This document shows positions 1 to 64,000 of a stretch of 64,000 bases of DNA, piece after piece. Positions within the stretch are counted from its first letter, which is position 1. Every line of letters starts with the position of its first letter. Source of the DNA: an uncultured archaeon (GTDB taxonomy: Archaea > Asgardarchaeota > Lokiarchaeia > Sigyniarchaeales > SOKP01). The notes beneath the pieces are model-generated. The model had not been told where the DNA came from and searched no databases. It was given only the letters and a program-made list of their open reading frames with translations. The stretch lies in assembly GCA_964388035.1 (NCBI GenBank), contig CAYLZE010000001.1, forward strand, positions 1-64,000. The letters run 5' to 3'. The translations under genes were made by a program, and so were the position numbers.

Positions 1-1
1 G

Positions 2-202
2 TTAAGTTTTTTCAAATTTTAAAACAATTTTTTCGGATTTTGAAATTTCGATAACATATTTATCCGAGGAAGCTTCAAGGTCCACTCTCCATTTATATAT
101 TTTATCAAACAAGTTTATAATTTTAAAATCTTTAAATCCCGAGTGTTTCATGTAATTTTCGACTATTTTTACGGTCTCTTCTTCAGTTGCCATCTCATTC
201 AT
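2..202 (-). CDS. hypothetical protein, truncated by window edge
   Basis: ATG-started ORF running off the left edge; no motif recognised. Confidence 0.55.
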   Translation of the reverse strand: MNEMATEEETVKIVENYMKHSGFKDFKIINLFDKIYKWRVDLEASSDKYVIEISKSEKIVLKFEKT

Positions 203-425
203 GTTCGAATGCTATAAATTGATTTTAATTTAAATGTAAATACTGATAAAGTTTTTCATTATAAATATAATAACTAATTCGTTCTTTAGATTAATTTAAG
301 TGTACTTTAGTTTTGATTATTTATTCACAATTAATTTAATAACGCAGGATAATGAAATTCTATTTGAGGTTGAGAAAAAAATTACTTAATTTGTCGTATA
401 CGAGACCCTAACTATTTCTCTCCAA

Positions 426-2135
426 TTAATTCTTACAAGTTAATATCATGGCTTCAAAAGGATACATGCTTATCATGTTATCCTGAATTGGCTGAGTATC
501 TTTCATGGTTGAATAAATACATTCGACATATTCTCTTGGAGAATTAAATTGGATTGGAGATTCACTTAAATTTAGGAACACGTTTAACTCTGAATAATCT
601 TTATTGTTTTTAAAAAATCTACGATACCCTAAGACATCTTCGGGAATAGTCTCCTCTTCTATAAATGCAAAATCACCGGCTTGAAGTACTTGGTATTTCT
701 TTCGAATTGTAAGGAGTGTTTTATAACAATTTAATAATGAATTAGGATCGGGTAATTCTTTTTTAACATTAATGATCGATGCTTTTGGGCTGAGAGGATT
801 CCATGGCTTTGCGTGAGGTGGGCAAAATCCCGCATGGGGTGAGTCATCCCATTGCATTGGAGTTCTACACTCATCTCTGTTAACCGATTCGCCGTAATAT
901 TTTCGAGCAAATTTTAAGAATTCCGTAGGAATCCAAAAATAATTCCTCGCCACGGGGTCATAGGAGTGCTTTGTTGGATAAAAGGGTTGAGTAAGACCAA
1001 TTTCTTCTCCATAATAGATGAACGGAATTCCTCTTGCAGTGAATTGAAGAACCGCATTTAGTTTTGCCTTTACCAAGTCATTTAGTAATCGCGTGATCCG
1101 TCGCATTCGATCATGGGTGGAAAATACCCAAGTAGGTATATAAGGATCGGGAAATACTTGTTCATATTCTTTAATCATGTGATGTAAAGGACCCCTTTCG
1201 AGAGGTACTCCTAAACTTGGAAATAAGAAAATTGTATGAAGCCCGTCCCATTTATCTTCACCGCAATATTTTTTAAGCATTTTTGGAGAGGTGGTTGTCT
1301 CTCCAACAAGGAATCTAGGAGGATCATATTCATCTACAAGGGCTCGGAGTACTTTCATGAACCATAAGGTTTGAGGTCTATTTAATGTAAATTTCGAATC
1401 TTGAAACAGCATTTCGGGTGCTAATGAAGAGGGAAGAAGCTTGAACTTAAAGGGATTATCACGAAATTCCTTATCACAAAATAATCCATTTATGAAATCC
1501 AACCTATATCCATCAATGCCTTTATCCAACCAAAACCGCATTACATCTAACATTGCCTCCCTTACTTTGGGATTCCAATAATTTAAATCGGGTTGAAACT
1601 TGAAAAAATGTGCCCAATACCATTGATCTCTTTCTGGATGATAATGCCATCCCGTTTTACCGCTTAATAATGAGCGCCAATTATTCGGAGGTTTCCTTAT
1701 CCCTATTGTCTTTTTACCATCTCTCCAGACATACCAATCTCGTTTAGGATTATCTCGACTTGAACAAGACTCTTTAAACCATGGATGTTCGTCACTAGTA
1801 TGATTTAAAACCAAATCAAAGATAATTTTCATCTCCCTTTCATGGACTTCCTTGATTAATCGCTCACACGTGCTCATATTTCCTAAGATGTGATTGATAC
1901 TTTTATAATCACTGATATCATATCCCGCATCCTTGAAAGGACTCGAAAAAATTGGATTAAGCCATATAGTCTCTACGCCTAAATCTTGTAAATAGTCGAG
2001 TCTCTCAATAATTCCCGCTAAATCACCTATTCCATCTCCATTAGTATCCTTAAAAGAGATGGGAAATATTTGATATACTGTAGTTGCTTTCCACCATAAG
2101 GGATGAGATGGGGGGGAATTATTTTGTATCATCAC
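426..2135 (-). CDS. GH13 alpha-glucosidase / oligo-1,6-glucosidase
   Basis: WWKATTVYQIFPISFKDTNGDGIGDL, DLVLNHTSDEHPWF, GYRLD, VGE, THD, RDECRTPMQW motifs. Confidence 0.95.
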   Translation of the reverse strand: MMIQNNSPPSHPLWWKATTVYQIFPISFKDTNGDGIGDLAGIIERLDYLQDLGVETIWLNPIFSSPFKDAGYDISDYKSINHILGNMSTCERLIKEVHEREMKIIFDLVLNHTSDEHPWFKESCSSRDNPKRDWYVWRDGKKTIGIRKPPNNWRSLLSGKTGWHYHPERDQWYWAHFFKFQPDLNYWNPKVREAMLDVMRFWLDKGIDGYRLDFINGLFCDKEFRDNPFKFKLLPSSLAPEMLFQDSKFTLNRPQTLWFMKVLRALVDEYDPPRFLVGETTTSPKMLKKYCGEDKWDGLHTIFLFPSLGVPLERGPLHHMIKEYEQVFPDPYIPTWVFSTHDRMRRITRLLNDLVKAKLNAVLQFTARGIPFIYYGEEIGLTQPFYPTKHSYDPVARNYFWIPTEFLKFARKYYGESVNRDECRTPMQWDDSPHAGFCPPHAKPWNPLSPKASIINVKKELPDPNSLLNCYKTLLTIRKKYQVLQAGDFAFIEEETIPEDVLGYRRFFKNNKDYSELNVFLNLSESPIQFNSPREYVECIYSTMKDTQPIQDNMISMYPFEAMILTCKN

Positions 2136-2253
2136 TATCTATATGAAAGGAGAATTTTTCTATGTTTGATCTAGAATTTATTAATGAATTTCCGTAACTC
2201 GAGTAATAGAATTCAGATTAAAGAGGAGAATTATGATATTTAAAGATAGAAAA

Positions 2254-3426
2254 TTAAAAATTTTCTTTGATGAAGTTCTCCACGCGATTTATTCCCATCT
2301 CAATATTTTTAATATCTGTTGGATAAGAAAACCTAATAAATCCCTCTCCATTTGATCCAAAAGCTATTCCGGGACAAGTAGCTACGTGTTCTTTCTCTAA
2401 TAATTGCATGGAGAACTGCTTGCTTGAAATGGGGAGCTCTTTTATATTTGCAAAGATGTAAAACGCTCCTTGAGGGTCCAAACAATTAATCTTTGGAATG
2501 GCCTTTATTCTTTGAACAATATAGTCTTTTCTTTTTCTATATATTTCAAGCATTTCTTTCGTTTCTTTCTCACAATCTAATGCGTGTATAGCGGCAGCTT
2601 GAGAAATTGAGGGAGCACAAATTGCAAAATTTTGTTGAACAGGCAACATTTTATCAATTAATGGTTTAGGACCGAGGATATAACCCAATCTCCAACCGGT
2701 CATCGCCCAAAATTTACTAAATCCGTCCAACACGATTAATTTATCATGACATTTTTTATATTTTATATCACTAAGAGAAGGAGCCACCTTATTATTGTAA
2801 GTTAGTTCCGCATAAATCTCATCTGATATCACCCAGAAATTATTCTTTTCCATGAGATCGGAAATTAGATCTAAGATATCTTCTGGAATAATTTGTCCCG
2901 TTGGATTTGATGGGCTATTTAGGATTAAAGCTTTCGTTTTGGAAGAAATAGCTTGTTTTAACTGATCTGATTCAAAATTAAAGTGATGTTCCTCTTTAAC
3001 AGGTAAAAAAATCGGCTTCCCACCAAAAAACATGATAAAATTTGAATAACAAGGATAACCAGGATCGCTTATGATTACTTCATCTCCGGGATCAATAATA
3101 GTAGAAAGGACATTAAAAAATGCGGGAGAAGTTCCTCCCGTCACCATTATCTCGGTTTTAGGATCATATCTCTTGTTTCTCAACCTGTATTTATAATCTG
3201 AAAGTGCTTCTCTCAAATCTAAGAAACCCAATGAATTCGTATAATGAGTCTTTCCCTCCTTGATATCATCAAAACACCCCGAGATTATTTTGGAGGGAGT
3301 AGCAAAATCTGGCTCACCAATTTCCATGTGAATGACATTTTTGCCTTCTCTTTCCATTTCTAAAGCTCTAGCAAGAATTTCCATTACTAGAAATGTTTTG
3401 ATCGAATCTATTCTTTTAGAAAACAT
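2254..3426 (-). CDS. PLP-dependent aminotransferase class I/II (aspartate aminotransferase-like)
   Basis: IGEPDF, NSPSNPTG, SDEIY, GFSKFWAMTGWRLG (PLP lysine). Confidence 0.95.
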   Translation of the reverse strand: MFSKRIDSIKTFLVMEILARALEMEREGKNVIHMEIGEPDFATPSKIISGCFDDIKEGKTHYTNSLGFLDLREALSDYKYRLRNKRYDPKTEIMVTGGTSPAFFNVLSTIIDPGDEVIISDPGYPCYSNFIMFFGGKPIFLPVKEEHHFNFESDQLKQAISSKTKALILNSPSNPTGQIIPEDILDLISDLMEKNNFWVISDEIYAELTYNNKVAPSLSDIKYKKCHDKLIVLDGFSKFWAMTGWRLGYILGPKPLIDKMLPVQQNFAICAPSISQAAAIHALDCEKETKEMLEIYRKRKDYIVQRIKAIPKINCLDPQGAFYIFANIKELPISSKQFSMQLLEKEHVATCPGIAFGSNGEGFIRFSYPTDIKNIEMGINRVENFIKENF

Positions 3427-3663
3427 TTTTCTGCTAAATTAATTATACTTCGATATAATCTTAATTTAAACAATGGATATTAATGCTGTTTTTGAGTAAA
3501 GTACCAAATTCATGTATTACCTCAATCATCAAATCCAAGAGTGAAATTGGAATCCCTTATAACTCTATTGCGTTTTAATGCTAGACATAAGTGCTCCATG
3601 CTATTCATTTTAAATTTGATTTATGGTAGGTTTTTAATTAAAAAATTACAACGCTTATAGCTT

Positions 3664-4236
3664 TTACTTACGATCTTTCTTCTGAAGAGAAATTCCCTCT
3701 CGGGATATTATAACATCTCCTTCCCCTTCCATAATATTTACATATCGGGATAAAACAAATAAATAGTCGGACAATCTATTTAAATATTTTATGATTTCAA
3801 GATTAACAGTTTCTTGCTTAGAAAGTTTAATAGCGGCCCTTTCTGCTCTACGGCACACCGTTCTTGAAACATGCAAAAAGGCTGCTGATTGCATGCCCCC
3901 TGGAATCACGAAGTTATATGCCTCCGGCATGGTTTGTGACAAGGAATCCATGCTTTTTTCTAATTCAGAAATATCTTCGGGTAATATTTTTTTAATTACT
4001 CTCTTCTCATCCATTGAGGCTAATTCGGATGCTAAATAAAATAATATAACTTGAACATCTTGGATGAGTTTTTGAATTTTAATTGAAGAAAAGGCTTTTG
4101 CTAAACCTAAACTTGCGTTCAATTCATCTACAGTTCCATATGTTTCAACTCGTGGACTTGTTTTGTCTATACGTTCTCCGGAAAATAAATCTGTCTGCCC
4201 CTTATCTCCTCTTCTCGTATATATTGGTTTTACCAT
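3664..4236 (-). CDS. pduO: ATP:cob(I)alamin adenosyltransferase, PduO type
   Basis: IYTRRGDKGQT, YGTVDELNA, RTVCRRAER, YLNRLSDYLF. Confidence 0.95.
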   Translation of the reverse strand: MVKPIYTRRGDKGQTDLFSGERIDKTSPRVETYGTVDELNASLGLAKAFSSIKIQKLIQDVQVILFYLASELASMDEKRVIKKILPEDISELEKSMDSLSQTMPEAYNFVIPGGMQSAAFLHVSRTVCRRAERAAIKLSKQETVNLEIIKYLNRLSDYLFVLSRYVNIMEGEGDVIISREGISLQKKDRK

Positions 4237-4391
4237 GATAAATTATAATGCAACAATTTATAAAATATATTTTTCAATTCGCATAAAAAAAATGTATGCA
4301 TTTTAATTTTTCTTTTAAAGAAGAAATTGGAGTTTAATAAGATTTTTCTTAAATTCATTTTAAGCTTCATTCCTTTTTATGTTAAAACTTC

Positions 4392-4682
4392 TTATTCATA
4401 TTCTTTTTTAGATAAATTTGTAAATTTTCCATCCATGACGCGAGCAACATAACGTCTCCCTCGAAGAATCCACATGATTTGATGTCCTTCTCGTGCTTTC
4501 TTTCCCCATTCTGATTTTTTGTTGCGATTTTGTTCAATATAACGATATCCAAATACATCCACATATTTTATGCCTTTTGAAAGTTTTTTAATGGGATACT
4601 CGATCCCCTCTATTTCTATTTGGCGTCTTCTCTCAAACATCGCGTTATATACTTTTTCTCCTATTTCTTCTAAATCAGACAT
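4392..4682 (-). CDS. small basic hypothetical protein
   Basis: ATG-started 96-aa ORF with protein-like composition; no family recognised. Confidence 0.7.
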   Translation of the reverse strand: MSDLEEIGEKVYNAMFERRRQIEIEGIEYPIKKLSKGIKYVDVFGYRYIEQNRNKKSEWGKKAREGHQIMWILRGRRYVARVMDGKFTNLSKKEYE

Positions 4683-4981
4683 TTTTTTACCAAGTTTTTA
4701 AATATTGATATTAAAAAAAAACCCCTCTATTAATAAGATTATTTTCCAAGGAGATAAATATATTTTCTTGAAGCTTTTTATCATATAATCGGAATTTTAA
4801 GATTTAAATCAAGGGCAAACTCTTTTCTTTTTCAATTAAAATATAATTATCACTAAGAGGTTAGTTTAATCAATCAAAAGATCAAGGAAAAACTTAATAT
4901 ATCTATTCTTATTGATTATACCTCTAAAATTAATAATTCAAAAGAGAAACTTTTAATACTTCTCATGAACGGTATTTCTAC

Positions 4982-5284
4982 ATGACACCCAAATTTAAAA
5001 TTATCGTTAAAAAAGATTGCTATTTTTGTGATATATTGATAAAATGGTTGAATGAGCATGGTGTTGAATATAAGGCATTAAATTACCTAGATCCAAAAGA
5101 TTTCAATGATCCCTTGATGAAAAATCCCACGTTTAATAGCTTATATTGTGACATGAGTGCATGCGTAGAGAGTATTCCCATTGTAGTTAAAAATGAAAAG
5201 GAATTTTTTTATGGGGAATTGTGGAATCTTGTAAATAATGAAATTAATGAAGATCACGCCAAAGAAATATTTGAGCTGAAGTAA
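4982..5284 (+). CDS. glutaredoxin-like thioredoxin-fold protein
   Basis: N-terminal CYFC (CxxC) and the SIPIVV cis-Pro loop. Confidence 0.75.
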   Translation: MTPKFKIIVKKDCYFCDILIKWLNEHGVEYKALNYLDPKDFNDPLMKNPTFNSLYCDMSACVESIPIVVKNEKEFFYGELWNLVNNEINEDHAKEIFELK

Positions 5285-5304
5285 TAATTCTTTCTTGACA
5301 AATC

Positions 5305-8300
5305 TTATTTTTTTCGAATTGGTAAAGTAAAAGTAAAGGTGGCTCCTTTATTGCGACCTTCAGATTCTGCCCAAATTGTACCTCCATGAGCTTCTATTAT
5401 TTTCTGAGAGATATAAAGCCCTAATCCTGAACCTTCAATTCCTAAATCCCATCCCTTCCCATAACGTTCAATTTTCCCAAATTGTTTGAATATTTGACTT
5501 TTCTCGTCCTCCGTTAACCCAATACCGTTATCCTTTATGCGAACCCAATAGAATGAATATTTTATATCTGTTGAAATTTCAATTATTCCTTTTACAGGGG
5601 TATTTTTAACCGCATTAGTTAATAAATTAGAAATGACATCATGGATTTTCTCTTTTTCCAATAAAGTGAAAAGCTCTTTATGGGTATTCAATGTAATTAC
5701 TTGTTTCCGCATGTCTGCTAATGGCTTGATTTCATTTACCGTATATCTAATTAAAAAGGCTAAATTTTCAAATTCTAAATTCAAGGGCAATTTCCCAGAT
5801 TCTAATCTAGCAGCTTTTAAAATGTCATAAATCAAGGTTTCAAGTCGCGTGCATCCCCCTTTAATTTCGTTAATTAAGGTTATCATGTCAGTATCTAATT
5901 TTTCAGAATGTAATTCTAAAAGCAAATCAGAAAATCCTTTAATAGAAACTAAAGGTGTTTTCAATTCATGGGAGGTTCTACGTAATAAATCCGATTTTAA
6001 TTGATTTAATTTAATGAGTTCTTGCTCGACTTTTTTTGTATCGGTGATATCCTGTATGATCGCTTGTATGTATATCTCATTTCCCAAAGTGATAAATGTC
6101 AATTTAGTTAGAGCCCAAAAAGAACTTCCATCCTTTCTAATTAACTCTATTTCTTTTGGTTTGGGGATGCTACTTTTTAATGTTAATTCCTTCCGTTTCT
6201 CCAAGTCAGCATGCTCAAAATCCTTATATAATTTATATATTGAAAAGTTTTTGCTGATAAGTTCATCCCGAGTATATCCTGATAATCTTTCCGCTTCATC
6301 ATTACAATCTAATATTCTTCCTTCCACTGAGGATAGAACGATTGCGAAAGGTGCATGATTAAAAAGTTGATAATATTTTTCCTGGGATTCCATTAACTTC
6401 CTATTGGCTAAAACCATGTCATTTATATCACTTACAGTGCCTCTCATTCCTATTATCTTTCCTTCTTTGAAAATCGGTCTTGAGTTGACTCTAGCATGAA
6501 ACTTAGTTCCATCTTTTTTAACTAACAAATACTCATCCGGTTGCGTTTCTTTTCCTTGGAAAATTTCGTTTATTTTTGATAATGCCTTATCAATATATTC
6601 AGGACTTATTAGTTGGGGTAAAGATATGCTATTTTCCAAGTCTTCTGGAGTATATCCGAATTTCTCTAATCCTATAGGATTCACATATGTGATTTTTAAT
6701 TGTTCATTTACCTCATAAATTACATCAGGTAAAAGCTCGGTTATGTCTCGATATTTTTGTTCTGAATCTTTCAGCTTTTTCTCTACTTTTTTTAAGGAAG
6801 TGATATCAATCATTGTCACAATGTCTGCTGGTTTACCCTTGTATAATATCGTTTTAGAATAAAGATGAATCCAAATCACCTCTCCAGATTTTTTAATACC
6901 CCGACATTGATATTTGGATATAACATCAGATTCTCCCGCTTGTTTCTTGGCGAATTGTTCTAATACAAAAGTCCTATCTTTCGGATGAATTAATTTATTA
7001 AATTCAAGTAAATCCTTACCCATCAACTCTTCTATAGGGTAACCCATCATATCAGCATATGCTTTATTCACATATACGAATTTATTATCTTGTGCGATAA
7101 ATATTCCTAATAATGATTGTTCCGTTATTGTTCTGAACTTATCTTCAGACTCTTTTAATTTTTGCTCTGCAATTTTCTTTTCAGTTATATCTTGAGATAA
7201 TACTTGGATTAATGTTTTATCTCCAAGATGGACAAGGGAAGCTTGTATATTCGCCCAAATTAGCTGTTCCGATTTATTATAAGCTTGAACTTCAATTGGT
7301 TCTGATAATTCTCCTTTCAAAAATTTCTCAAACGCATTTATAACTACAGGAGTATGCTGCTTTGAAAAATGCGAAAATTCACTAATATTTTTATTTATCA
7401 GCTCCGCTCGAGTTCCTCCAAAAATTCTGAATCTCGCGGGATTGCAATCCATAAACTTCCCATTTAGATCTAATAGCAGAATTGATAAGGGAGATTCATT
7501 GAATAAAGCTTTATATTTCTCTTCGGATTCTTTAATTTTTTGCTCAATTTTTTTCTTTTCAGTAATATCTCTGGCAATAATAAAGAGTTTAGATTCAGCT
7601 TGTGAATCTTCAAAAATTTTCCACTTGACTTCCAACCAATGATAATTACCCCAATTATCTTTAAATCGAGCTTCTAAATAACTTTCTCCAGAATTTAATT
7701 CTTCTCCAAAATCATTTATAATTTTTTCGACATCATTTGGATGCATCCAAGGTATAACTCTTTTGCCTATAAGATCCTTATTTGAATATCCCATTGTTTT
7801 TTGAAATGCTTTCTCATTTATATATTGAAAAACCATGTCCTCATTCAAAACGGCAAGCAAATCATTTGCATTTTCTGTAATCAATTTATATATAGAATTC
7901 ATTTCTCGTGCTTGATTCTTTTCTTTTTCACCATTCTTTTCTAAAGCTTGTATGATATGCTTAAGTTTTTTTTGAGTACTTACTAATTCTCTTTCGGTTA
8001 TTTTTTCCTTCGTGATATCTAAGAAAAAAGTGATAATTCCTCTAAACTTTTTTTTTAGATCATATTGGGGTATTTTACCCGCAATAAAGTATTTCTTACC
8101 TAATGGTGTTTTTAGTGATTTTGTGATATTAAATTTGGGTTGTCGATTATCAATTACTTCTTGATCTTCTTCCTTCAATTTTTTTGCTTGGTCTGAAGGA
8201 AGGAACTCATCATAACGCTTTCCCATTACATCCTTTTTTTTCAGTTGAAAAAGATTGATAAAATGAGTATTTGCCCAAGAAATTACCCCCTTTTTGTTGA

Positions 8301-8775
8301 CTAAATAAATACTAATAGGAACATTTTCGATGATTAATAATATTTGAGAAAGATATTGCTCCATTCTTCTTTTAGATTCCCGAACTTTCTTTTTAAATTG
8401 ATGCATTTGCGTGATATCTTCAAATTCTATTAAAAATTCGTCGGTAGAAAGAGGAGAGCAATATATCGTATATCTTTTTGAATTTTCATTAATATCTAAA
8501 TTAATTATTATATCCGCTGAAATTCTTTCTTTTTTATGATAGCATGATTGAATAAGGTCGTGAATTTCTTGATGATTACCAGAATACTCTTGTAATGATT
8601 GTCCCTTATACATTTTAGAATTCAAAATGATACTTTTCTCTGCTGCAGGATTAAAATCCAGGAGTTTAAATCCCTCATTATTCTTCTTCCATATCAAGCA
8701 AGGATGGATTAGCGAGTTAAAAAGTGATTTATAAACCTTTAGATTAATTAAATTTTCCTCTTCTACTTGTACCAT
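5305..8775 (-). CDS. cytoplasmic multi-PAS sensor histidine kinase (about 7 PAS/PAC)
   Basis: repeated DIT(E) PAC ends with ESE(E/D)KY linkers; H-box SHELKTPL; N, G1 and G2 boxes NLLTNAVK, DNGIG, GSGLGL. Confidence 0.95.
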   Translation of the reverse strand: MVQVEEENLINLKVYKSLFNSLIHPCLIWKKNNEGFKLLDFNPAAEKSIILNSKMYKGQSLQEYSGNHQEIHDLIQSCYHKKERISADIIINLDINENSKRYTIYCSPLSTDEFLIEFEDITQMHQFKKKVRESKRRMEQYLSQILLIIENVPISIYLVNKKGVISWANTHFINLFQLKKKDVMGKRYDEFLPSDQAKKLKEEDQEVIDNRQPKFNITKSLKTPLGKKYFIAGKIPQYDLKKKFRGIITFFLDITKEKITERELVSTQKKLKHIIQALEKNGEKEKNQAREMNSIYKLITENANDLLAVLNEDMVFQYINEKAFQKTMGYSNKDLIGKRVIPWMHPNDVEKIINDFGEELNSGESYLEARFKDNWGNYHWLEVKWKIFEDSQAESKLFIIARDITEKKKIEQKIKESEEKYKALFNESPLSILLLDLNGKFMDCNPARFRIFGGTRAELINKNISEFSHFSKQHTPVVINAFEKFLKGELSEPIEVQAYNKSEQLIWANIQASLVHLGDKTLIQVLSQDITEKKIAEQKLKESEDKFRTITEQSLLGIFIAQDNKFVYVNKAYADMMGYPIEELMGKDLLEFNKLIHPKDRTFVLEQFAKKQAGESDVISKYQCRGIKKSGEVIWIHLYSKTILYKGKPADIVTMIDITSLKKVEKKLKDSEQKYRDITELLPDVIYEVNEQLKITYVNPIGLEKFGYTPEDLENSISLPQLISPEYIDKALSKINEIFQGKETQPDEYLLVKKDGTKFHARVNSRPIFKEGKIIGMRGTVSDINDMVLANRKLMESQEKYYQLFNHAPFAIVLSSVEGRILDCNDEAERLSGYTRDELISKNFSIYKLYKDFEHADLEKRKELTLKSSIPKPKEIELIRKDGSSFWALTKLTFITLGNEIYIQAIIQDITDTKKVEQELIKLNQLKSDLLRRTSHELKTPLVSIKGFSDLLLELHSEKLDTDMITLINEIKGGCTRLETLIYDILKAARLESGKLPLNLEFENLAFLIRYTVNEIKPLADMRKQVITLNTHKELFTLLEKEKIHDVISNLLTNAVKNTPVKGIIEISTDIKYSFYWVRIKDNGIGLTEDEKSQIFKQFGKIERYGKGWDLGIEGSGLGLYISQKIIEAHGGTIWAESEGRNKGATFTFTLPIRKK

Positions 8776-9051
8776 TAAAAATGCTCCCCCTTTATTTTAA
8801 AGGCAATACAAATCAATTATTACAAATTAACTAAAAAAATAATACTATAACAGAATAAAAAAGAACCTTAGTGTTTTTATATTTTTGTCTATTCTAACAA
8901 AGGCATAAAAATCTACATGTTATTGCTATTGAATATGCACTAAGATAAGTTTATTGTTAATTTGCATCTAAAGTATAATCAAATTATATAATAGGATTTT
9001 TAGTTAATACTAATTAAAAATAATAGTCCCTTCCCCCTTCTACCTCATAAT

Positions 9052-9666
9052 ATGGAAAACAAACATCTTAAGATTGTTGTCTATTCGGATTATATCTGTC
9101 CTTTCTGCTTTATTGGATATCTTAGAATCGAAAAATTAAAGAAAGAGTTCACTCTGGATGTGGAATGGCGTCCTTTTGAAATTCATCCTGAAATTCCAGA
9201 TTATGGGACAACACTGGAAGAATTGCCTTTCCCCATGGATTATCTTGATGCCGTTAAGAATAACATTGAGAGATTAGCTAAAGAAGAGGGAATCAGGTTA
9301 AACTTCCCTCAAATCCTCCCCAATTCACGATTGGCACTATATATTTCCGAATTTGCTAAAAATAAAGGAAAATTCGACCTCTTACACGGATTGATCTTTG
9401 AAGCATATTGGAAAAAAGGTGAAAATATAGGAGATCTCAATATATTGATCGAATTAGCAGAGTCCGTTGGATTAAAGAAAAATGAAATTCTTGATTATAT
9501 AAAGAGCGACGAGCCAATGAATAGGGCTAAGAATTATTTATTGAAAATACGGGAATACGGAATAAATGGAGTTCCTGCTTTCTTCATTGGAGAAAATGTC
9601 ATTGTGGGAGCCCAACCCTACATTATTTTTAAAAATACTATTCAAAAAACTCTGGATCATCTTTAA
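9052..9666 (+). CDS. DsbA/FrnE family oxidoreductase
   Basis: SDYICPFCFIG, WRPFEIHP, GINGVPAF, GAQP. Confidence 0.92.
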   Translation: MENKHLKIVVYSDYICPFCFIGYLRIEKLKKEFTLDVEWRPFEIHPEIPDYGTTLEELPFPMDYLDAVKNNIERLAKEEGIRLNFPQILPNSRLALYISEFAKNKGKFDLLHGLIFEAYWKKGENIGDLNILIELAESVGLKKNEILDYIKSDEPMNRAKNYLLKIREYGINGVPAFFIGENVIVGAQPYIIFKNTIQKTLDHL

Positions 9667-9697
9667 TCACATTTCTTAAAAGGATCCCATTAGAAAT

Positions 9698-11734
9698 TCA
9701 GATAGATAATTTTTTAATATAGGGTTCACTGCTCGATACCAAGCATTTCATCGTATCTATCAAGTTAAATTGAATCTCATTCCACTTCTTCTTATTGCTT
9801 AATCCCGCATCTCTAAAACGGTATCGAATACTTTGAAAGTTCCTATTTTTCTCAAAATTCCACTCTAATTCTTCTGATAAGTGCCAAGATATTTCAGAAA
9901 AGCGTTCTTCGATATTTTTTTTAAAAGATTTAAGTTCTTCAAATCTTTTATTATTAATTTCTGGGTTAATATTTCCAAAGTAGATTTCGACCGCGTAAAA
10001 GTCATCTTGAATGATATAAGCATAATAAAGACCATCTTTTCCCGTGGGTTTAAAAATCCAGGAATTCTTTAAAATTTCGATATTTGAATGTTCCGGATAC
10101 ATTTTTTTTAATTTTTCAACAAGGTAATTCCAGAAATCCACTCGCAATTTTTCCTTTTCGCTCAAAGGTTCTTGAAATTTTTTGATCCTCTTCAATCCCA
10201 TTGGAGGACCGCTAATTTTACTAAATTTAAGTAACGGAGCAAAATTTGGGATTTTAAATATTTCTAACATTAAATAATAAAGAAAAACATCTTCTCTGGT
10301 ATTATTATTTAGCCAAATTATGGCTTTTTCGAGATTAGAATTTTCCACTTCACTTATTAAAATTGCTATTTTTGCTTCTTGAGAAGCAAGGGCGGTAATC
10401 AAGGCGTTTAAGTTAAATTCCTCGCCCCTACCTAAGATTGGTACAATTAACACGCGATTTCCATATTTATCCATGGTAATAATATAACGGGGGGTATGAA
10501 GATCATTTTTCCATGTTTCCACGGGCGATAAAGAGAGATTGAGAGTATCGTTTAAATAATGCAAGTTTTTCTCAAGCCACTCCTCGCAAGTCACATTTTC
10601 TTCTTTACAAGCAAAATCTAATGAAATCTTTTCTATTTCCTCCATCCCTCCCGCACGGAGGATACTTTGTTTTTGGTCCACTTCAACATTTTCTGGAATT
10701 CTCTTGGTAATTAATTTATACACTTCAACCGCTTCAACAAATCTTTTTATTATTTGGAGGGCTATTATTTCAAAGGATTCATCAACATTTTCCCCCGACT
10801 TAGCTGATGTCTCGATGAAATGGAGTCCCAAATCATCGGCTAGCTTTTTTCCTTCTTGAGTGGATACTTGCCTTGCTGCTTCTAAATCTGTTTTATTCCC
10901 TACTAAGATGATGATGATGTCGACGGGGGCATATTTTTTAAAGTCCTGATACCATTCCATTACATTTTCAAACGTATCGCGTCGAGTAATATCATAGACT
11001 ATTATTCCCGCTTCCGAATTGGGTAAATAAATATGCCTCATTTGCTTGAATTGCTCTTGTCCTGCGAGGTCCCATATTACGAATCTAACAGTACTTCCCA
11101 AATTATCAAACTTGCATTCTTTTTTAGATATATAAGTTCCAATGGTAGCTTTATAATCGGTCTTAAAAAAACCTTCGATATATCGATGTATCATGCTCGT
11201 CTTGCCTACTGCTCCATCCCCTCCAAGAATTAACTTATAAACATAATCAGAGGAATGAAATTGGATTCTCTGTAGAACGTCTAATTTTCTTTGAACGACT
11301 TCCTCATTTTTAGTAAAATCTAACTTAGGAATCACGGGAGAGACGGGCCTTCCATCAAAAATTCTGGCTACTTTTTCTGCAACAATATAAACATAGGCTA
11401 AAGTATTTTCCACTATTGTCGTGGAATCTAAAATCGAAATTAATATATTATCTGGACCTGCCTCACAAAAAATATACCGAAAATCATCCGTGTCGTAGGT
11501 ACCCATCCCAAAGGAGCCCTCTTTAAATTTATCCGCAATTTTATTTAAAACAAGGGTGATGGTTGAATTTATATAAGTCAAGAAATCTTGATCATCAAAA
11601 CCTAATTCATCACCAAATAAAAAATCGAGAAGCTCTCTTTTTCGATTATATAAAAGGACTGCGTGTAATTCTTTGCCCATTACCTGAATGTACCATTTGA
11701 AGAGTACCTTAAGCTTTTTTTTATCAACTGTCAA
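9698..11734 (-). CDS. fusion of Roadblock/LC7-like domain, Rab-like small GTPase and DUF4268-family module
   Basis: G1 GDGAVGKTS, G2 YKATIG, G3 WDLAGQE, G4 NKTD, G5 ETSAK; N-terminal ~130-aa Roadblock-like pattern; C-terminal ~315 aa resembles DUF4268 proteins (WLEKNL..L, AIIWLN, FW, LEW, W..I). Confidence 0.85.
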   Translation of the reverse strand: MTVDKKKLKVLFKWYIQVMGKELHAVLLYNRKRELLDFLFGDELGFDDQDFLTYINSTITLVLNKIADKFKEGSFGMGTYDTDDFRYIFCEAGPDNILISILDSTTIVENTLAYVYIVAEKVARIFDGRPVSPVIPKLDFTKNEEVVQRKLDVLQRIQFHSSDYVYKLILGGDGAVGKTSMIHRYIEGFFKTDYKATIGTYISKKECKFDNLGSTVRFVIWDLAGQEQFKQMRHIYLPNSEAGIIVYDITRRDTFENVMEWYQDFKKYAPVDIIIILVGNKTDLEAARQVSTQEGKKLADDLGLHFIETSAKSGENVDESFEIIALQIIKRFVEAVEVYKLITKRIPENVEVDQKQSILRAGGMEEIEKISLDFACKEENVTCEEWLEKNLHYLNDTLNLSLSPVETWKNDLHTPRYIITMDKYGNRVLIVPILGRGEEFNLNALITALASQEAKIAILISEVENSNLEKAIIWLNNNTREDVFLYYLMLEIFKIPNFAPLLKFSKISGPPMGLKRIKKFQEPLSEKEKLRVDFWNYLVEKLKKMYPEHSNIEILKNSWIFKPTGKDGLYYAYIIQDDFYAVEIYFGNINPEINNKRFEELKSFKKNIEERFSEISWHLSEELEWNFEKNRNFQSIRYRFRDAGLSNKKKWNEIQFNLIDTMKCLVSSSEPYIKKLSI

Positions 11735-11910
11735 AACTTTTTAAAAACCTCTAGAAAAAATATGTTTTAAATCTCCTTTAAAAAAATATAAAAGCTCAAC
11801 TTTTTGAATTTAACTAATTCTAAAAAAAGAAAAACAAGAGAATTTATATCTGTACATCACATTCTTAGTCATATACTAAACTTTAAATTAACTTTGGAAC
11901 CATACCAAAA

Positions 11911-12918
11911 ATGAAAGCTGCTATTTTCGATGGATCCAGTATCAAAGTGCAGGAAATCCCCAAACCGGAGATTAAAAAATCGCAAGTCTTAATTCGAGTG
12001 AGAGCCGTAGGGATATGTGGAACAGATGTCGCAATCATAAAAGGACACTTACCAAGCAAAATACCTATTATTTTAGGTCATGAATTCTCGGGAGAAATCG
12101 TTGATATTGGAGATGAAGTTGACGGTAAATGGAAAAATAAGCGAGTCACCTCAGAAATTAATAGCAATATTGATTTTACGTGTTATTATTGTAAAAAAAA
12201 GTTGTATACCCAATGCATTGCTCGAAAAGCTATAGGTATTGATATAAATGGGGCTCTTGCTGAATACATTGCGGTCGAGAATTATCTCATTCATGAACTT
12301 CCCCCTCACTTATCATTTGAAGAAGGAACCTTCATTGAGCCCTTAGCGGCGGCATATCAGACGTTTGAGACGATGCCATTGGATGCCGATGATAATTACA
12401 TGGCCATTTTCGGGCTTGGCAAATTAGGGTTATTAATCTTACAAGTAGCTAAATCCAAGGGATTGAAAACCATCGTAATGGATGGTTCTGAAAAGAAGCT
12501 TAAACTGGCTGAAAAATTTAATGCCGATTACATGATCAATAGGCTGAAAGTGCCTTCTATTCCCGAAACAATCAAAGAAATTACCAAGGGTTTGGGAGCA
12601 GACATTGTCTTAGACTCCACGGGAAATCCCGATGCACTCAAAGACGTCGTTGAATCTTGTAAAACAAGGGGGAAAGTACATGTTAAGAGCACTCATGGGT
12701 TACCTACCCCCTTAAATTTAACGGATATTGTCGTGCGTGAAATCACGCTTTATAGTAGCAGGTGCGGACCTTTCAAAAAAGCGATTGATGGGCTCTCTTC
12801 AGGGAAAATAAAAGTGAAAGAATTGATTTCACAGACTTTTAAATTAGAGGATATTAACTTAGCAATTCAATCCTATGAGACTAACAGAGATCACATTAAA
12901 ACGATTGTAATAATTTAA
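11911..12918 (+). CDS. Zn-dependent (MDR) alcohol dehydrogenase
   Basis: GICGTD, LGHEFSG, CYYC-x7-C, EPLAAA, GLGKLG. Confidence 0.93.
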   Translation: MKAAIFDGSSIKVQEIPKPEIKKSQVLIRVRAVGICGTDVAIIKGHLPSKIPIILGHEFSGEIVDIGDEVDGKWKNKRVTSEINSNIDFTCYYCKKKLYTQCIARKAIGIDINGALAEYIAVENYLIHELPPHLSFEEGTFIEPLAAAYQTFETMPLDADDNYMAIFGLGKLGLLILQVAKSKGLKTIVMDGSEKKLKLAEKFNADYMINRLKVPSIPETIKEITKGLGADIVLDSTGNPDALKDVVESCKTRGKVHVKSTHGLPTPLNLTDIVVREITLYSSRCGPFKKAIDGLSSGKIKVKELISQTFKLEDINLAIQSYETNRDHIKTIVII

Positions 12919-12926
12919 AAAATGAA

Positions 12927-14141
12927 TTAAATTTTTTCTAAAATTGTAGCAATGCCTTGTCCTCCTCCAATACACGCCGTGGCTAAACCATACCTGCCAC
13001 CTTTTAATTGCAGAATTCTTGCTAGCGTTCCTACTAACCTTACTCCCGTCATGCCCAAAGGATGACCAAGGGCGATTGCTCCCCCTTTCATATTTACAAT
13101 ATCTTGTGGGATGCCTAAGATTTTCATGGCAAATAGTGGTACAATCGCAAATGCTTCATTAATCTCCCATACATCAATATCATCCACTTTTAGACCCGCA
13201 CGTGCTAAAGCTTTCTTACTAGAAGGAACCGGGCCCTTTCCCATTACACCGGGATTAACTCCCGCCCATCCCATTGATTTTATCCTTGCCAGAGGTTTTA
13301 TTCCTAAATCATTTGCCCGTTTTTCAGACATTAACACGCAGCATCCTGCCCCCGCATTTAAAGGAGAGCTATTTCCCGCCGTAATTTGAGCTTCTTCATC
13401 TATACCTTTCGAGACCAAGGGAAGTTTCGTCATGGTTTCCATGGTAGATCCTTCTCTAATGGTCTGATCATATTTTATCATCTCATGCGTTCCGTCGGGA
13501 AGAACTCCCTCTATTGGAATAATCTCTCCATCAAAAAATCCCTCATCTCGTGCTTTAATTGCCTTCGCATGAGAATCAAGGCTAAATCGATCCATGTCTT
13601 CCCGTGTAATATCCATGTTTTGCTCCCAAAGCTTCTGTGCGGTTTGTATCATGGAAAAACCTGTTTTTAAATCATATTTTGCTTGTTCGGGATATTGATT
13701 TCCATCCTCTAATTCCGTGTGCTTTTTAGTCAGATCCGTGCCTCGAGGAATCCGCGTCATGTGTTCCATGCCTGCCGCAAATACGATTTCGGAATTACCG
13801 GTCATGATTTCCATCGCTCCAATGTGAACGCTTGACATGCTACTTCCACACTGTCGGTCAACACCCAATGCTGCTACCGTTTCCGGAAGTCCAGATAAGT
13901 AAACAGGTTGTCGTCCTCCATATAAAAAATTTTCTTTTACTTGGTTTGCACATCCTGTTATTAATTCATCAATTTCATTTAGATCGAATTTTGCACGTTT
14001 CCTCAATTCTTTAAGAACCGTCGCTAACAAAATATCTCCAGGAATTTGGTGAAAAAAATCTCGTTCTGGTTGATCGGGTCGACTGCGTGATATGGGAGTT
14101 CTTAAATAATCCACAATAACTACATTTTTAAAATTTTGCAT
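12927..14141 (-). CDS. acetyl-CoA C-acyltransferase (thiolase)
   Basis: DRQCGSS, NEAF, GHPLG, CIGGGQG catalytic motifs. Confidence 0.96.
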   Translation of the reverse strand: MQNFKNVVIVDYLRTPISRSRPDQPERDFFHQIPGDILLATVLKELRKRAKFDLNEIDELITGCANQVKENFLYGGRQPVYLSGLPETVAALGVDRQCGSSMSSVHIGAMEIMTGNSEIVFAAGMEHMTRIPRGTDLTKKHTELEDGNQYPEQAKYDLKTGFSMIQTAQKLWEQNMDITREDMDRFSLDSHAKAIKARDEGFFDGEIIPIEGVLPDGTHEMIKYDQTIREGSTMETMTKLPLVSKGIDEEAQITAGNSSPLNAGAGCCVLMSEKRANDLGIKPLARIKSMGWAGVNPGVMGKGPVPSSKKALARAGLKVDDIDVWEINEAFAIVPLFAMKILGIPQDIVNMKGGAIALGHPLGMTGVRLVGTLARILQLKGGRYGLATACIGGGQGIATILEKI

Positions 14142-14378
14142 GTTACAATCACCGAAAAGTGAAACTATTTCCGATAATAGTTAATAATAAGGCATTTATA
14201 ATAAATTTAAAAATTACCCTTAATAGGTTTAATTTTAACTAAATGAGAAAGGATTAAGAATTAGCGTTAAAAATTATATGGTTTCTTCATTTATTCATCT
14301 AAAAGTATTAGGTTTTTTTTTGAGTTAGTTATGTTAGCATGATACTTATTTAATTTCAAACTTATCTTACCAAGGTTA

Positions 14379-15869
14379 ATGCAAGAGGTAAATAAATTGC
14401 ACAATAATGTAATAGACCTGTTTCTCAATCCTAAATCTGTCGCAGTTATCGGGGCTTCCAAAAATCCCCTAAAAGGAGGAAATCGCATATTAAATAATCT
14501 GGTATTGAATAATTTTAATGGAAGAGTGTATCCTATAAATCCAAACGCTAAAGGGAAGGTCTCAGGATTAGAATTTAGGAAATCCATCTTAGATATTGAA
14601 GAATCCGTGGATTTAGCAATTTTTTACGTTCCAAACCATGTGATTCCCCCTGTTTTGAAGGAATGTGTCTCAAAAGGGGTAAAAGGTGCCATTATTGAAG
14701 CATCGGGATTCGAAGAGGTGGGAAAGGAAGGGCTTGAATTGAGAGATGAAATCGTTAAAATCACGGATAATTTCACCAAATTAAGGATTGTGGGTCCAAA
14801 CTGTATGGGGCTCACAAGAATAGATAACAGCAGTACAGATCCAAATAAAGGAGGATTTTTCACTAGTTTTGGCCTTTTTACGGAATATAGACGAGGGAAC
14901 ATTGCCATAATAAGTCAGTCTGGCATGTTAAATGGAGGATATCTGATGTATTTGTTTACAAGATATCCCGAAATTGGATTTAGGTATTCTTGTTCGGTAG
15001 GAAATAAAATGGATTTGAGCGAAATAGAATTTCTCGAATATTTTATTGAAGATCCTACCGTAAATGTCATTGTGCTTTATCTTGAATCGCTTAATGATCC
15101 TCGAAAACTGATTAATCTAGCTAAAAGAGTAAAAAGTATGCCGGATAAATCCATTCTCTTATTAAAAGGAGGTATAACCTCTCAAGGGCAAAAAGCAGCG
15201 TTAAGCCACACGGCAGCATTATCTCAGAATTCTAAATTAATAAATGGTATCATTAGGCAATCGGGAATTGTTCAAACGCATAGTTTTCATGAACTTTTTC
15301 AATTTGCAAGGACTTTTTCAATGATATATAATTCCTATAAACAATTACCTACTAATGGGAATGTGGCTATGATTACGGGAACGGGAGGTGGAGGAACAGT
15401 TACTGCAGATTTAACAAAACTACACGGATTAGATTTTCCAGAGTTAAGTGATGCAACATACTCTGAATTGCTCTCTGTTTTTCCCGAATGGATGCCTCCC
15501 AATCGATTTGCTCTCGTTGATATTTGGCCCACATTGGAAAAAGCAGCAATGAATAATATTCCGCCTCCTGAAATCAGTAATAAAATATTTAAAGCATTGA
15601 TGAAGGATTCCGGAGTTGGGGGATTATTCGAAATGATTTATTGCTCAAATAGATTTAGCTTGATGCCTGATGTAGATTCTCTGATTAAACATGTTCAAAG
15701 CACTAAAAAGCCAGTATTTTTTTGGCTTTTTGGAGACTATGAGGATGTGGTGAAAATCACAAGCGACCTAAATAAGAATAACATCCCCGCCTTTTCTGAC
15801 ATTCAAGAAATGGTATTAAATTATAGCGCGTTGGTACAAGAAGGTTTAAATAAAAAGAATAGTAATTAA
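14379..15869 (+). CDS. ADP-forming acyl-CoA synthetase, alpha-type subunit
   Basis: PKSVAVIGAS, GPNCMG, SQSG, AALSHTAAL (phospho-His); no ATP-grasp domain. Confidence 0.9.
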   Translation: MQEVNKLHNNVIDLFLNPKSVAVIGASKNPLKGGNRILNNLVLNNFNGRVYPINPNAKGKVSGLEFRKSILDIEESVDLAIFYVPNHVIPPVLKECVSKGVKGAIIEASGFEEVGKEGLELRDEIVKITDNFTKLRIVGPNCMGLTRIDNSSTDPNKGGFFTSFGLFTEYRRGNIAIISQSGMLNGGYLMYLFTRYPEIGFRYSCSVGNKMDLSEIEFLEYFIEDPTVNVIVLYLESLNDPRKLINLAKRVKSMPDKSILLLKGGITSQGQKAALSHTAALSQNSKLINGIIRQSGIVQTHSFHELFQFARTFSMIYNSYKQLPTNGNVAMITGTGGGGTVTADLTKLHGLDFPELSDATYSELLSVFPEWMPPNRFALVDIWPTLEKAAMNNIPPPEISNKIFKALMKDSGVGGLFEMIYCSNRFSLMPDVDSLIKHVQSTKKPVFFWLFGDYEDVVKITSDLNKNNIPAFSDIQEMVLNYSALVQEGLNKKNSN

Positions 15870-15879
15870 AACAAAACGA

Positions 15880-16020
15880 TTATTTTCCTATAAATTCTGG
15901 TTCCTTTTTTTCCGTTATTGCGAAAACTTTTCTTTCATAATCTCCAGTAGCTCGATTTATTTGCATTTATCTTTTCGTTTCAAGATGCTCTTCTAAGGGC
16001 GTTCTTAAAACATAAAATAA
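15880..16020 (-). pseudogene. decayed second copy of the 3' end of the enoyl-CoA hydratase gene at 17471-18271
   Basis: 15880-15913 is identical to 17471-17504 (34 bp); similarity with substitutions and small deletions continues for about 140 bp. Confidence 0.9.
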
Positions 16021-16385
16021 TATGAAGCGTTTGCCAAATGGGACGTTCAAGACCAAGCACCGGGTGATTTTTTGGAATTTAAAAAAGATTACTGTTAATC
16101 CATCCGTAATTAATTCCATTAAAATTCTACTCGAATTTAAATAAAAATTAAAAAAAATATTTAATTCACAATTTTTAGGAAAAAAAATTAAGAAATAACA
16201 AATTTCTAGGATGAAAGATACTATTATCGAATAATTTTTTTAGATGAAGGAGAGAGATTTACCTTATTGTAAGATAATACCTAATTATGACGGCAATAAT
16301 TAAAAATTAAAATTTTTTTTCTATGATTTAGTTAAAAAAACCATTACCATGATAGACTATAATAGAAATGAGGCATGTAAAATAG

Positions 16386-16796
16386 TTGAACAAGAAACTA
16401 CAAAAGATAGATAGAAAAGGAATGACGACTATTTTAATAAGTGGTTCAATGAAATTTAAGGCAGAAATGTTGGATCTTTCAAATCAATTAAAAGATTTTG
16501 GTATTGAGAATATTATAGAACCCAGTAACAGTATCTATTTTCAGGAAATCAATTTAATCGAAAAGGCAAAAAATCATGAAATATTTGGGAATTTAATCAA
16601 AACTGCAGATTTACTGATAATTTATAATAAGGATGGATATGTGGGGCTTTCTACTGCGATGGAGATCCAAAAAGCAATTGACTCCAATGTACCTGTCGTG
16701 TTTCTATTTGAGCCTGAAGCGATAGAGTTTAAAGCACTCTGCTTGCATCTTGACTTCAATGTTAGAATTGAAAACAATTGGAGAAATTTATTTTGA
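16386..16796 (+). CDS. nucleoside 2-deoxyribosyltransferase-like protein (probable start ATG 16422)
   Basis: ILISGSMKF beta1; ADLLIIYN.DGYVGLSTAMEI..A....VPV matches the NDT-like G.S...E motif. Confidence 0.6.
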   Translation: MNKKLQKIDRKGMTTILISGSMKFKAEMLDLSNQLKDFGIENIIEPSNSIYFQEINLIEKAKNHEIFGNLIKTADLLIIYNKDGYVGLSTAMEIQKAIDSNVPVVFLFEPEAIEFKALCLHLDFNVRIENNWRNLF

Positions 16797-17470
16797 CTTT
16801 CAAAGAATAAAATTAATTAAGTTACGATTCGCTATATAATAATTGATAAATCATTTATTGGGTTATGTTCAATTTGTTTATTTGAAACTTGTATTATGGA
16901 CGTGTTCTTTTTAATCTATATCTAAAATTAATTTTTAAGTAGCAGTTGAGGGTATTTGCTTATAAATCGTGAATATACAATCAAAAAATAATGATAAAGG
17001 AAAAATTGGAAATTATGAAATCAATTTCTATCATTAAAATATATTAAATTTTTTTAAAGGCGCAAAATGAATAAAACTCAGAAGATATCCAAACAGCCAT
17101 CCATTAAATCAGAAATACGAAAACACAAGAACACGTCACTTCCTAGGATCTAATTAGATAATAATTAGTAATGTAGCATTTTGGAATCGGGTTTTACAGA
17201 AAGCGAACCATAAGAGGAGGATTTTCAAGAAAAATTTGAGCCTTTTTACATGAAATCAAAATAGTGGATTGCTTTAAATTCGCTGGTATTAAATTTAAAA
17301 CAAATAGAAGTGTAAACTATAAATTTAGCCACAAAGATCAATGTAAAAGAATGCTTGCTAGAGAGGATAATAGTAATAACAAAATAGAAAATGAGAAATG
17401 TTCTATAATTACCATAATACCTTAGTCCATTCAAGATACCTAGATTAAAAAGAAAAGTAATTAAAAAAAA

Positions 17471-18271
17471 TTATTTTCCTATAAATTCTGGTTCCTTTTT
17501 TTCCACGATGGCGAAAACGCCCCTTTTATAATCTTCTGTCAGCGCCGATTGTATTTGCATTTGTCTTTCCTTTTCAAGATGTTCTTCCAAGGGAGTGCTT
17601 AAAGCATCAAAGAATAATTTCTTGGTTCTAGCATACGTTAAAGTGGGACCAGCAGCGAATTTTTTTGCCCATACCATGGAAATTTCATCCAATTTTTCTT
17701 TGGGAACGATTCTATTAATAAATCCCAGATTTTTCATCTCTTCTGCTGAATATGTATCTCCAAAAAATGCCATTTCTACAGCTTGTTGCCAAGTGAGTTG
17801 CCTGCTTAATAGTATCGTACCTGCAAAACCCGGAATTAACGCAAGCTTGCAAAAGGATTGTCTAAATCGGGCATTTTCAGTTGCGATAATAAAATCACAC
17901 GATAAAGCGAGATTCATGCCCGCTCCCACTGCCCATCCATTTACTGCCGCTATGACTGGTTTTGGATATAATCGTAGCACTTTTGCAATCTTATAAAGAT
18001 CTTTAAGGAGATCATCCATTACTTCTCCGGGAATTCCATTATCAATACTTTCTTTAAATTCTTTTATATTTCCTCCTGCTGAAAAAGCATTTCCCGTACC
18101 CGTAATTATTATGCATCGAATATCGGTATCCGTTTCTATTCGATCTAAATGGCTTAATATTTCTTTAGCAGTTTCTTTTCCCAATGCATTCAAATTATCG
18201 AGATCCACCAACTTAATGATGGCAATATTATCATTAACTATTAATTGAGTTTTATTTCCCATTGATATCAA
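17471..18271 (-). CDS. enoyl-CoA hydratase/isomerase family protein
   Basis: AFSAGGNI, PKPVIAAVNGWAVGAG, LALSCD, PEFIGK end. Confidence 0.95.
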   Translation of the reverse strand: MISMGNKTQLIVNDNIAIIKLVDLDNLNALGKETAKEILSHLDRIETDTDIRCIIITGTGNAFSAGGNIKEFKESIDNGIPGEVMDDLLKDLYKIAKVLRLYPKPVIAAVNGWAVGAGMNLALSCDFIIATENARFRQSFCKLALIPGFAGTILLSRQLTWQQAVEMAFFGDTYSAEEMKNLGFINRIVPKEKLDEISMVWAKKFAAGPTLTYARTKKLFFDALSTPLEEHLEKERQMQIQSALTEDYKRGVFAIVEKKEPEFIGK

Positions 18272-18305
18272 TCCTTTAAACTTTTAATTAAAAAAAAATA
18301 AAGTA

Positions 18306-19526
18306 TTATTCGCCCCACATGCGTTTCATTTCTGTTGTAATGATGTATCTCATTATTTCTGAAGTTCCTGCGGAGATTTGACCAATCTTGGCATCCCTAT
18401 AATATCTTTCTAAGGGATATTCTTCAGAATATCCTAATCCTCCTACAACTTGGATAGCGTCTTGAGTGATTTTTACTGTCGCATCAGCCAATTTAGCTTT
18501 TACGGCTGCTACGGAAGCCCTACAATTATGACCTTCATCCAGCATCCTTGCGATTTGAGCAACCGCGATACGATTCAGTTCAATTTCCATGTACATTTCA
18601 CTTAATTTAAAAGAGATCGCTTCAAAGGAATACAATGGTTTTTTAAATTGAACTCTTCTATGAGCATACCTATAAGCAACCTCGAAAGCGCTCCTTGCTA
18701 ATCCAAGATATTGGGATGCGGTAAAAGTCCTTTCTCCATCCAATCCAAATAATAAGATTTCTAGGCCAGAATTGACTTCAAGCAATACATTTTCTGCCGG
18801 AACTTTACAATCATTAAATCTTAAATGGGAATTTGGCATTCCTCTTCTTCCCATATGCTTGTAATCCTTAATTACTTCAAATCCTGGAGTAGCAGTCTCA
18901 AAAATAAACGCTGTCATTCCTTGATGGGGTCTGACTTGATCGTTCGTTATGGCATAAAGACAAATATAGTCCGCAACGCTTCCATTAGTTATAAAACATT
19001 TTTGTCCATTAAGAATAAAATCATCTCCCTCTTTTCTTGCCTTTAATCTCATTCCGCCAATCGAGTCCGAGCCTCCTGTGGGCTCGGTGATCCCGATTGC
19101 ACCTACTTTGGTTCCATCGCCAATGCCGGATAAATATTTCTTTTGTTGTTCTGGCGTGCCATATTCGATGATGGGACCTGCAAACAAGCAAGAAGAGGCA
19201 CCGAAAATACCTGCTAAGGCATAACTGAATGCAGTTAATTCTTCTCCAAAAATGGTCCGATATAAAACTCCTTTTCCTTGTCCTCCGGCTTCTTTCGGAA
19301 TGATAATATTGAGATATTTTTTCATTTTTTTTAATGTCTCCACCGCTAGCTCCTTATTGCGTTCCCGATCAATCTTCTCAGCAACAGGCTCTACATTCTT
19401 TTGACACCAATCTCTTACTTCCATTCGAAAATCGTTTTCTTCTTTCGTATAATAATATAATCGGTCTGGCATGCAAGAATAGCCATATTTAACATTTAAA
19501 TCTTCAAAATGCACGTGTCCTTCCAT
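18306..19526 (-). CDS. acyl-CoA dehydrogenase
   Basis: ITEPTGGSD, LNGQKCFITNG, RVQFKKPL, QVVGGLGY, RDAKI..I.AGTSEI. Confidence 0.95.
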   Translation of the reverse strand: MEGHVHFEDLNVKYGYSCMPDRLYYYTKEENDFRMEVRDWCQKNVEPVAEKIDRERNKELAVETLKKMKKYLNIIIPKEAGGQGKGVLYRTIFGEELTAFSYALAGIFGASSCLFAGPIIEYGTPEQQKKYLSGIGDGTKVGAIGITEPTGGSDSIGGMRLKARKEGDDFILNGQKCFITNGSVADYICLYAITNDQVRPHQGMTAFIFETATPGFEVIKDYKHMGRRGMPNSHLRFNDCKVPAENVLLEVNSGLEILLFGLDGERTFTASQYLGLARSAFEVAYRYAHRRVQFKKPLYSFEAISFKLSEMYMEIELNRIAVAQIARMLDEGHNCRASVAAVKAKLADATVKITQDAIQVVGGLGYSEEYPLERYYRDAKIGQISAGTSEIMRYIITTEMKRMWGE

Positions 19527-19599
19527 TCAAAACACTCTTTTTTTAACTTTATTAAGCTCTAATTTTTAACATTAATTTATAATTACTACTTCTTTATTA

Positions 19600-19631
19600 T
19601 AACTCTTAATAATATTAACTCTTAATAATAT
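19600..19631. repeat. perfect 16-bp tandem repeat (taactcttaataatat)x2 in a divergent promoter region
   Basis: read directly at 19600-19615 and 19616-19631. Confidence 0.8.
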
Positions 19632-19648
19632 TTTTATTTGAGACTTCC

Positions 19649-20194
19649 GTGAGCAACTTAAACAGAAAAATTTCCAAGTTTTTATCTTATGTTCTAAGGC
19701 ATCATCCCCAAAAGTTTGGAATACAACTTGATTCTCAAGGTTATGCAAATTTAGCGCAAATTCTCTCGTTATTTAATGGAAAGTTCAAGGATCATGTTAT
19801 CACTAAAACTACTCTCGAAGAATTAATAATTAAATCAGATAAAAAGAGATTTGAAATCATGGGAAATAAAATTAGAGCAACCTATGGCCATAGCTTGGAA
19901 AAAAAAATCATCTTTCCCAGAGCAAAGATGCTCCCTCCTTATCTCTATCACGGAACCACTCTACTTGCAGCCCAAAAAATCTTAAATGAAGGTCTTAAAC
20001 CTAAAGGAAGGCAATATGTACATTTATCAAAAGAGATATCCATGGCAATTAAAGTAGGAAAAAGAAGAACTTCTCATCCCATTGTTTTAATTATAGATTG
20101 TGAGAAAGCGAGGAAACTGGGAATAACTTTTTTCATATCAGGAGATTTATACTTGAGTGAATATATACCCCCTGAATGTATTAGTAAGTTATGA
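19649..20194 (+). CDS. kptA: RNA 2'-phosphotransferase Tpt1/KptA
   Basis: SKFLSYVLRH, DKKRF, IRATYGHS, LYHGT, RQYVHLS. Confidence 0.96.
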   Translation: MSNLNRKISKFLSYVLRHHPQKFGIQLDSQGYANLAQILSLFNGKFKDHVITKTTLEELIIKSDKKRFEIMGNKIRATYGHSLEKKIIFPRAKMLPPYLYHGTTLLAAQKILNEGLKPKGRQYVHLSKEISMAIKVGKRRTSHPIVLIIDCEKARKLGITFFISGDLYLSEYIPPECISKL

Positions 20195-20235
20195 CGATGC
20201 GATTAAAAGAGGATAATATCAGAGTACTCCACTAT

Positions 20236-21690
20236 TTAATTGTTTTTCTTGGAACTTTCTCTTCTAATTAGAGAATTAGAAATTTTGGGTAATAAAGGTA
20301 TAAACTCAAGAGGATCTCCGAAAATTGGGACTTTTTTTTCAGTTAAAAGATGAGAGATTCTTTCACGATGTTCTGGACAATTCGCCCTTTGTATAATAGG
20401 GATTAGTGGTTTAGAATATACATGCCCGAGGTTAAATGCTTTAATCAAGTTCTTTTCTAATTTTTCATCACGGAGAATAGAGAAATCTGGGTGAAAATAC
20501 CAACATGGAATATCTAAAACTAATGCATCCATTTTTTTATCAGATAACGCCAGATCGATAATCTTTACAATACTATCACTATAAAATAATTGTGCTGCAA
20601 CATCCAAAGGATTATTTGGGCTGGTTCCTTTCACAAAAAGATTTTCTTTAATGTTCATTTTTACCTCATCACTAAATTGGGGCACTTTCATCCCGTACTT
20701 TTCTAAAAGATCTACCAAAATAACACCATAACCCCCACTTATGCTAAAGATTGCAAGGTTTTCATATTTACTAATACCATAAAAATCAATTAAGCGAGCC
20801 GTAAAGAGCAGTTGTTCCAAAGAATCTACTTCAATAAGGTTATATTGTTTAAATAAAGCATTCCAGATTTTGTCATTTCCTGAAATTGAACCCGTATGCG
20901 TTTTTGCTGCCGTTGCTCCCACAATAGACTTCCCTCCTTTTAAAACCACTATAGGCTTTTTATTCTGTGATAACACGCGTTTTAAAGTATCAACTCTACG
21001 CTCTTTTATTCCTTCTAAATAACAGAGTATTATATCTGTTTCTGGATCGTGTGTTAGGTAATACAATATATCTACAAAATCTAAATCTGCACCATTGCCA
21101 AATGAGAAAACCTTTGAAAAATAAATTCCTAACTCTATTCCTGAATAAACAGCTAAATTACAAATCCCTCCGCTCTGAGCGATAAATCCAATGTTGCCTG
21201 CTATAGTAGGAAATTTTGGCCTCCAAGCAATTCCTAATCTAGGATAAAAAAGTCCCAAACCGTTAGGTCCTAATAACCTTATCTTTCCTTGAGCTTTTGC
21301 TAAGAGTACTCTTTCTAATACTCTGCCTTCTTCCGTACCAGCATCAGAAAAACCAGCTGCAAAAATGCTGGCTAATTTAACTCCTTTTTCCACGCATTCT
21401 TCAATCACCGGGGGCACTTTATGAGCAGGAACGGCAATAAAAGCAAAATCTATTGCTTCGGGGATATCATTAACGGATTTAAAAATTTTCCCTTGGTTTC
21501 CATCATCAAATCCTTTTATCTGCTTAATATAAGGGTGCACTGCATATACTTTTCCCTTGAAATTTTCTAAGTGATTCCGAAGAAAAAAGAAATTCCGTTT
21601 TTCTGAAGGGCCAATAACTACTATGGATTTTATTTCTTCAATAAAGGAAAGGGATTTTAAACCATGGGGATCATTATTCTTCGAGTCCAT
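20236..21690 (-). CDS. ADP-forming acyl-CoA synthetase, alpha-type subunit (second paralog)
   Basis: GFSDAG, LLGPNGLG, AQSGG, AAKTHTGSI, NPLD. Confidence 0.9.
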   Translation of the reverse strand: MDSKNNDPHGLKSLSFIEEIKSIVVIGPSEKRNFFFLRNHLENFKGKVYAVHPYIKQIKGFDDGNQGKIFKSVNDIPEAIDFAFIAVPAHKVPPVIEECVEKGVKLASIFAAGFSDAGTEEGRVLERVLLAKAQGKIRLLGPNGLGLFYPRLGIAWRPKFPTIAGNIGFIAQSGGICNLAVYSGIELGIYFSKVFSFGNGADLDFVDILYYLTHDPETDIILCYLEGIKERRVDTLKRVLSQNKKPIVVLKGGKSIVGATAAKTHTGSISGNDKIWNALFKQYNLIEVDSLEQLLFTARLIDFYGISKYENLAIFSISGGYGVILVDLLEKYGMKVPQFSDEVKMNIKENLFVKGTSPNNPLDVAAQLFYSDSIVKIIDLALSDKKMDALVLDIPCWYFHPDFSILRDEKLEKNLIKAFNLGHVYSKPLIPIIQRANCPEHRERISHLLTEKKVPIFGDPLEFIPLLPKISNSLIRRESSKKNN

Positions 21691-21872
21691 TAAAAAAGGA
21701 AAGAGTACAAGTAATTAATACTTGAAGATGATTACTTTTTTATGATTTGATCAATCACTTCCTTTTTTGAAAAAAAAAATTATAATTTATAAGAACAACC
21801 ATTAAATGGAATAGAACTATTATATAAACAGAAATCGGAATTGCTCCTTAAAATTTTTTAAAAAATTGTGAT

Positions 21873-22385
21873 ATGGAGAAAACCATGCCAGATTTGGATG
21901 AAAAAGTAAGAAGACGTTCAGAGAAAATGGTACAGCTTTTTAATGCATTTAAAGAAAAAGATTTATCCAACTTTCCGGTACCCCCCTTTTCAAAATGGTT
22001 AAATGGAAAATTAATTAAAGCAAAACGTGGAGACTTAGAATTAGAATTTAGGATAAGACCGGAAATGGGAAATCCCACGGGATTGTTACACGGGGGCATG
22101 CAATCTGCGATAATTGATGATGCCATTGGGATGATGACTGCTACTTTGGGATATGAAGGATTTTTAATCTCGTTAGATTTGCATGTAAATTATTTAGACA
22201 AGATAAAAGTGGGAGAAAGAATTCGTGTTAAAGCGGAACTGGTAAGAGACGGGCGTAATGTGGCTCATGCATTCGCACAAATTCTCAGCATGGATGGAAG
22301 ATTAATCGCGACAGGCAATTCTAATTTACTTAAGACTAATTTTACTCCAGATTATGTAAAATATGCTGACCAAAAATCCGTATAA
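21873..22385 (+). CDS. PaaI family (hotdog) thioesterase
   Basis: NPTGLLHGGMQSAIIDD. Confidence 0.93.
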   Translation: MEKTMPDLDEKVRRRSEKMVQLFNAFKEKDLSNFPVPPFSKWLNGKLIKAKRGDLELEFRIRPEMGNPTGLLHGGMQSAIIDDAIGMMTATLGYEGFLISLDLHVNYLDKIKVGERIRVKAELVRDGRNVAHAFAQILSMDGRLIATGNSNLLKTNFTPDYVKYADQKSV

Positions 22386-22456
22386 TACAACTCATTTTGC
22401 TCTTGAATGTTTTAAGCATGGACCCACACCAAAGGAAAAAAATTTAAATAGTCAAA

Positions 22457-24394
22457 TTGAAAAGTACTTATATGAATTTCACTCAAATTTCTGAAAATTG
22501 CTTTTTATTTGAGGATTATGCAAACGTTTACGTGGTAAAAAAAGAGAAGAAAGCTATTTTAATTGACTTTGGTTCAGGGGAAATATTGAATTTCCTTCCA
22601 GAAATCGGAATTGATGGTATAGAGTATATTTTCCACACGCATTATCATCGAGATCAATCTTTTGGCGATCAGAGAGCGATTGAGATGCAAATTAAGATTG
22701 CTGCCCCGGCGAAGGAGAAAAAACTTTTTTTAAATGCGGAACAATTTTGGGAAAGTAAATCCTATTATGATATTTATAATTTCAAGCCAACATTCTTCGT
22801 CTCTACTTTCAACATTCCTCTCGAAAGGACACTTAGGGAAGGAGATGAATTAAATTGGAAGGGATATCATTTTAAAATAATAGAGACTGGTGGACATACC
22901 ATTGGAAGCATATCTTATCTGGTAGAATTAGATGGGAAAATGATGGCCTTTACCGGAGATCTAATTCATTCTGGGGGAAAAACTCTAACTTATTATGATT
23001 TAGAATATATCTATGATGATAATGGTGAAGGTGGGATCAGTGGGTCATTAACTTCTTTTAAGAAGTTATTATCACATAAACCAAGTATGCTACTTCCTTC
23101 TCATGGAAGTATTATAACTAAACCCGCCGAAGAAATAAAAAGCTTGAAACAAAAGTTACAACGGGCAAGAGAAGCTTTTTATTCTCAACATTCAAGTATC
23201 TTGGAAGAAATAAATTTAACTTTAAATAGAAAAATAAAACCAATCAATCTTGAAAGAGAATTTCCTCATGTTCTTCATGATGGATTCAAGCCTCCTTATA
23301 TCCTCATAGGGTCTGATCATAATTGCATACTTATAGATTTTTCAGGTTCCTCCTATTTCGGATACAGACTTGAAGAGCTACAAGAAATTTTTACGAAGCA
23401 CGGTATTGAGAGGATCGATTTTATCATTCCTACGCATTATCATGACGATCACGTAGCGGGAATTCCTTTATTACAAAAGATTTTTCATACAAATGTATAT
23501 GCCCTTGAAAACATGGTTGATATTTTAGAGAATCCCACGGATTATCGGATGGGTTGTCTGATAGAGCAATCTATTAAAGTAGATAAGATTTTGAAGGAGG
23601 GGGATATTTTAAAATGGGATAAATATGAATTTCAGATATTTCATTTTCCTGGACAAACAGAATACCATGCAGGCTTATTTGGGAAAATAGATGGAAAAAG
23701 TGTATTTTTCACGGGAGATAGCATCATTGCTAATACTTTCGATGATAAAAATACCAATTTAAATGGTCTGAATTTATGCAAACTAGGAGAGAACGTTGGA
23801 TACATGAGATGTGCAGATATTTTGCTCCAATATAATCCAGAATATCTTGCAATTAGTCATTATGGAATTATCCCGGTAAATGAAGCCCTACTTAAACAAT
23901 ATAAGAAAATTGTATCCGAGTACGAGCCAATAATCACTGATATTGTTGCACAAGAAAACCCCAATATGGGATTGGATCCTAATTGGATCTGTTTTAAACC
24001 AATTCGAATTATTGCGAAGAATCATGGGCAAGTAAACACCAATTTGCAAGTCAGAAATTATCTAAACAAGTACTCAACTGTTAAATTTAAATTAAATCTA
24101 CCCCTCTATTGGAAAGCTTCTTATGAAACAGGTGAAATTAGGTTAAGTCCCGGAGAAATCAAGAGAATTCCCGTGAGAATTTTTATCCCCGATATTGATA
24201 AAAGTTTAGGGAGATCCATGATTACTGCAAATGTACTCTTCAATAATAAAAAATTGGGACCCATGGCTGATTTAATGATTGATTATAATTACCACCCCTC
24301 TAAAACATGGCGGGGATGGACATATGAAGCTAAAAAAGATCTTCTTCCTTGGATAATTCATCAGATTAGAGTGGGTTATAAATACTTCTCATGA
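22457..24394 (+). CDS. duplicated metallo-beta-lactamase-fold hydrolase with C-terminal beta-sandwich
   Basis: two MBL units: THYHRDQ/GHT/FTGD/PSHG and THYHDDH/PGQT/FTGD/ISH. Confidence 0.85.
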   Translation: MKSTYMNFTQISENCFLFEDYANVYVVKKEKKAILIDFGSGEILNFLPEIGIDGIEYIFHTHYHRDQSFGDQRAIEMQIKIAAPAKEKKLFLNAEQFWESKSYYDIYNFKPTFFVSTFNIPLERTLREGDELNWKGYHFKIIETGGHTIGSISYLVELDGKMMAFTGDLIHSGGKTLTYYDLEYIYDDNGEGGISGSLTSFKKLLSHKPSMLLPSHGSIITKPAEEIKSLKQKLQRAREAFYSQHSSILEEINLTLNRKIKPINLEREFPHVLHDGFKPPYILIGSDHNCILIDFSGSSYFGYRLEELQEIFTKHGIERIDFIIPTHYHDDHVAGIPLLQKIFHTNVYALENMVDILENPTDYRMGCLIEQSIKVDKILKEGDILKWDKYEFQIFHFPGQTEYHAGLFGKIDGKSVFFTGDSIIANTFDDKNTNLNGLNLCKLGENVGYMRCADILLQYNPEYLAISHYGIIPVNEALLKQYKKIVSEYEPIITDIVAQENPNMGLDPNWICFKPIRIIAKNHGQVNTNLQVRNYLNKYSTVKFKLNLPLYWKASYETGEIRLSPGEIKRIPVRIFIPDIDKSLGRSMITANVLFNNKKLGPMADLMIDYNYHPSKTWRGWTYEAKKDLLPWIIHQIRVGYKYFS

Positions 24395-24549
24395 TCTTTA
24401 AGAGTTAGCTATAGAAGAATTATATTTTAACCTCATTTTTTTAGAAAAAATAAAAAGAAAAAAGCTTTTATAGAATTCTTAATCTCTTAATCATTAAACG
24501 TAATTTAATTGATTTTAATTATAATTAAAAAATATAAAATGAATTAAAA

Positions 24550-25728
24550 ATGTCTCTTCAAGAAGAAAATGCTTATTCCATAACAGACCGGTTAGCCTTT
24601 CCCAGATTAATAGGTTCTGAAGGAGAAAAGAAAGCCATTGATGTGCTTTTGGATGAATTGAAAAAAGCAGGATATTCAGATATTCATCGAGAACAATTCA
24701 AGACATCTTTTTATACATGGTACTTAGCACGAATTGGCTTCATCCCACTTGGGCTTCTGATAATTTTGATCTCGATTTTCTTCATATTAATTCCGTGGAT
24801 TTCGATCATATTTTCTCTCATTACTTTATTTTATCTGTTGAAAATGTTAAAAATATCCAATGCTATAGATATCAAATTAAGTAAAAATGAGAATAGAAAC
24901 TTTGAAACAGAAAATCTTTATGTTAAATTAAAAAGTAAAAATGCAAGAGGGAAAGTAATTATTTTAGGCCATTGGGATAGTAAGAGTCAAACAATGCCCA
25001 TATTGGTAAGATTAATTGTGTATATCATAACAATAATTGGAGATTTAATTTTAATCGCACTTTTTATCATTTTTAGTATAATTAAAGTCTTCCTTTCTGT
25101 TGCTCTCCCCATCATGAGTTTTGGGTTAATGATTATCAGCATCATCGTGGCATTAATTGGAATGACTAATATCTTTAATAAAACGGAAAATAAATCCCCC
25201 GGTGCAAAAGATAATGCTACCGCTACAGGTATCGTGATAGAATTAGCCAGATTTTTTAAGCTAAATCCTTTAGATAACTTGGACATGATTTTTTTATTAA
25301 CAGGTTCGGAAGAATTAAATTTGGGTGGTGCAAAGTATTTTATCTCATCTCACCAAACTGAATTTGATAAAGAAAATACTTATGTTATCAATTTAGATTC
25401 GGTTGGAGGATATGGTGCACTAAATGTGTTAACAGGATATGGCATTCCTAAGAAATCTCTTTCTAAAGAATTGGAAACATATTCTACCAAAGCAAGTGAA
25501 AAACTTGGTATTGAACTCAAAAAAATGTCCATTCCCACGGGTGCTTGGGCGGATCATTCACCATTTACGGAATTAGGATTCAATGCTACCACGTTAGGAT
25601 CGAATGGAGGTTTGAAAGAAATGCATACATCAAAAGATACCATGAAGTTAGTGTCTAAGGAGGGTTTAAAGAAGTGTCTATTATTATGTGCCGAAGTAGT
25701 TAGGGAAATTAATAACAAATACTCTTAA
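24550..25728 (+). CDS. membrane-embedded M28 family metallopeptidase
   Basis: GHWDS, GAKDNATA, GSEE, NLDSVG, ADH..F, HT..D; two hydrophobic hairpin insertions. Confidence 0.88.
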   Translation: MSLQEENAYSITDRLAFPRLIGSEGEKKAIDVLLDELKKAGYSDIHREQFKTSFYTWYLARIGFIPLGLLIILISIFFILIPWISIIFSLITLFYLLKMLKISNAIDIKLSKNENRNFETENLYVKLKSKNARGKVIILGHWDSKSQTMPILVRLIVYIITIIGDLILIALFIIFSIIKVFLSVALPIMSFGLMIISIIVALIGMTNIFNKTENKSPGAKDNATATGIVIELARFFKLNPLDNLDMIFLLTGSEELNLGGAKYFISSHQTEFDKENTYVINLDSVGGYGALNVLTGYGIPKKSLSKELETYSTKASEKLGIELKKMSIPTGAWADHSPFTELGFNATTLGSNGGLKEMHTSKDTMKLVSKEGLKKCLLLCAEVVREINNKYS

Positions 25729-25745
25729 AGAATGATCCCATTATT

Positions 25746-26819
25746 CTAACTTGCTGTTTTATCGTTATTTCTTTTTTTTTTCCCCTTTATGACGGCCGTT
25801 CCAAGTTCAATCACTCGATTAAAGGGTTCTTCTAAATCTTCTCGAAGAACCATCTGGATTGCCTCTTCTGGGCAACCGGAAGCACATAAGCCACAACCCA
25901 AACAATTCTCTCTATCCACGATGGCAATCTCTTGTAATTCTATGGCATGAACAGGACATCTATCCACGCAACTTCCGCATCCTATACATTTGGATTTGTC
26001 AATTATAGATTCAAAAATCGCATTTAAATATTTATGCTTATCATGTCCAAGTTTAGTAATACCTTTCATGGAGGCGCAACAACAAGGGCAACAATTACAT
26101 ATATTAGAAAGGTGTTTAGTATTTGCTCCTGCATGGACCAATCCCGCTTTATCTGCTTCTTCTATAATACGAATGGCTTCTTGAGCCGTAATTTCGCGAC
26201 CGATTCCATTCTCAATATAATATTCCGCAGCGACTCCAAAGCTCAAGCATGTTTCTAAGGGAAAATCACATCCTTCTCCTAATAATCTGCTTTCTTTCCT
26301 ACAGATACATTCAGTAACGGCAATTTTACGGGCATTTAAAACGCTTTCCTTCAACTTTTGATAGGGTAAGAGGACGGTATTTGATTCAACATGCTCGTCT
26401 ATCGGGATCACCTTGAATCCGGGCACATTACTCGCTCCTAATTCATCCAAAAAAGCTTCTTCATAATATTTTTTATATAATCGGGCTAAGCTCTCATCAA
26501 TTTTTTTTACAGAATATTCATATAGTCCGATCATGAAAGGGGCGGAATTATAATACTTTTTGTTTTGGTGTCGTGATCTAAAAATAAGCCCTTTTTTGGA
26601 AATACTTTCCAATTTCTGTTCCAAATATGTGGGGTCTAAATTGTAACGCTTGGCTATTTGTTTAACTTCTTGAGGAATGGGTGTTAAAAGGGTTGCTAAA
26701 CGAGCTTCTTCTGGGGAAAAAAGCTTTTTTAAGATTTCAATTTCTACTCCTGAACGTGTTTTTGGAAAACCAATGGGAAATTCATTTAAGAATTCTCCTA
26801 ATTTAACATACTCATCCAT
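25746..26819 (-). CDS. 4Fe-4S binding protein with Cys-rich middle domain
   Basis: CICR, CDFPLETC, ICNCCPCCC, two CxxCxxCxxxCP motifs. Confidence 0.88.
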   Translation of the reverse strand: MDEYVKLGEFLNEFPIGFPKTRSGVEIEILKKLFSPEEARLATLLTPIPQEVKQIAKRYNLDPTYLEQKLESISKKGLIFRSRHQNKKYYNSAPFMIGLYEYSVKKIDESLARLYKKYYEEAFLDELGASNVPGFKVIPIDEHVESNTVLLPYQKLKESVLNARKIAVTECICRKESRLLGEGCDFPLETCLSFGVAAEYYIENGIGREITAQEAIRIIEEADKAGLVHAGANTKHLSNICNCCPCCCASMKGITKLGHDKHKYLNAIFESIIDKSKCIGCGSCVDRCPVHAIELQEIAIVDRENCLGCGLCASGCPEEAIQMVLREDLEEPFNRVIELGTAVIKGKKKRNNDKTAS

Positions 26820-26941
26820 TGTTTTAAACTTCTTTTTCCTTCTTTATATTTATTAAAATTATTTAATTTAATTGATAATAAATTTATTTGTTGATAATGT
26901 TAAGATTTCAGTCCAATGGACTTTTATGATTTAACTTTTGA

Positions 26942-27260
26942 TTATTTTGCAACAATTTGATAGATATATTCATCAAAAGCAGTAAAATCAAATTCATTAT
27001 TAACATCTACTCCGAAAGATCTAATTGAAAGATCAGTATCTACAAGAAAAGTATTATCGGTTACAGTTGTAGCATCATGAGTAAGAGCCCATACTTTTCC
27101 AACGATATAATCGGCATAGGAAAATTTTCTCATCAAATTAGATTGCTTATCACCTCTATAAACAAAACCCCTGTGATACACTGACCAAGAGAATAACTAT
27201 ATTCGAAAATTGATAAGCTTAATCCCATTTGATGACAAGCTGTGGTGTCATTGCAGTGTT
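26942..27260 (-). pseudogene. 3' remnant of a PQQ-dependent glucose/sorbosone dehydrogenase (GSDH-like) gene
   Basis: minus strand reads HCNDTTACHQMGLSLSIFEYSYSLGQCITG, then after a 1-nt deletion in the G4 run (27168-27171) GFVYRG..YADY..GKVWAL..SFGVD; no 5' part present. Confidence 0.75.
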
Positions 27261-27332
27261 ATTATAGAAAATCCCCTAACTCAATAAAACTATTAATTTA
27301 AATACTAATATGGAAAAAAAGGAAGTTAAATC

Positions 27333-28397
27333 TTATTCTTCTTTTTCAAGAATAGTCAATTTTGTTTTTGCTCCAATCTCATTAAATTCTGATGGGGAAA
27401 ATTCCAACTCCTTCCCTGTAATTTTATTTGCAATGGATGCTGCAAAAATCGCCCAGGGACAAATCGCATTTTCCAGTTCTTCTGCATTCATGACACTTCT
27501 AACGCGTGCAGTGGAACAGTTCACGGATTCTACCGTGAAACTTTTTTCAGATTCCCATTTAATTTTTATTTTTTCAGCCATGCCAATTTCAGATGCCATC
27601 TTCATGAATTTATCCATTGCATCTGCTAAGGACATTCTTTCAAGTTCTTTAATACTAAATCCACTCATTGTCATCATTCGTTCAATAAATTCATAAGTTC
27701 GAGGAATAACGTATCGATACAGAGCAGGCATTCCAATTAACTCTTTTGCGAATTTTTCGTATCCAAAAGTAATTCCATGAAGAACAAACGCAATCTGATT
27801 TGTTTCAAATCGCAATTTTGATCCTTGTTTTCTTGATCCCATTTTATATAAGACTGCAAGAAAAAGTGCACTAGCAATGATAAAGGGAATAATTCCTGTC
27901 CATAACGCGGTTCTTGGCATAAAAAGAAAAGGAAAGGTGCCATTAGCATTTACGACAAAATAGAAATTATATAAAAACGTAAAAAAAGAGATGGTCCATC
28001 CCGTATAACCGATAGGTCCCAGAATCCATCCATAATTATAAATTTCATCCTTTTTCCATCTCGCAAAAAAAAATTTGGTAGATACTAAAAGGACAGAAAT
28101 AAAGCCTCCAATCCAAGCATGTGTCCAGATCCCCGAAGGTTGATATAAATTAGGATCCTTTGCCACGATATGTAATGAAAACATGTAAATGCATTGCACA
28201 GTAATTGCATAAAATAGAAAAATTTCCGTCCATCCGAATCGTTTATGGGCTCTAACCACCGTGAAATTACCTTTCATCAAATTTAAATCTCTAATATTAT
28301 ACAAACCAATAAACGCATTAGCGGTGGCAAAACTGTATCCTACAATTGCTTGTAGTATCATCAATTCAATCCAAAGCATCATTAAATTAATTGCCAT
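27333..28397 (-). CDS. membrane protein (about 5 TM, two intramembrane His) fused to a V4R-like domain
   Basis: hydrophobic N-terminal half with RAHKRFG and WTHAWIG; C-terminal FTVESVNC..ICPW pattern. Confidence 0.65.
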   Translation of the reverse strand: MAINLMMLWIELMILQAIVGYSFATANAFIGLYNIRDLNLMKGNFTVVRAHKRFGWTEIFLFYAITVQCIYMFSLHIVAKDPNLYQPSGIWTHAWIGGFISVLLVSTKFFFARWKKDEIYNYGWILGPIGYTGWTISFFTFLYNFYFVVNANGTFPFLFMPRTALWTGIIPFIIASALFLAVLYKMGSRKQGSKLRFETNQIAFVLHGITFGYEKFAKELIGMPALYRYVIPRTYEFIERMMTMSGFSIKELERMSLADAMDKFMKMASEIGMAEKIKIKWESEKSFTVESVNCSTARVRSVMNAEELENAICPWAIFAASIANKITGKELEFSPSEFNEIGAKTKLTILEKEE

Positions 28398-28635
28398 AAT
28401 TTTTTCTCCTTAAAATTATCTTATGATTACGATATAAACATAAGTTACTATATTTAGTTTTAGTTTGTTATACTATTGCCATGAATAAAATATTAACTAT
28501 AATATTTTTAAATCATTTTTGAATATTCGCCCCATTTTGCTTATTAAATATGTTCTGCTAAATGAATAAAACTATTTTTGAAGTTTACTTGAAAAAGTTA
28601 GGTATTCCGAGGAAGAGTTGATGATTACTTCTTGA

Positions 28636-29097
28636 TTACTTCTCTTTTCCTTTCTTATTCTTTGGTCTTATCAATATAATATGAGTGGATACCGAGATCC
28701 CAACTATAAATAAAATCACTCTAATCCAAAGGATTTGAACAAAAATAAACGCGCTGATCAATAAAACAACCCATAAAAAAGAAATCGTGATAACTTTTAT
28801 TTTAATCGGCATTCCATTTCCTTCGCGATAATTCTTGAGATAGGAACCAAATATTCTATTGGTCATGAGCCAATTATAAGCACGTTCAGAGCTCCTCATG
28901 TAACATGCTGCGGTTAATAACAAGAAGGGAGTAGTAGGTAAAACAGGTAAAACTATTCCAATTAATCCTAAACATAAAAAGATAGAGCCAAGGAGGAAAT
29001 ATAATTTTTTTTTTATTTTGCTTCCTTCTTCATGTTTATCATTTTCTTCCTCTATTTTTCGCTCCTCATTTTTTAAACTTGTTTGCATTATTTCCAA
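28636..29097 (-). CDS. YbaN (DUF454) family membrane protein
   Basis: LGLIGIVLPVLPTTPFLLLTAACYMRSS. Confidence 0.93.
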   Translation of the reverse strand: MEIMQTSLKNEERKIEEENDKHEEGSKIKKKLYFLLGSIFLCLGLIGIVLPVLPTTPFLLLTAACYMRSSERAYNWLMTNRIFGSYLKNYREGNGMPIKIKVITISFLWVVLLISAFIFVQILWIRVILFIVGISVSTHIILIRPKNKKGKEK

Positions 29098-29693
29098 CTT
29101 TGAATTGTTGTATATTTTATATCTAAATTAAAAAATTGTAAATCTTTTCTTCTATATTTTTATAAAAAGGTTTTCAGAAAGATAGTTTATTTACCCTTTA
29201 AAAAAGATTATGTTTATGACTTTTAAAAGAACACTTTAAGAGTAGACGGGATAGGTATGATAAAAAAGAAAAGGATTCCACAAAAATAAGGAGTTCTTTA
29301 TATTGCATTCTCTGTTTTGATTTTCTTATTAGTTTCCCAGATATAAATCTTTATTAGAAGTAATAAATTAAGCCTTCATCAAAAATGAAGAATTTTTGAG
29401 CATAATGTATTGGATCTCACGAAAATAAAAGGAAATTCTTTTTCGAAAATATTTAATGCTCATTTAAGGTAGTAAAATCAAATAAAATGCTTTTTATATT
29501 TTCCTTTTAAAATTAACTACAAATTGATTTTTTGTGTTTTTTCCATTTCTAGAATTCAAAAGAATGGTATTTAAATTAAAAATGAAATCATAACTGATTG
29601 CATATTAGGTTGTTATTGAGATATGCAAAGTTTCTTGAAAAAATTAAATAAAATAAGCAAAAATGCAAAATCGTAAAAATTATGGTGTAGAAT

Positions 29694-31385
29694 TTGAGTA
29701 GTGAAATGATTTCTGATGATAAGACAAGTAAATTCTTAAGCTTTCTTTCCAAGAAAAAATTATATATTATCATATTGGGATTAGCCATCTGGATAATTGT
29801 AATGAGTTTTGTTATTGTTCCTCTTCAAGGAGGATTGACTTCTTCCACTCAATTGTTACCACCTTCCCAAGAATCTTCAAGTGCATATAGTCTAGGATTA
29901 CCAATACAAGAATTTATGGGGTTATATGGAAGATCCACGAGTATAGCTTTCGTCATGCTATCTCATACATTATTAGCCAATCTACATTTAGGAGGCTCTT
30001 GGATTGCAGTAACCACAGAATCCATTTATCTAAGAAATAATAAAATGCGATTCAAAAGAGTCGCTCGATCGTTTACATTGTTTAATGTAATGCTTTTTAG
30101 CCTAGGCTCAACTTTTGCAGCAGCTGGGATAGTCTTTTTTATCGCATACATGCCCTCATTTACGGCAAATCTATTTCATATTTATTGGTGGCCTTTATTT
30201 ACCGAAGCAATCTTATTTGCAGTAGAAATTATTTTTCTTTATAGCTATTGGTTCTCGTGGGATAAAATTAAACCCCGGTATCATCAAATATTAGGATATG
30301 GATATATTATATCTGTTTTTTTTCAAGTATTAATGATTACCATGGTTGCTTCAGGCATGCTCACTCCTGGTGAATCTTCAATCGTTTATAGTGAGAATGG
30401 ATTAATTACGATGGATTTTAATACCATAATGTCTTGGTGGTTTAATCCAACAACAATAAGACTTCAAATTCATAGAGTATTTGCCTCGATTTCGTTCTGT
30501 GGATTCCTTTTAGCCATGCTGGCGATGTTTCATTTCAACGATCAGAAAGATCTCGCAGCTAAGAAATACTGGGACTGGGTGGGCTCCTACGGCATTGCAT
30601 GGGGCCTTTTAGGTCTTATTCTAGGACCTCCTTTTGGAATGATATATATGATTGCGATATCCGATGCAGAACCACAAGCGTTCACGATGATCATGCAAGG
30701 ACCGCGAGCTTGGGAGATGCTTCTCATGGTCTCTCTCTTATCTGCATTATTTCTAGTTGTAATTGTGTATTTTATTGATAGGAGGGAAAGAATATTAACT
30801 TCCTTGGAAAATAAAAGAATACGTAACTTATTCAACGTTTTTCTCGTAATTGCCGCTGTCTGTGCGCTGGTTTTAGTGCAACCCGCATGGCTGGGCTCTC
30901 CTTATGAAGATTCAGCTCCCATTATCAACTTCTGGGGTCAAATGGATTATAAATATCCTGCACTCTTTACTCTGGTAATAATAGGCTCGCTAGTTCTAAT
31001 GACCGACAGAATAATGCTAAGTGATATAAAAGAATCAGATTGGGGGAAAGTACCCAATATTGCCAGATATGCGGGAATATTAACTGGAATTTTAGGAACT
31101 TTTATCGTTATAGTAATGGGCTATGTAAGGGAATCAGCTCGGCAACCTTATTTAATTTTCAATATCATCCCTGTTCGCGGTTCAGAAACACATCCAACAC
31201 CCATTCCCATAGATATAATTTTTATTGTATGGGGTTTAATCATAGGTATAATCATAACTGTCTTCTGGTTTACTTCGAAAGTCACCGCTCATCACCCAGA
31301 AGAAGCAGAGGAATTAGATCCAAAACCCTTAAAAGGTGTTGAAGAAGAATATAAAGATATACAAGAAGAAACAAGTGATCAATAA
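29694..31385 (+). CDS. cytochrome bd oxidase subunit I (CydA) superfamily protein
   Basis: SHTLLA (His19-like), TEAILFAVE (Glu99/Glu107-like), IHRVFAS (His186-like), GYVRESARQPY (Glu445/Arg448-like). Confidence 0.85.
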   Translation: MSSEMISDDKTSKFLSFLSKKKLYIIILGLAIWIIVMSFVIVPLQGGLTSSTQLLPPSQESSSAYSLGLPIQEFMGLYGRSTSIAFVMLSHTLLANLHLGGSWIAVTTESIYLRNNKMRFKRVARSFTLFNVMLFSLGSTFAAAGIVFFIAYMPSFTANLFHIYWWPLFTEAILFAVEIIFLYSYWFSWDKIKPRYHQILGYGYIISVFFQVLMITMVASGMLTPGESSIVYSENGLITMDFNTIMSWWFNPTTIRLQIHRVFASISFCGFLLAMLAMFHFNDQKDLAAKKYWDWVGSYGIAWGLLGLILGPPFGMIYMIAISDAEPQAFTMIMQGPRAWEMLLMVSLLSALFLVVIVYFIDRRERILTSLENKRIRNLFNVFLVIAAVCALVLVQPAWLGSPYEDSAPIINFWGQMDYKYPALFTLVIIGSLVLMTDRIMLSDIKESDWGKVPNIARYAGILTGILGTFIVIVMGYVRESARQPYLIFNIIPVRGSETHPTPIPIDIIFIVWGLIIGIIITVFWFTSKVTAHHPEEAEELDPKPLKGVEEEYKDIQEETSDQ

Positions 31386-31410
31386 AAAAAACGAAAAGTA
31401 AAAAGTAAAA

Positions 31411-32109
31411 ATGATTGAAACTACATTTTTTTCTAAGGATAATGAAATTTTTTGTAAATTCGATAATTGTACGGAATCCAAATTTGAAATTCTTGCCTTA
31501 CCGAGAGATTTTCTAACATGGCAGTCATCCACGAGATTAAAAATGTTAGAAATAATAAAACGGGGACATGCCGATGCCATTAGAACTCAACCGGCACATC
31601 TTCCTGTCTTAGCCACGATGACAAAAGGTCCTTTTTTCATAAATTTAACTACTAAAGGTATGGGATTGCTTCCCAAAGATGATAAGTTAGAAAAATTCAC
31701 CGATTTATTCAATGATGCAATCAAAAGATATAAATCAGGACCTTGGCAGGAAAGTTTAATGGAACGCATGGATATTGCAAATATGTTCTATGGGGACTTG
31801 GATAATTTTAATGATAAATTACTTGGAGGGTTAGAAATATTCGAGGGTCATACGCCCCAAAACTTAAAAAAGTATCCCTTGGCTTCACTATTATATACTG
31901 GAGATGCTCCAAAATTTCTAAGTTATCAATTTAATGGTTTTATTGAATTCATTGATAAAGAAAGTAAGTATTACAAGTTTTTACGAGCAGCCAGAGAATT
32001 ATTTGCGTTTGATGCATTTCACATCACACAAATTGACTATCCTTTTGGATATCTGTTCTATACCGTTGAAATTAAGAGTAAAACCCCCTATCCAAGAAGA
32101 ACTAACTAA
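31411..32109 (+). CDS. hypothetical protein, possibly FMN-binding split-barrel (PNPOx-like)
   Basis: HT..NL...P.ASLLY..SYQFNG.IEF pattern; weak. Confidence 0.5.
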   Translation: MIETTFFSKDNEIFCKFDNCTESKFEILALPRDFLTWQSSTRLKMLEIIKRGHADAIRTQPAHLPVLATMTKGPFFINLTTKGMGLLPKDDKLEKFTDLFNDAIKRYKSGPWQESLMERMDIANMFYGDLDNFNDKLLGGLEIFEGHTPQNLKKYPLASLLYTGDAPKFLSYQFNGFIEFIDKESKYYKFLRAARELFAFDAFHITQIDYPFGYLFYTVEIKSKTPYPRRTN

Positions 32110-32208
32110 ATTTTCAAACTTTAATAAATTTTAAATCAATTTTTTTTTAAAAAAATGGTATAAATTAATCGCAATACATTCACTAAATTCTAAATTTTAA
32201 AAAGAAAA

Positions 32209-33672
32209 ATGTATGATAAAATATTATTGGCATTAGATGGTTCCAGCTACTCTGATATGGCCTTAGATGCAGGAATTTTACTTTCAAGAAATAATTCAAC
32301 TACATTAGTTGGATGTCATGTTTATTCCTCACAAATGCATGCCATAAGATTTGTAGAAATGGAACCTGGCTTACCGGAAAGGTATCAAGAAGAAGAGAGG
32401 ATAAAATCCTTGAGAAATACCCATACTGATCTTATTGATACTGGTATGCAATTAATTTCAGATGCGTATATTTCTCCCATGATAAAAATGGCTCAGGAAC
32501 ATGGAGTAACATTTCAAGGAAGCACACCAGAAGGGAGGAATTATGTACAACTCCTTAGATTGATATGTGAAATTAAACCTGATTTGGTTATTTTAGGCGG
32601 TTATGGTCACGGAAAAGAATGTAACAATACATTAGGGAGCCTTACACAACGAATATTATTGCATGGAACTGATTCTGATCTTCTTATCGTGAAAGAACCG
32701 ATCAATTTTAAATATCGTCCTATCATTGTAGGTATCGATGGCAGCGAAAATAGTTATAATGCACTTACAAGAGCAATCAAGCTTTCCAAAATTGTTGGTG
32801 CTGAAATAAAAACCATCGCTGCGTATGATCCTTATTTTCATTCAGGAGTGTTTCGCACTATTTCAGATGCACTGCCGGAAAAAGATAAAGAACGATTTAA
32901 TTTTGTTGCTCAAGAAAAGCTACACGATGAAATCATTGACAAAGGCTTGGAAAAGTTATATTTTGAAGGACTGAAAAGGGGAGAATTGCTGGCTGAATCC
33001 ATGAAAAGCAAGGTGACAATGGAAGTCTTAATGGGAAAAGTATATACAAAAATTCTAAATTACGCTGATCTTAAAAATGCCGGGTTAATTGTCCTGGGCC
33101 GATGGGGACTTCATCAAGAGCAAGTGTCTTTAATAGGATCTAATACATTTAACATTGCCATGGCTTGTAATATGAATATCTTAATTGTATCGAAATCAAA
33201 TGGTCAAATAGAAATTCCTAATCTTCCTAAAGTAGAAAAATTACCTTTGAAATGGACATCAGAGGCACAAGATTTAATTAAAAACGTACCCGTTTTTGCA
33301 AGAAAAATGGCAATTGCCGCTATTGAAGATTACGCCCGTGAAAAAGGATTTTCTGAAGTAATTCCCGAAGTGGTTGAGGAGGTCGCTAATAATATGGGGA
33401 TGGGCGCAAAAATGGCGCCCTTAAAATCTACTGAGGAAGAGAAGCATGATAAACCGAAAGAAACTAACGAAAACAACATACCTGAAGCCCAGAAAATCGT
33501 GTTGAAAAAAATTAAGAAATTAGCTCCAAATTTTCATAAAAACATAGTGGGGAGCAAGATTGTTGGTGAAATCGTTGAGAAAGGAGAAATTAAATTAGTC
33601 TATGAAATAATAGAGGTATATCCTTCCAGTCCAGCGAAGGTAACAGAAAAAACAGCATTAGAGTTTAAATAA
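32209..33672 (+). CDS. tandem universal stress protein (2x USP) with PCP_red-like domain and small C-terminal beta domain
   Basis: KILLALDGS and IIVGIDGS, LGS/IGS motifs; WTSEAQ..I..VPVFARKMA...IEDYARE.G. Confidence 0.85.
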   Translation: MYDKILLALDGSSYSDMALDAGILLSRNNSTTLVGCHVYSSQMHAIRFVEMEPGLPERYQEEERIKSLRNTHTDLIDTGMQLISDAYISPMIKMAQEHGVTFQGSTPEGRNYVQLLRLICEIKPDLVILGGYGHGKECNNTLGSLTQRILLHGTDSDLLIVKEPINFKYRPIIVGIDGSENSYNALTRAIKLSKIVGAEIKTIAAYDPYFHSGVFRTISDALPEKDKERFNFVAQEKLHDEIIDKGLEKLYFEGLKRGELLAESMKSKVTMEVLMGKVYTKILNYADLKNAGLIVLGRWGLHQEQVSLIGSNTFNIAMACNMNILIVSKSNGQIEIPNLPKVEKLPLKWTSEAQDLIKNVPVFARKMAIAAIEDYAREKGFSEVIPEVVEEVANNMGMGAKMAPLKSTEEEKHDKPKETNENNIPEAQKIVLKKIKKLAPNFHKNIVGSKIVGEIVEKGEIKLVYEIIEVYPSSPAKVTEKTALEFK

Positions 33673-33673
33673 A

Positions 33674-34624
33674 ATGCCAGAAATAATGAATTTAAAGTCC
33701 ATTTCCAAGTCTTATGGGAAAATATTGGCTTTAGAAGATATTTCTCTCAGTTTGAATGAAGGAGAAATATTAGTCTTGTTAGGGCCTAATGGATCAGGCA
33801 AATCAACATTAGTTCGAATCATTGCTTCTTTAATACAACCAGACGCAGGAGAAATATATCGAAATGGATATACTCGTGAGTCTAAAAAGTTACACTTTTA
33901 TAGTCAATTGGGCTTATTGTTTGATCTATCCATTCACTGGGATAAATTATCCGGCTATGAAAATGCTTGGTTTTTTGCTAAAAATTATGGTTTGAGTAAC
34001 AAGGATGCCTCTGTTCGATTAGAGGAATTATTCAAATGGAGTAATTTATGGGAGAAAAAAGATGATCTCGTACAAACCTATTCCTTTGGAATGAAAAGAA
34101 AGTTAGCATTAATTGAAACTTTAATTCACAAACCTAAATTGCTCTTGTTAGATGAACCTACGATGGGTTTAGATTATAAATCGCGCATTGCATTCTATAC
34201 CCTTTTAAAAAATGAAGCAGAAAAAGGAACCTCGATCGTGTTAGCCACTAATGATGTGAATGAAGCGGCTTTTCTGGCTCATAAAGTAGCCTTCATGGAT
34301 AAAGGGAGAATATTGTTATTAGATACGCCAAAAAATTTAATGAATTCTCTTGAAACCTTTGTTAAAATCGAAATCACTCTTGCGCTTCCCATCGATCTTA
34401 CTTTTTTAAAGGAAATTTCGGACATTCAATATCTAAAAATCCTCGAAAATGAGGTAAACCAATTTAAAGCAGAAATACTTCTAAAACCTGAAAATTTGAA
34501 TAATTCCACGGGAATTTTAGCTCGAATTATCAATTTAATTGCAGTTAATCGGGGAATATTATTGAATTTTAATATAAAAAACCCCAGTTTAGGAGATATT
34601 TTTATAAAATTAACAGGTGATTGA
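33674..34624 (+). CDS. ABC transporter ATP-binding protein (ABC-2/DrrA type)
   Basis: GPNGSGKST, YSFGMKRK, LLLLDEPT. Confidence 0.95.
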   Translation: MPEIMNLKSISKSYGKILALEDISLSLNEGEILVLLGPNGSGKSTLVRIIASLIQPDAGEIYRNGYTRESKKLHFYSQLGLLFDLSIHWDKLSGYENAWFFAKNYGLSNKDASVRLEELFKWSNLWEKKDDLVQTYSFGMKRKLALIETLIHKPKLLLLDEPTMGLDYKSRIAFYTLLKNEAEKGTSIVLATNDVNEAAFLAHKVAFMDKGRILLLDTPKNLMNSLETFVKIEITLALPIDLTFLKEISDIQYLKILENEVNQFKAEILLKPENLNNSTGILARIINLIAVNRGILLNFNIKNPSLGDIFIKLTGD

Positions 34625-35325
34625 AAATGTTACCCAATAATTTATGGCAAGAAGAATTATTACTCTTTAGCAAGAATAAGAAAACCATGATAATCAAAAT
34701 TTTATTGCCATTTATTTTAACATCCCCTATCTTTTTTCAAGGCATTCCCGATGCAGTTAAAAGCGGAATTTTTACCTTGGCAATTATCTTTATAGGAATC
34801 TTTAGTTCTACCATTGGATTAATTCAATTGAAAGATAGTAAAATGTTAGAACGCTTGGCATTATTGCCCATTTCGAAGAAAAGGTTGGTCCTAGAGTATA
34901 TTTTTGTGAGAGGTTTTTTAGATTCTATTAAATTCGTCTTACCTTTAGGAATTATCATAATTCTCAATTTTCAGCTCTTTTCCGCTACCGCAATTGTTTG
35001 GCTTATAATTTGTTATCTATCTACAATCTTTGCAGCAAATAGTTTTGGCATTATTTTTGCAATAGTCTCCGGATCTTCTGCAGAAGCTCATTTGTACGCG
35101 ATTATCTCAGTGTTGTTAATTGTTGTTGTGTCGGGTGTTTTTGGGACCTTCAATTTTATTCTGCTAGATATCACATCTTCTATTTTACCCTTTCGATACT
35201 TTTCTAATTCATTAATCTTCTTTTTAAGCGGTCATCCTCAGGATCTATTTTTTTTGGCACCAATTTCAAGTATAGTAATCATCATCACAACTTTGATTAT
35301 CTCTTCCAATCTTTTTAAATTTTAA
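34621..35325 (+). CDS. ABC-2 type transporter permease
   Basis: about 6 TM, LERL.LLPI, LP..Y; overlaps the ATPase stop codon. Confidence 0.85.
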   Translation: MKMLPNNLWQEELLLFSKNKKTMIIKILLPFILTSPIFFQGIPDAVKSGIFTLAIIFIGIFSSTIGLIQLKDSKMLERLALLPISKKRLVLEYIFVRGFLDSIKFVLPLGIIIILNFQLFSATAIVWLIICYLSTIFAANSFGIIFAIVSGSSAEAHLYAIISVLLIVVVSGVFGTFNFILLDITSSILPFRYFSNSLIFFLSGHPQDLFFLAPISSIVIIITTLIISSNLFKF

Positions 35326-35485
35326 ACTAATATCAAAAATCTTTTTTTTAAGTGGGAGCAAATATAATTTTTATTTCTAAACAAGAATTTTATACATGAA
35401 TTTTAGATCATTTTTCTTAGTGTAAATTTAAAATAATGATGAGAAGAAATTATAAATTAACAAATATACTTAATAATCAACGAAC

Positions 35486-35504
35486 TTCATGTTTCAAACA
35501 TGAA
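35486..35504. promoter_or_regulatory. perfect palindrome TTCATGTTT-C-AAACATGAA upstream of the longin gene
   Basis: 9-bp arms with 1-nt centre, 64 bp before ATG 35569. Confidence 0.45.
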
Positions 35505-35568
35505 CCTTATTTTTTTATATTTCCTAAGATCATGAATTTATAAAGTTATTATTACATGTGAATTAAAG

Positions 35569-36675
35569 ATGGCAGATTTATTAATCATAAATGAAGCTGG
35601 TCAATTACTATATAGTTGGCATGAAGGGGAAACTACGGGGGATGATACCCTCATAAGCGGGTTTTTGATCGCTTTAAATAGTTTTGCAACCATTGAGAGA
35701 GGAGAAGAAATTAAATCCTTGAAATTAAAGGAAACTACCTTGATTTTCGAAAAATTTGAACAATATCTTCAGAAATTAGTATTCGTAATTACAACAAAAT
35801 CCGAAGATCTAATCACGTTGCTTTCTGAACTTTTAAAAGATATTATTCGCAAATTTACGGAAGTCTATGAAACAGATTTAAATAAGCAATTTAACGGAGA
35901 TGTTTCCATGTATAATAAATTTACTCCCGTAATGGAAGAACTTTTAAGATCTTATGGCATGGATGAATTAACTGCATACAAAAACAATATTGATGATGAA
36001 AACACCATGAAGGCAGTGATGTTTATAACACCTAAAGAGGGAGAGATTCTCTATATTCATGCCAAACAATATATCGATAAAAATAAAGTAAGTTATTTAA
36101 TGCCTTTTATTCACACCTCTGCATCTGTCTTCTTTAATAAAACCTTTAATCAGGAAATTAATCGAATTTTAATTCGAACTATTAAAGATGAAGGGCTCAT
36201 GGTAGAAAGTAGAAGTCTCGTATTACTCGCTACTCTCTATAAATTTCATGATGATTTTGAAGAACTCTTTGAGGCTCAGATTTCGTCTAAAAAACTAGAT
36301 AAATACGTGAAAAATATAGAGAAGCTTGAAAAAGTATTTCAGAAAATAAATTGGAATTCTGCCATTTCCGAATTGTATATTGTCAATCCGTTAGGAAAAC
36401 CACTTTTTCATTCATCACTAATTCATTCACAACAACAACAAGGAATTCTCTTCCCGGAGCTCATTACAGTTTTAACAAGCTCAGAAAATTTGTCCAAGCA
36501 ATTTTTCAACCGAGAATTATTTTTTTTTAGCATTTTGGGAAATCAAGAATTTGGGATTGCTTGCTTAAATTTTAAGGTATTTTATATGGTAATGTTATTT
36601 GATATTAAAAAGATGAACGATTTCCATTCCATTGAAATAGTTTGGAAAACATTATTGGAGGAAATCAATTTTTAA
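35569..36675 (+). CDS. longin-domain protein, probably three tandem longin-like units
   Basis: LLIINEAGQLLYS..LISGFLIALNSFA; similar hairpins VMFITPKEGEILY and LYIVNPLGKPLF at roughly 120-145 aa spacing. Confidence 0.7.
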   Translation: MADLLIINEAGQLLYSWHEGETTGDDTLISGFLIALNSFATIERGEEIKSLKLKETTLIFEKFEQYLQKLVFVITTKSEDLITLLSELLKDIIRKFTEVYETDLNKQFNGDVSMYNKFTPVMEELLRSYGMDELTAYKNNIDDENTMKAVMFITPKEGEILYIHAKQYIDKNKVSYLMPFIHTSASVFFNKTFNQEINRILIRTIKDEGLMVESRSLVLLATLYKFHDDFEELFEAQISSKKLDKYVKNIEKLEKVFQKINWNSAISELYIVNPLGKPLFHSSLIHSQQQQGILFPELITVLTSSENLSKQFFNRELFFFSILGNQEFGIACLNFKVFYMVMLFDIKKMNDFHSIEIVWKTLLEEINF

Positions 36676-36998
36676 CGATAGATAATTTTTGCCATATATA
36701 TTTCATTAAAGTTATCTTTAAATCTCTATTTAGAAAACTAATAGGCAATTTAAAATTCAATTTTTAAATAATTTCTTGTAAGATTAATTCGTGCTTCATA
36801 ATCTTTCACTTTCTTGAATAAGAAAGCGTTAAGACATGATGAAATAAAAATGTGATTGGAAACGTCAATCCCTAAAAACTGAATTCAGCTTCATCACTTG
36901 AAATGAGAATTGAGAATAGGTTAAGATTTATAGAGATAAAGAATTTCAATGGTAAAGATTTATATATCATAGTCTTAATCTTAGAATGAACTAAAAAT

Positions 36999-38000
36999 GT
37001 GAAATTTAAAATGTTTACACCTGAACAAATAAAAGATGTATTAAATGAAAACTGTATAAATCTTCGATTTCATGCGAGAGGCGGTCAAGGAGGAGTTACC
37101 GCGTCCAACTTATGCGTCGAAGCGTTTCAAGGGTATGGCGTATGTCAACCAAGCTTTGGCGCTGAAAGAATGGGCTCCCCTACTGAAAGCTATGTAAGAC
37201 TTTCCTTGAATGAAAATTTAGTTCGATCCAATGAACAAGTGTATGTTCCCCATTTTGTTTCTGTATTGGATCCCACGTTATTAACAGAGGTTGATGTAAC
37301 CGCAGGAGTACCAAGTGGAGGATGGTTAATCGTAAATACTACCATGAATCAAGAAGAAATACAAGATTTGGTAAAGCGAAAGGACTTGAATGTCGCTACA
37401 GTAGATGCCTTAAACATCGCAATGGAAATCTTGGGAAGAAACATTACAAATACTATTATTTTAGGTGCCTTAATCCGTGTATCTTACCTCTTTTCCTTGG
37501 ATCAACTTTCCGAAGCCATCATGACAAGATTCGTGGGAGAAATAGCGGGAAAAAATATGGAAGCAGTGAAACGAGCTTATGATGAAGTATGCGTTTACGA
37601 AAGCGGAGTTCAACTTGATTTCACCGTAGACTCTAAAATTCCTTGGCAACAAGTTCGACCTGGTTTGCCGGGATATAAAGAGCTTGATAAGTCCGGAGTA
37701 TGGTATTGTGATGAAGATGTAATTGAATACGGAAGTAATCAAGTAAAAACGGGATCGTGGGGAGAATGGGATGTAATTTGGATTGAAGATAAATGCACGG
37801 ATTGTGCCCTATGTTGGTATATTTGCCCCGATTTTGCCATCATGAGGAAAAAAGGAGATGATGGTCTGTGGCACATGGCAGGTATTGATTCTTATCATTG
37901 TAAATCTTGTTTAAATTGTCTCAACATTTGTCCTGTAAATGCAATTGATAAAAAATTAAGACAAGGGCCAGCATCATGCGCTGCGCCAGAAAAAGCATAG
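36999..38000 (+). CDS. porC: 2-oxoacid:ferredoxin oxidoreductase gamma subunit fused to delta (2x4Fe-4S) subunit
   Basis: RFHARGGQGGVT, PSFGAERMGSP, NT..LGA; C-terminal KTGSW, CTDCALCWYICPD, CKSCLNCLNICP. Confidence 0.92.
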   Translation: MKFKMFTPEQIKDVLNENCINLRFHARGGQGGVTASNLCVEAFQGYGVCQPSFGAERMGSPTESYVRLSLNENLVRSNEQVYVPHFVSVLDPTLLTEVDVTAGVPSGGWLIVNTTMNQEEIQDLVKRKDLNVATVDALNIAMEILGRNITNTIILGALIRVSYLFSLDQLSEAIMTRFVGEIAGKNMEAVKRAYDEVCVYESGVQLDFTVDSKIPWQQVRPGLPGYKELDKSGVWYCDEDVIEYGSNQVKTGSWGEWDVIWIEDKCTDCALCWYICPDFAIMRKKGDDGLWHMAGIDSYHCKSCLNCLNICPVNAIDKKLRQGPASCAAPEKA

Positions 38001-38010
38001 AGGTGGTATC

Positions 38011-39240
38011 ATGTCTATCGAACCTATGAAGTTATTCTTTAAAGAAATAAAAGAACCTGTCGAAACTGCGATGATAGGAAATTATGCAGTGGCTGGGGCA
38101 GTTACTCAAACGGATCCCGATGTAATTTGTGCGTTTCCTATAACCCCACAAACTCAATCTGTAGAAGGTCTCTCGGATGTCGTTCACCAAGGAAGACTCA
38201 AGGCTGCTTTCGTGAATGTTGAATCTGAACTGGCAGCAATAAGTTATTCTACTGCTGCGAGTGCTGCAGGTGCCAGAGCATTTACGGCGACCGCGTCTCA
38301 AGGTTTTTTATTGATGACAGAAGCCCTTCCCATGGCAGTGGGATGGCGCGTTCCTTTAACCATGATGATTTCAGCACGAGCTTTTAATTCTCCTAATTTA
38401 TCTATTTGGAATTCATGGGAATTTACCGAAGTAAATTCGGAATTGGGATGGAATTGCTTGGTCTCTGAAAATGTCCAAGAAACTTACGATGCAGCAATTA
38501 TATCAGTTATGGTTTCTGAAGATTCCTTATTTCCCACCATGTTTGTCCACGATGGCTTTATCATCTCTCATTCCGTACAAAAACTCTGGCTCATCCCCGA
38601 TGAAATTGTACGAAAAATGACACCAAAGAAACCCCGGCAAACGATTAATCCAGAAAATCCCGGAACATGGGGCGGAATCGTGACTCCGGATTTTTTCATG
38701 GAAGGTAGAAAAAAGTTAGATGAAGATAAAGAAGCGGTATTGGGCATCATGAAAAACTGCTTTAAAACGTTCGAAAAGGAGACGGGGCGCAAGTATGATC
38801 TAATTGAAACCTACAATCTTGATAATTCTTCAAAAACAGCCATCATAACGATGGGGTCAATGTGTGGAAATATTATAAGTTGGATGACGAAAAATCCCGA
38901 TATCGGCTTGATAAAAATTCGTGCCTTTCGTCCATTTCCCTATGCAGAATTGAGGAAAATCGTGGAAGAACACAATATTGAAAAGATCATCATCATTGAA
39001 AAATCAGATTCATTGAATGGAATGCTCCCTCCCTTTTCCATGTCGATTGCTAGCGCGTTATATCCCCTTGGAACTCTTTTCAGGAGCTTCATCGCGGGAT
39101 TAGGTGGGCGAGATGTTACCCGGGACGAATTTAATGTAGCTAAAAAGAAAATGGAAAAAGTAACGGACATGAATGGAAAATTATACATGTATTTAGGGGT
39201 TAGAGAAACAAAACAAAAAATTCACGAGGTTGATGCATAA
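38011..39240 (+). CDS. porA: 2-oxoacid:ferredoxin oxidoreductase alpha subunit
   Basis: FPITPQT, VESELAA, TATASQG, DGF..SH, FRPFP, GLGGRDV; GAGGTGG RBS. Confidence 0.95.
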   Translation: MSIEPMKLFFKEIKEPVETAMIGNYAVAGAVTQTDPDVICAFPITPQTQSVEGLSDVVHQGRLKAAFVNVESELAAISYSTAASAAGARAFTATASQGFLLMTEALPMAVGWRVPLTMMISARAFNSPNLSIWNSWEFTEVNSELGWNCLVSENVQETYDAAIISVMVSEDSLFPTMFVHDGFIISHSVQKLWLIPDEIVRKMTPKKPRQTINPENPGTWGGIVTPDFFMEGRKKLDEDKEAVLGIMKNCFKTFEKETGRKYDLIETYNLDNSSKTAIITMGSMCGNIISWMTKNPDIGLIKIRAFRPFPYAELRKIVEEHNIEKIIIIEKSDSLNGMLPPFSMSIASALYPLGTLFRSFIAGLGGRDVTRDEFNVAKKKMEKVTDMNGKLYMYLGVRETKQKIHEVDA

Positions 39241-40358
39241 TGTCAAAACCAGAAAATAATATCATTAACATGGAAGAAATTCTCGAGAGAAAGGAAAAAA
39301 GTAATGTCTTGTTTGTCAATTATGATAATGAGGCGTTCATGAATACTGGAAATTGAAAAAAAAATATTTTTTCAAACAGAGTTCAAGAATCAGGCGGAAC
39401 GCCTCCACATGCATCCACGACCACGGGTCCTGGGGGAGAAAAGATTCCTGGGAAGGTCGGTGTCAAGCAAGATTTAGTGACTCCATTCAGCTTTTTTGGA
39501 ACTAAATCACTATTTCTGGCCACGGCAAATCCAGCTTATCCCATGGATTTAATGGGAAAAGTAATGGAAGCATTAAAGACGAATGGTTCCGGTTTTATAC
39601 AAATCTTCAGCGATTGCATGCGTGGGTGGCGGCACGGCGCGGAAGACACGCTTAATGTCTCAAAATTGGCGACAGACTGTGGTTATTGGCCCCTTTTTAC
39701 CATTCGAGTTAAAAATGCCAAGCCTGTATATTCTTACTATCGTGGATTAGATGTAGATAAAGAAAAGTTTGAACAATTCTTGAAATCAATGGGTAGATTT
39801 AAACATTTATTTCGTCCTAAATTTATGGAAGAGGAAATAGATGAGATTATCTACTACACGGAACAACGAAATGCCCGATTAAAAGCTTTAATACAAGTGT
39901 TTGGAGCTGAAAAACCTGTAGATATTTATAGAATCAACCGAAAGAAATTAGAGCCTCAATACCATCTCCAACCAGGTCACGGTCTTTGTCCGGGATGCGG
40001 TGCGGGCATGTTCTTGAACCAAATGGCAACCGCAGCCACTCAAGTTGCGGGGAAAAATATTATTTACGTGAATAATACCAGCTGTTCCGAGGTTTCCACT
40101 TCAAAAGACAATGTATCTTCATGGAACGTTCCATGGGTGCATCATCTTTTTGAATCAGGGGCTACTATTGCGGAAGCTATTAGTACAACGTATAAAATTC
40201 TCAAATTTAAAAATATATATCAAGGAGAAGTGCCCTACGTCATACATATCGGAGGAGATGGCTCAACTTATGATATAGGTTTCCAATTCCTAAAATCGGC
40301 TCTCGTTAGGACAAGCAGTTTTGTAGAAATGAATGAATATTTAGCAAATCAAAAATAA
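39240..40358 (+). CDS. porB: 2-oxoacid:ferredoxin oxidoreductase beta subunit, circularly permuted and interrupted by a 30-nt insert containing TGA (39354-39356)
   Basis: ATG 39240 overlaps the porA TAA (TAATG) with GAGGT upstream; same frame as the 39477 ORF; reads NVLFVNYDNEAFMNTG-[N*KKNIFSNR]-VQESGGTPPHASTTT..SDCMRGW..PGHGLCPGCG..TSCSEV..GGDGSTYDIG. Confidence 0.9.
39352..39381 (+). other. candidate 30-nt bulge-helix-bulge/loop mRNA intron in porB
   Basis: stem 39353-61/39367-75; 3-nt bulge AAA 39350-52; helix CUGG 39346-49 with ACAG 39376-79 (3 of 4 Watson-Crick); excision gives in-frame NTGIQ. Confidence 0.6.
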
Positions 40359-40401
40359 TTTTTTTAACCTTCTATTTTTTTTAACTTAAGAAATCCTTTC
40401 T

Positions 40402-40522
40402 TTTTTTATCATTTTCAAAAATCGCAATGAGTATTGAACAAAATTTTCTCATCGCTCGATTTGGAAAAGAATATACTACTTATATGAAAGAGATAAATGG
40501 AATTATCCCATTTATTTACTAA
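40402..40522 (+). pseudogene. 3' remnant of an isoprenylcysteine carboxyl methyltransferase (ICMT/Ste14/PEMT-like) gene
   Basis: FFIIFKNR, one extra A, then MSIEQNFLIARFGKEYTTYMKEINGIIPFIY* (40427-40522), matching the family C-terminus R...EE..L...FG..Y..Y......IPFIY. Confidence 0.7.
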
Positions 40523-40560
40523 TCAAATAAAATTTTCAAATTCAGACTAAAAAAAATTTT

Positions 40561-43134
40561 TTAATTAAAAAATTCTTTAACGATTAACTGGCATAATTTT
40601 ACCATTTTTTGACCTAAATCTTGTTCATCTTGCGAATTAGTTAAGATCCAATCTTTTTGGTATAATTTATCCAAATATTCCCCCTTTGCATCAATAGAGA
40701 AAGCATATACTTTAAAGCGTTTCCTAACGTCATGAATATCATTCATGGCTTCGTTTAAGCCATAATTCCCATCTCCCGCAGGCTGCCCATCCGAAATAAC
40801 AATTATAAAGTCGTCCTTTTGTAGTTTATTAGCTTCATGTTTTATTGAAATCCCGTCTAAATTTTGACAATCATTAGCATGGCTTCCAAATTTGTCCATC
40901 TTCTTAGGATTCAAGGGTTCATCAAAATTTTTTACCAAGATATTTAATGCATCATGTTTTCCCGTGAATAGAACGATCCTTGTATTTGCTAGATATTCTA
41001 AAGCTTCACATAGCAATACAAGAGCAATTTTTGCCGCTTTCATCTTAACCCCTTTCATACTCCCGGAAATATCTACTATAATCAATAATCTTAACTCTCT
41101 CTCAACTGTTTTCTTTGTAAAACATTGTTTATATCTATAATCACTGGTGACTGCCTTAATTAATTTGCTATTTAGCCGTCCTCGCTTCTGAAAAGAATCG
41201 TAGTCTCTCTGATTTTTTAATTCTGCAAAAACTCTTTTAATTTTTTTTATTTGGTTATCATAATTAATTTTCATTTGAGCTAAAGTTAAATCGACAGGTA
41301 TCATATTTTCTTTGTCAATCGTTGTTTCAATTACCTTTCTATCCTTAAAATCTCCTCCTATTTTAAGTACGCGCATCCCTAATTCTAATGTTTTTAATCG
41401 TCTATCCATCTCTTCCTCAGCTTTTTTAAGATTGTCTGCGATCTTTTTTAGTACTTCGACTTTGAATCTATGTCTTTTATCGTTGAGCAATTCCTCAATG
41501 TCAATTTTCTCATCTTTTTCATCAAATAGCTCTAATTGCTTAAAAATGGTTTCAAGTTGTTTGGAATTGAGCTTATCAACGCCTAATTTCTCACAGAGTC
41601 TTTCTTCAAATAAATCCAGGTCAGTTTTAGGATCTCCTTCACTTAGTCCATTATTTTTTATCTCATCTAACTCCATGAAAATATCTTTGAGGTCTTCACA
41701 GGAAATATCGCAATTCTCGAAGGTTTTATTTAATTCTTTAGATAAGTTCTCTAAATTAGACCCATAGTCTAAAGAGCCATTATTACTTCTTAAAAAATCC
41801 TCTTTTTGTTTTAATTCCTGGATATCCGAAATTAAATCATCTAATACCCCGTCTTCCAGATTTAAATCATCAAATTTCTCACGTAGGTTTTTTTTTAGCT
41901 CCTCTAATGCTTCTCTACTTTCAAAATGATTATTTAATAGATCTTGATTTTTTTCAATTTCTTGTAGGAATTCCTTCACTTGATCTGAATTTATCTCATT
42001 TTTATCGTGTGTTTCATTCCAACTTCTGGTGAATTCATCAATATCTTTTTCATAGGACATTTCCTCAGATTGAGATCCATAATAAGTACCATTCTCTCTA
42101 AAATTAGCTAGATCTTCTTCAATTTTCTCTAAATCTTTTGTAGATAAATCATATTCCTCCAAGTTTTTTATCAAATCTTCACTGTATTCTTGTAATTCCG
42201 TTTTTTCCTTGGTTAGCTTGTCAAATGTATTATTCTCAAATTGTTGGCTTTCATTCCAACGGGTTAAAAGATCAAAGTCTTCCATTGGGTTGCCCTGCTT
42301 TGGATTATCTTCATAGTTATAATATATTTCTCCATCCTCAATTTCAGATTCCATATCCTCCTCCCCTTCCTCAGGAACCATCGGGATAGGATAAGATCTC
42401 GATCCTCCGCCTGAACTAGACCCTGAACTTCCAGGAACACCTCTAACTTGAGGAAATTGATTAACTTTTCGTTCGATTTTTTTTGGAAAATATTTCTTTA
42501 AGATATTGCAAAGTTTATAGACGGAAAGTAAGGTCACGTTAGGAGTACGGAATTTTATGATAAACTTTTTGATATTAACAACGGAATTCCAATCTGAAAT
42601 ACTAATCTTAAATGGACCTAAATTAGGAATAGTCAAAAATCCTTCAAAATCCTCCATGAACAAATAGATGTAAGTTACAATATCTTTTAATTTTACAATT
42701 CTCGATTTAATTATGGGGATTAGTGTCAACTCTAAATTTCTCAAGTTTCTATAAAAACCGGGAAACTTTTTATCATTTATTGCATTAATCCTAACGTCTT
42801 CTACTACATTGACTAATTGTCGTACAAATCCCGAAGGTAAATCAAATTTCTTAGAAACTACCGCGACTAACTTGGCAAAATTTAATTCGAATGACCCATA
42901 ACCCACATGTCCTGCTTCATGGGCAACCAATCCCTGACTTCCTTTGATATCTTCTTTATACTTTTGTGGAATATAAATAATTCTACAGTCAGTAAAAGCA
43001 GCATAATCGTTTCGTAAATAAGAAATGAGAATATCTTTATTACCACTGATTCTCTTTGCAGTATTTGTAAGGGCTAGTAAATCAGTATTTACATCTCGCT
43101 CAAATAAATCAAATAATCCTAATTCTTTAAACAT
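40561..43134 (-). CDS. vWA-domain protein (NorD/CbbO/CobT-like) with N-terminal HExxH domain and acidic repeat linker
   Basis: AHEAGH, NVVEDVRIN, GRLN, MIDAS DISGS, ISDGQP. Confidence 0.88.
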   Translation of the reverse strand: MFKELGLFDLFERDVNTDLLALTNTAKRISGNKDILISYLRNDYAAFTDCRIIYIPQKYKEDIKGSQGLVAHEAGHVGYGSFELNFAKLVAVVSKKFDLPSGFVRQLVNVVEDVRINAINDKKFPGFYRNLRNLELTLIPIIKSRIVKLKDIVTYIYLFMEDFEGFLTIPNLGPFKISISDWNSVVNIKKFIIKFRTPNVTLLSVYKLCNILKKYFPKKIERKVNQFPQVRGVPGSSGSSSGGGSRSYPIPMVPEEGEEDMESEIEDGEIYYNYEDNPKQGNPMEDFDLLTRWNESQQFENNTFDKLTKEKTELQEYSEDLIKNLEEYDLSTKDLEKIEEDLANFRENGTYYGSQSEEMSYEKDIDEFTRSWNETHDKNEINSDQVKEFLQEIEKNQDLLNNHFESREALEELKKNLREKFDDLNLEDGVLDDLISDIQELKQKEDFLRSNNGSLDYGSNLENLSKELNKTFENCDISCEDLKDIFMELDEIKNNGLSEGDPKTDLDLFEERLCEKLGVDKLNSKQLETIFKQLELFDEKDEKIDIEELLNDKRHRFKVEVLKKIADNLKKAEEEMDRRLKTLELGMRVLKIGGDFKDRKVIETTIDKENMIPVDLTLAQMKINYDNQIKKIKRVFAELKNQRDYDSFQKRGRLNSKLIKAVTSDYRYKQCFTKKTVERELRLLIIVDISGSMKGVKMKAAKIALVLLCEALEYLANTRIVLFTGKHDALNILVKNFDEPLNPKKMDKFGSHANDCQNLDGISIKHEANKLQKDDFIIVISDGQPAGDGNYGLNEAMNDIHDVRKRFKVYAFSIDAKGEYLDKLYQKDWILTNSQDEQDLGQKMVKLCQLIVKEFFN

Positions 43135-43164
43135 GATCCCTCAATCATTCCATGTATTCTGTCT

Positions 43165-44406
43165 TTAAAGTACGGGAAATGTTGTTCTCATCAATTCTGT
43201 TAATTCCGCATTCATTTTTCGATATAGCCATTTAATGTATTTTAAAGTGATATTGCCAGCATAGATATGAGTTTTCCCAGTTTGCTGCTTGTACATATTA
43301 TGATAACCTAACTCTTCTGTTAGTTTTATGTATTCCTGCAAGATTTTCTTATTATATGACCAGATCCATTCCAACGGAGTCCAAATTATTTTCCCGCTTC
43401 GATTCGTAATGGATCTATAATTGTTGTTTTTTCTATAATTATGTAACCATAACCGCATTTCTCCTATTACGTTAGAGTTTTTGTCTGATTCCTCTAATTT
43501 AATGGAACTTTGAATCTCTTCCTTAACCTCTTTTTTAACTATTAATTCATCCTTGAGTTTTTTTTCCAGCATCTTCCCATCGAGTATCATCGCAATGCTT
43601 TTCTTTTCCTCAGTATTTTCAGCTAATCTATTAATGATAGCATTTTCGATATTGCACTTGATATATTGTGGCTCCATACGGGTTATTAGATAGCAGAAAT
43701 TTACAATCAGTCGTGTGGAAAAGATTTTGGTTAAGGAGAAATCTTCGAGGGCTTGTTTTCTAATTTCTCTTGCCGCATCTACCACGACCTCAGCAATTCG
43801 AGAACTGCAGCCTGAAATCCGAGAAGCAATGAGAATCTCCTTGTTTTTATCGGGATAATTTATCTCGGGGCTTGCAATAAAGCGATCATCAAATGCTTCC
43901 TGCAATTTATTAATTCCTATCACCCCCTTATTCATGGTACCAATGACAATCAACTTGCTTTCTGAGTTAAGTTCATACTTTTCAAATCCTTTGGAGATGA
44001 GGTTGATATGGTTCTCTGATAAGAGTGAATTAAGAGAAATCTGTTCACTCTCTCTAATTGCATTAACTTCATTTATAATTACAAAAGAAATTCCATTCTC
44101 ATTCGCAGATTTTATTGCTAATGTGAGTGGACCATAATTAAATAGTGTATTTCCCTTGATCAATTCCCAATTCCCTTCTATATCTCTTCTGTCAAGATCA
44201 GGAGAGCCATCAATGATAAAATAAGGTGCATTAAAGTCCTTTGCTAAAGTTATTGCTAATAACGTCTTGCCAGTTCCAGGAGGCCCATGCAATAGAATAC
44301 CTGCACACCTCCCTGGTTCCAATGATTCTATTAAACATTTTAAATAATCAAATTCGTCTTTTTGTTGAATATATTTTGGAGCTTTAATTATTGAAGCTTC
44401 TAACAT
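43165..44406 (-). CDS. MoxR/CbbQ/NorQ-like AAA+ ATPase
   Basis: LLHGPPGTGKT, GPL..A, IGTMN, L.EAF.DRF, YPD...E, STR. Confidence 0.9.
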   Translation of the reverse strand: MLEASIIKAPKYIQQKDEFDYLKCLIESLEPGRCAGILLHGPPGTGKTLLAITLAKDFNAPYFIIDGSPDLDRRDIEGNWELIKGNTLFNYGPLTLAIKSANENGISFVIINEVNAIRESEQISLNSLLSENHINLISKGFEKYELNSESKLIVIGTMNKGVIGINKLQEAFDDRFIASPEINYPDKNKEILIASRISGCSSRIAEVVVDAAREIRKQALEDFSLTKIFSTRLIVNFCYLITRMEPQYIKCNIENAIINRLAENTEEKKSIAMILDGKMLEKKLKDELIVKKEVKEEIQSSIKLEESDKNSNVIGEMRLWLHNYRKNNNYRSITNRSGKIIWTPLEWIWSYNKKILQEYIKLTEELGYHNMYKQQTGKTHIYAGNITLKYIKWLYRKMNAELTELMRTTFPVL

Positions 44407-44565
44407 TTTCCATCCTTATTACATTTTTTACTCAAATTTTTATTCTTTGGTCTTTATCTCTTATACCCTTAAAGTATTTTGTATAGAACTGAACTTTATT
44501 ATAATTCAGATTTATAAACTCCTAAAAAAAGGGTGGAATTTTTATGGATCTAACAATTAAAATTA

Positions 44566-44585
44566 TTTGTCATGATCATGAAAAA
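44566..44585. promoter_or_regulatory. palindromic operator copy 1 (TTTGTCAT-GATC-ATGAAAAA)
   Basis: one of five near-identical intergenic copies; 23 nt before the D-aminoacylase start. Confidence 0.8.
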
Positions 44586-44608
44586 TTATTTAAAATGAGG
44601 TAAATATC

Positions 44609-46249
44609 GTGGAGAATTCAATTTTATTAAAAGATGCCAAGATATTTGATGGAACGGGAAATCCCTGGTATAAGGGGGATATTTCTATTAAGAATGGGAA
44701 AGTTGAAGCGGTTAGCAGGCACGTTCATATTTCTCATGATAAAATAATTGATTGTTCCTCGCTCGCAATTGCCCCGGGATTTATTGATATTCATACCCAT
44801 TCTGATTTAACGGTAGATATTAATCCCAAATTAGAAAGTACCATAAGACAAGGAGTCACGACCCACGTGGTGGGAAATTGCGGCATTAGCTATGCTCCCG
44901 TAAATCCGAATAAAGCCCACTTGCTTCAAGAATATACTCAAGGGATATGTCCATTGGATGTAAAAGTGAACATTTCTTGGAGCACTTTTGAAGAGTATTT
45001 AAACCATGAAGCAAAGCGTGGAATGTCCTCCAACATGGTGTATTTCGTGGGACATGGTACTGTTCGAATTGCAGTGATGGAATTTGATTCAAGAATTCCT
45101 ACTGATGAAGAATTAGAACAAATGAAGGCGCATGTGGATGAAGCAATGAGGGCAGGTGCTTTTGGATTATCAACCGGGCTAGGGCATCCTCCCGGATTAT
45201 TTGCTAAGACACCTGAATTGATCGAATTAGCAAAAGTAGCCAGTAAGCATGGGGGAATGTACGTATCTCATATCAGATCCTACGCCAGTGCATTGATGGA
45301 AGCAATAGACGAGATTATTACTATTGGAAGTAAAGCTCAATTACCCATTCACGTGTCTCATTTATCTGTATATGGCTCACCAAATTGGGGTGCCAGTAAA
45401 AAGGCTCTTGAAATGATTGAAAGGAAAAGAGAAGAGGGTATGGAAATCACTACAGATCTACACCCTTACGATTCCACCAGTTCTTTTTTAATTAATGTAT
45501 TACCTCCTTGGGTGATTGATGGAGGAATGCAAAAACTACTGGAACGATTGAAAGATGATAACACGCGGAAAAAAATTACCCATGATTTGAAAAATGGTAT
45601 TCCCGGATGGAAGGAATGGATTCCTCCCGAAAAAGTGGGTTTCAATAATCTCTTGGCAGTCTCTCTAAAATCCCCCAAAAATAAAAGGCTGGAAGGAAAA
45701 AGTTTTGAAGAAATTGCAAGGATATGGAACACGGATGTATATTCAGCAATTTATGACCTTTTAATTGAAGAAAATGGAGAAGTCACCATGATGATAAAGC
45801 ACATGAGAGGGGAAGAAGATATTATTAATATCATGAAACATCCACTATCAGCCTTTGGCTCGGATGCTTGGACAATGGCACCCTATGGTCCTTTAAAAAC
45901 AGGCAGCCCGCATCCCCGTATATATGGAACATTTCCTAAATTTTTGGGAGAATATGTACGAGAGAAAAAAGTTCTTTCTCTTGAAAATGCAATCCGAAAA
46001 ATGACGTCATATCCTGCACAGATCCTCAAACTTCGGGATCGGGGATTGCTTAGAAAAAATTTTTGTGCAGACATCGTGATTTTTGACCCCAAAACGATTC
46101 AAGAAAAAGCGACCTATGAAAATTCCCATGTCTATCCGGAAGGGATAGAATACGTAATTGTCAATGGACAAATGGTAATAGAAAAGGGAGAGCATCTCGA
46201 AAATCTTCCCGGAATGGTATTACGCCATGACTCAAGTCATGTGCATTAA
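44609..46249 (+). CDS. N-acyl-D-amino-acid deacylase (D-aminoacylase)
   Basis: APGFIDIHTHSD, GNCG, GHG, GLSTGL, SHIR, GSD, PHPR.YGTFP. Confidence 0.93.
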   Translation: MENSILLKDAKIFDGTGNPWYKGDISIKNGKVEAVSRHVHISHDKIIDCSSLAIAPGFIDIHTHSDLTVDINPKLESTIRQGVTTHVVGNCGISYAPVNPNKAHLLQEYTQGICPLDVKVNISWSTFEEYLNHEAKRGMSSNMVYFVGHGTVRIAVMEFDSRIPTDEELEQMKAHVDEAMRAGAFGLSTGLGHPPGLFAKTPELIELAKVASKHGGMYVSHIRSYASALMEAIDEIITIGSKAQLPIHVSHLSVYGSPNWGASKKALEMIERKREEGMEITTDLHPYDSTSSFLINVLPPWVIDGGMQKLLERLKDDNTRKKITHDLKNGIPGWKEWIPPEKVGFNNLLAVSLKSPKNKRLEGKSFEEIARIWNTDVYSAIYDLLIEENGEVTMMIKHMRGEEDIINIMKHPLSAFGSDAWTMAPYGPLKTGSPHPRIYGTFPKFLGEYVREKKVLSLENAIRKMTSYPAQILKLRDRGLLRKNFCADIVIFDPKTIQEKATYENSHVYPEGIEYVIVNGQMVIEKGEHLENLPGMVLRHDSSHVH

Positions 46250-46252
46250 TAA

Positions 46253-47191
46253 TCATTTATATTTTTTAATATACTCGGTATTCGAGAGCTCTTCAATCAA
46301 CTTATTTATTTTTTTATATTGAAGTTTTTTAAGAGAGGGTAAGGGAGATCTTACGATATTCGTTATGGGTAATCCAAGAGCGATTAACGTTTCTTTCATT
46401 AAACTCGGAGCACCGGATGGATATACTGCCCCAAAAATTGCTCCTACTTTCATCAAATAAGGAAGACAATCAGCAATTCTTTCCTTATTTTCCGCCTGAA
46501 ATGCTTCATAAATGTCCACATAAATGCTGGGAAACATATTCAATCCTGAGAAAATTCCCCCATCAAATTTCAAATTCGCTTCACTAAATTTTCTCACGAT
46601 GATTTCTGAACCAATAAAGAATAAAAATTTACTTCGGTCACTCAGATTATCAAGAAGAGGCATGACATAATTATCCCAATCTCCCCCAGAATACTTGATC
46701 CCATTTATAATGTTCTCATTTGTCAATTCGATAATTAAGTTATAGGATAATGCGGCTGTGGAAGGAACGGTACTGCTCAATTCATAAGCAAATAAGGGTT
46801 TAACTCCACAATTCTTGCTTAAAACCATATAATAGTTTTTTATTTCGCTATTTTGCAAGTTAAAATATTGGGGAATATTAGCCACATATCCACTTATACC
46901 TAAATCATCTCCAAATTTCAATAATTTTAAAGCTAATTTTAGCGAGGTGCAAGATAAGTTCATGAGAATAGGAACTCGTGATTTCACTTGATCTTTAATA
47001 ATTTCAACACATTTCATTCTCTCTTCCAGATCCATGTAAGCAAATTCACTCGACGATCCGAGAGCGAAAATACCCGATACTCCTTGCTCTATTAAATAAT
47101 CAACCACGATCCTGAGCCCCTCTTCATCAATATTTTCATCTTGTTTGAATGGGGTAATGATAGGTGGAATCATCCCGTTAATTTGAATCAA
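46253..47191 (-). CDS. DHDPS/N-acetylneuraminate lyase family aldolase
   Basis: PPIITPF, LGSSSEF, AYE, GIKYS (Schiff-base Lys), VRSPL. Confidence 0.9.
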   Translation of the reverse strand: MIQINGMIPPIITPFKQDENIDEEGLRIVVDYLIEQGVSGIFALGSSSEFAYMDLEERMKCVEIIKDQVKSRVPILMNLSCTSLKLALKLLKFGDDLGISGYVANIPQYFNLQNSEIKNYYMVLSKNCGVKPLFAYELSSTVPSTAALSYNLIIELTNENIINGIKYSGGDWDNYVMPLLDNLSDRSKFLFFIGSEIIVRKFSEANLKFDGGIFSGLNMFPSIYVDIYEAFQAENKERIADCLPYLMKVGAIFGAVYPSGAPSLMKETLIALGLPITNIVRSPLPSLKKLQYKKINKLIEELSNTEYIKKYK

Positions 47192-47328
47192 AAATTTAAC
47201 CTCTATATGTTTTAATGCTTTAATTTCTATTATATTGTAAAATTAATGGTATGTGTTTTGATACTTGGGACGCTAGATCTTTTATTCCCTATATCTTGGT
47301 AAAATATAATTTATCTTATTTTATAAAA

Positions 47329-47348
47329 TTTGTCATGATTATGAAAAA
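47329..47348. promoter_or_regulatory. palindromic operator copy 2 (TTTGTCAT-GATT-ATGAAAAA)
   Basis: abuts TATA-like TTTTATAAAA (47319-47328), upstream of the minus-strand aldolase. Confidence 0.8.
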
Positions 47349-47634
47349 TAGAGGAGATCCATTGGGCTTCAATGATTTTCCAATCAATGGATAATCCCCA
47401 AAAAAAAGGCAACTATTAGGAAAAAAATTATTTTATCATGGCTATACGTGCTTTTTTCCTCAATCATGCCCATTCTTTTTATTATTGATTTTATTTACGC
47501 TTTAATGCTTTATATTTCTCAATAATATTGGATTTGGAGACCTGTTATACTTCACTCCCTCATTATTTGAGGACTTCATAGATAAGAATCGATTAATAAA
47601 ACCATTACATTAGAAAAAAACAAAAGAGCAGAAG

Positions 47635-49134
47635 CTAAGTTAATTCAATGATATTAATTTTTACAGAATTATCAAAGTGAACGACAAATTTTTTTCCAAC
47701 CATGTCTTCTTCAAGTAATCTAGACAACATGTCCGGTTCTGCATTTAATTGAGCAAGTGTCCTTCTGCCATTTCCAAGAGTGCCTATAAAAATCCCTTTA
47801 ATAGGATTTCCTTTACGATTATAAACCAAGGTATACCCTTCTACTTGAATAGTACCATTTGCCTCTTGTTGAGGAGGATCCAGAGCTTTTGATAAGATCA
47901 AATCTTGCATTTCCTCGTCGTTTATTTGTTCCCACGAGATTACCGGAGGAGTTCTTCCATATAACCCAAACGATTGCTTATGATTATATCCTCCATTTGC
48001 AACAATCATGACATTTAAAGCAGGATTAGTTCGAATTTTTTCAACTGCAGTAACCACGGCATGCATGGAATAATTACTCCACGGACCTCCAAAATATGGC
48101 AATCCTCCTGCAATGGTTAAATCTCGTGAATCACCTTCGGGAATTCCGATCTCATTCTTAATTATTTGTATGATAGAGGGAAAACAGCTATAAATGTCAA
48201 ACACATGGATGTCCTTGAGGGAGATTCCAGCTTGATTTAAGGCTCTTTTAGAACCCACTCTTGCTGCGGGTGAGTCATGTAGGTTTGGGCGTCTGGTTAT
48301 CTCGTATACATTTTGAAAATCAGCTCCCCCCCTTAAATATACCCAGTAATTCTCGTCTATACCTAAATCACGTGCTTGCTCAACTGTCATCATGAGGAGA
48401 GCAGCGGATTGATCCACAAACATGTTAGCACACATGCGTTTCGTATAAGGATAATTTATCATGCGATTGGAAGGCGTGGGGTTGATTATTTCTTTGGCAC
48501 TAAATGATTCCTTAGTCCAAGAAAAGGGATTCTCTGATGCAATTTTCGAAAATCTTTCAAATAATTTTCCCATAGAAAGTTGATGTTCCTCCACAGTCCT
48601 TGCTAGCGATTTTCTTAACGCTGTTTCAAAAATTGCATAGGAGATTGATGGATTCTTGAGCCCATAACTATTTTCAAACTCATTAATACCATCCCATAAT
48701 TCTCCTTCCATGTAGGAGGGTTTTTTAGAAGGCGGCCAATTCTTTATCTTCTTTGATTTATAAGCCGTATAAAAACATTCTCCTCCCGTAATAAGTATTG
48801 CTTTCGAACGTTCATGAAAAAAGTCTCTTGATGCTCTATTTATTAGGGCTTGAGGAGTATTTCCCCCATCGGGCAAATACACTCTCCTCCGAGGGATAAT
48901 CCCAAGAGTTTTCCCCAATTCTCCCGGAGCATCTTCATAAGACCAGCTCCTAATATTCGTCATGAAGATCGTATCTATGGAATCTATGATTTGCGAAGAG
49001 TTCGCATTGGTATCTTTAATAGCATTTTCACATGCTTTAATTATCAAAGCCAAGGGATCTAAAGGACTTTCAATAATCTTGCGTTGAGTATATTGAGCAA
49101 CTCCCACGAGCACGGCAGATTTATCTTTTTTCAT
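47635..49134 (-). CDS. thiolase-like protein (non-canonical, lacks the N-terminal catalytic Cys)
   Basis: GGNTPQ, YPYTKRM, VDQSAA, DIYSCFP, GGLPYFGGP. Confidence 0.85.
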   Translation of the reverse strand: MKKDKSAVLVGVAQYTQRKIIESPLDPLALIIKACENAIKDTNANSSQIIDSIDTIFMTNIRSWSYEDAPGELGKTLGIIPRRRVYLPDGGNTPQALINRASRDFFHERSKAILITGGECFYTAYKSKKIKNWPPSKKPSYMEGELWDGINEFENSYGLKNPSISYAIFETALRKSLARTVEEHQLSMGKLFERFSKIASENPFSWTKESFSAKEIINPTPSNRMINYPYTKRMCANMFVDQSAALLMMTVEQARDLGIDENYWVYLRGGADFQNVYEITRRPNLHDSPAARVGSKRALNQAGISLKDIHVFDIYSCFPSIIQIIKNEIGIPEGDSRDLTIAGGLPYFGGPWSNYSMHAVVTAVEKIRTNPALNVMIVANGGYNHKQSFGLYGRTPPVISWEQINDEEMQDLILSKALDPPQQEANGTIQVEGYTLVYNRKGNPIKGIFIGTLGNGRRTLAQLNAEPDMLSRLLEEDMVGKKFVVHFDNSVKINIIELT

Positions 49135-49546
49135 TAAAACCCCTAAATAACAAGTAAGATTTTATCATAATTTTAATTTCCATAATGAATTAAAATTAAT
49201 CTTTCTTACATTTTTACCGAGATCTCTTTAGAAATTTAAGCACCTACTTTAAATTTTTCATTTAGAACAAGATTGAAAAAAAAATCATAGAATTACGAGA
49301 TTTGTTAGACTCCAAGACATATGGTAAAAATTAACCTTACGATTTAAATCCATTTTAATCACAGAACTTTATGGCGGAATGAACTTCATTAATACCACAA
49401 AAAGCTATTCCAAAGAATTCTAAAACTGACCCAATGACTAAGCGAATAAGATTGAGAATATGGAAAATCCCAGAAGAAAAGATTAAGTATTCAATTAAAT
49501 CCTTGATCTCTCCTTAGATATTCCAGACACTCATAAGCCATAGAGA

Positions 49547-49566
49547 TTTGTCATTTTTATGACAAA
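49547..49566. promoter_or_regulatory. palindromic operator copy 3 (TTTGTCAT-TTTT-ATGACAAA)
   Basis: perfect arms; TATA-like TTTAAATA at 49568-49575; upstream of the MFS gene. Confidence 0.85.
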
Positions 49567-49642
49567 CTTTAAATAACATTGTGACGAAATTTAAATTAGC
49601 TTCTTTAAAACAAAATTTAAAATAAAAAAATGGGAAAAAAGA

Positions 49643-51058
49643 ATGGAACAAATTAAAAAAGATGGAATAAATGAATCAAGATCCCAATCTACACCGATAA
49701 TGATTTCCTATTCCCTAGGTAATTTAATGTCCGAAGCCTTTTTCTTCATTTTCGGCACGTATTTCTACTTCTTCTATGAAGTAGAGGTGGGACTCTCTAT
49801 TTGGTTAGTAAGCTTAGGCTACACGATCTACGCCATATGGAATGCGATCAACGACCCTATAATTGGAGTATTTACCGATCGTCCAAATAGGATGTGGAAA
49901 AGGTGGGGCAAGCGATTCCCCTTTGTCTTTATCGGGATTCTTGGATGGATTTTTACGTTAGCTTTATTATTTACTCCTCCAGATGTAAGTGCTGCCTCAG
50001 GGAGCATCATTTTGTTTATTTGGCTAATATTTTCCGCTTGCTTGTGCGATACATTATTTTCTTTAGGAGCAGTGAATTATGGTGCGTTATATCCCGATAA
50101 ATTTAGAACGGATGGTGATCGACGGAAAGTAGCAGGTTATGGTAACATTTTTGCTCTGTTAGGTACTTTGGTCGGAGCAATAATTCCTCCGATGTTCATC
50201 ACGTACGGTGATATATCCTCATATGCCACGATGTCTTGGTTAGTAATCATTATTTTACTTGTTGCGTTCGTGTTTTACATTCCAGGCATACGAGAAACGA
50301 AATGGATGAAGGAGCGATATTTGGAAAGGTGGGAAGTGGAAAAAGCGGAGAAAATTTCATTTGTTGATACTGTCAGGCGCGTCTTTAAACAGAAAAACTA
50401 TGTCGTGTTCATGGTGGTTTACCTCGTAAGTGATATCGCTAGTGCTTGTTTAATGGCAAGTTTAAATTATGAGATTATCTACGTTCTAAATGAATCAACG
50501 GATGCACTCTTATTTATAATGTTAATCTATGTACTTTCCTCAATAATTTCGATACCATTTTGGGTATTGTTATCTCAAAGAATCAAAAATAACAAGAAAG
50601 TCTTCATTATTTCCTGCATTGCAAATGCCGCATTTTTGATTCCAATGGGGTTTATAAACATTCTATGGGCTTTTCTCATCGGAGCTGTCTTTTTGGGCAT
50701 CGGAATGGCGGGCTTCAAGGTTAACTTGACTCCGCTTTCTGGGGATGCCCTAGATGAGGCATTGGTTCTTAATAAGCGCCACATGGAATCTTCTTATGGT
50801 GGCTTTATGGTCTTTATCTTGAGATTTTCATTAGTGGCACAAGCTCTTATATTCGGTATCGTGCACACCTTGACGGGATTCGATACGACCCCTGGAGCTA
50901 CTCAACCCCCAGCGGCTGTCTTTGGTATTCAATTACACTTCGCCCTCATTCCGGCAGTTTTATTCATCATCGGAATCATCATTTTCTGGAAATATTACGG
51001 ACTTACCCCTGAGAAAACAAAAGAATTGAAGGAAAAGATAAAGGAACTTCAGCAATAA
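49643..51058 (+). CDS. MFS transporter, glycoside-pentoside-hexuronide (GPH/MelB-like) family
   Basis: IWNAINDPIIGVFTDR..WGKRFP, about 12 TM, GFD....QP..A..GI. Confidence 0.93.
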   Translation: MEQIKKDGINESRSQSTPIMISYSLGNLMSEAFFFIFGTYFYFFYEVEVGLSIWLVSLGYTIYAIWNAINDPIIGVFTDRPNRMWKRWGKRFPFVFIGILGWIFTLALLFTPPDVSAASGSIILFIWLIFSACLCDTLFSLGAVNYGALYPDKFRTDGDRRKVAGYGNIFALLGTLVGAIIPPMFITYGDISSYATMSWLVIIILLVAFVFYIPGIRETKWMKERYLERWEVEKAEKISFVDTVRRVFKQKNYVVFMVVYLVSDIASACLMASLNYEIIYVLNESTDALLFIMLIYVLSSIISIPFWVLLSQRIKNNKKVFIISCIANAAFLIPMGFINILWAFLIGAVFLGIGMAGFKVNLTPLSGDALDEALVLNKRHMESSYGGFMVFILRFSLVAQALIFGIVHTLTGFDTTPGATQPPAAVFGIQLHFALIPAVLFIIGIIIFWKYYGLTPEKTKELKEKIKELQQ

Positions 51059-51330
51059 ATTAATTTTTTTCTTTTTTGTTACTTTATTCTTTTTTTTATG
51101 ATTTTATTCAATTAGGTTAGGCTAATTTTACAAAAGAATGATCTTTTGCTTTGTGCGCGTTCAGGAAGTCACGAGCACCAGATGTAGCTCAAACTCCTTT
51201 ATCCCGTCAATTACAAAAGATTTCAGAACTGCTTTTCATAAAATATTAATTTTCTTCAATCTTGTATATCATGAATTAATGAAAATTTAATTAGAAATAA
51301 AGATATGCATCTCATTAAAGACTAGAAAAT

Positions 51331-52863
51331 GTGATATTGATGAGTGAAAAAATGAATGTATTGTTAATAATCACGGATCAACAACGTGCGGATCATTTGG
51401 GTTGTGCCGGTAATCCTATCTTGAAAACACCTAATTTAGATAGATTGGCAAGCGAAAGCATGAGATTTTCAAGTGCGTTTTGTGCTAATCCCATGTGCAT
51501 GCCTAATAGAGCAACCATTCTTACTGGTCTATATCCGAATATGCACGGAGTTAGAAGTAATGGAATAAATTTGCCTGATGGGGTTCCCACAATAATGGAA
51601 TGTCTTGAAAAAAAGGGATATCATACCATCAGTATCGGAAAAATTCATCTTCAATATTGGGTAAGAGCATTTGATCCATCTAATCAATCGGTGGAAGCTA
51701 TCCGAAATTGGTTGAGCGATAGCCAACGACCAATCATGAAAGAAATTCTAACCAAACCATACTATGGGTTTGAAGAAGTGGATTTGGTGTTAGGTCATGG
51801 GGACCTTTGCACGGGACATTATTTCGATTGGTTGGAAGAAAAAGGGCCACAATATGTTGAATCAACTAAAATAAAGTTCAAAAGTTTTTTCACGCAGCCT
51901 TTCTATGAAACGGATTTACCAGAAAGCCTATACCCTACCACTTATATTACAGAAAAGACCATTAATTTTTTAGAGAGATATGCTAAGGGGGATTACGGGG
52001 AAAAGCCATTCTTTTTACACTGTTCAATTCCCGATCCCCATCATCCCGTATGTCCTCCGGGAAAATATAAAGAGATGTACGATCCCGGAAAAATTAATCT
52101 TCCCTCAAGTTATAATGATGCGAAAAAGTTAGAGGAACATGAATTTTTAGGCAAGCATATAAAAGATCCCCTATTTCGAGGAGCAATGTTAAGAATATCC
52201 CCTGAAGATGAGATTAGACAATTTATATCCTCAACGTATGGTAGCATCACGATGATTGACGATGGTATAGGGAAAATTTTAGCTTCCCTGGAAAAACTGG
52301 GTCTAGCGGATAATACCATGGTGATTTACACTAGCGATCACGGAGATTTAATGGGAGATCATGGTATGATTTTAAAAGGGCCATGTCCTTTTAAGGGTAT
52401 ATTAAATGTTCCTCTAATATGGAAGGTACCGGGGCTTACAAGACCAGGGACCTCTGATTCACTCACAGGTTCGATAGACATTCCCATGACCATCTTAAGT
52501 CTACTCAAGATTAGAAGAAGAGCTAGACCACCCGACATGCAAGGCGTAGATCTAACGCCAATTTTAAAAGATCCGAACCAGCAAGTTAGGGATTGCTTAT
52601 TAATTGAAGAAGATGAAGAGTTTCCCATGTTAAGCGGAGAAGTTATCGTGAGATTACGACATTTAGTTACAAATGAATACAAGTTAACTCTTTATGAGCA
52701 CATGAAAGGTTTTGGGGATTTATATCATCGAAAAAATGATCCCGATGAAGTCAATAATTTATGGTATTCTCGTAAGGATTTGCGATGTGAATTAATAGAA
52801 CAAATATTTCATGAAACTCTTAAGGCTCAGAGTCGATACCCCAAAAGAGTCGCTCCAACATGA
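51331..52863 (+). CDS. sulfatase (Cys-type)
   Basis: ITDQQRAD, CMPNRATILTG (CxPxR), GKIH, DPHHP, TSDHG. Confidence 0.95.
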   Translation: MILMSEKMNVLLIITDQQRADHLGCAGNPILKTPNLDRLASESMRFSSAFCANPMCMPNRATILTGLYPNMHGVRSNGINLPDGVPTIMECLEKKGYHTISIGKIHLQYWVRAFDPSNQSVEAIRNWLSDSQRPIMKEILTKPYYGFEEVDLVLGHGDLCTGHYFDWLEEKGPQYVESTKIKFKSFFTQPFYETDLPESLYPTTYITEKTINFLERYAKGDYGEKPFFLHCSIPDPHHPVCPPGKYKEMYDPGKINLPSSYNDAKKLEEHEFLGKHIKDPLFRGAMLRISPEDEIRQFISSTYGSITMIDDGIGKILASLEKLGLADNTMVIYTSDHGDLMGDHGMILKGPCPFKGILNVPLIWKVPGLTRPGTSDSLTGSIDIPMTILSLLKIRRRARPPDMQGVDLTPILKDPNQQVRDCLLIEEDEEFPMLSGEVIVRLRHLVTNEYKLTLYEHMKGFGDLYHRKNDPDEVNNLWYSRKDLRCELIEQIFHETLKAQSRYPKRVAPT

Positions 52864-53103
52864 GATTACTTTCTAAAGAATAAAATAAAATGAAAATTTA
52901 TTCAGAAAAGTTAAAGTAAAATCAATTATATTGATTTATCTAATTTATTTTTGAGCTTATTAAATTTTCAAGTGAGTAGAAATTAGGATATAAATATAAT
53001 CTTGTGCAATTGGCGTTAATTGACAAAAGATGATTGTAATATAAGAGAAATATATTCAAGGTAAGAATTTTACTATTTTCCAAAAGGGTGGGATGCCCCC
53101 TTA

Positions 53104-53123
53104 TTTGTCATCGATATGACAAA
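53104..53123. promoter_or_regulatory. palindromic operator copy 4 (TTTGTCAT-CGAT-ATGACAAA)
   Basis: perfect arms, followed by BRE/TATA-like CGAAAG-ATTTAAAA (53125-53138). Confidence 0.85.
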
Positions 53124-53200
53124 TCGAAAGATTTAAAATTAAAAATTGCTTATTACAATTTAAAATAATTGTTTTTCTTTTTTATTGACGTTATACTAGT

Positions 53201-54709
53201 TTGAAAGTATGTGGAATAAAAAAGAATTCTAACATTACAATCAAAAGAATCATTATCATGTTAAACCCAGAAATTTTGGAAGAAGAAAAGGCAAGAGCTA
53301 AAATTACAGAACATGAAAAATCATTTTTAATGGAATTTCCGGAAGATAAAAATCATCCTTCCATTTTACATGTCCAAGGTTCAGCGTATGAAATGGGACA
53401 TGCTCATGGCTATCTATTAGCAGACCGTATCAAGGATTTAATGAGTCTCTATGGAACGGTGGTTGCGGCTGCCGTGGGCGGTTGGAACATGGAATCCAAA
53501 AGGCCCTTTAGGATGCGGCATGTTGAGAAAGGATTAAGTCTCATGAAGCAATTTTGGGACCAAAATCAATTACCAGCAATACAAAAGCAAGCTCCCGAGA
53601 TTTTAGAGGAAATCAATGGTATGGTTGATGGATTAAAAGCAAAAAATTCTCCGGTAACCCATAATCACATCTGTATTATATATGGGAATCCAGATCCTAT
53701 TCAGGCAACTCAAATGGGCTTGCATTGCAGCAGCTGTTGCGCTTGGGGCGGTGCCACCGCAGATGGAAAGGTCATCCATGCTGGAAATTTAGATGAATTG
53801 AATTTTGATTATTTTCATAAAGCTCAAATAATAATGGTCTGCAAGCCGGAAAAAGGAAATAGTTTTATTGGATTCACAACCACGGGATCTGGAAACGTGG
53901 TGAGATGGATGAATGATAAGGGGCTTAGCTATACCGAAATGACATCTTTATCGAAGAACATGGAATGGCCTCAAATTCCAATGGGAATCTCAAGGAGGAT
54001 GGTTGCTCAACACGCATCAAGCATAAAGCAAGCATATGAACTATTGAAATCTTTTGGAGGATCCACGGGATCTAATCACATGATCTGTGAAGGTACTGGT
54101 TCCAATCCTCATGGAGTTATTATTGAACAATCTGGAACTGAAATTGCGATGAGAGAAAAGTTAAGCGAGTTTCCAAATTTACTCTTTTCAACGAATTATT
54201 ATAATTGCTATCCCGGATGGCAAGGATATAATGGTTATAATATGGTCCCAGGTCAAATAGCAGCATTTCAAAAATTAGGTGGCATTCCTTTTGGACCAAA
54301 TCAAGGGAAGAAAGTCGAATGGAAGGACGTGGATACTGTCGAAAAATGGCGAGAAATGGTCAAATGTCCCCGCTATGAAAGATACATGGCCTTCTTTAAA
54401 CGGAATAAAAGTAATCTTGACCTTAATAAAATCGTAGAGATACAAAGTGCTTATGAAATGACACTTGGACAATTAGAAAGTTTGGGATTAAAAGAAAAAG
54501 TAAGAATGGAATTATGTCAATCCTGTGCCCATCTATTTGGTGTGAATAAGGCCGTGGTGATGGAAGAATGCCCCAGTACGAATAGCATAATATTCAAACC
54601 AAGCGAAGGAGAGATTTGGGTTGCAGCAGGCGGCGTTCCTGCGCAAGAAGGTCCCTTCTGGAACATAAATTTTCAAGATCATTTAGAAATGCTGGAAAAA
54701 TACGAATAA
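53201..54709 (+). CDS. C45 family autoproteolytic acyltransferase/hydrolase (Ntn fold); probable start ATG 53258
   Basis: G..YEMG.AHG.LL, EEI.GM..G, HCS nucleophile, T.DG...H..NLD, MN.KGL, TN. Confidence 0.85.
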   Translation: MKVCGIKKNSNITIKRIIIMLNPEILEEEKARAKITEHEKSFLMEFPEDKNHPSILHVQGSAYEMGHAHGYLLADRIKDLMSLYGTVVAAAVGGWNMESKRPFRMRHVEKGLSLMKQFWDQNQLPAIQKQAPEILEEINGMVDGLKAKNSPVTHNHICIIYGNPDPIQATQMGLHCSSCCAWGGATADGKVIHAGNLDELNFDYFHKAQIIMVCKPEKGNSFIGFTTTGSGNVVRWMNDKGLSYTEMTSLSKNMEWPQIPMGISRRMVAQHASSIKQAYELLKSFGGSTGSNHMICEGTGSNPHGVIIEQSGTEIAMREKLSEFPNLLFSTNYYNCYPGWQGYNGYNMVPGQIAAFQKLGGIPFGPNQGKKVEWKDVDTVEKWREMVKCPRYERYMAFFKRNKSNLDLNKIVEIQSAYEMTLGQLESLGLKEKVRMELCQSCAHLFGVNKAVVMEECPSTNSIIFKPSEGEIWVAAGGVPAQEGPFWNINFQDHLEMLEKYE

Positions 54710-54793
54710 ATTAAATTTAAATACTTTTCTTAAATTTTTAATCTTCTAATAGTCAAGATTTAATATTAATTTTAAATTAAATTCAAAGAACGT

Positions 54794-56185
54794 GTGATGA
54801 ATTCTCAAGATACAAATCCTATTACTCGTCCATTTACAAGAGAATTGGAAGGTTATTGGAAAACGGAAGGATACAATTACTTCCTCGAAATTAAGGAAGG
54901 CAATTACATCGTTCATGAATATACCCAAGTTAGTTGTTTAACAATTAAAGGATTCATGGGATATCTGGACCCTACCGCTCCTACCTTCATTGCGAGGATA
55001 AATGATAAAAAAAACTTGGTATGTGAAAATCTTGGCACGACCTTTTATATTGAATCCAAGAGGATACCAGAGCTTCCTGAATTTCACCAGAGCACGAAGC
55101 TTTCTGAACCTGATAATCCCGAGATGAATTTTGAAGTGTTCTGGCACACCCTTAATGAGCTATATCCTTTTTTTGAACAAAGAAAAATCGATTGGAGAGA
55201 AATCCACGATACATATCGTTCTAAAGTAACTAATGAAACCTCAAGGGAAGAGCTAGCATATCTCTTACGTGAAATGGTGAATCCATTAAATGATGCTCAC
55301 ATGTTCTTGAAAGCTAAAGAAACAGATACCATTGATATCCTTGTGGTTTTCCCTCAGTGGGCGCGTGGTCCTATTAAGAATGCATTAAATGCTATTGAAG
55401 AAAATGCGGCCTTAGGCAAATGGAAAGGTGCAGAAGGGAAAGTTGCCTCTGTCTTAAACGAAACCTTTCAAGACTTTCTCCCCGTAATCAAACAAAAATA
55501 TTTACACGGTAATTTTAAGACAGCATGTAATGAGATGATATTTTATGGAAAAGTAAGTGAAACTATAGGATACATTTATCTGGCACGTGTTTTTAATTAT
55601 GCCAGCGATGTGAAGCATGAATCATTAAAAGAGATTGAAACCTTTAATAAAGCATTTGATTCGATCATTGACGAGTTCGATACTATGGAAAGCATTATAT
55701 TAGATATTAGATTCTGTCTAGGAGGGGATGACTCTATAGGATTAGCAGTAACCGAGCGGTTTGCAGATAAGAAAAGAATGGTGCTTGCGAAGAGAGCAAA
55801 AGGTGCCGAAGGATTATCTCCCCCGAGAGAATTTTTTGTGGACCCTTCGGGAAAAAAAACTTTTGCACGGAAAAAGATATTTATCCTGACTAGTGGAGTC
55901 ACGATTAGCGGGGGAGAAAACTTGGCAATCATGATGAAAGCACTTCCGAATACCACATTCATTGGAGAGTCTGGACCCGGAATCTTATCCGATACCATAG
56001 TGCGACATCTTCCGAACGGATGGCAGTTTTTTCTTCCCATGGAAGTATTTTATGGTCATGACGGCAAGGCTTATGAAACGCAACCCTTTCCCATTGATGT
56101 AAAAGTACCTTTAAATAAAGATCATTTTCAGCAACAAAAAGATGATATCTTGGAAAAAGCTATAGAATTAGTAAAAAAATCATGA
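54794..56185 (+). CDS. S41 family peptidase
   Basis: NFEVFW....E.YPFF, LNDAH, ILDIRF..GG, TISGGE, IGE..G, LPNGW. Confidence 0.9.
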   Translation: MMNSQDTNPITRPFTRELEGYWKTEGYNYFLEIKEGNYIVHEYTQVSCLTIKGFMGYLDPTAPTFIARINDKKNLVCENLGTTFYIESKRIPELPEFHQSTKLSEPDNPEMNFEVFWHTLNELYPFFEQRKIDWREIHDTYRSKVTNETSREELAYLLREMVNPLNDAHMFLKAKETDTIDILVVFPQWARGPIKNALNAIEENAALGKWKGAEGKVASVLNETFQDFLPVIKQKYLHGNFKTACNEMIFYGKVSETIGYIYLARVFNYASDVKHESLKEIETFNKAFDSIIDEFDTMESIILDIRFCLGGDDSIGLAVTERFADKKRMVLAKRAKGAEGLSPPREFFVDPSGKKTFARKKIFILTSGVTISGGENLAIMMKALPNTTFIGESGPGILSDTIVRHLPNGWQFFLPMEVFYGHDGKAYETQPFPIDVKVPLNKDHFQQQKDDILEKAIELVKKS

Positions 56186-56190
56186 CTCAC

Positions 56191-57651
56191 TTATTTAAAA
56201 GTTTCTTTCAATGTTTCGGAAAGAATTATTATGAGATCATTCACATTTTGAGGATTTAATGCCCATACACATAAGATTGCCTCCTCATTTAACTTGAACA
56301 CGACTATTGCAGGACCTTCTCCGGTATTACCGGGTTTTTCTAAATTTGGAATATTGCCGAATATGGGAACCCATTCCTTCTTAAGGGTATAATTGATCCA
56401 ATAGACAGTACATTCAATTCCATGAAGTGTTTGATGAGTCTCTTCACCAGTAATCTTTAATTGTTTTTCCAATCGTTCAATATAATCCTTGCCCCCCTCT
56501 AAAGTATCGGCGAACGCTCTTTTAATTTGATTTGGAATGGCAACACCTTTCTTAATCGGAAAATATCTCAAACCGCATAATTTAAAAAATGCTCTTTCTG
56601 GACCAGGAGATGCTAATCCTAACTCATCGGCACTATCGTGGCTGTTAGTATGATCTAGAAGAATTTTCCAATCTCTATTGAATAATTTCTGGATAAGGTT
56701 TGTCATGATTTTACTTTTTCTCATTCTTGGTCCCAAGAGATTAATATCTTCTTTTCCGTGTAATTCTATTTCTTTTTCAAGATAAATATGGGACAAGAGA
56801 ATTGCATAGGTGTCTGCCACGTTTTTATCCGAAATTCTCATGGATAAACCAAATCCCGAGGTCACATTGCTAGTAAACACAAAATCGTCCAATACAATTA
56901 GTTGCGTTTGGATCTCGTTTGGATCGACTAATATCCGAACTCGCTCGGGAAGATTTTCTGTTATAGGTTTGGTTGTTTCCTCCTCTGAATCCGCATCATT
57001 ATCATTCTTTTCATTTTTCATATTACGTGCAACAATCATTGCGAACCTATCCCTTCTATATTCGTCTCTAATTCTAATATTATTCTTTTCGTATATTTTA
57101 AAAATGCGTTGGAGCGAATTTAATATTGTTGGTTTCAATTCTTCAAAAAATTCAAAGGAAATGTAGAACATGATTCTCGTATCCGCATGTTCCATGTATT
57201 CTATCACTTGGCGATACAGTTCTGCTGTTGTTGGGATGACAAAAGTATTGGAGACTCTCCCCCCATAAAATTTATCTGAAGCTAAATAAGCGGTGACTTT
57301 TTCATCCACTAAGGATTTCAGTTCTTTTAACCTTTTTAATTTATTCTCTTGCTGGGTAATATACTTGTTCAATTTAACATTTGGATTCATTCCTCTAAAT
57401 TGTAGTGGCTTCGTACCCACCTTTTTTGATTCTATCCATCCATCACGGTCTAATCTATTAAGTATTGTATAGATATGAGTCCGCTTTAATTTGGGAAATT
57501 TGCTCGTTATTTCAATACCGGTAAGATATTCTTTAGCTTTTAGTAATTCTATATAAACTCTCAAATCTTCTCCTTCTAATAATTCCAATTCAGTTAGACC
57601 GGAAGAGAGCAAGCTCGCCCAATCCAAATAACTCTCCATTTCTTTTAGCAA
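56191..57651 (-). CDS. TrmB family transcriptional regulator with long C-terminal extension
   Basis: RVYIELL...TGIEI..RTHIYTILNRL...GWI..KPLQF...P wHTH followed by a coiled coil and effector-type domain. Confidence 0.8.
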   Translation of the reverse strand: MLKEMESYLDWASLLSSGLTELELLEGEDLRVYIELLKAKEYLTGIEITSKFPKLKRTHIYTILNRLDRDGWIESKKVGTKPLQFRGMNPNVKLNKYITQQENKLKRLKELKSLVDEKVTAYLASDKFYGGRVSNTFVIPTTAELYRQVIEYMEHADTRIMFYISFEFFEELKPTILNSLQRIFKIYEKNNIRIRDEYRRDRFAMIVARNMKNEKNDNDADSEEETTKPITENLPERVRILVDPNEIQTQLIVLDDFVFTSNVTSGFGLSMRISDKNVADTYAILLSHIYLEKEIELHGKEDINLLGPRMRKSKIMTNLIQKLFNRDWKILLDHTNSHDSADELGLASPGPERAFFKLCGLRYFPIKKGVAIPNQIKRAFADTLEGGKDYIERLEKQLKITGEETHQTLHGIECTVYWINYTLKKEWVPIFGNIPNLEKPGNTGEGPAIVVFKLNEEAILCVWALNPQNVNDLIIILSETLKETFK

Positions 57652-57799
57652 TCTTCTTTTTTTACGTAGTTTATTTCAATATAGGATAAATATCAAAATA
57701 TTTTTTATGTAAGTAATAACTTTTATTGTTTTTTAAGTGATTTGATAAGGAGTGACAAATATTTTCTTTGAAATCTTACTAAATCTCATAATAACTGAA

Positions 57800-57860
57800 T
57801 ATAATTCTTTCTTCTTGGGATATGATTTCACGAACTGCACGAAAACATAATTCACGTTAG
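57800..57860. repeat. degenerate ~60-bp intergenic repeat, copy 1
   Basis: core tttcacgaactgcacgaaaacata matches 62546-62569 at 21 of 24 positions. Confidence 0.6.
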
Positions 57861-57914
57861 CTCCTCCTTAACTTATTACAATAAAGGAATAATAAAAAAA
57901 GTTTATGGGTAAAT

Positions 57915-59348
57915 TTATTTTCTTAATGTTGCTCTCGGTAATACATCTATTTTTTTTATAACTTCGATAAATCCTTTTGTTACGGGTTCGAGCTGGTTAA
58001 CGGCAACCTTATCTATGGTATCTAGCGGGTGCCAGTTGTAATAGGGGCCGCTAATAAAGCTCAATACAGGAATTCCTTCTTCAAAAAAAGGCGTGGCGTC
58101 TGTCCATAAAGACATCTCTTGGGAATACTTGCTGTCGCTTCCTTCCTCTGAAGTCACTCCTGATGCAATGGGCATTAACCCCGTAAGTTCCAAGTTATTT
58201 TCGATTACCATGGTTTTAGCAGCATCTTTAAATTCAGGAATGTCAGAAACGTAGAGCCCCCTTATTTGAGGAAAGCCCGAAGTGATTAACTGACCATCTT
58301 TAATGATGGGCTCCTTTGCAATATGCTCCACGTGTATGCTGGTTACGACTCTCGAAACAATATCCTTATACTTTTTCTTGAATTCATATCCTCCAATAGA
58401 ACCATAGAAATGACCTGTTGAAAAAAGGACGAGGATTGAACGATTTCTTTTCTCTTTGGGTATCTGAGAAAAATATTTAGCAAGCGCTAAAATCACCGAT
58501 ACTCCCGAAGCGTCTTGAACTGCATTGTGGAAAGCAGCATCATGATGAGATCCTAACTCTATCAATTCTTTAGATTTGCCGGGAAGGATTCCAAACACAT
58601 TGGAGGTCTTACCGGGAGATTCTTTACCCGTTAAAATTATGTGTCCAGTCACGTTCTTTTTTCCACTGGAAAGTTGATCTTTTAATTTTAAGCCATCTGA
58701 TTTGGATAAGAAAATTCCGGGAATTGGTCTGGGAAAATCATCCGTGCCTTCTGCTGGAAAGTATAAAATGGGACTATCAATGGGATAATTTGATAAAATT
58801 CCTACAAATCCAATTGCTCCTTTTTTAGCCGCACGATGATATCCCGCCCAATTTATCCCTCTTGACATATCCGGAATATTATGCTCCTGAAAATTAATGT
58901 TTCTCGGGTTATGTACATAATAACAGATGTGTGCTAAAAGGTGGTACTCCAAAAAATAGAATTCTAAATCCATCACCGCAATTTTTCCTTTCAGATCCAC
59001 TCCTTCCAAGTCTTCTTCATTTCCCTTGCCAATATAGACAAGCTCTCCGGTCACTCCTTCTGGCTTAGTAAAAGCAGTATAACACGTATAAAAGCAAGGA
59101 AATTCGTAATTTTGATCATCTATCTTATAAGTGAAGCGCCAATATTCTGGCTCCCATAATTTAATATCAATAGATTGCTTCTCAACCGTTTCAAATCCAA
59201 AACTTCTTAATTGATTAGCTAAAAAATCCTCCACTTTATGGGAAGCGGGCATTCCGGGGCGACGATAACCCTTATCACAAATTGCCATGATCCATGATGT
59301 GATTTCTTCTTTTTTCGGAATGGGTATATTATCTTCCATATTTTTCAC
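57915..59348 (-). CDS. M28 family peptidase with PA domain
   Basis: GELVYIG.G, DLKGKIAV, NVFGILPG, SHHD, QDASG, TGH, TD...F, H..DT.DKV. Confidence 0.88.
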   Translation of the reverse strand: MKNMEDNIPIPKKEEITSWIMAICDKGYRRPGMPASHKVEDFLANQLRSFGFETVEKQSIDIKLWEPEYWRFTYKIDDQNYEFPCFYTCYTAFTKPEGVTGELVYIGKGNEEDLEGVDLKGKIAVMDLEFYFLEYHLLAHICYYVHNPRNINFQEHNIPDMSRGINWAGYHRAAKKGAIGFVGILSNYPIDSPILYFPAEGTDDFPRPIPGIFLSKSDGLKLKDQLSSGKKNVTGHIILTGKESPGKTSNVFGILPGKSKELIELGSHHDAAFHNAVQDASGVSVILALAKYFSQIPKEKRNRSILVLFSTGHFYGSIGGYEFKKKYKDIVSRVVTSIHVEHIAKEPIIKDGQLITSGFPQIRGLYVSDIPEFKDAAKTMVIENNLELTGLMPIASGVTSEEGSDSKYSQEMSLWTDATPFFEEGIPVLSFISGPYYNWHPLDTIDKVAVNQLEPVTKGFIEVIKKIDVLPRATLRK

Positions 59349-59429
59349 TTTACCTTAATATTTTATATTATTTTAAATGCAGTTATATAGCCTAGAAAAA
59401 ACCAGTATTTTATTTAAAGTTTGTCGTCA

Positions 59430-59449
59430 TTTGTCATAGTTATGACAAA
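59430..59449. promoter_or_regulatory. palindromic operator copy 5 (TTTGTCAT-AGTT-ATGACAAA) plus half-site at 59420-59427
   Basis: perfect arms; upstream of the minus-strand M28 gene; minus strand contains GACAAACTTTAAATAA, identical to 49561-49576. Confidence 0.85.
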
Positions 59450-59608
59450 TAGTGTCTTTTTCCACTCGCCTTCTAATGTCCATGTATTATAAGTATAAAC
59501 TTTCTTTTAAGCTATCAGCATGAGAATTTTAAATTACACATCAGAATTTTTTCATGCTTTCTCCTCTTACAGAAAAAGACTTAATAAATTTCTCATCCTA
59601 ATTTTAAT

Positions 59609-60373
59609 ATGCCCGTAGAAATTGAGATTGCTTATCCGATTTATACCATACTTATAAACAATCCCGAAGTGCGAAATGCAGTAGATGGTCCCACCGCTTT
59701 ACAGCTGGCCGATGCTTTCCGAAAATTCGAAAGTGATAAAAATGCATTGGTTGCCGTATTGCATGGGACTAATGGTACCTTTTGTTCGGGTGCAAATCTA
59801 AAAGCCATAACTGAAGGGAAAGGAAATAGAATTGAAAAGGAGGGAGATGGCCCCATGGGCCCCACGCGCATGCTATTAACAAAACCTGTCATCGCAGCTA
59901 TCGCAGGACACGCCGTTGCGGGGGGATTAGAATTAGCTCTCTGGTGTGATTTGCGAGTTGTGGAGAAAAATGCCATTTTTGGAGTATTTTGTAGAAGATT
60001 TGGGGTACCTTTGATCGATGGTGGTACGGTAAGGCTTCCAAGATTGATAGGCTTGAGTCGAGCCATGGATATGATCCTCACCGGGCGTCCCATCACGGCA
60101 GAAGAGGCATACCATTGGGGATTAGCAAATACGATTGTAGAAGAAGGACGTTCAAGGCAGGAGGCAGAATTATTAGCCCGTGACATCGCAAAATTTCCAC
60201 AGCATTGCATGAGAAACGATAGAATGTCAACAATCCAACAATTTGGCATTTCCATTAAAGAAGCCATGAAGAATGAATTTGAACTGGGATTAAAGAGTTT
60301 AGAAACGGGAGAATATCTGGAAGGAAGTACGAAATTCACAGAAGGAAAAGGAAAGCACGGAAATTTTGATTAA
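59609..60373 (+). CDS. enoyl-CoA hydratase/isomerase family protein
   Basis: FCSGANL, KPVIAAIAGHAVAGGLELALWCD, GVPLIDGGT. Confidence 0.95.
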   Translation: MPVEIEIAYPIYTILINNPEVRNAVDGPTALQLADAFRKFESDKNALVAVLHGTNGTFCSGANLKAITEGKGNRIEKEGDGPMGPTRMLLTKPVIAAIAGHAVAGGLELALWCDLRVVEKNAIFGVFCRRFGVPLIDGGTVRLPRLIGLSRAMDMILTGRPITAEEAYHWGLANTIVEEGRSRQEAELLARDIAKFPQHCMRNDRMSTIQQFGISIKEAMKNEFELGLKSLETGEYLEGSTKFTEGKGKHGNFD

Positions 60374-60444
60374 CCATGCGTTCACTTTAGAAAGTAATAA
60401 TTATATCCTTCCCTATTCATGATCAATTATTCAAATAGAAGTCG

Positions 60445-61389
60445 TCATATTTCTTGTTTATCAAGGTAATCCTGGTCTATTTCTTTAATTACTTTATTAA
60501 TCTTTTCTTTATATGACCTCAACTTTTTTAATACTATTTCCTTGAATAGAACTTGTTGCTCCGGAATCACCTTCATGGCGTTAATCGCATCCGTAGAAAT
60601 AGTATCATCAAAAAGAATTGGAATAAAAAGTGAATCATTATCAATGATGGGGAATAGCGATGAAAGCTCTAAAATAAAGTTGGGATCAATTAATTCTGGA
60701 TCTTCAAAAATGTCGGAAAGGTTTTTATTTGGATACAATTGTTTCATGATTCTAAATACAATCGTAAGATGATTCTGCATCTGAAGGTTGATGTGGTTTC
60801 TAAAAAATCTTGCCATGGGAATAATTAATTGATTCAGATCTCCTAAAGTTGTTAACATGGTGAAAGCTTCTGGAATTCCCTTCTCAGTAATCGTATAGAG
60901 ATTTCTGCTTTTCCCTTGATATTGCTCCGTTCTGGAAAACTTTATTAATTTCCTTTTCTCCAAGCTTTTTAACACCTGATAAATAGCTGGGGGTTTTTGC
61001 CAAGCCTCTAAATCCGATTTATCCTTCTGGGTAATGATTCGTGCATCCTTAATTAAATCCTTTAAATTTGCTTGAAGCTTGACATCTTTCTTCCCTTGTT
61101 CCAAGAACTCTAATAGAAGTTTTTTAGAGAAGGGAGATTCAATGCTATTAATCAAGGATATTATCTTCTTTTCTTGATTGCCATCTGTCTCTTCATTATC
61201 GAAGAAATCCATGATCATCGAACTATATTTAATCAATAATTCAAGGTTCCTTACTGGGGGTTTTTGTTTCCCCGCTACTCGTTCTATAAGTGTTTGATAA
61301 ATTTCATAGGGATGGCTCTCTCCTTTTTCCATGATTATCGATAATATCATGAATTCCGAAGCAGCCCGTGTAATTTTTCTAAACTTCAT
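60445..61389 (-). CDS. PadR-like regulator with a large insertion in the wHTH
   Basis: FMILSII..GESHPYEI, then about 95 aa, then PAIYQVLKSLEKRKLI..RNLYTITEKG. Confidence 0.75.
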   Translation of the reverse strand: MKFRKITRAASEFMILSIIMEKGESHPYEIYQTLIERVAGKQKPPVRNLELLIKYSSMIMDFFDNEETDGNQEKKIISLINSIESPFSKKLLLEFLEQGKKDVKLQANLKDLIKDARIITQKDKSDLEAWQKPPAIYQVLKSLEKRKLIKFSRTEQYQGKSRNLYTITEKGIPEAFTMLTTLGDLNQLIIPMARFFRNHINLQMQNHLTIVFRIMKQLYPNKNLSDIFEDPELIDPNFILELSSLFPIIDNDSLFIPILFDDTISTDAINAMKVIPEQQVLFKEIVLKKLRSYKEKINKVIKEIDQDYLDKQEI

Positions 61390-61413
61390 TGTTTTATAAT
61401 AACCTTTTTATAA

Positions 61414-61461
61414 TATTAAGATTTGTTATTATTAAGAAAAATTAATATTAAGAAAAATTAA
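61414..61461. repeat. three 16-bp-period units starting TATTAAGA in the PadR divergent promoter
   Basis: tattaagatttgttat / tattaagaaaaattaa / tattaagaaaaattaa. Confidence 0.75.
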
Positions 61462-61489
61462 TGATACAAATTGCAATAAATGATGAAAA

Positions 61490-61888
61490 ATGAAGTTGAA
61501 AATGATTCCTAAATTGGTGTGCATTTATGGCTCCTTGTTAGATGGTTTCATGGGAATTATAATGATCCTTACCACTATGGCTCCTACAATCATCATTCCA
61601 TATTCTTCCAATGCGATGAATTATCAATATATAATGGGTGTAGCAGCATCTCTAATGTTTGGATGGACAGTTCTATTATATTGGGCAAGTCTTGATCCCA
61701 TTGCAAGGAGAGATGTAATGCTCTTGACTATTTTTCCCGTTGTCTTGGGACTTATCCTTACAGAAATATTGATTGACCCGCTCAAATTATTCTCAATATG
61801 GCTATATCAGATTATCGGTTGCATCATCCCGCTAATAATTGGATACGTCATAGCTCTTAAAATTGAAAGAAGTAAGGTGGTGGTCTAG
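61490..61888 (+). CDS. small membrane protein, paralog of the next gene
   Basis: about 4 TM; AASLMFGWTVLLYWASLDPIARR. Confidence 0.8.
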   Translation: MKLKMIPKLVCIYGSLLDGFMGIIMILTTMAPTIIIPYSSNAMNYQYIMGVAASLMFGWTVLLYWASLDPIARRDVMLLTIFPVVLGLILTEILIDPLKLFSIWLYQIIGCIIPLIIGYVIALKIERSKVVV

Positions 61889-62398
61889 ATGACCGAAAAT
61901 ACAACGATTTACAACTTCTCTCAGATTTTTCTTGGCTTTCTTCCCCAAATCTTTACATTAGGATGCATAATCGTCGCCTTGGCCTTACTTGGATTGTTTA
62001 TCATTAAATCAATAAAAAAAACCCTGAATCCGATATTTAGGATTAATTTATTAAGGTTTGGCTTTTGGGCAGGTGCACTAATCGATCTTTTCGCGTTTTT
62101 TAACATGATCGCCTCTATCTTCACGAATGTCTATTCCGGATATGAAGTTCATGGAACATCCATTGAATACATGTTCGCCATTGGATGGGGTGCGAGTTTA
62201 ATGTTAGGTTGGACAAGCTTACTCATATGGGCGGATAGAAAACCAATTGAGAGGAGAATTACCATCCTCTTCACAGCCGTCCCGGTTATTATCGGAATTA
62301 TCTTAACAAGTATTTTAACCAATATAGCATGCATGAATCAATTAATCGGTATATTTCTGTTTCTTTTTTGCTATTTTCAATCCCTATACGTCAAATAA
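61889..62398 (+). CDS. small membrane protein, paralog of the previous gene
   Basis: GASLMLGWTSLLIWADRKPIERR; start abuts the upstream stop. Confidence 0.8.
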   Translation: MTENTTIYNFSQIFLGFLPQIFTLGCIIVALALLGLFIIKSIKKTLNPIFRINLLRFGFWAGALIDLFAFFNMIASIFTNVYSGYEVHGTSIEYMFAIGWGASLMLGWTSLLIWADRKPIERRITILFTAVPVIIGIILTSILTNIACMNQLIGIFLFLFCYFQSLYVK

Positions 62399-62518
62399 GA
62401 ATCATTTGGGAACGGAATCACTAAGAATAGAGCTAAAAATAGCACGGAAATTACATTACACTGATTTTATTTTCAATCCCATATTAATTATCTTTTTCTT
62501 AATTCTATAATATATCGG

Positions 62519-62580
62519 AATATTTCTTTATACGTGAAAGTGTGGTTTCACGAATTGCATGAAAATATAGTTGGCATTTA
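62519..62580. repeat. degenerate ~60-bp intergenic repeat, copy 2
   Basis: core tttcacgaattgcatgaaaatata at 62546-62569; see copy 1. Confidence 0.6.
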
Positions 62581-62712
62581 AACCAGCTAAAATTAAATTA
62601 ATTAACTTCTATTTATCCAAGCCCTAACGCTTTAATCTCTAAGAAGCTTAAGACTCTGATTAAAAGATCGTCAAAATCGTGATAAATAACAAGTGTAATC
62701 TTTTACGCATTT

Positions 62713-63561
62713 CTAACCAGGAAGCTCTAACTCCTTTACATCTTTAGCGAGGGTCTTTGGACCATAATATAGGATAATGCCTATTGCTATTGCAATATCT
62801 ATCAAAGCACGGTAATATTCAAGAGTTTGTGGCAAGTTTAAAAATTCTCCAATGAAATTTCCCATGAAATGATAAAATATTGCTCCCAAGATGCTATGTT
62901 TAGTATGATTAAAAATCCAAGTCATGATTACCGATGTTGCTATTAATCCGATACAATAATTTAGCCAAAATCTCAATGAGCCGAAAACCAATTCTTCTTT
63001 CTGATATGTCCCTTCCATAAAAAACAGGGGAAGGTGCCATGCAATCCAAAAAAATGCGACGATGAGCGTTGAAATGAAAGCATTCCACTCCTTTTGTAAT
63101 CGCTCCAAGGCAAGGCCCCTCCATCCTAATTCTTCTGGAAGAGGCCCCACAACAAATGTCATTACCACAAAAATAATTAAGTTCAAGGGATTAGCTAAAA
63201 AAGTTTTCGTGGTTTCAAAATCGGGAATAGTCCCTGTTATCGCGAGATTAAGAAATATTGCAAGGAATGAAACAAGTGGTGGCAAGAAAATGATTAGAAG
63301 GAACCATCGAAACGTTAGTCTTTTTATGTTTATTAATCGATTAAGATAATTCATTTTCTCATCTCTATTATTATTGAGATGTAATGAAATTAATGCTCCA
63401 ATAGTGGGCCCTAATCCCCCTAATGCAAATAATACAAGGTTTGGCATGGTATAAGACCCTTCATTGGAAAAAGTAATAGGAATCCAGAACAACCAGCTCC
63501 AACTTAATGTGATTAGGAAAAAAATCCATGGCCCTTTACTAAATTCTTTTAGACTGGACAT
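62713..63561 (-). CDS. CPBP/Abi (CAAX protease-like) intramembrane metalloprotease
   Basis: EELGWRG, W..WHLP, AIFYH...N. Confidence 0.93.
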   Translation of the reverse strand: MSSLKEFSKGPWIFFLITLSWSWLFWIPITFSNEGSYTMPNLVLFALGGLGPTIGALISLHLNNNRDEKMNYLNRLINIKRLTFRWFLLIIFLPPLVSFLAIFLNLAITGTIPDFETTKTFLANPLNLIIFVVMTFVVGPLPEELGWRGLALERLQKEWNAFISTLIVAFFWIAWHLPLFFMEGTYQKEELVFGSLRFWLNYCIGLIATSVIMTWIFNHTKHSILGAIFYHFMGNFIGEFLNLPQTLEYYRALIDIAIAIGIILYYGPKTLAKDVKELELPG

Positions 63562-63679
63562 TGTTTCTCTTTGCTCCTCCTATGATAATAATTTAACTCG
63601 GGAATAAAATTGAATAATATGAATTTAAATTTAAAGATCTAATTAAAATATTATGATGATTAAGAAATTTGGTGATTAG

Positions 63680-64000
63680 ATGATAATTTGGGAAGAACTG
63701 CATGTAAAAACTCCAGAAAGGGAGATATTAATCGACATTAGCGATAAAATTAAAACCGTGCTGAGAAAATCTGATATTAAAGAAGGCGCATGTAAGATAT
63801 TTGTACCCCATACTACCGCAGCGATAACGATTAATGAGAATGCGGATCCGAATGTTTTGAAAGATATTATCACTTATCTTAATAGATTAATCCCTAAAAA
63901 AAGTGGTTTAGGATATATCTTTCGGCACGGAGAAGGTAATTCGGACGCTCACATTAAAAGCAGCTTGATAGGACCTTCCTTAGAAATTTTAATCCATGAG
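63680..64000 (+). CDS. yjbQ: YjbQ family protein (UPF0047), truncated by window edge; missing from the ORF track
   Basis: ATG 63680 after GGTGA; FVPHTTAAITINENADPNV and HGEGNSDAHIKSSLIG. Confidence 0.92.
   Translation, partial: MIIWEELHVKTPEREILIDISDKIKTVLRKSDIKEGACKIFVPHTTAAITINENADPNVLKDIITYLNRLIPKKSGLGYIFRHGEGNSDAHIKSSLIGPSLEILIHE

Follow-up and report, generated by a model that had tools for sequence, protein, structure and literature searches.

A probable natural circular permutant of the PorB subunit in Lokiarchaeia, with a predicted tRNA-type mini-intron in its gene

Must the signature ThDP-binding motif of a 2-oxoacid:ferredoxin oxidoreductase (OFOR) lie in one contiguous stretch of the protein chain? 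This question is raised by a reading frame directly downstream of porA in an uncultured archaeon of the class Lokiarchaeia, in which the two halves of the beta subunit PorB appear in swapped order and a short insert interrupts the first of them. OFORs hold a central place in the anaerobic metabolism of carbon and amino acids. Among prokaryotes, Lokiarchaeia count as some of the nearest relatives of eukaryotes, so that metabolic reconstructions of this class feed into models of eukaryogenesis. The window, meaning the whole stretch of DNA analysed, comprises positions 1-64,000 of the forward strand of CAYLZE010000001.1 (assembly GCA_964388035.1), 64,000 nucleotides in length. The permuted subunit is called cpPorB here.

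Order of the PorB parts in one reading frame

The open reading frame extends on the + strand from the ATG at 39240 to the TAA at 40356-58, and its ATG overlaps the stop codon of porA (TAATG). The features of the locus are as follows.

36999..38000, + strand: porGD, fused gamma (POR) and delta (2x[4Fe-4S] ferredoxin) subunits, 333 aa; Pfam POR 2.6e-26, Fer4 domains
38011..39240, + strand: porA, alpha subunit (POR_N + PFOR_II), 409 aa; Pfam POR_N 6.7e-56, PFOR_II 1.3e-13
39240..39351, + strand: cpPorB predicted exon 1, a lineage-specific 20-aa N-terminal extension and then the strand NVLFVNYDNEAFMNTG; YDNE invariant in 65 homologues
39352..39381, + strand: putative BHB-like mini-intron of 30 nt; excision would restore NTG-I-QESG; absent from 18 of 19 homologues
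39382..39878, + strand: cpPorB predicted exon 2, first part, the remaining canonical C-terminal half, QESGGTPP...SDC(M)RGW...GRFKHL; PorB profile 115-295 (mapped to 39282-39878), 9bt4_C 117-287
39879..39938, + strand: linker connecting the former C-terminus with the former N-terminus; falls between the two HMM stretches
39939..40325, + strand: canonical N-terminal half, CPGC, TSC, WNVPWVHHLFE, GGDG and the next helix; PorB profile 5-122, 9bt4_C 5-116
40326..40358, + strand: lineage-specific C-terminal tail (…MNEYLANQK) and TAA; sequence and comparison with homologues

All motifs lie in a single frame: YDNE at 39321-32, SDC(M)RGW with the fourth cluster Cys at 39615-17 in the first part of exon 2, CPGC at 39987-98, TSC with its Cys at 40083-85, and GGDG at 40251-62. 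This order, together with the lack of any stop between the two halves, had been reported in a preliminary description of the locus, and both are found as claimed.

The preliminary description interpreted the order as a circular permutation, and comparison of the halves with PorB profiles agrees with that interpretation. When NCBIfam PorB NF008819 (300 positions) was used, every PorB part was found once in the frame 39240-40358, with the halves swapped: residues 14-214 of cpPorB correspond to model positions 114-296 (genome 39282-39878), and residues 234-362 correspond to model positions 5-122 (genome 39939-40325). The same swapped and not the canonical order was obtained when 65 homologues were combined into a profile and compared with the solved PorB of M. 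acetivorans, 9bt4_C, in which residues 117-287 align to query 21-198 and residues 5-116 to query 228-348. Profile comparison with the oxalate oxidoreductase (OOR) beta subunit 5c4i_C also returned the swapped order. As judged by coverage of NF008819 and 9bt4_C, no PorB segment is duplicated and none is lost.

The contiguous ThDP motif GDG-X(24-27)-N(N), contained in one loop-helix-strand unit, is absent from cpPorB. GDG occupies residues 339-341 and (Y)DN residues 28-30 of the 372-aa read-through; they stand at opposite ends of the chain, and both are invariant. The break falls between GDG and YDN, as stated in the preliminary description; more precisely, it is located in the loop linking the helix behind GDG to the strand with (Y)DN, and this strand, NVLFVNYDNEAFMNTG, forms the latter half of the ThDP/Mg motif. 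The old termini are bridged by about 20-30 residues between the two HMM stretches. A linker joining them had been noted before, and the linker assigned here, 39879..39938, overlaps that earlier one (FGAEKPVDIYRINRKKLEPQY, 39900-39962). The claim that all four [4Fe-4S] Cys are kept also held, since C116, C240, C243 and C272, as well as GDG (G329-D330-G331) and YDNE, are invariant in 65 sequences (numbering with the insert removed).

The family scores of cpPorB are below the cut-offs for both NF008819 (196.4 bits in two stretches versus 405) and PF02775, TPP_enzyme_C (15.6 bits versus 21.9), because the order is permuted and not because the parts have diverged. The permutation likewise accounts for the failure of Pfam to recognise the subunit and for its label at NCBI, and a complex with an unrecognised cpPorB appears to lack its beta subunit. 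Positions 39240-40358 of the window very probably encode a natural circular permutant of the beta subunit of a PorABGD-type OFOR. By homology, cpPorB is predicted to carry the PP domain that binds the ThDP diphosphate and the proximal [4Fe-4S] cluster.

Distribution, selection and origin

The genome is a 211-contig MAG with 7% contamination, and a permuted order might be produced by faulty assembly or binning, such as the collapse of a tandem duplicate or a chimeric contig. However, the same colinear order recurs at 52-85% identity in over 60 genomes that were assembled independently, three of them single-contig, and on many metagenome contigs from JGI, ENA, NCBI and Logan. An artefact is effectively refuted, because the order is conserved while the sequences diverge, and its probability is close to nil.

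That related genomes share the order, a point that the preliminary description had proposed for checking, can be seen at two levels. Full-length, colinear and stop-free matches were found in 33 of 40 relatives of the order, including the three single-contig genomes. Across the phylum, 66 of 301 sampled genomes carry full-length colinear homologues, which are essentially confined to the class Lokiarchaeia: family f1 accounts for 57 of its 68 genomes, f2 for 6 of 7, and f5 for its single genome. None of the other 26 families of this sample has a permuted PorB once a match in f26 is set aside. This match (G231) was rejected as a carrier outside the class; it stands on a 2.8-kb contig in an 8%-contaminated bin, the contig is 79-85% identical to f1 genes, and it is most likely mis-binned.

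cpPorB is under purifying selection. Relative to the same-genus copy, dN/dS is 0.042 with dS saturated. Constraint is weaker in the linker (0.07-0.6) than in the core, and the tails give values of 0.13-0.34.

In a tree with 62 canonical representatives, the permuted clade is monophyletic (SH-aLRT 100), with a stem of 1.0 substitutions per site. Matches outside the clade, from a library of 1.84 billion representatives, are either of canonical order, aligning in two stretches, or half-length fragments. The permutation has a single origin. No evolutionary intermediate, whether tandem duplicate or split gene, was found in the protein library search or among the candidate loci. Several PorB-like proteins of half length (P0189, P0268 and others) have their first residue precisely at the break, but they offer no evidence of a genuine split gene; P0189 begins 8 nt from the edge of its contig, and P0268 is in an odd 3.6-kb contig. 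Two further homologues (L032 and L036) are truncated by contig ends, and another two (L039 and L040) resemble deletions or chimeras.

The 30-nucleotide insert

Near the N-terminus of cpPorB, an in-frame insert of 30 nt holds a TGA at 39354-56, which is the only in-frame stop of the gene. With this length and phase, a frameshift is ruled out. The junction is ambiguous by 1 nt, 39351-39380 being equally possible, and the insert contains the hairpin TTGAAAAAA/TTTTTTCAA. Excision of 39352-39381 restores the frame and the invariant MNTG-I-QESG, as in relatives without an intron. Its predicted fold was compared with the helix-bulge-helix-bulge-helix (BHB) geometry, in which 3-nt bulges lie 4 bp apart at both splice sites. 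The minimum free energy (MFE) fold has z = -3.1. The 5' side, with CUGG, a bulge AAA and a 9-bp stem, fits BHB; the 3' side is relaxed, with helix H of 3 bp plus a G.A mismatch, no clean 3-nt bulge in the MFE fold and competition from the outer helix.

Inserts were also found in relatives. In one homologue (G004) an insert of 31 nt occupies the same site, three (L029-31) have a 31-nt insert 7 nt downstream, and one (L033) has a 43-nt insert further on; among the truncated homologues checked, only L029-31 and L033 added introns. None of these lengths is a multiple of 3, each insert has its own hairpin with helix/bulge flanks, and removal (in L027, L029 and L033) restores the frame and the conserved protein. 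The insert of L029 is near-canonical BHB, with UCCA/UGGA and bulges AGU and AAA. Two of the four insert folds are no better than shuffles (z -0.95 to -1.5). The genome itself contains splicing machinery, with two PF01974 EndA genes over the cut-off (contigs C146 and C33) and one RtcB (C23).

Two other kinds of element were dropped. A MITE or repeat was rejected as the element is unique in the genome, where no second copy was found within 3 mismatches. Translational bypassing of the T4 gene 60 or 'byp' type was abandoned in favour of splicing because take-off would be from GGA and landing on AGA, two codons that do not match.

As the insert is in frame and a multiple of three in length, its TGA could in principle be decoded, as selenocysteine, tryptophan or by read-through, and the 10 extra residues would then be genuine. 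Such residues would, however, interrupt MNTG-IQESG, an invariant segment in contact with ThDP; the homologous insert of G004, with its 31 nt, shifts the frame and contains TAG and TAA stops, and all other listed reading frames around the gene are normal under table 11. Decoding is thus given a very slight chance.

Alternatively, the family may be functional in the relatives while this copy is a recent pseudogene with an unspliced TGA insert, its function being covered by canonical PorB operons. Two such operons are present elsewhere in the genome (contigs C10 and C5), the TGA falls inside the invariant NTGIQESG segment, gene calling yielded no more than a fragment of 264 aa (P0089), the window copy has a non-canonical 3' side in its BHB, and the truncated or deleted copies L039 and L040 occur on other contigs. 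Against this, all 362 codons apart from the insert are open despite saturated dS to the nearest relative, at a dN/dS of 0.04; the 31-, 31- and 43-nt inserts elsewhere, whose removal restores frame and motif and which carry hairpins, are not expected of random inactivating insertions; and EndA and RtcB are encoded in the same genome. A pseudogene is considered unlikely, with more weight than decoding of the TGA. The insert is probably a tRNA-type, BHB-like intron, for which splicing is predicted from the DNA.

The preliminary description left the co-occurrence of insert and permutation unexplained. The co-occurrence is real, and it is now read as a coincidence because 18 of 19 further permuted homologues, read in 19 relatives, lack an insert. 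The intron and the permutation are independent events.

Predicted enzyme and comparison with known systems

The operon porGD-porA-cpPorB is conserved in relatives. porGD is also found upstream of their porA, and porA adjoins cpPorB in 17 of 19 relative loci read, and additionally in L037 and L038; at the L024 locus a 1.4-kb spacer separates the two genes. In the PorA partner the segment VESE is invariant, which we take to be the region of the Pyr-domain Glu of the family. cpPorB might be conserved and yet no longer be the catalytic ThDP subunit, for example as a structural or regulatory paralogue, in keeping with the long stem of its clade and its lineage-specific terminal extensions. However, the Mg/diphosphate ligands (GDG and DN) and the four cluster Cys are all invariant, cpPorB sits behind its own porGD and porA, and VESE is kept in the partner. 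A non-catalytic role has little probability, and cpPorB would fold like canonical PorB, bind PorA, ThDP/Mg and the cluster, and be catalytically active, with pyruvate or another 2-oxoacid as substrate.

The AF2 model of cpPorB has pLDDT 81 and pTM 0.87, with pLDDT below 50 over residues 32-70, the segment wrapping ThDP. Foldseek TM is 0.41/0.50 and VIA Z is 10.4 over 172 residues, as aligners bound to sequence order match one half at a time. From the complex, the alpha/beta pair was modelled: PorA with cpPorB reached ipSAE 0.83 against 0.00 for the best control, and so passed a mark that 58 of 80 solved complexes attain, as do 2 of 110 mismatched pairs. At least 95% of contacts are common to the runs, and partner pLDDT is at least 82. 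The pass of PorA with cpPorB may reflect only likeness to the solved alpha/beta complexes of the family.

In the mechanism we propose, the chain would begin at the strand with YDNE, the second Mg/diphosphate ligand, pass through the old C-terminal half and a linker of 20-30 residues to the old N-terminus with CPGC and TSC, and end just past the helix that follows GDG, the first Mg ligand. The two ends would carry YDNE and GDG, so that the motif GDG-X~25-DN would be assembled in space and not as a contiguous loop. The archaeal tRNA-splicing endonuclease, with its two EndA paralogues, would excise 39352-39381 from the mRNA, and RtcB would rejoin the exons to give ...MNTG-I-QESG.... Taken as a whole, a dedicated OFOR of Lokiarchaeia seems somewhat likely, with a ThDP/Mg site closed by the two ends of a permuted beta chain, a construction so far undescribed among ThDP enzymes; the enzyme would here be made only after the tRNA machinery removes the mini-intron, and the segment encoding MNTGIQESGGTP would be a recurrent landing site of introns, different lineages having them at three sites in a span of about 25 nt. 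cpPorB would then represent a natural experiment implying that contiguity of the signature ThDP motif is dispensable, as well as a blueprint already at hand for splitting or permuting ThDP domains. The window copy would be a metabolic gene seemingly in need of tRNA-type mRNA splicing, and introns recurring in one short conserved segment bear on archaeal intron gain.

Compared with M. acetivorans PorB (9bt4 chain C; NF008819), cpPorB is homologous over the full length, at about 28-40% identity per half, and shares the four cluster Cys, the GDG and (Y)DNE-MNTG ThDP/Mg ligands and the GRFxHL tail. In both systems the beta gene follows porA in an operon with gamma and delta; a difference is that gamma and delta are fused here. 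Unlike PorB, cpPorB has the equivalent of residues 117-287 first, then a linker and 5-116, with the ThDP motif split between the ends; it carries extensions of about 20 aa at the N-terminus and about 14 aa at the C-terminus, falls below the family cut-offs and is labelled 'hypothetical' by NCBI. The beta subunit of oxalate oxidoreductase (Moorella thermoacetica 5c4i_C) and domain VI of PFOR (Desulfovibrio africanus 1b0p; M. thermoacetica 6cin) have the same PP-domain fold and cluster site. cpPorB matches them at VIA Z 10-12.5 over about 170-185 residues, with HMM E-values of 3.9e-55 and 2.4e-12. Unlike cpPorB, all three structures are of canonical order.

The known diversity of the OFOR family consists of fusion, fission and order of whole domains, and we know of no cut inside domain VI. 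A 2026 review of PFOR diversity mentions neither permutation nor Asgard archaea. In the literature searched, no circular permutation of PorB was found described, in line with the statement to that effect in the preliminary description. Natural circular permutants exist elsewhere, among DNA methyltransferases, transaldolases and swaposin, and usually originate from tandem duplication followed by loss of both ends. cpPorB resembles these proteins in that its old termini are joined and new ones have opened in a loop at the surface; the fold differs, and cpPorB is cut inside a signature cofactor-binding motif.

For the intron, the nearest parallel is the BHB intron reportedly found in the cbf5 pre-mRNA of Crenarchaeota. 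Like it, the putative intron of cpPorB interrupts coding sequence as a short hairpin between helix/bulge flanks, and predicted excision by the tRNA endonuclease restores the frame. It differs in gene and phylum, in its length of only 30-43 nt, and in the occurrence of several sites within about 25 nt across lineages. Two EndA paralogues are present here, as in archaea with endonucleases of relaxed specificity.

Order of the two halves of PorB

The gene cpPorB, encoding a circularly permuted beta subunit of 2-oxoacid:ferredoxin oxidoreductase (OFOR), is the third open reading frame of the cluster listed below.

Features of the cluster (positions in the window)
36999-38000, co-oriented with porA and cpPorB: porGD, fused gamma-delta subunit, POR and 2x[4Fe-4S] ferredoxin domains
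38011-39240, co-oriented with porGD and cpPorB: porA, alpha subunit, POR_N and PFOR_II
39240-40358, co-oriented with porGD and porA: cpPorB, ATG 39240 to TAA 40356-58, single frame throughout
39352-39381: insert in cpPorB, 30 nt, junction ambiguous by 1 nt; holds a TGA and a 9-bp hairpin
39987-98: CPGC motif of cpPorB
40083-85: Cys of the TSC motif
40251-62: GGDG motif

The cpPorB start codon overlaps the porA stop within TAATG. As read in the preliminary description, the motifs run in the order YDNE-MNTG (39321 onward), SDC(M)RGW, PGHGLCPGCG, TSC, HHLFE and GGDG. Alignment to the PorB profile NF008819 (NCBIfam) gave the same non-canonical order: positions 114-296 of the profile match cpPorB residues 14-214 (39282-39878), whereas its positions 5-122 match residues 234-362 (39939-40325). 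The score against the Pfam TPP_enzyme_C model was below threshold. When a profile of 65 homologues was run against all PDB sequences, residues 5-116 of the solved Methanosarcina acetivorans PorB (9bt4_C) matched query residues 228-348, and 117-287 matched 21-198, each part occurring once. On these sequence comparisons, cpPorB is a truly permuted PorB, with the break between GDG and YDN as originally proposed. The cut lies between the post-GDG helix (canonical ...LSGAFERG) and the strand HDITYVCVDNE, within the classical ThDP motif GDG-X~25-N(N). The old C-terminus is joined to the old N-terminus by a linker of about 20-30 residues, and lineage-specific extensions add about 20 residues N-terminally and 14 C-terminally.

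The AlphaFold2 model from the 65-sequence alignment is a single compact domain (pLDDT 81, pTM 0.87), weak only at residues 32-70, the ThDP-wrapping segment. Sequence-order aligners matched half of this model at a time, as is expected of a permutant: the best Foldseek match was 9bt4_C (TM 0.41/0.50), and VIA gave Z 10.4-12.5 over 170-185 residues in the range 10-209, with weaker separate matches at 225-362. Prediction of the complex, suggested earlier, covered PorA with cpPorB. The pair reached ipSAE 0.83 versus 0.00 for the highest-scoring of three controls, with at least 95% contact agreement between runs and partner pLDDT of at least 82; among solved complexes 58 of 80 attain this ipSAE mark, and among mismatched pairs 2 of 110. 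Since alpha/beta complexes of this family are already solved, this pass indicates likeness rather than proven binding.

Distribution and conservation

Related genomes share the order. Of 40 relatives belonging to the same order, 33 carry a full-length, colinear, stop-free cpPorB with 52-85% identity, and three of these are single-contig genomes. Among 301 genomes drawn evenly from the phylum, the gene occurs in families f1 (57/68), f2 (6/7) and f5 of the same class (1/1); it was not found in the 26 other families, save for one 2.8-kb contig. That contig (L037, G231:C23:1-2801) carries porGD-porA-cpPorB and is probably mis-binned, because its genes are 79-85% identical to those of f1 and its f26 bin has 8% contamination. 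In a library of 1.84 billion representatives, one full-length protein (P0122) and some fragments were colinear with the query. The other full-length matches aligned as two stretches in canonical order, a few half-length proteins matched one half, and no evolutionary intermediate turned up among these matches.

After in-silico un-permuting, the permuted sequences formed one clade (SH-aLRT 100) that nests within the PorB/VorB-type radiation on a long stem branch of 1.0 substitutions per site, apart from the two canonical PorB genes of this genome. The latter (G000:C10:21909-22790 and G000:C5:81147-82019) each have an alpha subunit gene of their own next to them, which makes the permuted enzyme an additional OFOR, not the sole one. 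Selection on cpPorB is strong: against the same-genus copy, dN/dS is 0.042 with dS saturated. By part, it is 0.03-0.07 for the two halves, 0.07-0.6 for the linker and 0.13-0.34 for the tails at either end. All four cluster cysteines, noted earlier as retained, are invariant in 65 sequences, as are GDG and YDNE, and the porGD-porA-cpPorB operon is retained at every locus with available flank. An artefact or pseudogene was rejected on the colinear relatives, single clade, low dN/dS, invariant residues and kept operon.

Several loci vary. On contigs L029-L031, which carry one of the 31-nt inserts described below, no porA lies within 1.1 kb upstream of cpPorB; the gene instead comes after the terminal part of an 842-aa product that has a LAGLIDADG_3 domain (L029:1-915), and a fragment 74% identical to residues 327-361 follows about 800 nt 3' of the gene (L029:3017-3121). 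L035:549-2630 (G178:C34) is a 715-aa open frame joining PorA residues 1 to ~354 in frame with cpPorB from residue 20, either a natural alpha-beta fusion via a ~220-nt deletion or an assembly artefact. A 1.4-kb AT-rich gap with no ORF of at least 100 aa separates porA and cpPorB at L024:2584-4007 (G003:C3). L039:424-1992, on a metagenome contig, is a deleted or chimeric copy in which cpPorB 93-358 comes immediately after PorA 1-225, and the truncated copy L040:303-1163 begins at residue 76. In the window, 3' of cpPorB, 40561-44406 (-) encodes two proteins, one of 857 aa whose middle part is long, acidic and coiled, and a predicted P-loop (GPPGTGKT) ATPase of 413 aa.

The insert and its relation to known introns

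The interruption involves no frameshift: the frame holds a single stop before the cpPorB terminator, TGA 39354-56. Relatives read ...AFMNTG-I-QESGGTPP..., and the window ...NTG-N(stop)KKNIFSNRV-QESG.... The insert reported near the new N-terminus is present and is independent of the permutation, since 18 of 19 further homologues, drawn from 19 relatives, are permuted without an insert. No second copy exists in the genome, which excludes a repeat.

Other inserts were found in G004 (31 nt at the site of the window insert; the stem differs and is compensating), L029-31 (31 nt, 7 nt downstream) and L033 (43 nt, ~20 nt further on). Their lengths are not multiples of three, and removal restores frame and motif in each. 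In the minimum free energy folds, a 3-4-bp central helix lies between an outer helix and an inner hairpin, with unpaired nucleotides where cutting is predicted. The window insert has a fold z-score of -3.1, the others being weaker. The genome encodes two EndA paralogues and the ligase RtcB. The EndA pair, two separate PF01974 tRNA-intron endonuclease genes of ~205 aa each (G000:C146:8374-8598 and G000:C33:37874-38122), would fit a heteromeric endonuclease of broad-specificity type, whose subunit type we infer. Taken from sequence, the window insert is quite likely a tRNA-type mini-intron; its main rival, a very recent insertion inactivating the gene through the TGA, appears improbable beside the frame-restoring inserts of relatives.

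Full-text literature on circular permutation and OFOR/PFOR yielded nothing relevant, a review on the diversity of PFOR from November 2026 does not mention 'permut', Asgard or Loki, and NCBI labels cpPorB proteins 'hypothetical'. What is new in the window is the probable intron within the permuted gene, together with the grouping of such putative intron sites in the segment that codes for MNTGIQESGGTP. Compared with the textbook bulge-helix-bulge, the L029 insert is a close likeness (UCCA/UGGA, bulges AGU and AAA), and the window insert is relaxed on the 3' side of its predicted motif.

What the first reader, a model, noticed from the sequence alone, without database searches (positions are those of the whole stretch)
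39340..39390. Candidate 30-nt bulge-helix-bulge mini-intron in a core metabolic mRNA (porB)
Seen: porB begins at 39240 (TAATG overlap with porA, RBS upstream) and reads YDNEAFMNTG-AAT-TGA-AAA-AAA-AAT-ATT-TTT-TCA-AAC-AGA-VQESGGTP. That is exactly 30 extra nt, with a stop, inside the YDNExxMNTGxQxSxxTP motif, and the frame is unchanged. The insert folds into a 9-bp stem (TTGAAAAAA 39353-61 / TTTTTTCAA 39367-75). On the 5' side come a 3-nt bulge (AAA 39350-52) and a 4-position helix CUGG/ACAG (3 Watson-Crick pairs, one G-A), and outside that UGAA 39340-43 pairs with UUCA 39382-85. Established: archaeal splicing endonuclease cuts after the second nt of each bulge, and mRNA introns of this type are known mainly from crenarchaeal cbf5. 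Applying that rule removes 39352-39381 and gives ACT-GGA-ATT-CAA, the canonical NTGIQ, and a 362-aa protein. Inference: splicing may gate expression of the oxidoreductase, since unspliced mRNA yields only a 38-aa peptide. Caveats: the motif is relaxed (BHL-like), not strict. Alternatives are ribosomal bypassing over the stop and hairpin, a recent inactivating insertion, or an assembly error.
Basis: partly seen in the sequence, partly recalled or inferred. Interest (0 to 1): 0.92.

Follow-up and report, generated by a model that had tools for sequence, protein, structure and literature searches.

The report
tRNA-type mini-intron in Asgard oxidoreductase gene
A 30-base stop-containing hairpin splits the cofactor-binding motif of a pyruvate-type oxidoreductase gene in a Loki-type Asgard archaeon, and comparison with about 90 relatives indicates it is very probably cut out of the mRNA by the tRNA-splicing enzyme, a kind of splicing that the papers I could search document inside an archaeal coding sequence only for cbf5.

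Summary
Observation confirmed; the splicing reading is well supported but not shown on RNA. The insert (39352-39381) is in two sequencing runs. The host is a Promethearchaeota (Loki) archaeon. 88 orthologues read NTGIQ uninterrupted. Three other genomes carry 30-31-nt hairpins at the same site, one frameshifting and one with compensatory stem changes; a fifth has a strict BHB insert 6 nt downstream. The EndA cut rule restores the invariant Ile in all four same-site cases; bypassing would give V, V, L, I. A motif-blind protein comparison picks the same cut (1 of 79 positions). It also finds seven more disruptive 29-37-nt inserts in this genome (nadE, cdhA, iolM, iolN and others), all with BHB geometry. 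The genome has a two-subunit EndA with the broad-specificity loop, RtcB, and two tRNA introns with the same G-A mismatch. Regulation by splicing is unsupported: the intron is patchy and other PorB paralogues exist. No RNA run was available. The scan noted this class before, in this genome and in at least 97 genomes, some notes reporting spliced RNA; I did not check those.

The parts
39240..39351 (+). porB exon 1 (37 codons plus the first base of the Ile codon), ends in DNEAFMNTG of the ThDP/Mg-binding motif
39352..39381 (+). 30-nt BHB-type (HBh'-like) intron with in-frame UGA at 39354-39356
39346..39349 (+). 5' strand of the 4-position central helix (exon 1), pairs with 39376-39379; G-A mismatch next to the 5' bulge
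39350..39352 (+). 5' bulge; predicted cut between 39351 and 39352
39353..39375 (+). intron hairpin: 9-bp stem 39353-61/39367-75 with 5-nt loop; covaries in BC1 and BC3
39376..39379 (+). 3' strand of the central helix
39380..39382 (+). 3' bulge or loop; predicted cut between 39381 and 39382
39330..39405 (+). exon-exon pairing around the intron: 39340-43 with 39382-85 and a 9-bp stem 39330-38 with 39397-405 (most stable of 87 orthologous flank pairs; not shared by BC1 or BC3)
39382..40358 (+). porB exon 2; intact, keeps the four expected Fe-S cluster Cys (116, 240, 243, 272 of the spliced protein) and GGDG at 328; circularly permuted against solved PorB
38011..39240 (+). porA (alpha subunit), intact, overlaps the porB start
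36999..38000 (+). porG-porD fusion (gamma plus ferredoxin-like delta), first gene of the operon

Best explanation
The 30 nt are an intron of the archaeal tRNA type in the porGD-porA-porB operon mRNA. The transcript folds so that the last exon-1 bases pair with the intron's 3' end (4-position helix) between two bulges, closed by a 9-bp intron hairpin and by exon-exon pairing. The host's two-subunit splicing endonuclease cuts after the second base of each bulge (39351/52 and 39381/82) and RtcB joins the exons, giving NTGIQ and a 362-aa beta subunit. Shown: the DNA, the predicted fold, the cut positions implied by protein conservation, and the enzymes' genes. Inferred: folding in vivo, cleavage, ligation and translation. 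It is one of a class of such introns in this genome and is most likely a tolerated, removable insertion rather than a conserved regulatory switch.
For: (1) Ile is invariant in 88/88 distinct intron-less orthologues, and only the BHB register of 13 tested gives it. A motif-blind comparison with a different-family orthologue picks 39352 as the unique best of 79 positions. (2) Same-site inserts in BC1 (30 nt), BC3 (30 nt) and bin106 (31 nt, frameshift) all keep BHB geometry, and the same rule gives Ile and an open frame in each. BC3 differs from this genome's stem at four pairs (A-U or U-A to G-C or C-G) with all nine pairs kept. (3) YT6_002 has a different 31-nt strict BHB insert 6 nt downstream; only the BHB register of five restores QES. 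(4) All four same-site hosts use ACT GGA, the codons that pair with the intron end, against 14/88 intron-less genes. (5) Motif-blind census over 1,199 genes: the 7 disruptive inserts with local identity of at least 0.8 are all 29-37 nt with a 4/4 central helix and a stem of at least 7 bp (chance 4e-4 per position); 1 of 16 ordinary in-frame inserts has this. (6) EndA alpha and beta and RtcB are present; alpha's best solved match is A. pernix 3P1Z, with the specificity loop, its Lys and the catalytic Tyr, His, Lys aligned. (7) Host tRNA-Ser(UGA) and tRNA-Thr(CGU) introns carry the same G-A mismatch at the same helix position. (8) Exon 2 dN 0.094 against dS about 2.8 versus the same-genus genome.
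Against: No RNA or protein evidence for this locus. The strict outer helix is poor (2 of 6 pairs), so the motif is relaxed, and the minimum-energy fold pairs one base of the 3' bulge. In BC3 the minimum-energy fold of the short segment prefers another pairing for the 5' exon. Only four same-site examples from three genera. dN/dS against another species cannot exclude a very recent loss of function.
Confidence: 0.9

Rival explanations
1. Programmed ribosomal bypassing (T4 gene 60 type): the ribosome takes off at GGA, skips the stop and hairpin and lands at AGA, giving NTGVQ.
For: All four same-site inserts end in AGA, a stop follows within two codons in three of them, and there is a hairpin.
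Against: GGA to AGA is a first-position mismatch. The products would be V, V, L, I at a position that is Ile in 88/88 orthologues, whereas the BHB cut gives Ile every time. The AGA follows from helix pairing plus an A in the bulge. Of 12 census inserts, 8 have no direct repeat at their ends and only one has 3 nt.
Confidence: 0.03
2. The insert is an inactivating insertion that is never removed; this porB is a young pseudogene covered by other oxidoreductase beta paralogues.
For: The same-genus genome lacks it, and the genome has ordinary PorB-type paralogues (C5, C10). dN/dS between species cannot see very recent decay.
Against: Same-site inserts in three separate genera, all with otherwise open frames and intact operons where assembled, with covarying stems. 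Seven further genes including nadE and cdhA are broken the same way with BHB geometry at the protein-defined cut.
Confidence: 0.04
3. UGA read-through (selenocysteine) gives a PorB with a 10-residue insertion.
For: UGA stands at the same codon in three of four same-site inserts, and Lokiarchaeota have a Sec system (PMC4989117 abstract).
Against: bin106 and YT6_002 have 31-nt frameshifting inserts, and five of seven other disruptive inserts in this genome frameshift. Ten residues would sit inside the ThDP/Mg loop, which has no indel in 88 orthologues.
Confidence: 0.01
4. Assembly error around the A/T homopolymers.
For: The insert has runs of 9 A and 6 T.
Against: Contigs of two runs carry it without gaps, and a 27/30-identical insert sits at the same site in another genome.
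Confidence: 0.005
5. The intron is spliced and serves as a regulatory gate on oxidoreductase expression.
For: Unspliced mRNA gives only 38 aa. The exon flanks here form the most stable duplex of 87 orthologous pairs.
Against: Intron in 4 of 161 class genomes searched, absent from sister taxa in each genus, not one clade (p-AU 2e-10). The flank duplex is not shared by BC1 or BC3.
Confidence: 0.12

Closest known systems
cbf5 pre-mRNA intron of Crenarchaeota (Desulfurococcales, Sulfolobales; Watanabe 2002, Yoshinari 2006, Yokobori 2009 PMC2738675)
   Same: Short intron inside a coding sequence, in a catalytically critical conserved motif, junction between first and second base of a codon, relaxed BHB, host with hetero-oligomeric EndA.
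   Different: Asgard host, metabolic gene, patchy presence in unrelated genera with a second position nearby, and one of at least 8 disruptive inserts in the same genome rather than a single gene. Splicing is shown for cbf5 and not here.
Haloferax volcanii HVO_1309 mRNA BHB site (Schwarz 2020, PMC7714728; spliced product noted in PMC10485636)
   Same: EndA acting on an mRNA.
   Different: That site is in the 5' UTR and does not break a reading frame.
Asgard and crenarchaeal tRNA introns (PMC11291895; bioRxiv 10.64898/2026.10.13.758758)
   Same: Size, hairpin architecture, BHB boundaries, repeated gains, unknown route of arrival; same enzyme predicted.
   Different: Those papers concern tRNA genes; a text search of the 2026 preprint finds no occurrence of 'mRNA'.
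Translational bypassing, T4 gene 60 type (own knowledge)
   Same: Stop plus hairpin in a non-coding gap within a coding sequence.
   Different: No matched take-off and landing codons; the restored residue fits an RNA-level cut inside a codon.

Membership tests
Archaeal BHB (EndA-spliced) intron | 4-bp central helix between exon 1 and the intron 3' end | tested here: met
   3 of 4 pairs plus G-A here; 4 of 4 in bin106 and YT6_002; same mismatch in two host tRNA introns
Archaeal BHB (EndA-spliced) intron | Two 3-nt bulges on opposite strands with cuts after the second base that restore the host gene | tested here: met
   Only this register gives invariant Ile; unique best of 79 motif-blind positions
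Archaeal BHB (EndA-spliced) intron | Intron-side helix h' | tested here: met
   9 bp, with compensatory changes in BC3 and a wobble in BC1
Strict hBHBh' motif | Exon-side helix h directly closing the 3' bulge | tested here: not met
   2 of 6 pairs in strict register; pairing is offset, so the motif is relaxed (HBh' or BHL-like). Strict in YT6_002
Archaeal BHB (EndA-spliced) intron | Host has an EndA able to cut relaxed motifs, and a ligase | tested here: met
   alpha plus beta EndA, loop and Lys aligned with A. pernix 3P1Z, RtcB; PMC5829648 ties this loop to relaxed substrates and reports it throughout Asgard. Gene presence only
Archaeal BHB (EndA-spliced) intron | Spliced RNA and excised or circular intron observed; EndA-dependent cleavage | not testable with these tools
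   No RNA run holding this locus was listed
Programmed ribosomal bypassing | Matched take-off and landing codons | tested here: not met
   GGA against AGA; no end repeat in most census inserts
Group I or II self-splicing introns, other Rfam RNAs | Ribozyme core or Rfam match | tested here: not met
   30 nt; no Rfam match at E up to 1 in 36500-40600
2-oxoacid:ferredoxin oxidoreductase beta subunit (PorB) | GDG...N ThDP motif and four Fe-S Cys | tested here: met
   All present after splicing, in permuted order; best solved match 9BT4 chain C, E 2e-38. Substrate not tested

The most novel reading that the evidence does not exclude
Loki-type Asgard archaea carry a genome-wide population of tRNA-type mini-introns in ordinary mRNAs (on the order of 25-30 or more in this genome by extrapolation), gained repeatedly at motif-forming sites and moving between genera. 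This genome's porB intron is 27/30 identical to that of BC1 although the two genes are not sisters and share only about 43% of synonymous codons elsewhere. Routine mRNA splicing by EndA and RtcB would then exist in close archaeal relatives of eukaryotes.
Probability: 0.55. Interest if true: 0.92.

Novelty: new variant of a known kind. Interest (0 to 1): 0.8.

Why it matters
A 2023 review counts two archaeal mRNAs spliced by the tRNA endonuclease and expects more (PMC10485636). Here the same chemistry appears to be needed to express several central metabolic genes in an Asgard genome. That bears on where protein-gene introns began, gives a possible prokaryotic precedent for Ire1/RtcB-type mRNA splicing (inference), makes the open question of how BHB introns arrive testable on protein genes with many orthologues, and means Asgard annotations wrongly list such genes as truncated or pseudogenes.

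Tried and rejected
No RNA holder was listed for this locus; this is no evidence either way. An exact spliced junction and the intron-bearing pattern found nothing in JGI metagenome contigs; uninformative. A de novo BHB scan with ORF restoration was too permissive: real and mirror-geometry counts were similar, e.g. 91 against 72, so it was dropped for the homology census. The first scan timed out. Rfam found nothing. No second copy of the intron within 5 mismatches exists in the genome. Co-conversion of flanking exon sequence: high only for bin106 (0.83 against mean 0.48, max 0.72 in intron-less genes), not for BC1 or BC3; inconclusive. Apparent stops in neighbouring genes of intron-bearing loci were shadow-frame or gene-boundary artefacts. 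A 400-kb sample of complete genome G032 showed no disruptive insert in 79 genes, too few to judge. Paper searches found no report of Asgard mRNA introns or of the permuted PorB; the library lacks most subscription journals.

Full report
OBSERVATION. The sequence is as described. porB begins at 39240, overlapping the porA stop, in an operon porG/D (36999-38000), porA (38011-39240), porB. After DNEAFMNTG come 30 extra bases with UGA at 39354-39356, and QESGGTP follows in the same frame. The region folds with a 9-bp hairpin (39353-61/39367-75), pairing of 39346-48 with 39377-79, and exon-exon helices; z = -3.0 for 61 nt and -5.0 for 81 nt. Contigs of two salt-marsh runs cross the insert without a gap: X1, 38628-39601, possibly the source sample, and X2, 39209-39435, no differences. 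It is not an assembly error.

HOST AND ORTHOLOGUES. Nearly all named relatives are Promethearchaeota (Loki-type Asgard) genomes. About 92 distinct orthologues were collected. In 88 distinct intron-less genes the motif reads NTGIQ with Ile invariant. The same-genus genome G001 has no insert. Three other genomes have an insert at the same site: BC1 (L092, 30 nt), BC3 (L106, 30 nt) and bin106 (L013/L088, 31 nt, frameshifting). A fifth, YT6_002 (L110), has an unrelated 31-nt insert six bases further on. A pattern search of 161 genomes of the class found the same four same-site cases and none for the reversed control.

THE CUT RULE FITS THE PROTEIN. Sliding a 30-nt deletion across the site, only the BHB register (remove 39352-39381) gives NTGIQ; neighbours give V, N, R or a stop, and only that register has BHB geometry. 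A motif-blind comparison with the orthologue of a different family chose the same position as the unique best of 79. In BC1, BC3 and bin106 the same rule gives Ile although the last intron base differs (G, C, A), and the frame opens. BC3's stem differs from this genome's at four pairs while all nine pairs are kept; BC1 has a G-U wobble; bin106 has a 4/4 central helix. YT6_002 folds into a strict BHB at minimum energy, and only its BHB register of five restores QES. All four same-site hosts use ACT GGA, the codons whose bases pair with the intron end, against 14 of 88 intron-less genes; the four represent about three independent lineages.

A CLASS, NOT A ONE-OFF. I compared the genome with 2.06 Mb of G001 without using the motif: 1,199 genes, breaks placed by best protein match. 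Fourteen stop- or frameshift-causing breaks appeared. The seven with local identity of at least 0.8 are 29-37 nt, and all have a 4/4 central helix and an inner stem of at least 7 bp. They lie in iolN, iolM, cdhA, a TfrB/GlcF-like Fe-S protein, an acyl-CoA dehydrogenase, AMP phosphorylase and nadE. The other seven are low-identity breaks, mostly at protein ends, without BHB geometry. One of 16 stop-free in-frame inserts of 18 nt or more has the geometry (33 nt, GlcD-like gene). The random frequency is 4e-4 per position. G001 has three such inserts of its own. Extrapolation gives roughly 25-30 in this genome, probably an undercount because shared introns and very short exons are missed; this is an estimate, not a count.

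MACHINERY. The genome has two EndA paralogues and RtcB. The catalytic one matches A. pernix EndA alpha (3P1Z, E 1e-35) best, with the specificity loop, its Lys, and the catalytic Tyr, His and Lys aligned. PMC5829648 states that only (alpha-beta)2 and epsilon2 enzymes with such a loop cut relaxed HBh', hBH or BHL motifs, and that the loop is conserved in Asgard. ARAGORN called introns in 15 of 22 tRNAs, some calls doubtful. The anticodon-loop introns of tRNA-Ser(UGA) and one tRNA-Thr(CGU) have a G-A mismatch at the same helix position as porB. The porB motif lacks a strict outer helix (2 of 6), so it is a relaxed member; in this genome an extra 9-bp exon-exon stem (39330-38/39397-405) closes it and is more stable than any of 83 intron-less flank pairs.

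FUNCTION OF THE GENE. The spliced product is 362 aa with four cluster Cys and GGDG. Exon 2 has dN 0.094 and dS about 2.8 (saturated) against G001. It is circularly permuted against solved PorB: exon-2 residues 1-155 match 135-282 of 9BT4 chain C and residues 188-310 match 3-116. That order is shared by all orthologues, with or without the intron, so it is a lineage trait separate from the intron. Ordinary PorB-type paralogues exist on C5 and C10.

HISTORY. On a tree of exon-2 proteins (92 rows, intron not used), the intron-bearing genes fall in three genera, each beside intron-less sisters. Holding the four together is rejected (27 rows, p-AU 2e-10). This genome's intron is 27/30 identical to BC1's while synonymous codon identity elsewhere in the gene is about 43%. 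That fits recent horizontal movement, but strong constraint on an A/T-rich hairpin or many independent losses are not excluded. The patchiness argues against a conserved regulatory role.

MECHANISM. Most likely (0.9): the mRNA folds into the relaxed BHB, EndA cuts at 39351/52 and 39381/82, RtcB ligates, and full-length PorB is made. DNA, geometry, protein-implied cut sites and enzyme genes are shown; cleavage, ligation and translation are inferred. Bypassing, pseudogene, selenocysteine read-through and assembly error each fail on the comparative data.

RELATION TO WHAT IS KNOWN. It works like, and by all testable features is, an archaeal BHB intron of the cbf5 kind; the strict hBHBh' form is not met, and splicing could not be tested. 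Published mRNA cases are cbf5 (PMC2738675, which also mentions unconfirmed predictions in other genes) and the Haloferax HVO_1309 5' UTR (PMC7714728, PMC10485636). Asgard intron papers found concern tRNAs. I found no paper on Asgard mRNA introns in the searchable library. The scan's own notes report this class many times, in this genome and in at least 97 genomes, and some report spliced RNA. I recovered three of their loci (nadE, iolM, iolN) by my own census but did not check their RNA claims and do not count them as evidence.

VERDICT. A real, very probably spliced tRNA-type intron in an Asgard metabolic gene, with good comparative support and no direct RNA proof. New variant of a known kind; interest 0.8.

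Noticed in passing
window 39240-40358: This PorB is circularly permuted: the usual C-terminal half comes first, and the break falls inside the GDG...N ThDP motif. All Loki orthologues fetched share it; no paper found.
   Followed up: yes
G000 C50:19070 and 21722, C199:1791, C10:43644(-) and 28487(-), C32:9854(-), C45:19136: Seven further disruptive BHB inserts in iolM, iolN, cdhA, an Fe-S protein, an acyl-CoA dehydrogenase, AMP phosphorylase and nadE.
   Followed up: partly
G000 C10:71610: 33-nt in-frame, stop-free insert with BHB geometry in a GlcD-like gene; could yield two protein forms if splicing is partial.
   Followed up: no
L220:5678(-), L202:19922(-), L203:5193(-) (genome G001): Three BHB inserts in the same-genus genome where this genome has none; two genes look like ribosomal protein L11 and RNase HII by sequence motif, not verified.
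   Followed up: partly
L110 near 3980-4010 (YT6_002): A second intron position in the same NTGIQES motif, strict BHB, 31 nt, six bases from the first site.
   Followed up: yes
G000 tRNA genes: ARAGORN found only 22 tRNAs, 15 with intron calls and several with odd anticodons, which suggests multiple or non-canonical introns that it misses.
   Followed up: no
window 40561-44406 (-): MoxR-type AAA+ ATPase and VWA protein pair directly downstream of porB on the opposite strand.
   Followed up: no
window 35569-36675: Longin-domain protein (Fuz/Mon1-like first longin, weak hit) upstream of the operon.
   Followed up: no
L046 and L093, porG/D gene: One stop each inside the porG/D match; perhaps unfused gamma and delta genes.
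   Followed up: no
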